Shown: piece after piece, positions 1-33,145 of the stretch | How positions within the stretch are numbered: the first letter of the stretch is position 1 | Layout of the letters: every line of letters begins with the position of its first letter | Source of the DNA: a virus | Taxonomy: Duplodnaviria > Heunggongvirae > Uroviricota > Caudoviricetes | Length of the DNA stretch: 33,145 bases | Direction: 5' to 3' (one strand) | Virus record (IMG/VR): IMGVR_UViG_2534681702_000003 | Coordinates: 1 to 33,145 of that record | Position numbers and translations under genes: made by a program | The notes under the pieces: model-generated | What the model saw: the letters and a program-made list of their open reading frames with translations, nothing else | The model's database searches: none | What the model was told of the DNA's origin: nothing

Positions 1-1119
1 TCAAATAACCAACTTAACCCATTCCTGACCTCGAGTATCGTTATAGCGGTCGGTGGTTGCTTGGACTTTATGTCCTAGTAATGTTTTTGTATCGATACCC
101 TGTGCACGGTACAGCCGTTCTGATAGAGAACGTTGTTCATGAAATGTTGGCGGAGTTTTTCCTGCTGGTGGAATTATCCCAGCCAGCTCCCGTGCTTTGG
201 CAAAGTAGTCGCTCAGGTTGTCTTTACTCATCGGCTTTGGTTGTTTCTGGTGCCGACTATGGATTAGATATGGACTTAATATTCTGTCTCGGCACCCATC
301 AATAACTTCTTTTAACGTTATCCCAATGGCATCACAGCGTAGTGTAAGCGGTAACGCCAGACGCATTCCGGTTTTTCCCTGGGTGATATGTAAGTGTTCG
401 TTCCACACATCCGAAAAACGCATGTGGCAAATGTCATCACGGCGCTGACCAGTGACAATCGCAAGAAGCATTGCGTTACGGATAAAGTGTTTTTCAGGTG
501 TTGCGTTGTATATTTTTTGCCAGTCTTCCAGGGTGAGCCTGGCTCTGGTTACTTTAGGGATCGGTTTACGGGTAGCCTCCGGAGGATTCCATCCAGGAGG
601 AACTTCCCCTGCATGCTGTGCTTCTTTATAAATATCAACCCATAATCCGCGATTTACTCTCGCTGTACTGACCATGTCTTTATCCAGCCACTCATCCAGT
701 ATTAATGCAAAGTCTCTTACTTCCAGTTCTTTCAATGGGTGGTTTCCCAGACGGGAAACCAGATATGCAGCCATTCGAGTTTTTTCTTTGTGAGTTGTAG
801 CTGCAATATCTCCATTTTTCAGTCGCGTGTCCTGTATTTTCAGATATCGATCAACCCATGCCTTTAATCTGATACCCCGACGTTTTGTTGCTGACGGACT
901 TTCATCAATTTTGCGCATGAAATATTCAGCTTCTGCTGCAGCTATTCGCTGATTGGCTGTGGAAGCGATTTTTTCTGCCTTACCTTTGTCTGTTCCGAGT
1001 CCGTGAAATTTTCCAGTCACAGGGTTTTTATACTGGTAGTAAACCTTGCCAGTTCTGCGATCAAACTTTTCGTAAAGACCGGCTACGTCAGTGCTGTTTT
1101 TTCGTGGCCTCGGTGACAT
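1..1119 (-). CDS. int: Phage integrase, tyrosine recombinase (lambda Int-like)
   Basis: 372-aa ORF; C-terminus HEQRSLSERLY...LLGHK...DRY resembles lambda Int catalytic region (HELRSLSARLY...LLGHK...YRDDRG); AAGGAG RBS 9 nt upstream of ATG at 1119; stop codon occupies bases 1-3. Confidence 0.92.
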   Translation of the reverse strand: MSPRPRKNSTDVAGLYEKFDRRTGKVYYQYKNPVTGKFHGLGTDKGKAEKIASTANQRIAAAEAEYFMRKIDESPSATKRRGIRLKAWVDRYLKIQDTRLKNGDIAATTHKEKTRMAAYLVSRLGNHPLKELEVRDFALILDEWLDKDMVSTARVNRGLWVDIYKEAQHAGEVPPGWNPPEATRKPIPKVTRARLTLEDWQKIYNATPEKHFIRNAMLLAIVTGQRRDDICHMRFSDVWNEHLHITQGKTGMRLALPLTLRCDAIGITLKEVIDGCRDRILSPYLIHSRHQKQPKPMSKDNLSDYFAKARELAGIIPPAGKTPPTFHEQRSLSERLYRAQGIDTKTLLGHKVQATTDRYNDTRGQEWVKLVI

Positions 1120-1357
1120 GAGTTAAAATCTCCTTCAGTGCATCATCATCGCCAGTATGAATTTCCGGCGCAATTCCCGTTTCACCAGGCCCAACAAATA
1201 CTGCTCGGCGATCTATCAGCCAACGCCCACGAATTTTTTGTGGTCTTGGAACGATGTATCCTAGTTTTCCGTATTTCACCAGGGTAGTGTTTGTTATTGG
1301 GAGACTGAACCGTTTTGGTTTCCATTCGTCGAGCGTTATCAGGTACTGTTCGCTCAT
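1088..1357 (-). CDS. Putative excisionase-like small protein upstream of int
   Basis: 89-aa ORF from ATG at 1357 (GGAGTG RBS upstream); overlaps int start by 32 nt; position equivalent to xis. Confidence 0.5.
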   Translation of the reverse strand: MSEQYLITLDEWKPKRFSLPITNTTLVKYGKLGYIVPRPQKIRGRWLIDRRAVFVGPGETGIAPEIHTGDDDALKEILTHVTEATKKQH

Positions 1358-1418
1358 GGCTATCACTCCGGAACGCGCCAGTTGCAGAATATCAACGATA
1401 ACTGGCGACGGTTGAACA

Positions 1419-2759
1419 TTAAAAATCAGCCTGATTCGGGATCAGTTTTTGCCAGATAGCTGAAACGTATTTTGCCTGGTGACGAGCGTCATCAAGTGCA
1501 TTATGGCGCTCACCTTCGAATGGAATAGCCGTTCTGGCATCGAAGTCTATGGCTTTCCCCAGCTCAACGATTGTGCGTACATCGCGATCGTTGTCGTAAC
1601 GCCACGGGCAGGGGATCCCCTGCCGTTCGTATGAACGGCGCAAAATCGTGTTGTCGAAGTTGGCTCCATTTCCCCAGACCTGAACAAAAAATTCACCGGA
1701 GTTTTCGTCGATAAATTCCCGCAATTGTAACAGTGCATCATCTAACGGGATTTCATCGGTCATAATGGCAGATTGCGCTTCGCGTGATTGCTTAAGCCAC
1801 CATTTAATGGTGTCCCGATCAATGACTCCGCCAGCAGTTTCCAGATCGACAGTCTTACTAAATTCCGGTCCCATATCTCCGGTTTGCGGATCGAAAAATA
1901 TTGCACCTATTGAGATAATCGGGGCATCGGGATTTTTTCCCATGGTTTCAAGGTCGATCATCAGATGAATCCCCGCTCTGCTGGTGGATGTGAGATTATG
2001 ATGACCGTTCGCCTTAATTAAGGGATCTGACGCCTCGCCAGTTTCACTATCGCTGGCATGATGCTGATTGCCGCCAGTGTTCTCCTTGTGCTGATGCGCA
2101 GTGCCTTCCATTTCCTCCGGATCATTTTCCTGAACTTCAGGCTGATTCTCTCCATCGAATATTTCCTGGTATGTTGCGTCCCCCATCACCGCACCACAAT
2201 CAGGGCAGTTGCCGCCACCGCTCTGACCGCAGGCGGTGCAGATTTTTTCCGGTTCCTGTTGCACTACTGGTTCAGGTTGTTTCGTTTCTGGCTCGTTTTG
2301 TTGCGTATTTGGGCTGTTTTGTTCCGCTTTCTGGTCGTTCTGTTCCGTTTCTTGCTGGTTCTGGTTCACAGTATCGCGGGTTTCAATCCCCTTCACCCAT
2401 TTCGGATCATTCGGGTCGCTAATCCCTTCAATAAATTCACCACGTGATGCAGCAAGCAACTTATCGGCGTCAGGCTGGCTGATATTGGCTGCCTGCATAA
2501 TTTTGTTTACTTCGTCAGCGGTAACTTTTACCGGTTCTGGCTGTGCGGTCGTGTCAGATGCACCAGTATTTTGTTGTGAACCTGAGCATGTACTGTTTTT
2601 GCGGGCGAAATATTCTTCTTTCGTGATTTCAGTAGCCCCGGCAGCCAGCGCCTTATCCAGACCAGAAAGTTTGTTTGCGCGACCGTATTTTTCGCCATCC
2701 TTGTCGGTGAAGAGGAAGTAGAACGGCCCCTCACGCTCTACAGATGGTTCGACTTCCAC
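1419..2759 (-). CDS. DEDDh-family 3'-5' exonuclease (DnaQ-like) with Q/E/N-rich N-terminal region and Cys4 zinc-ribbon
   Basis: 446-aa ORF; motifs MIDLETMG (Exo I), VWGNGANFDNTIL (Exo II), HNALDDARH (Exo III); CTACG...CPDCG; apparent GTG start overlapping upstream gene. Confidence 0.75.
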   Translation of the reverse strand: MEVEPSVEREGPFYFLFTDKDGEKYGRANKLSGLDKALAAGATEITKEEYFARKNSTCSGSQQNTGASDTTAQPEPVKVTADEVNKIMQAANISQPDADKLLAASRGEFIEGISDPNDPKWVKGIETRDTVNQNQQETEQNDQKAEQNSPNTQQNEPETKQPEPVVQQEPEKICTACGQSGGGNCPDCGAVMGDATYQEIFDGENQPEVQENDPEEMEGTAHQHKENTGGNQHHASDSETGEASDPLIKANGHHNLTSTSRAGIHLMIDLETMGKNPDAPIISIGAIFFDPQTGDMGPEFSKTVDLETAGGVIDRDTIKWWLKQSREAQSAIMTDEIPLDDALLQLREFIDENSGEFFVQVWGNGANFDNTILRRSYERQGIPCPWRYDNDRDVRTIVELGKAIDFDARTAIPFEGERHNALDDARHQAKYVSAIWQKLIPNQADF

Positions 2760-3889
2760 TTTGCATTCGGTTTTTCGTTGTCCGGAATTGCCGTTTCCAC
2801 TGCATCAGTTTCTGGTACTGGCGACGAGAGAGTATCAGTTGCGCTCTGATTTGTTCCTTCATCTTCAAACACGCCCTTTGTAGTCAGGTATTCAGTAATG
2901 TATTTGTTCAGTGCCACAGAGTCTTTGTGAATGTCGATCGGACGTTCACGAACAAGGCCAAAAATAGTCTGGCGGTCGTAGCGAAGGGCATCAGGCTGTT
3001 TGCGCATTGATGCCGAGATACGCTTCCAGTCTTCGCGGTCGTTGTCGATAACTTCATTTTTTGCCCAGCGATGGATGCTGCCGCCAATGTTTCCGGCATC
3101 CACATCACCAGGCCAGAGAGCGTAGGCCAGTTCATCATCCAGTGTTTTCCATGTCTGCTTGTATTCGCGACGAATGACTGCAGTGACAGGGTGGATTTTT
3201 TCTGCTGAGTTTTCAGTGTACTGTTGATTGGCTCTGGCGCGGGCGAGATCAACAACAGACGTGTATTTCCCGGTTTCCTTGCGTTCACCTTCGCGACGTT
3301 TTTTCCAGATGCGCATCTCTGCCTGAATTTCGGGCCATTTGGCACCAGGCTTACATTTATGCTTAACCCACCCGATGGCATGCAGCTTAAGCTCCGGATA
3401 CATGGCGTTAACTTCTGGCATTTTCATCAACGCTTCAACGATATGTCCGTCGAATGTTGCCATGTCTTCCTGCAACAATTCCTGCGCGCTAATCACCATA
3501 TCAACGGTGATGTTTTCACATGTGTCGAACTTAACCATGACAGCGTTCTGTACTTCAGGGGCCAGCTTGTCAAAAGTGACGTTCATCGGATCTGATTCAG
3601 TCTCAACCGGGACAAAGGAAGCAGACTCCTCATCCCAGCGGTTTTCCTGCATATATTCAGCATCCCAGGAATCGAGGGCAGGGCGGGGTATACCGGGCTT
3701 ATCCTCGCAGATAATAAATTTATAAGCGCAGTCCTGAGCAGCCGGATAATGTTCCAGGAATTGCCAGTGAAATTTTGCTCGAGCACGGCGTTCGTCGCCA
3801 GCTTCAATGGCTGTGGCTACAGCCACAGCGCCTTCTTCCCTTGTTGCCAGTTCGTCAGGAATAGCGGCGCAAATAAAGACTTTACTCAT
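2738..3889 (-). CDS. Hypothetical early-left operon protein (383 aa)
   Basis: Long ORF, GAGG RBS upstream of ATG at 3889, overlaps start of exonuclease gene; no family recognised. Confidence 0.6.
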   Translation of the reverse strand: MSKVFICAAIPDELATREEGAVAVATAIEAGDERRARAKFHWQFLEHYPAAQDCAYKFIICEDKPGIPRPALDSWDAEYMQENRWDEESASFVPVETESDPMNVTFDKLAPEVQNAVMVKFDTCENITVDMVISAQELLQEDMATFDGHIVEALMKMPEVNAMYPELKLHAIGWVKHKCKPGAKWPEIQAEMRIWKKRREGERKETGKYTSVVDLARARANQQYTENSAEKIHPVTAVIRREYKQTWKTLDDELAYALWPGDVDAGNIGGSIHRWAKNEVIDNDREDWKRISASMRKQPDALRYDRQTIFGLVRERPIDIHKDSVALNKYITEYLTTKGVFEDEGTNQSATDTLSSPVPETDAVETAIPDNEKPNAKWKSNHL

Positions 3890-3969
3890 TTTGTTTTAAC
3901 CTCATTACAGATTTAAGGGTGAACAAATCCCTGCCATTGCTGGCATATAAAAATGAAACCGGATATTAA

Positions 3970-4173
3970 TTACGGTGCTGTTTTAAGTCCTGCCGGGATT
4001 TCGTTATTATCCATGTGAATAACTTTATCGACCGGATAACAGTTACCGGGAATTTTCTGTTCCACTGCGGCAACCATGCATTCTTTCATTGAGCCGTATA
4101 CGCCAGTAACCATGTCAACCGGTTCACCGGAAACAAGAAAAACCGTCAGAACAAGTGCAAATGTAGTATTCAT
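3970..4173 (-). CDS. ydfD: YdfD-like small protein with N-terminal hydrophobic segment
   Basis: 67 aa from MNTTFALVLTVFLVSG...; start overlaps dicB stop (ATGA); same position as ydfD downstream of dicB in Qin. Confidence 0.55.
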   Translation of the reverse strand: MNTTFALVLTVFLVSGEPVDMVTGVYGSMKECMVAAVEQKIPGNCYPVDKVIHMDNNEIPAGLKTAP

Positions 4174-4358
4174 TGCCAGCATCCTTTTTGCATCAGGCGT
4201 AAACGGGCCAGCATTGAAACAATGCATATTTTATCCAATAGCTCCCGTTCTTGTTTCCTCTTGTTAATGGCATCTTCAGTAAATACTGGGTTACTGATAG
4301 TGACACCAATTTCAAAACAACCTTCAGACGTATTAACGTTTGGTAATAACGTTTTCAT
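4170..4358 (-). CDS. dicB: Cell-division inhibitor DicB
   Basis: 62 aa MKTLLPNVNTSEGCFEIGVTISNPVFTEDAINKRKQERELL... matches recalled DicB almost residue for residue; GAGGGTG RBS. Confidence 0.8.
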   Translation of the reverse strand: MKTLLPNVNTSEGCFEIGVTISNPVFTEDAINKRKQERELLDKICIVSMLARLRLMQKGCWQ

Positions 4359-4527
4359 TATCGCACCCTCAACAATGAATTTTGTGATGCGGTGCCTGGT
4401 GCCTCCAGGTGACGTTAACCAGTTAACAATTAACGCCGGATACAGAGAACCCATCCATAACACTGTTTTTGGTTTTAACTGTTCCGCGTGCGCTCAGCCG
4501 CATTCACCGCATCACAAAATTCACTTT

Positions 4528-4585
4528 AAAAAGGGCAGCAGAGCAGTCACGGAGTAAAACTGATACCACCAAACGTCACCAGAAA
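4528..4585 (-). ncRNA. dicF: DicF small RNA
   Basis: Minus-strand sequence UUUCUGGUGACGUUUGGUGGUAUCAGUUUUACUCCGUGACUGCUCUGCUGCCCUUUUU matches recalled DicF, ends in U-tract, lies immediately upstream of dicB. Confidence 0.8.
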
Positions 4586-4920
4586 ATTGATAACAGAGGG
4601 CGTTGCAGCGGGGTTGTCACTTAAGCGTATGGTCAACCTGGCAACCCGGTGTCTCAATGGGGGAGGAATAACCCCGCCATACTTACCGCCGCGCCATTTC
4701 GCGGAGTGCCACAACCGGAAGCGCACGGTCGAATTAAATTTAACGACACCGTACAGTGAGACGAACTTCGCCGTGCGCTTTCGCGTTATGCCCTGGCTTT
4801 TCAGGGATATATCCTTTCAGTAAACTGTCAGTACCGGATTCTTATCCGTGTCCGGCGCACGACCACACGTGGCAGCGTGTTGGTCTCCATTTTTAACCCA
4901 GAACCTCAATGGAGGATAAA

Positions 4921-5130
4921 ATGCCAAACAAAAAAAGAAATCCGCTTATTGAAAAACAGATTGAATGCCTGGTAAATCAACTCAGGCAATCAGGGTTATT
5001 AAAAACTCATTCAGAGTTGAGGCTCACAGAATCAGCATTCGACGATAAATTAAATAATGTCCTTTATAATGGCATTATTGATTTTAATCGTTCAGTTGGT
5101 CGCCTCGGCCCTGCTGGTGTTTCCTTATAA
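4921..5130 (+). CDS. Hypothetical small protein (69 aa), opposite orientation to early-left operon
   Basis: ATG at 4921 preceded by GGAGGAT; stop abuts stop of convergent 212-aa gene; no homology recognised. Confidence 0.35.
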   Translation: MPNKKRNPLIEKQIECLVNQLRQSGLLKTHSELRLTESAFDDKLNNVLYNGIIDFNRSVGRLGPAGVSL

Positions 5131-5769
5131 TTACCAGTCAATCCAGAGCGGACCGTGTTCAGCGTAAATATAACTGTACACATCCAGATTATATTTGTGG
5201 TCTGTTAAGAACAGGCCGCAAATACATGCCGAAGCTTCCAGGGCAGCGGCTCTGTTACTGAATAACCATGTGGCAACATTCCAGCGTTTTTCTGCATCCC
5301 AGTCTTTCTCAAGGCCTGATACCATGAAGAAACCGTTAGTGTTGCCATCAAATAATTCTGTTTCCAGATTTTTAAGCAATGCCTGATGGACTCTTGCCAG
5401 GTATTCCGCCGGAATTTCGCCACGAATTCTGATGAGATTGTCATAAACAAACATGTTCCCCGCATATGGCGATTTTTCTTTCTTGTTTTTTAAACCAGCA
5501 TCATGAGCAAACTGATCAATTTCTTCTTCCGTTGGTTTCGTATTGATGTTTTGCGCTGTCGTTTCTGCAATTTTATTTGCCACACTATCTGAGTCGTGTT
5601 TATTTACAGACGCACAGAAATACAATCCGGTAAACGCATCGCGCACATTACGAGCCATATTATCAGTGTCTTTTTTCGTTACCGATTCCAATGCAAGTTC
5701 GTTCAGACGATGACGAAGTGTGTGTGCTGCAATCTCCTGGATTGAAGTAGGTAAATCTTTAAATTCCAT
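5131..5769 (-). CDS. Hypothetical protein (212 aa)
   Basis: ORF with GAGG RBS before second ATG (MEFKDL...); start overlaps stop of upstream DUF1391-like gene. Confidence 0.6.
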   Translation of the reverse strand: MEFKDLPTSIQEIAAHTLRHRLNELALESVTKKDTDNMARNVRDAFTGLYFCASVNKHDSDSVANKIAETTAQNINTKPTEEEIDQFAHDAGLKNKKEKSPYAGNMFVYDNLIRIRGEIPAEYLARVHQALLKNLETELFDGNTNGFFMVSGLEKDWDAEKRWNVATWLFSNRAAALEASACICGLFLTDHKYNLDVYSYIYAEHGPLWIDW

Positions 5770-5780
5770 CGTCAACCTCA

Positions 5781-5933
5781 TCAGTCAGAGTTTCTTGCTA
5801 ACCAGCGATGCGCGCCAGCTTCGGTTTTAAACGTTTTGCTTTTGGTATACGTCATCGCGGTGAACGTGCCGTCCTGGTTGGGAAACACGCCGCACACCAG
5901 AGATTCGTTGTTGCCAAGATCGATAGTATCCAT
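5781..5933 (-). CDS. YdfA/YdaF-like small protein (DUF1391-like)
   Basis: 50 aa MDTIDLGNNESLVCGVFPNQDGTFTAMTYTKSKTFKTE... resembles recalled YdaF/YdfA; GAGG RBS. Confidence 0.55.
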   Translation of the reverse strand: MDTIDLGNNESLVCGVFPNQDGTFTAMTYTKSKTFKTEAGAHRWLARNSD

Positions 5934-6014
5934 GTTGACCTCATTTCCCCTTAACGCCGGGGTAGCGGAACAAAAACCTGCTGCATAGTTATTAAAGTTG
6001 AACCCTGCCGTCAT

Positions 6015-6225
6015 GTTCTTACGCCTCGGGCTGGCTACTTAACCCCTGACCACTGCCGGGTAACTCGAAGTATTGCCCTGCATTCTGTGGGGTGGAGTGA
6101 GGGAATGAATGAAGTTTAGAAAAATGAACTTTACAGGTCAATGTTTTTTTATCAAAACATTTTAAGCAGGCAGCTGTTAAGCCATCACCACGATGGCATA
6201 CAGTTAATCAAATAGATGAGGTTGG
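6015..6225. promoter_or_regulatory. Putative leftward early promoter/operator region (pL/OL-like)
   Basis: Non-coding gap downstream of cI; contains GTTTTTTTATCAAAAC (6143-6158) sharing the GTTTT-N6-AAAAC pattern of the cI-cro intergenic sites. Confidence 0.4.
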
Positions 6226-6864
6226 TTAAATATCTTGTTGAATTTTAAAGCATACGCCCAATATGCAAGATAGATCATCCAGCATAATTGAAGGGTAGCG
6301 AGGATTCGTGGGGACTAAAAGAATATCCGGCCCTTCTATCTCCAGTTTACGAATGACAGGTGTTGTGGTCCCTTTGGGTAAGGCAAGGACAATATTTCCT
6401 GGTTGTACGGTTCGATCGGGATCAACAAAAACTGTTGAACCATTTGGGATGGAAACTCCCCCACCAGATGTTGACATACTGTCACTCTCTAGAACAACTG
6501 CAAAGGTATTGGCCGGGATTTCTCCGACAAGCTGCACACAAGAGGTTATTGAGGAATTTTTCATATAATCACTCCAGCTTGCTGCCTGCTGAAGTGATAG
6601 TAGCGGAACCGTTTTTATCGGCGGTAAAGATAGATCAAGCGAATCACCTGTATTTAACTCTCCTCCATTAAGAAGCCAATTTTCGTTTACTTTCAATATC
6701 TTTGCCAGTGAACTTATGTAACGCGAGGACGGCGCTCCTCCACCGTTCATCCATTGACTTACGGAGCCTTTTGATGCGCCAGTGGCATTGACAAGGTCTT
6801 TGCCTTTCAGGTTTAGCGCATGCATACGTTGGGTTATGCGTTCAGATATTGTTTGCTTGCTCAT
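6226..6864 (-). CDS. CI-like prophage repressor (N-terminal HTH, C-terminal S24 LexA-like peptidase)
   Basis: 212 aa; HTH LKGKDLVNATGASKGSVSQW; C-terminal ...AVVLESDSM... (GDSM-like catalytic Ser motif); divergent from cro-like gene. Confidence 0.88.
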   Translation of the reverse strand: MSKQTISERITQRMHALNLKGKDLVNATGASKGSVSQWMNGGGAPSSRYISSLAKILKVNENWLLNGGELNTGDSLDLSLPPIKTVPLLSLQQAASWSDYMKNSSITSCVQLVGEIPANTFAVVLESDSMSTSGGGVSIPNGSTVFVDPDRTVQPGNIVLALPKGTTTPVIRKLEIEGPDILLVPTNPRYPSIMLDDLSCILGVCFKIQQDI

Positions 6865-6955
6865 GTTTTGATTTTAAAACACAGATGGTTTTGTTTCTTG
6901 ACTTTCTTTGGTTTTGATTATTAAACTTTTGGCGTTCAGTTTTATGGAGCGACTC
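6865..6955. promoter_or_regulatory. Divergent promoter/operator region between cI and cro-like gene
   Basis: Two 16-bp sites GTTTTGATTTTAAAAC (6865-6880) and GTTTTGATTATTAAAC (6911-6926), imperfect palindromes, about 46 bp apart. Confidence 0.55.
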
Positions 6956-7186
6956 ATGAAAAAATCAGAAGTATTAGGCTATTTTGGCGGAGTTGTTAAA
7001 ACAGCCGCAGCTCTAGGAACGTCAAAAACCACAGTCAGCATGTGGGGGGAAGAGGTTCCGTGGAAATGGGCGTTGCTAATTCAGGCAGTCACTGCCGGGG
7101 CGCTCAAATATGAGTTACACATACCGACGGTTGTCATTCCCGGTTCTGATCATAATCCGCCTTCTAACCAAGGGGGGGATTCATGA
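6956..7186 (+). CDS. Cro-like HTH regulator (YdaS-like)
   Basis: 76 aa from ATG 6956 (GGAG RBS); first gene of rightward operon opposite cI. Confidence 0.65.
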   Translation: MKKSEVLGYFGGVVKTAAALGTSKTTVSMWGEEVPWKWALLIQAVTAGALKYELHIPTVVIPGSDHNPPSNQGGDS

Positions 7187-7608
7187 AAATCAAGCATGAA
7201 CACATCCGCATGGCGATGAATGCCTGGGCGCGTCCTGATGGCGAAAAAGTTCCAGCAGCTGGAATAACCCAGGCTTATTTTGAGTTGGGTATGACGTTCC
7301 CAGAACTGTATGACGACAGCCATCCGGAAGCCCTGGCTCGCAATACCCAGAAAATTTTCCGCTGGATAGAGAAAGACACCCCTGATGCAGTTGAAAAAAT
7401 TCAGGCGTTGTTACCAGCGATCGAAAAGGCAATGCCACCTTTGCTGGTGGCCAGAATGCGCAGCCACAGTTCAGCTTATTTTCGGGAGCTGGTGGAGACG
7501 CGGGAGCGACTGGTGAGAGACGCTGATGATTTTGTCGCAGTGGCAATCGCCGGTTTCAATCAGATGAACCGTGGTGGCCCGGCAGGAAATGCTGTGGCAG
7601 TGCATTGA
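7183..7608 (+). CDS. YdaT-like protein (proposed CII functional analogue)
   Basis: 141 aa starting MKIKHEHI..., as recalled for YdaT; start overlaps cro-like stop. Confidence 0.55.
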   Translation: MKIKHEHIRMAMNAWARPDGEKVPAAGITQAYFELGMTFPELYDDSHPEALARNTQKIFRWIEKDTPDAVEKIQALLPAIEKAMPPLLVARMRSHSSAYFRELVETRERLVRDADDFVAVAIAGFNQMNRGGPAGNAVAVH

Positions 7609-7679
7609 GTGATAATAGCCATATCGAATCACTTCCGGCAACTCGTGAGTAAAAAGATTCGGTATCAGAAGAGGTGAGT

Positions 7680-8750
7680 ATGGCTAACGCCTGGCTCAGA
7701 TTATGGCATGACATGCCAAATGACCCTAAGTGGCGAACAATTGCCAGGGTGTCAGGGCAGTCAATTGCAACAGTGATGGCAGTGTATATCCACCTCCTGG
7801 TGAGCGCGTCACGAAATGTCACGCGAGGTCACATTGATGTCACGACAGAAGATTTGGCAAGTGCGCTCGACGTGACAGAAGAGGTAATTGATTCAATTTT
7901 GCAGACGATGCAGGGGCGGGTACTTGATGGTGATTTAATCACTGGATGGGAAAAACGCCAGGTGCTTAAAGAGGACAACGGCAATATTTCGCAAACCGCA
8001 AAATCTCCTGCAGAGCGCAAGAGGGCGCAGCGAGAGAGGGAAAGAAAGCGGGAACAAAATGGCGATTGTCACGGCGCGTCACGAAATGTCACGCACATGT
8101 CACGACGAGTCACGACAGATAAAGATACAGATAAAGATACAGATCAAGAAGATCAAAACACTATGGTCCATGGCGTAAAAAACGCCACGAACCAGGCAGG
8201 GGATGTTCAGACCGTCAATCTTGGTCAGCCAGCAGGCACGACACCGGAAGCCGATTCAGCGTATGCGCTGAAAGCCGATTCGGGCGCTGTGCAGCAGGTG
8301 ATGACCGCAAGGCCGGAGCAATCACACCAACTGCAGCAGCCTGAAGCCGATTCCGCCATTCAGCGGGAAGCCGATCGGGTAGTCACGGAAAACACCGGGC
8401 AGCCTGTGAGACGAGTGGATTATCCGGATGTGTTCGAACAGGTCTGGCGGGAATACCCGTTGCGTGCTGGGGCAAACCCGAAGAAATCCGCTTTCAGTGC
8501 CTGGAAGGCCAGATTACGCGAGGGGGTGTCACCAGAGGCCATGCTGGATGGCGTGAGGCGTTACGCAAGATACCTTGCGGCTACCGGGAAAACGGGAACG
8601 GAATTTGTTCAGCGAGCGACGACGTTTTTTGGACCGGACCGGAATTTTGAAAACCCCTGGCTGCTCCCGGTAAGCGGCACGAACAACCAGCGTTGTGTGA
8701 ATCATATTTCTGAACCGGATACCGAAATTCCACCGGGCTTCAGGGGGTAA
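7680..8750 (+). CDS. Replication initiation protein (O-like)
   Basis: 356 aa; position after cro/cII analogue; two iteron clusters embedded in the coding sequence as in lambda O. Confidence 0.65.
   Translation: MANAWLRLWHDMPNDPKWRTIARVSGQSIATVMAVYIHLLVSASRNVTRGHIDVTTEDLASALDVTEEVIDSILQTMQGRVLDGDLITGWEKRQVLKEDNGNISQTAKSPAERKRAQRERERKREQNGDCHGASRNVTHMSRRVTTDKDTDKDTDQEDQNTMVHGVKNATNQAGDVQTVNLGQPAGTTPEADSAYALKADSGAVQQVMTARPEQSHQLQQPEADSAIQREADRVVTENTGQPVRRVDYPDVFEQVWREYPLRAGANPKKSAFSAWKARLREGVSPEAMLDGVRRYARYLAATGKTGTEFVQRATTFFGPDRNFENPWLLPVSGTNNQRCVNHISEPDTEIPPGFRG
7804..7847. repeat. Iteron cluster I (4 x GTCACG at about 10-bp spacing)
   Basis: GTCACG at 7808, 7818, 7828(GTCAC), 7839; shares 19-bp GCGTCACGAAATGTCACGC with cluster II. 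Confidence 0.7.
8066..8160. repeat. Iteron cluster II plus AT-rich tandem repeat (putative ori)
   Basis: GTCACG at 8068, 8078, 8088, 8099, 8109 (10-11 bp periodicity), then GATAAAGATACA x2 and GATC-containing AT-rich stretch. Confidence 0.7.
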
Positions 8751-8790
8751 GTGTTGATTTCTGGTCATGAGGTAATTTTCAGGAGGACTT

Positions 8791-9213
8791 GTGGCAAAAG
8801 TTTTTACACAAGAAGAGCGGGAAAAAATTAAAGGGCAGGTTGTTGAACTCGTACGCCAGAGTGGGCGCGAGACGTTACGACAACTGGAAACTAAAACTGG
8901 GGCAACAAGATATCTGATGAGCGTTCTGGCCAGAGAGCTGGTTGCCAGTGGCGATGTATACAACTCTGGTTACGGGTTATTCCCGTCTGAACAGGCGCGT
9001 AAGGACTGGCAAAATGCCCGTAAAAAGCTCTCAAGGGCAAAGCTGAAGAAACCATCTGCGGTTGATCCGGACCTTATCTGGTCATTACCTGACGGAGAAA
9101 TACGTCGCTACGACAGGCGTCAGAACATAATCTGTCGCGAGTGCCGGAAGAGTGAGGTTATGCAGCGAGTGCTGGCGTTTTATCAGGGTAATTTTCAGGA
9201 GGTGATGGCGTGA
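8791..9213 (+). CDS. Hypothetical protein (140 aa), replication-module position
   Basis: GTG start with AGGAGG RBS; no family recognised. Confidence 0.55.
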   Translation: MAKVFTQEEREKIKGQVVELVRQSGRETLRQLETKTGATRYLMSVLARELVASGDVYNSGYGLFPSEQARKDWQNARKKLSRAKLKKPSAVDPDLIWSLPDGEIRRYDRRQNIICRECRKSEVMQRVLAFYQGNFQEVMA

Positions 9214-9505
9214 GAGTGAGAGTCTATATCGCCGGTCCAATGACCGGGTATAAAAATTTCAACCGTGAGGCGTTTCACAATGCGGAAGAGGAACTGAAAC
9301 GGGAAGGGCATACCGTTTTAAATCCGGCTGTGCTTCCGGATGGGCTGACACAGCCGCACTACATGGATATTGCATGGCAATGATTCGTTGTGTGGATGCG
9401 ATTTACATGCTGAAAGGCTGGCAGCGGTCAGCAGGTGCTAAGGCAGAACTGGCGCTGGCGGAGAAACTGGGGCATGCAGTTATTTTCCAGGAGGAGGTAC
9501 AGTGA
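9210..9505 (+). pseudogene. DUF4406-like (nucleoside 2-deoxyribosyltransferase-like) gene split by a frameshift
   Basis: N-part VRVYIAGPMTGYKNF...HYMDIAWQ stops at 9381-9383; C-part MIRCVDAIYMLKGWQRSAGAKAELALAEKLG... continues in another frame from 9380. Confidence 0.5.
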
Positions 9506-9777
9506 ATATCGACGCAACAATGACGATTGGTACGGCCCTCAATACGGGGCTGGCGCTTCTTGGTTGGTGCTACATCATGTTCTGCTCATGGCGGTGGCTG
9601 TCACTGATGTTACTGAAAGAATGGAATAAACGCTGTAAACAGACGCAGCGGCAGAAGGCAATGAATGCGTTTTTTGAGACCTTCGATATTGACAGTATAG
9701 AACCAGGAGAGCCAGCTCGCGTGATTAGCAGAGGTGACGTTGTAATTCTTGTATACCGGAGTGAAGAGAAAGCATAA
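9502..9777 (+). CDS. Hypothetical small membrane protein (91 aa)
   Basis: GTG start after AGGAGGAGG; one predicted hydrophobic helix. Confidence 0.45.
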   Translation: MNIDATMTIGTALNTGLALLGWCYIMFCSWRWLSLMLLKEWNKRCKQTQRQKAMNAFFETFDIDSIEPGEPARVISRGDVVILVYRSEEKA

Positions 9778-9891
9778 TCCAAATCTGAATAATTAAATCC
9801 AGCACTGTAAATAAAATTTAATCCTTAACCGGAGGGATTTCTGCACCCTCAGAACATCAGGAGGCCGCCCGAAAGGGCGGTGGAGATAATA

Positions 9892-10416
9892 ATGGAAATA
9901 ACTAAAGAACGATTATTGGAAATAGCAAATCTTAGTGAAAGGGCATTAAGTGATGGGAGGATTATTTCTCCTGATGCTTATGAATCAGTTACAAGTATAG
10001 AAATAATAACGATGGCCAGGATGCTTCTTGGTTGCCTCAAAAAAGAATATAAAAAAAAGGTGGATAGCAATGCTAATATATATGATATTTTGGACAGTTG
10101 GGGGGCTTGGGCTGCAGCTGGAAATAGTTCTATCAACTGGCAGCAAGTGGCTGATAAATATAAAGATGTAGTACCTCATGGTAAGAAATTACGCCGTCAG
10201 TGTGGCAACGATGAAGGTCGTATGATTGATACCTGCATGTTGAAGCTTAAACAATATAGAATAGATGACTATGAGTTAATTATCGCTCATTTTGTTATAG
10301 GTATATCTTTGCGTACAATAGCACGAAGGTACAAATGTTCAGATGGAACAATAAGAAAGAATATACAACTTACAATGGGAGTATTGTTAGGATTGTCTTT
10401 TTATGTGCAATTATAG
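9892..10416 (+). CDS. Antitermination protein Q-like (phage 82/QuuD family) with about 60-aa N-terminal extension
   Basis: Motifs LDSWGAWAAAG, RRQCGNDEGRMIDTCMLKLK, CSDGTIRKNIQ align with recalled QuuD (WGAWAA, CCDDDAMIICGCMARLKK, CSDGYIGKRLQ); GGTGGAG RBS; GNRA hairpin CCGCCCGAAAGGGCGG at 9864-9879. Confidence 0.65.
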   Translation: MEITKERLLEIANLSERALSDGRIISPDAYESVTSIEIITMARMLLGCLKKEYKKKVDSNANIYDILDSWGAWAAAGNSSINWQQVADKYKDVVPHGKKLRRQCGNDEGRMIDTCMLKLKQYRIDDYELIIAHFVIGISLRTIARRYKCSDGTIRKNIQLTMGVLLGLSFYVQL

Positions 10417-10421
10417 ATATA

Positions 10422-10901
10422 TCACATGAGCCTTGTTATGTCCTTTAGACGCGACCAGGTAGTATAAAATTTTTTAAATGTAATAAGCAGGAAAAAAATT
10501 CCCACTTGGAGTAATAGTTGGGCATATGTGTGCTCGTCGGCATCTTTTACTAGTGGGAATTTAAACTTTAGTGTATCAGGGAAAAATAATAAAATGATAA
10601 AAATAATACAAACTGATAGTAACCATCCCATAGTGGAGTGCATTTCTTCGGTCAGTTTTTTCAAATAACCAGTTTTTCCTATATTTCTAATTAGCGTATT
10701 ATCTCTAGCTGAAGCAATCAAGGTAAGCGAACCTAAAACAAAGCCAAATAATATCCCAGAAAATGTAGAAACGGCCGAAGCGATTGGCTGAATTTGTGCA
10801 AAATTTAGCTTTGCAGAAAGAGGCCATGCGATGATACAAAAAACAACAGAGGCTAAATTATAACCATAACTGTACAAAGTTATCAATTTCCCCTTTTTCA
10901 T
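10422..10901 (-). CDS. Four-helix membrane protein (159 aa), RexB-like architecture
   Basis: Four hydrophobic segments (about aa 16-30, 40-64, 90-107, 126-143); GGAG RBS; 15 bp downstream of the 304-aa gene. Confidence 0.75.
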   Translation of the reverse strand: MKKGKLITLYSYGYNLASVVFCIIAWPLSAKLNFAQIQPIASAVSTFSGILFGFVLGSLTLIASARDNTLIRNIGKTGYLKKLTEEMHSTMGWLLSVCIIFIILLFFPDTLKFKFPLVKDADEHTYAQLLLQVGIFFLLITFKKFYTTWSRLKDITRLM

Positions 10902-10916
10902 ACCATCGCTCCAAAA

Positions 10917-11831
10917 TTAATCAACTCTTTGATTGGCTACTCCAAAGTATGCCTTCAATTCATCATCTTTACTATCTTTTGCAAGAGTTAAGGCGCTCCA
11001 AATGCTGCCAACTAATGGATACCTACCTCCAAGTTCAACATCTGTGTAGTAGACTAATTTGTCTGCTACAAGATCGATAGGATGCTGTACACCGGTCTCA
11101 ATGTCTTGGGTTTCTAGTTTAAGTTTTTCAACCTCAAAAGTCTCTAGTGTTTCTTTAAAGGCTCTTTTTAGTTGAGAACCTAGATAGCGAGATTCAGGAT
11201 CTTCAGAACGACTATCCCCACGTAATGTAAGATTTACTTTGGCAGAATTAGTACCATTTAGAGTGGCTATCAATGCATTGTTGAAGTTATGTTCAATATC
11301 CTCATATAGTTGCACATTCTTTGGCCGAGCGATACCGATTTCTAGAGTTTTGATTCGAACTTCATTACGCATCAACCACTTTAAACTACTGGTCTGAATG
11401 ATGGGATTAACAGTTGTATTTTGTGAACTGTTGGAAAGATATTTACTTAATAGCAACCAGCCATAACAGAGTCTGTTTCGTTGAATTATTAAAACTGAGT
11501 CTTGGGTATAAAAATGAAAATAAGCTTTTTCTAATAAGTTTTCATTGATTTCAAGTTTAATTTCTCTTTCTTCACCTCCGGCTACAGCAACATGAGGGAG
11601 ATTATTGGTTCTGTGTTTTCCTATAACTCCCCTGAAACCATAGTCGGTTCTTTCCATGAAGCGCATTTCAACTAGTTTATTTCCTATTTTACGTACAGTT
11701 TTGTCTCGGCCTTCGCTGTATGACTCAAAAATTTTTGAAAAAACAGCTTCAGGTGAATTAACTCCTGCATTTGTATCAGTGCTTATAGTGTGACATTGAT
11801 AAAAATCGAAGAAAAAGCGCTTGCTAGCCAT
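10917..11831 (-). CDS. Hypothetical soluble protein (304 aa), first gene of two-gene operon
   Basis: Uninterrupted low-GC ORF; no recognised domain; upstream AT-rich 270-bp promoter region. Confidence 0.75.
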   Translation of the reverse strand: MASKRFFFDFYQCHTISTDTNAGVNSPEAVFSKIFESYSEGRDKTVRKIGNKLVEMRFMERTDYGFRGVIGKHRTNNLPHVAVAGGEEREIKLEINENLLEKAYFHFYTQDSVLIIQRNRLCYGWLLLSKYLSNSSQNTTVNPIIQTSSLKWLMRNEVRIKTLEIGIARPKNVQLYEDIEHNFNNALIATLNGTNSAKVNLTLRGDSRSEDPESRYLGSQLKRAFKETLETFEVEKLKLETQDIETGVQHPIDLVADKLVYYTDVELGGRYPLVGSIWSALTLAKDSKDDELKAYFGVANQRVD

Positions 11832-12154
11832 TGCAAAAATTTCCTGTAAAAAATAATTACATACTTAAGATACTACAAAGAATAATGCGTACGCAAAATT
11901 TTTTGTTGAGTAGAATATGTTCGCGGGGTATTTTTCGTTAAGATATAATTACCATGGTAACTTTTGCGTTGGTAATGCATTATGTGGTGGAGAAAAAGAG
12001 AGAGTCTTATCTTTAAATTATCGCCAGCCTATATGACTATATGAGTAGTATTTAGATGGGAAATTGTTGAGTTATTGAAAGGAACCATAACCTTTATGTA
12101 AAATTACTGCGGGTGCTTGAGGTTATCTGTCTCAGGCATGCCACCAAAAGGCAG

Positions 12155-12232
12155 ATAGAGAAAAGCCCCAGTTAACGTTACGCGTCCTGCAAGACGTTTA
12201 ACATTAATCTGAGGCTCAATCTATGAACGGCA
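12155..12232 (-). ncRNA. Predicted Sok-like antisense RNA
   Basis: Inferred from hok/sok organisation; candidate minus-strand promoter TTGCCT-17-TAACCT inside mok 5' end; boundaries approximate. Confidence 0.3.
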
Positions 12233-12435
12233 AATCTAGGTTAGCCTCTTACGTGCCGAAAGGCAAGGAGAAGCAGGCTATGAAGCAGCAAAAGGCGATG
12301 TTAATCGCCCTGATCGTCATCTGTTTAACCGTCATAGTGACGGCACTGGTAACGAGGAAAGACCTCTGCGAGGTACGAATCCGAACCGGCCAGAAGGAGG
12401 TCGCTGTCTTCACAGCTTACGAACCTGAGGAGTAA
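12223..12435 (+). CDS. Mok-like in-frame leader ORF overlapping hok
   Basis: 70-aa ORF whose last 51 codons are hok; same arrangement as mokC/hokC. Confidence 0.5.
   Translation: MNGKSRLASYVPKGKEKQAMKQQKAMLIALIVICLTVIVTALVTRKDLCEVRIRTGQKEVAVFTAYEPEE
12280..12435 (+). CDS. Hok/Gef-family type I toxin
   Basis: 51 aa MKQQKAMLIALIVICLTVIVTALVTRKDLCEVRIRTGQKEVAVFTAYEPEE, near-identical in pattern to recalled Gef/HokC; AAGGAG RBS. Confidence 0.85.
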   Translation: MKQQKAMLIALIVICLTVIVTALVTRKDLCEVRIRTGQKEVAVFTAYEPEE

Positions 12436-12503
12436 GAGACCAGGTGAGGGAGAAATCCCTCGCCACCTCTGATGAGTCAGGCATCCTCAACGCACCCGCA
12501 CTT

Positions 12504-12530
12504 AACCCGCTTCGGCGGGTTTTGTTTTTT
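12504..12530 (+). terminator. Rho-independent terminator of hok transcript
   Basis: AACCCGC-TTCG-GCGGGTT followed by TTTGTTTTTT. Confidence 0.7.
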
Positions 12531-12602
12531 CCTGGCATTCTGGTTTACAATTCGCACGCCAGCCTGAACAACTGGCACCTGCTGCGCCAGCAGAGACAAC
12601 CG

Positions 12603-12875
12603 ATGGCGCACAAAACCAAATTTCACAATTCTGATACCGCCCTTGCCATCCGGCATGGGCGGCGTTCACACGCATTTAAAACCGACTGGTACCAACACCC
12701 ACCATGTACTGAAGAACAGGCCGAATGGCTAATTCATAACTACCGCAGACGCGGATACGAGATTAAGAAAGCCCTCAGCCTCGATTATCGTCACTGGATA
12801 ATCTATGTCAGGCTCCCTTATTCCGAACGCCCACCGCGTCCGTCCCGCACATTCCAGCAACGCATCTGGAGGTAA
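12603..12875 (+). CDS. Hypothetical protein (90 aa), nin-like region
   Basis: ORF downstream of hok terminator, stop 1 nt before next gene's start; start codon uncertain. Confidence 0.4.
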   Translation: MAHKTKFHNSDTALAIRHGRRSHAFKTDWYQHPPCTEEQAEWLIHNYRRRGYEIKKALSLDYRHWIIYVRLPYSERPPRPSRTFQQRIWR

Positions 12876-12876
12876 C

Positions 12877-13932
12877 GTGCGGGTATTACTTCGACCTGTT
12901 CCGGTACCGGAACTTGGGCTGGTGGTGCTAAAACCGGGCCGTGAATCCATGCAGGTATTTCATAACCCTCGAGTTCTGGTGGAGCCGGAACCGAAAAGCA
13001 TGCGCGGTCTGCCGTCCGGAGTCGTTCCTGCTGTTCGCCAGCCGCTGGCGGAGGATAAATCATTACTGCCATTTTTCAGCGATGAGCGGGTGATTCGTGC
13101 TGCTGGTGGTGCTGGTGCATTGTCTGACTGGCTGTTACGCCACGTTAAATCCTGCCAGTGGCCTCATGGTGACTACCATCACAGTGAAACCGTCATACAT
13201 CGTTACGGTACCGGCGCGATGGTGTTGTGCTGGCACTGCGACAACCAGCTGCGTAACCAGACTTCCGAATCACTCGGGCAGCTTGCTCACCAAAACCTGT
13301 CAGCATGGATGATTGATGTCATCCGCCACGCAATGAATGGCACGCAGGAGCGGGAATTATCGCTGGCTGAATTATCCTGGTGGGCAACCATAAATAACGT
13401 AGCGGACGCACTACCGGAGACGGTGTTACGTCGTTCACTGGGATTACGCGCGGAAAAAATTCGCTCAGTATACCGCGAGAGCGACATCGTGCCGGGAGAG
13501 CAGACCGCCACCAGCATGCTGAAGCAGCGCACAAAAAATATTGCGCTACTGCCTCACGCCCACCAGCAAAACCCGCCACAGGAAAAGACGGTGGTAAGCA
13601 TTGCCGTTGATCCGGAGTCACCGGCTCAGTATCTCCAGCGCCAGAAACCACGACGGGAAGAGATGCCTGTATACACGCGTTGGGTAAAAACGCAGAAATG
13701 CATGACGTGTGGTAATCAGGCAGATGATCCGCATCACATCATTGGTCATGGACTGGGAGGGATGGGAACAAAGGCTGATGATTTGTTTGTTATTCCGCTG
13801 TGCCGTAAATGCCATAGCGAACTACACGCCGGGGTAAAAGATTTTGAAGAAAAACACGGCAGCCAGCTGTTGTTGCTGATTCGTTTTTTAATGCACGCGA
13901 GAAATTCGGGTGTCCTGAAGTGGAAAGCATGA
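12877..13932 (+). CDS. DUF968-like protein with C-terminal HNH-like Cys/His motif (YdfU-like)
   Basis: 351 aa from GTG with GGAGGT RBS; C-terminal CMTCGNQADDPHHIIGHG...CRKCHSELHAG. Confidence 0.65.
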   Translation: MRVLLRPVPVPELGLVVLKPGRESMQVFHNPRVLVEPEPKSMRGLPSGVVPAVRQPLAEDKSLLPFFSDERVIRAAGGAGALSDWLLRHVKSCQWPHGDYHHSETVIHRYGTGAMVLCWHCDNQLRNQTSESLGQLAHQNLSAWMIDVIRHAMNGTQERELSLAELSWWATINNVADALPETVLRRSLGLRAEKIRSVYRESDIVPGEQTATSMLKQRTKNIALLPHAHQQNPPQEKTVVSIAVDPESPAQYLQRQKPRREEMPVYTRWVKTQKCMTCGNQADDPHHIIGHGLGGMGTKADDLFVIPLCRKCHSELHAGVKDFEEKHGSQLLLLIRFLMHARNSGVLKWKA

Positions 13933-14298
13933 ATGACTGAACGCATAGAATTTGTTTTGCCTTACCCGCCAACGGTGAACACTTACTGGCGACGTCGTGG
14001 CAGCACATATTTTGTATCAAAAGCCGGTGAGCGTTATCGCCGTGATGTGGCGCTTATTGTTCGCCAGCAGCGGCTGAAATTAAACCTGTCCGGAAGGCTG
14101 GCGATAAAGATTATTGCAGAGCCACCGGATAAACGTCGTCGTGACCTGGACAATATCCTGAAAGCACCACTGGATGCGCTGACGCATGCCGGACTTCTCA
14201 TAGACGACGAGCAGTTTGATGAAATCAATATTGTGCGCGGTCAGCGCGTTCCTGGGGGGCGGCTGGGCGTGAAGATTTACAAAATTGAGAGTGAGTGA
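13933..14298 (+). CDS. rusA: Holliday junction resolvase RusA
   Basis: 121 aa; LPYPPTVNTYWRRRG...RRRDLDNILKAPLDALTHAGLLIDDEQ matches recalled RusA pattern. Confidence 0.85.
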   Translation: MTERIEFVLPYPPTVNTYWRRRGSTYFVSKAGERYRRDVALIVRQQRLKLNLSGRLAIKIIAEPPDKRRRDLDNILKAPLDALTHAGLLIDDEQFDEINIVRGQRVPGGRLGVKIYKIESE

Positions 14299-14849
14299 TC
14301 GTAAATATGATATACCCGGAAATTACAGGCAAAAGCGGCGAGCATTTACGTCTAAAAACGCTGGAAGCCGTCTGGATCCAGGGGAAATTACGGATGTGGG
14401 GGCGTTGGTCGTATATAGGTGGTGGCAAACCAGGAAATATGTTCAATCAGTTGCTGGCATCCAAAAAACTGACAAAAACCGCAATCAATGAAGCCCTGCG
14501 TAGAATCAGGGAGTCAGGGATTGATAAACCAGAGCTGGAAGCATTCTTGCGAGAGATGATCGCTGGCAGACAGAAGAGCTGGTTGTCTCACTGTACTGAT
14601 GCAGAGGCGTTACGCATTGATGGGGTGATAAGTAAAGCGCTTGCACGTTATCCTGGATTGATTGATATCCTGCGGCAAAGGTACGAAGGGCGGGGGATGA
14701 GTAAACGCAAAATGGCTGAATTGTTGAATGAGGTGCACCCGGAATGGTGTTTTAGTACATGCGAAAAGCGAATTGCTAATTGGTTAGCTGTTGCTGAATA
14801 TGCGCTATACATCCCTATGCGAGAATCGTTTGCTCAAAAAATGTCTTGA
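14295..14849 (+). CDS. Putative late-gene antiterminator (Q-like)
   Basis: 184 aa directly after rusA and before a terminator, tRNAs and lysis genes; MWGRWSY motif and HTH-like GMSKRKMAELL; family not confirmed. Confidence 0.5.
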   Translation: MIVNMIYPEITGKSGEHLRLKTLEAVWIQGKLRMWGRWSYIGGGKPGNMFNQLLASKKLTKTAINEALRRIRESGIDKPELEAFLREMIAGRQKSWLSHCTDAEALRIDGVISKALARYPGLIDILRQRYEGRGMSKRKMAELLNEVHPEWCFSTCEKRIANWLAVAEYALYIPMRESFAQKMS

Positions 14850-14928
14850 TTTTTTACGCATAAACTGTTTCAATCCAGCTACGCTTCGCAAAGCTATACC
14901 GCGAGGCGAATAGCAGACATGGACACCT

Positions 14929-14958
14929 GAAAGAACCCGCTTTATGCGGGTTTTTTTG
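14929..14958 (+). terminator. Rho-independent terminator (tR'-like, downstream of Q-like gene)
   Basis: AACCCGC-TTTA-TGCGGGTT followed by TTTTTTTG. Confidence 0.65.
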
Positions 14959-15098
14959 TGCCCGAAAAGCGGTACAGGACGTTAAATGCGCTGGTGGTTG
15001 CGAATGCCGGTCTTTCAGCTTGCTGGCTTTTTCGACAAGAGGTATTGGTATGTCACGTTAACCGGGAAAGGGAAAAAGGCATGCTAAAACAGTAGGAT

Positions 15099-15278
15099 AT
15101 GACCGAAACCGCCAGAGTGGTGTTTAATGAATTAAGCATCACCGAACCGGCGACCGTCGGGGAAATTGCGCAGAATACTTACCTTTCACGCGAACGCTGC
15201 CAGTTAATACTGACTCAGCTTGTTATGGCGGGTCTGGCAGATTATCAGTTCGGTTGTTACAGACGCCTTCCGCAGTGA
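15099..15278 (+). CDS. Small hypothetical protein (59 aa), possible HTH
   Basis: ATG preceded by AGGA; below the size cut-off of the supplied ORF track, found by manual translation. Confidence 0.35.
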   Translation: MTETARVVFNELSITEPATVGEIAQNTYLSRERCQLILTQLVMAGLADYQFGCYRRLPQ

Positions 15279-15428
15279 AGGCTTTTTAATTTGTGGTAAT
15301 GGGCGGCTGGGGGGTGTTAGCGGCACCTGCCAGCCATCTGCTCATGCGTTGGGGTCACAAGCAAACCTCAGGCCCATCTGCTTTGCGCAAAAGCGGTATG
15401 AGCCTATCAGAGAAGTGCTTATTGATCT

Positions 15429-26562: not shown

Positions 26563-29532
26563 ATGGCAGTAAAGATTTCAGGTGTACTGAAAGACGGCAC
26601 AGGAAAACCAGTACAGAACTGCACAATCCAGCTGAAAGCAAAACGTAACAGCACCACGGTGGTGGTGAACACGCTGGCCTCAGAAAATCCGGATGAAGCC
26701 GGGCGTTACAGCATGGACGTTGAGTACGGTCAGTACAGCGTTATTCTGTTGGTGGACGGATTCCCGCCGTCACATGCCGGGACCATCACCGTGTATGAAG
26801 ATTCCCGACCCGGTACGCTGAATGATTTTCTCGGTGCCATGACGGAGGATGATGCCCGTCCGGAGGCACTGCGCCGTTTTGAACTGATGGTGGAAGAGGT
26901 GGCGCGTAACGCGTCCGCAGTGGCACAGAACACGGCAGCCGCGAAGAAGTCAGCCAGTGATGCCAGCACATCAGCCCGTGAGGCGGCAACCCATGCGACT
27001 GATGCTGCAGGCTCAGCACGCGCAGCCAGCACGTCAGCCGGACAGGCCGCGTCGTCGGCTCAGTCAGCGTCTTCCAGCGCAGGAACGGCATCGACAAAGG
27101 CCAGTGAAGCAGCGAAAAGTGCTGCTGCTGCAGAGTCATCAAAAAGCGCGGCAGCTACCAGCGCCAGTGCCGCGAAAACGTCAGAAACGAATGCCGCAGC
27201 ATCACAAAAATCGGCAGCCACTTCTGCATCCACAGCGACCACGAAGGCGTCAGAAGCTGCCACCTCGGCACGGGGGGCGGCGGCCTCAAAAGAGGCAGCG
27301 AAATCATCAGAAACGAATGCATCATCAAGTGCCAGTAGTGCAGCTTCCTCGGCAACGGCGGCAGGAAATTCCGCGAAGGCGGCAAAGACGTCTGAGACAA
27401 ACGCTAAGTCTTCTGAAACGGCAGCAGCACAGAGTGCCTCAGCTGCGGCAGGTTCAAAAACAGCGGCTGCATCGTCGGCCAGTGCCGCGTCAACAAGTGC
27501 CGGGCAGGCCTCAGCCAGTGCCACCGCCGCCGGAAAATCGGCAGAAAGCGCCGCATCATCCGCTTCAACAGCCACAACGAAGGCTGGCGAAGCCACTAAG
27601 CAAGCCACTGCAGCAGCGAGGTCTGCTTCTGCAGCAAAAACCTCTGAAACAAATGCAAAGACTTCAGCAGACAATGCTGCTTCCTCTAAGGCGGCAGCCG
27701 CATCGTCCGCTGGTTCAGCGGCGTCATCGGCATCATCTGCGTCTGCTTCAAAAGATGAGGCGACCAGACAAGCGTCAGCAGCGAAAGGTAGTGCCACGAC
27801 AGCAACAACGAAAGCATCAGAGGCGGCAGGCAGTGCGACGGCTGCATCTCAGAGCAAAGTTGCTGCTGAATCCGCGGCAACGCGTGCCGAAACAGCAGCA
27901 AAACGGGCAGAGGATATTGCTGATGCCGTATCTCTGGAAGATGCGAGCACGACGAAAAAAGGTGTGGTTCAGCTCAGCAGTGCGACCAACAGCACTTCCG
28001 AGTCACTGGCGGCAACACCAAAGGCAGTAAAGGCAGCATATGACCTTGCTAACGCAAAATATACCGCTCAGGATGCAACGACGGCACGAAAAGGGATAGT
28101 TCAGCTCAGTAGCGCCACTAACAGCCCGTCTGAAACGCTGGCTGCGACACCAAAAGCGGTTAAGGCGGTAATGGATGAAACGAACAAGAAAGCGCCTTTA
28201 AACAGTCCTGCGCTGACCGGAACGCCAACAACGCCAACTGCGCCAAAAGGGACTAATAATACTCAGATCGCAAGCACGGCTTATGTGATGGCCGCGATTG
28301 CCGCACTTGTAGACTCGTCGCCTGACGCACTGAATACGCTGAACGAGCTGGCGGCGGCGCTGGGAAACGACCCGAATTTTGCGACCACCATGACTAACGC
28401 GCTTGCGGGTAAGCAACCGAAAGATGCCACCCTGACGGCGCTGGCCGGGCTTGCTACTGCGGCAGACAGGTTTCCGTATTTTACGGGGAATGATGTCGCC
28501 AGCCTGGCAACCCTGACAAAAGTCGGGCGGGATATTCTTGCGAAATCGACCGTTGCCGCTGTTATCGAATACCTCGGTTTACAGGAAACGGTAAGTCAGG
28601 CTTCTGGCGCATTACAGAAAAACCAGAACGGCGCAGATATTCCAGGAAAAGATACCTTCACCAAAAATATTGGTGCCTGCCGCGCATATAGCTCATGGCT
28701 GAATATTGGTGGCGATAGTCAGGTCTGGACAACCGCGCAATTTATTTCGTGGCTGGAGAGTCAGGGGGCATTTAACCATCCTTACTGGATGTGCAAAGGC
28801 TCATGGGCTTATGCAAATAATAAGGTCATTACAGATACAGGTTGCGGAAATATTTGTCTTGCAGGTGCTGTGGTGGAAGTTATTGGCACTCGCGGCGCAA
28901 TGACCATACGCGTTACTACGCCGAGCACGTCCAGCGGTGGCGGAATTACTAACGCTCAATTCACTTATATTAATCATGGTGATGCTTACGCTCCTGGCTG
29001 GCGACGAGACTACAACACGAAAAACCAGCAGCCTGCATTTGCTTTAGGGCAAACAGGACGCAGGGTCGCAAATGATAAAGCTGTTGGCTGGAACTGGAAT
29101 AGCGGTGTTTATGATGCAGATATCAGTGGTGCATCGACATTAATCCTCCACTTCAATATGAATGCGGGGAGTTGCCCTGCTGTACAGTTCCGCGTGAATT
29201 ACAGGAACGGCGGTATTTTTTATCGTTCAGCGCGTGATGGTTATGGCTTTGAAGCTAACTGGTCAGAGTTTTACACCACAACACGCAAACCCTCTGCGGG
29301 GGATGTTGGTGCATATACGCAGGCAGAATGTAACTCAAGGTTTATTACAGGTATTCGCCTTGGCGGTCTGTCATCTGTTCAGACATGGAAAGGCCCCGGC
29401 TGGTCTGACAGGTCAGGTTATGTCGTTACGGGTTCAGTTAACGGAAACCGTGATGAATTAATTGATACAACTCAGGCAAGGCCAATTCAGTATTGCATTA
29501 ATGGGACGTGGTATAACGCGGGGAGTATTTAA
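26563..29532 (+). CDS. stf: Side tail fibre protein Stf (constant part plus current variable C-terminal part)
   Basis: N-terminus MAVKISGVLKDGTGKPVQNCTIQLKA... as recalled for lambda Stf; long Ala/Ser/Thr-rich repeat region; C-terminus ends ...RPIQYCINGTWYNAGSI. Confidence 0.9.
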   Translation: MAVKISGVLKDGTGKPVQNCTIQLKAKRNSTTVVVNTLASENPDEAGRYSMDVEYGQYSVILLVDGFPPSHAGTITVYEDSRPGTLNDFLGAMTEDDARPEALRRFELMVEEVARNASAVAQNTAAAKKSASDASTSAREAATHATDAAGSARAASTSAGQAASSAQSASSSAGTASTKASEAAKSAAAAESSKSAAATSASAAKTSETNAAASQKSAATSASTATTKASEAATSARGAAASKEAAKSSETNASSSASSAASSATAAGNSAKAAKTSETNAKSSETAAAQSASAAAGSKTAAASSASAASTSAGQASASATAAGKSAESAASSASTATTKAGEATKQATAAARSASAAKTSETNAKTSADNAASSKAAAASSAGSAASSASSASASKDEATRQASAAKGSATTATTKASEAAGSATAASQSKVAAESAATRAETAAKRAEDIADAVSLEDASTTKKGVVQLSSATNSTSESLAATPKAVKAAYDLANAKYTAQDATTARKGIVQLSSATNSPSETLAATPKAVKAVMDETNKKAPLNSPALTGTPTTPTAPKGTNNTQIASTAYVMAAIAALVDSSPDALNTLNELAAALGNDPNFATTMTNALAGKQPKDATLTALAGLATAADRFPYFTGNDVASLATLTKVGRDILAKSTVAAVIEYLGLQETVSQASGALQKNQNGADIPGKDTFTKNIGACRAYSSWLNIGGDSQVWTTAQFISWLESQGAFNHPYWMCKGSWAYANNKVITDTGCGNICLAGAVVEVIGTRGAMTIRVTTPSTSSGGGITNAQFTYINHGDAYAPGWRRDYNTKNQQPAFALGQTGRRVANDKAVGWNWNSGVYDADISGASTLILHFNMNAGSCPAVQFRVNYRNGGIFYRSARDGYGFEANWSEFYTTTRKPSAGDVGAYTQAECNSRFITGIRLGGLSSVQTWKGPGWSDRSGYVVTGSVNGNRDELIDTTQARPIQYCINGTWYNAGSI
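28562..28593. repeat. Left inverted repeat / recombination site of invertible segment (gix/cix-like)
   Basis: TTATCGAATACCTCGGTTTACAGGAAACGGTA; reverse complement of 31687-31718 differs at 2 positions; lies inside stf. Confidence 0.7.
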
Positions 29533-29534
29533 CG

Positions 29535-30068
29535 ATGATGCACTTAAAAAACATTACTGCTGGCAACCCTAAAACAAAAGAGCAATACCAGCTAACAAAG
29601 CAATTTAACATCAAATGGCTTTATTCAGATGATGGAAAAAACTGGTATGAGGAACAAAAGAATTTCCAGCCAGACACTTTGAAAATGGTCTATGACCATA
29701 ACGGCGTTATTATTTGTATTGAAAAGGATGTTTCAGCAATTAATCCAGAGGGTGCAAGCGTCGTTGAATTACCTGATATTACAGCAAATCGCCGGGCTGA
29801 TATTTCGGGGAAATGGATGTTCAAAGATGGCGTAGTGATAAAGCGAACTTATACCGAGGAAGAGCAGAGGCAACAAGCGGAAAATGAAAAGCAAAGCCTG
29901 TTGCAACTTGTCAGGGATAAAACCCAGCTATGGGACTCACAGCTACGGCTGGGCATCATTTCCGACGAGAATAAACAAAAATTAACCGAGTGGATGCTCT
30001 ATGCGCAGAAAGTCGAATCTACAGACACTTCCGGCCTGCCAGTAACGTTTCCCGAACAACCAGAATGA
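29535..30068 (+). CDS. tfa: Tail fibre assembly protein Tfa
   Basis: 177 aa; conserved Tfa N-terminus [22 protein letters not shown]... Confidence 0.85.
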   Translation: MMHLKNITAGNPKTKEQYQLTKQFNIKWLYSDDGKNWYEEQKNFQPDTLKMVYDHNGVIICIEKDVSAINPEGASVVELPDITANRRADISGKWMFKDGVVIKRTYTEEEQRQQAENEKQSLLQLVRDKTQLWDSQLRLGIISDENKQKLTEWMLYAQKVESTDTSGLPVTFPEQPE

Positions 30069-30096
30069 GAGAAGGCCCGCTATCGGGCCTTAATTT

Positions 30097-30624
30097 TTAC
30101 TCTGGTTTTTGTGGCCATTCAGGATTTGCCGTATCCACACGGCTGACCAGAACACTGTAGCGTTCCCATGCTTCCAGTCGTGTGCGTTCCTCGTCTGTTG
30201 CCATATTCAGCCTGACAGCGCGTTCCAGCGGTTGGATGACTGATTCAGCTTCGGAAAGCAATGCGGCCTTTTGTGATTCGGCCTGTTGTTGTTGCTCGTC
30301 TGCCGTATAAATCCGTTTAACCACAGCTCCGTCCCTAAACATCCACTTACCGGAATCATCAGCGCGGCGGTTGGCTGTAATATCTGGAACCTCAACGACG
30401 CTATAACCTTCAGGGTTAAGCGTGGAGGCATCTTTGGTGATGGCGACAATAATATTATTTGCATCGTAAACAATCTTTATTGTGTCTGGCTGAAAGTTTT
30501 TCACTTCCTCATACCAGTTTTTACCGTCTTCTGTATATAACCAGATAACATCAAAATTCTTTGTTAGCTGATATTGTTCTTTTGTTTTTGGATTTCCAGA
30601 CTTAATATTTTTTAAATGCTGCAT
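30097..30624 (-). CDS. Alternative tail fibre assembly protein (inverted orientation)
   Basis: 175 aa; [22 protein letters not shown]... paralogous to the plus-strand tfa. Confidence 0.8.
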
Positions 30625-30627
30625 AAA

Positions 30628-31686
30628 TTACACCTGTACGACGTTATACCATGTGCCATTGATGTATTTTTGTATTGGCCTGAAGATGGCTTCATCATCG
30701 CCATCTACTTCACCAATGATTCTTAATCCGGTAATTGCGTGTCCGGCTTTTTCATAACGACCACCACGCGCCATCAATTGAACAACACGCGTACCCAGGC
30801 GAACATCTTTCACATAGCGGGAATCAAAATTCCCCCAGTTGCTGGGCTGTATCTGACCGTTAACAGCAAATGTTACTGAGTTATCTGTATTTCGCTGACT
30901 ATAGAAATGCCAGCCTGAATCATCACCAAGCTCTGCAACAGTTGGTCTTGATGAAGTGCCCCATAAATTAAACCCTACGTTCTTCGTGGAGTTGTTGGAG
31001 CTGGATAGCGAGAATTTTTTACTATCACCTGCCTGAATGTTTTTAAAAGCAATAGCCACTCCATTCTGAAAGCGGAATACTCGCTGACTATTAGCGTAAA
31101 CATCAAGAATACCATCACCATTCTGTTTAAATCCGGTATCATTATCACCAAGAACAATTGAGTTCCCACCCAACGCGTTATTCGTGCCAAGTGCCAGCCC
31201 GCCATCAATCCTGGCACCATTACCAACAGACACAACTCCTGTTCTTAAGTTGATGTTGAATGGCCTTAATGGCCCAATATCTCCATTTTCACCCTCATTT
31301 TCTCGTGTAGGGATGATATGCAGGTGTTCTTCAGAACGGCGAAAAATAGCACCAAAGGATGAATTAAAAATCCTCAGTGCATTGACTGTCGATATTTTTA
31401 CTTCACTGCCGAAAAGGGCTTTAACAAGAACATACAAAGCACCCCATTTAAGATTCATCAGGTCTTTTGTTGTGGTGCCATGGCGGCTTCTCCATTTGAA
31501 ATATTCATTGCCGTTGTCGCCTGTTTCAAACCACATGTATGAATCAGTATCGCTGTCGGCATCATTTTTAAATCCAATCTTCGCCCAGTCAGTATTTCTA
31601 ATCCAGGCAAGGATTGAGTCGTTTGCAAAAGTAAGCCCACCGGACAAGGTATCGCCATTCTTTTGCACGGCGTTCCTGGCCCTGTT
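30628..31686 (-). CDS. Alternative Stf variable C-terminal segment (no own start; expressed only after inversion)
   Basis: Minus-strand frame opens inside right inverted repeat as ...LGLQETVNRARNAVQKNGDTLSGG..., sharing LGLQET with the stf junction; ends ...RPIQKYINGTWYNVVQV. Confidence 0.7.
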   Translation of the reverse strand, partial: NRARNAVQKNGDTLSGGLTFANDSILAWIRNTDWAKIGFKNDADSDTDSYMWFETGDNGNEYFKWRSRHGTTTKDLMNLKWGALYVLVKALFGSEVKISTVNALRIFNSSFGAIFRRSEEHLHIIPTRENEGENGDIGPLRPFNINLRTGVVSVGNGARIDGGLALGTNNALGGNSIVLGDNDTGFKQNGDGILDVYANSQRVFRFQNGVAIAFKNIQAGDSKKFSLSSSNNSTKNVGFNLWGTSSRPTVAELGDDSGWHFYSQRNTDNSVTFAVNGQIQPSNWGNFDSRYVKDVRLGTRVVQLMARGGRYEKAGHAITGLRIIGEVDGDDEAIFRPIQKYINGTWYNVVQV

Positions 31687-31718
31687 TACCGTTTCCTGTA
31701 AACCGAGGTTTTAGATAA
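31687..31718. repeat. Right inverted repeat / recombination site of invertible segment
   Basis: Reverse complement TTATCTAAAACCTCGGTTTACAGGAAACGGTA. Confidence 0.7.
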
Positions 31719-31772
31719 TGGCCGTTTCTGGCCTGCATGGCATGATTTGTGCTTTTGGACGGGAGATTCAGC

Positions 31773-32006
31773 GTGCTGATTGGCTATGTAAGGGTATCAA
31801 CAAATGACCAGAATACAGACCTGCAACGAAACGCTCTTGTTTGTGCAGGATGTGAACAAATATTTGAAGATAAATTAAGCGGAACAAGGACAGGCCGACC
31901 TGGATTAAAACGTGCTTTAAAGCGCCTTCAAAAAGGTGACGCACTAGTTGTCTGGAAACTGGACTGACTGGGTCACTGTATGCGGCATCTTGTCGTGCTG
32001 GTGGTG
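31773..32006 (+). pseudogene. pin: Decayed DNA invertase gene (Pin/Gin/Hin serine recombinase), premature stop and 3' truncation
   Basis: VLIGYVRVSTNDQNTDLQRNALVCAGCEQIFEDKLSGTRTGRPGLKRALKRLQKGDALVVWKLD then TGA at 31965-31967; pin-like codons continue to about 32006 then switch to tfa 3' sequence. Confidence 0.75.
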
Positions 32007-32099
32007 GAAGCCTGGAAAAAGTATCGGGTGTTGCTGAACCGTGTTGATACATCAACTGCACCTGATATTGAGTGGCCTACGAACCCTGTCAGGGAGTAA
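32007..32099 (+). pseudogene. tfa 3' end fragment fused to truncated pin
   Basis: Encodes [30 protein letters not shown]; about 73 bp near-identical to 33056-33128. Confidence 0.6.
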
Positions 32100-32113
32100 T
32101 CATTGGGATTATG

Positions 32114-32160
32114 CCGCAGCACGTCTTAAGCAAGAACGTGCTGCGGTTGGATGCTATTTT
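32114..32160. terminator. Hairpin, likely bidirectional terminator
   Basis: 10-bp stem CCGCAGCACG / CGTGCTGCGG with 13-nt loop, followed by TGGATGCTATTTTTT; lies between convergent genes. Confidence 0.5.
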
Positions 32161-32822
32161 TTCCCTGAAGCGGAAAACATTACTACAGTACCTTGAACCT
32201 TGGTTTTAACATTCTCGAAATGCTCTGAGAGTATATGTGTTAAGCCTTCTTCGGAATCTTTTGTGTTTGAAAAGATGCCTTTCTGATTGTAAATGCGCAT
32301 CAGTTTTTGACCGAAGCTATTGTGCACAACTCCATCGCCAAGAATTGTGGCTCCGTATAGAGTTCCATCGTCAGTTAAGGCCTGCGCAGCATTGCGTATT
32401 ACACAGCTTTTTGTAGATATATTTCCAGGCAGGCAGTGAAGAAGGTAAAACATGGAAATGGAATCAAATTGACCATGTAACGCCGCGGGATAAGGTTCAA
32501 AAACATCATGGCTAATTTTATGTTTAATTTTTGATTCCCCAGCCCTTGTAGATGCCGCGTTCAGGCTAGCTTCGTTCAAATCCATTAAAGATATCAGACT
32601 ACTCTCAGGTACGTGAGTAAGGTAAAACCCAGTTCCAACACCAATATCCAGATGGTTGTTACCTAAATGTTCCAGAAAGTGTGGAAGAAGGTGTTCCTTT
32701 GTAGGACATCCCCATGCAAGACGATTTGATACTCCCAAAACCCACCAGTCATAAAGCTTTAGGGTAAGTGGTGTGTAAATTTTAGCCCCATCATGTGTGT
32801 TTTTTTTCATTAATTTCACCAT
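32154..32822 (-). CDS. Class I SAM-dependent methyltransferase (222 aa), substrate unknown
   Basis: Motif I LDIGVGTGFY, acidic residue in LMDLNE, motif FDSISMFYLLHCLP; low-GC codon usage. Confidence 0.7.
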   Translation of the reverse strand: MVKLMKKNTHDGAKIYTPLTLKLYDWWVLGVSNRLAWGCPTKEHLLPHFLEHLGNNHLDIGVGTGFYLTHVPESSLISLMDLNEASLNAASTRAGESKIKHKISHDVFEPYPAALHGQFDSISMFYLLHCLPGNISTKSCVIRNAAQALTDDGTLYGATILGDGVVHNSFGQKLMRIYNQKGIFSNTKDSEEGLTHILSEHFENVKTKVQGTVVMFSASGKK

Positions 32823-32878
32823 GTTATAGTTTTGTTTATGAATTAAATCAATTATGGCGATGAATTACAAGGGGTTAA

Positions 32879-33145
32879 ATGCTGCCGCAGCATAGCGATA
32901 TTGAAATAGCCTGGTATGCTTCGATACAGCAGGAGCCGAATGGCTGGAAGACCGTCACCACACAGTTCTACATCCAGGAATTCAGTGAGCATATTGCGCC
33001 ACTTCAGGATGCTGTAGATCTGGAGATCGCAACGGAGGAAGAAAACTCGTTGCTGGAAGCCTGGAAGAAGTATCGGGTGTTGCTGAACCGTGTTGATACA
33101 TCAACCGCACCTGATATTGAGTGGCCGACTTCACCTGCAGAGTAA
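32879..33145 (+). pseudogene. Tail fibre assembly (tfa) 3' fragment
   Basis: 88-aa ORF ending ...[53 protein letters not shown], matching recalled lambda Tfa C-terminus; too short for a complete tfa. Confidence 0.6.

Follow-up and report, generated by a model that had tools for sequence, protein, structure and literature searches.

An intact ybcY methyltransferase gene between tfa remnants at the right-hand accessory end of a defective lambda-like prophage: a widespread module probably spread by recombination

The closest described relative of the locus analyzed here lies in the DLP12 prophage of Escherichia coli K-12, where the same gene order, tfaD - ybcY (pseudogene) - tfaX, is annotated. 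The literature that we found on ybcY and tfaX consists of promoter-mapping tables and mentions of context only. A second relative is the b region of phage lambda, in which a hairpin located 16 nt after the tfa stop codon (22573-22606) occurs again beyond ea47 (24162-24195), the two copies bracketing this AT-rich, reverse-strand gene. A third point of reference is provided by morons, which Hendrix and colleagues reportedly defined for lambda-like phages. Finally, lambda exchanges DNA with the Rac and Qin prophages through diverged stf-tfa homology, at ~2e-6 and mainly by means of Red-beta (PMC3945230).

The stretch of DNA analyzed, hereafter the window, is the 33,145-nt IMG/VR record IMGVR_UViG_2534681702_000003. 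It extends from an integrase gene (1-1119, minus strand) to tfaX and consequently represents a whole prophage. The whole stretch between gpC and the C-terminal third of gpJ is missing. An open reading frame for a gpC-like S49 protease runs directly into the C-terminal part of gpJ (23731-25831; Phage_Tail_Tip, Ig_GpJ_C), so that ~12 kb of head and tail genes are missing when compared to lambda and the prophage is defective; gpJ is full-length in strain 504838. The 1.4-kb stretch of interest is 100% identical to several ETEC chromosomes and, in strain 504838, forms part of the right end of a lambda-like prophage, with potB 232 nt away. The region is the 'b region' next to attR beside potB. With a probability of about 0.8, we read the locus as the right-hand accessory end of a defective lambda-like prophage that holds a widespread tfa'-ybcY-tfaX module spread by recombination. 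Its features are collected in Table 1.

Table 1. Features of the right-hand part of the prophage, in coordinates of the window.
Feature	Positions	Strand	Remarks
Invertible tail-fibre segment (tfa, tfa', stf')	28562-31718		3157 nt; inverted 26-nt crossover sites at 28562-28587 and 31693-31718
Dead pin (serine invertase) remnant	31749-32005	+	~86 codons; in-frame TGA at 31965-31967
pin-tfa junction	32002-32006	+	GGAA microhomology; pin homology ends and tfa homology begins
Left repeat copy	32002-32080	+	Inside the tfa remnant, which is the last ~30 codons (32010-32096)
Stop codon of left tfa remnant	32097-32099	+	
tfa-distal hairpin	32114-32146	both strands folded	CCGCAGCACGT-(11 nt)-ACGTGCTGCGG; conserved
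Class I SAM-dependent methyltransferase	32154-32822	-	222-codon ORF; intact ybcY allele; phrog_2132
Divergent spacer with methyltransferase promoter candidates	32823-32878	-	56 nt
Promoter candidate 1	32851-32823	-	TTGATT (32851-32846)-17-TATAAC (32828-32823); consensus scan
Promoter candidate 2	32878-32851	-	TTAACC-16-CATAAT; consensus scan
tfaX remnant	32879-33145	+	88 codons; right repeat copy at 33051-33129; phrog_2341

The window and DLP12 share gene order, strands, hairpin and spacer, with 97% DNA identity over 32002-33125. Three differences separate them. A 2-nt deletion frameshifts ybcY in K-12 while the methyltransferase ORF of the window is intact, the left tfa of the window is cut to ~30 codons and fused to a dead pin, and its tfaX lacks the K-12 stop codon and has another 3' end. 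The arrangement as such is already known, having been annotated in K-12 for decades, and is very common. The methyltransferase gene is found at >=95% identity in 3832 of 5426 complete E. coli genomes (~70%), with a median of one copy and a maximum of four. It is present in viable lambda-like phages and was recovered from the sequenced phages 2G7b, ev243, PhiR26_1 and PhiR68_2. Eight alleles showed 0-4 differences per pair in a pN/pS comparison, too few for dN/dS.

A reverse-strand gene for a 222-aa class I SAM methyltransferase between the repeats had been proposed by an earlier sequence-only reading, and both the ORF and a Pfam match to Methyltransf_12 (37.6 bits against a cut-off of 30, with further matches to Methyltransf_23, Methyltransf_25 and Methyltransf_11) confirm it. 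Translation probably starts at Met5 (32810) and yields a protein of 218 aa, because all homologues and phrog_2132 begin there, because a GGTGA Shine-Dalgarno-like sequence precedes this codon, and because the RpoD promoter of K-12, present in the window as candidate 1, abuts the upstream ATG. In K-12, this promoter is listed for ybcY in a genomic SELEX study of in-vitro binding by the RpoD holoenzyme, which also places an H-NS site in the ybcY/tfaX spacer (PMC3946193). The gene has 40.5% G+C compared to 49.2% for the window, but the neighbouring tfa and stf' have 42-44%. The contrast is therefore modest, and low G+C as a sharp island boundary is only partly true. Note that RefSeq places a 45-aa 'hypothetical protein' (WP_001309429.1) at 32072-32209 on the plus strand, a span that takes in the tfa stop codon and the hairpin and reaches into the 3' end of the methyltransferase gene; this is almost certainly a spurious gene call.

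The resemblance to the lambda b region resides in the succession of a tfa 3' end, a hairpin and an AT-rich reverse-strand accessory gene, with a boundary element repeated beyond it. In lambda, however, the cargo is Ea47 and the repeat is confined to the 34-nt hairpin, without the tfa 3' end. In the ompW/trpA prophages, the methyltransferase and tfaX are flanked on either side by a tfa end plus hairpin. The hairpin of the window folds with -28.5 and -25.6 kcal/mol on its two strands (z -4.3 and -4.8) and is a probable late-operon terminator. A consensus terminator scan did not call it, because the plus-strand T-run starts 9 nt past the stem and the minus strand has no T-run. The hairpin had been taken for the methyltransferase's own terminator, an assignment that fails because lambda has this conserved hairpin after its tfa and because it is also found around other cargo. 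Covariation was limited to one compensatory pair, C-G to A-U in 2 of 20 variants, in a set retrieved with a search pattern that fixed most stem positions. In the arrangements compared, the hairpin is a recurrent mosaic joint.

We scanned IMG/VR with the exact hairpin pattern, and the resulting counts apply to the matches listed and are not population frequencies. The scan recovered at least 140 copies at no fewer than 119 loci, with at least 86 copies preceded by a tfa 3' end and at least 39 followed by the methyltransferase. Among the matches listed, the 104 downstream contexts formed 24 clusters. The methyltransferase cassette accounted for 38 of them, host genes at the prophage end for 22, Rha for nine, an integrase for eight and Ea47 for three. 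The remaining 24 contexts were spread over 19 clusters with one or two contexts each, which include Avs2, PD-T4-3, PD-T7-1, an McrB-like pair, an N6 DNA methyltransferase and a diguanylate cyclase. Directly after tfa and hairpin, again among the matches listed, we found the methyltransferase, Ea47, Avs2 (E 2.5e-274), the McrB-like pair and the DNA methyltransferase. The cleanest case is strain ET846: it shares the pin'::tfa' junction exactly, its similarity to the window stops where the repeat does, at 32080, and what comes next is a diguanylate cyclase gene with a copy of the hairpin behind it. Phage Ayreon, deposited as a complete phage genome with E. coli K12 as listed host, exhibits a clean deletion of 32190-32848, which suggests that the methyltransferase gene is dispensable.

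The view of the methyltransferase as cargo was borne out by these comparisons: the gene is present in some close relatives, and lambda, ET846, Ayreon and IMG/VR loci have other cargo or none in the same slot. As in morons, it is associated with a putative promoter region of its own, a terminator-like hairpin and lower G+C, is oriented opposite to its surroundings, is apparently dispensable and is absent from otherwise similar phages. The difference is that the hairpin is common to the upstream late operon and was not brought by the cargo. The slot that follows tfa and hairpin is an accessory-gene hotspot of lambda-like prophages, and our literature search found no description of a lambda-like defence hotspot at tfa. 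The structure is a textbook case of lambda-like mosaicism and matters little as such, but the tfa 3' block with its hairpin offers a handy landmark for accessory and defence cargo in lambda-like prophages. In six other IMG/VR loci, a sequence ending in ...GGCGGGAGTTGAAA, and not tfa, lies within 30 nt before the hairpin. Downstream of hairpin copies of this GGCGGGAGTTGAAA class we found PD-T4-3, PD-T7-1, a GGDEF gene and unknown genes, and in related prophages such copies seem to be the site of a second cargo joint.

When the window was compared with other phages, left breakpoints fell at 32002, 32026 or 32114 and right breakpoints at 33103, 33125 or 33129, the homology of PhiR68_2 starting exactly at the foot of the hairpin (32114). 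Breakpoints at the tfa 3' block and hairpin uphold the earlier suggestion that the tfa 3' end is a recombination boundary. Across contexts, the methyltransferase gene retains 98.8-99.6% identity compared to 82-85% for the 3' ends of tfaX. The recombination of lambda with Rac and Qin supplies a mechanism for cassette exchange. The cassette would move between prophages by homologous recombination (Red-beta or RecA) within the tfa 3' block and hairpin, and not by transposition; the order of the recombination events would be that suggested by present-day arrangements only.

The methyltransferase family extends beyond this slot. Homologues of 56-69% identity are lone genes at unrelated chromosomal sites in Salmonella and Enterobacter, an 87% homologue is carried on a plasmid-like contig (ccdAB, KfrA) and on an IS-rich contig, and a 67% homologue belongs to another Salmonella prophage, beside its integrase. 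No neighbour gene is shared among these chromosomal, plasmid and prophage contexts, and the enzyme therefore probably acts alone. In the mechanism that we propose, it would work without a partner in the lysogen and methylate a small molecule or lipid of host or environmental origin, would have no part in virion assembly, and would normally be damped by H-NS. Two further observations concern the surroundings of the homologues. In Salmonella (L139-L141, 5001-6316), the 67% homologue adjoins a ricin-B-lectin gene near the integrase at mutS. In Enterobacter (L006-L009, gene at 6001-6657), the homologue has 39% G+C in a locus of ~50% G+C, and the family looks foreign in that chromosome too.

Most E. 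coli genomes carry a member of the family, which also occurs on plasmids and in the prophages of other enterobacteria. It is unlikely, but would be of consequence, that this uncharacterised, autonomous and mobile family gives the lysogen a phenotype that was missed since the K-12 copy is a pseudogene. Candidate phenotypes would then be phage exclusion, detoxification of toxins or xenobiotics, and N-methylation of membrane lipids. Because the K-12 copy is frameshifted, the standard laboratory strain cannot reveal the substrate. A more specific proposal, that the methyltransferase by itself constitutes an unrecognised anti-phage defence or a superinfection-exclusion factor, acting, for example, on a small-molecule signal, a receptor precursor or a component of the incoming phage, strikes us as decidedly unlikely. 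In its favour, the gene is the commonest occupant of the slot (38 of 104 contexts among the matches listed), Avs2 is found in this slot elsewhere, and PD-T4-3 and PD-T7-1 come after hairpin copies at other joints. Furthermore, the gene is mobile and autonomous and has remained intact although the head and tail genes of its prophage are gone. However, PADLOC-DB v2 returned no significant defence match (best mad2, E 0.003, 14.4 bits, generic methyltransferase fold only), the slot also holds cargo unrelated to defence (Rha, diguanylate cyclase, Ea47), and homologues occur alone in ordinary chromosomal settings.

The protein itself has the attributes of a class I enzyme. The motif DIGVGTG (residues 59-65) and residue D81 are invariant in 32 homologues and correspond to the motif I GxGxG and to the acidic residue of strand 2. 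Homologues of 56-98% identity share 60 invariant columns, which comprise the SAM motifs, and the family has the invariant motifs YDWWVL..SN..AW.C, YLLHCLPG and YN.KGIFSN..DS of its own. The structure model (pLDDT 87.7) displays the seven-stranded fold of class I methyltransferases, in agreement with the curated-profile match. That the enzyme is not a DNA methyltransferase, as the sequence-only reading had it, is corroborated: neither (D/N/S)PP(Y/F/W) nor PC and ENV with a target-recognition domain occurs in the right context, and no Pfam DNA methyltransferase family matched the protein at E<=0.01. DNA methyltransferase identity is rejected on these motifs and families. Membership tests likewise led us to reject a housekeeping enzyme, as no NCBIfam equivalog was approached; the RquA rhodoquinone methyltransferase-like family NF038261, for example, gave 16.9 bits against a cut-off of 175.

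Searches of known structures returned a broad set of relatives. The top Foldseek match in the PDB was the phosphatidylethanolamine N-methyltransferase of Rubellimicrobium thermophilum (8ys9; E 4e-11, TM 0.61/0.65, full length), with phosphoethanolamine methyltransferases and juvenile hormone acid methyltransferase also high on the list, and viral structures yielded generic methyltransferases only. A profile search of PDB sequences recovered juvenile hormone acid methyltransferase (5e-6) and UbiG (7e-4). Juvenile hormone acid methyltransferase, UbiG and PmtA share the fold and SAM-binding motifs and provide the best sequence and structure matches, but at 12-21% identity and with a family here that has its own invariant motifs. 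The predicted fold is that of a small-molecule methyltransferase. No structural match stands out and none is specific, so that the substrate class can only be guessed at; our best guess is a hydrophobic acid, an amine or a quinone-like molecule.

A PmtA-like phospholipid (phosphatidylethanolamine) N-methyltransferase that alters the membrane of the lysogen is very unlikely to be the correct assignment. The rank of 8ys9 and of the phosphoethanolamine methyltransferases is consistent with it, as are an N-terminal helix with the invariant aromatics Y24, W26, W27 and W37 and a His129 that follows strand 4. There is also a weak NCBIfam match to Legionella PmtA, but the score against PmtA NF045882 was 15.6 bits compared to a curated equivalog cut-off of 390.

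The tfaX fragment matches Pfam Caudo_TAP (PF02413) over positions 75-131 of 131 only and is Tfa-like only in residues 27-88, whereas the complete Tfa proteins of the window (29535-30068 and 30097-30624) cover positions 2-131. Neither the left fragment of ~30 codons nor the right one represents a complete tail fibre assembly protein with N-terminal fibre-binding and C-terminal domains. In tblastn searches, residues 1-26 had no match in a full-length Tfa and were seen only in records covering >=80% of tfaX. Elsewhere, tfaX bears a TGA (K-12 and PhiR68_2) or a 7-bp deletion (2G7b), and it has three unrelated 3' continuations. From these comparisons we infer that tfaX is the scar of one unequal exchange. 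It is extremely improbable that the methyltransferase and tfaX act together on the tail fibre, with Stf/Tfa being methylated and tfaX serving as a short chaperone. The two genes are always linked and divergent with 56 nt between them, the conserved Tfa C-terminal domain is kept in tfaX, and all three differences between the repeat copies are synonymous. Nevertheless, the stop, deletion and unrelated 3' ends of tfaX argue against a working chaperone, Ayreon lacks the methyltransferase, and homologues of the enzyme lie far from any tail genes. The first tfaX codons also contain a second copy (32883-32892) of the 10-mer TGCCGCAGCA, which forms the left arm of the hairpin at 32112-32121. This second copy lies inside the palindrome ATGCTGCCGCAGCAT, and GGG(A/G)TTA precedes the 10-mer at both sites (contexts 32105-32121 and 32871-32892). 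It may be what remains of a further hairpin copy on the right side of the cassette but could be chance.

The two repeat copies span 79 nt with 95% identity and a spacing of 1049 nt, and both encode the same 24-residue Tfa C-terminal stretch. Near-identical 73-nt copies encoding the Tfa C-terminus had been recognized in the sequence-only reading, which counted two mismatches; there are three, all synonymous. The left copy is 86% identical to the 3' end of lambda tfa, and its sequence constitutes the tfa 3' end in K-12, PhiR26_1 and 2G7b, the gene being full-length in K-12 and PhiR26_1. On the right, 32972-33129 matches ~158 nt at the 3' end of full-length tfa (K-12, PhiR26_1, lambda). Since full-length tfa lies just left of the cassette in K-12 and PhiR26_1, the original repeat comprised the whole conserved Tfa C-terminal domain, and the repeat in the window would be this original repeat, since shortened on its left side. 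The repeats do not qualify as an insertion signature: in K-12 and PhiR26_1, an ordinary full-length tfa ends with the left copy and the repeat measures ~158 nt, and the right copy is a decaying remnant. A target-site duplication was rejected because the repeats are 79-158 nt of gene sequence; they are best read as recombination scars in the conserved tfa 3' block. Insertion of a mobile element (a transposon or site-specific cassette) that made the repeats by target duplication would account for a lower-G+C gene flanked by direct repeats and for the 10-nt TGCCGCAGCA at both cassette ends (32112 and 32883), but is hardly credible given repeats of variable length (79 nt here, ~158 nt in K-12) homologous to a gene end, a cassette (32080-33050) without transposase, recombinase, terminal inverted repeats or short target-site duplication, and breakpoints that differ from lineage to lineage.

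The pin remnant matches Pfam Resolvase over positions 2-73 of 145 only, and the remainder of the catalytic domain is gone, as is the C-terminal HTH that complete Pin/Gin/Cin invertases possess. Up to 31963 it is ~97% identical to an intact pin; from there to ~32005 it is diverged but still pin-like in frame (14 residues of the window compared with LGRSMKHLISLVGE). The pin-tfa junction is a deletion or illegitimate-recombination joint that fuses pin codon ~86 to the last ~30 codons of tfa. An identical pin'::tfa' junction is found in 427 of the 5426 genomes and in prophages at potB, ompW/trpA and ybhB. Its presence in 427 genomes, at three attachment sites and with two cargoes indicates an old, separate deletion and not a by-product of the arrival of the methyltransferase. 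Consequently, of the earlier claim that the cargo event also destroyed pin, the destruction stands while the tie to cargo arrival does not, with the cassette in 3832 genomes, the junction in 427 and other cargo in ET846. In the spread of the module by recombination that we favour, the left tfa copy would have been cut later to ~30 codons by a microhomology deletion fusing it to pin.

The invertible tail-fibre segment left of pin is flipped in strain 504838, with 99.8% identity in the segment and 100% in its flanks, and both orientations occur in the ompW prophages (L013 compared to L014). With no working pin next to it, the segment must be inverted by another invertase of the Pin family, supplied in trans.
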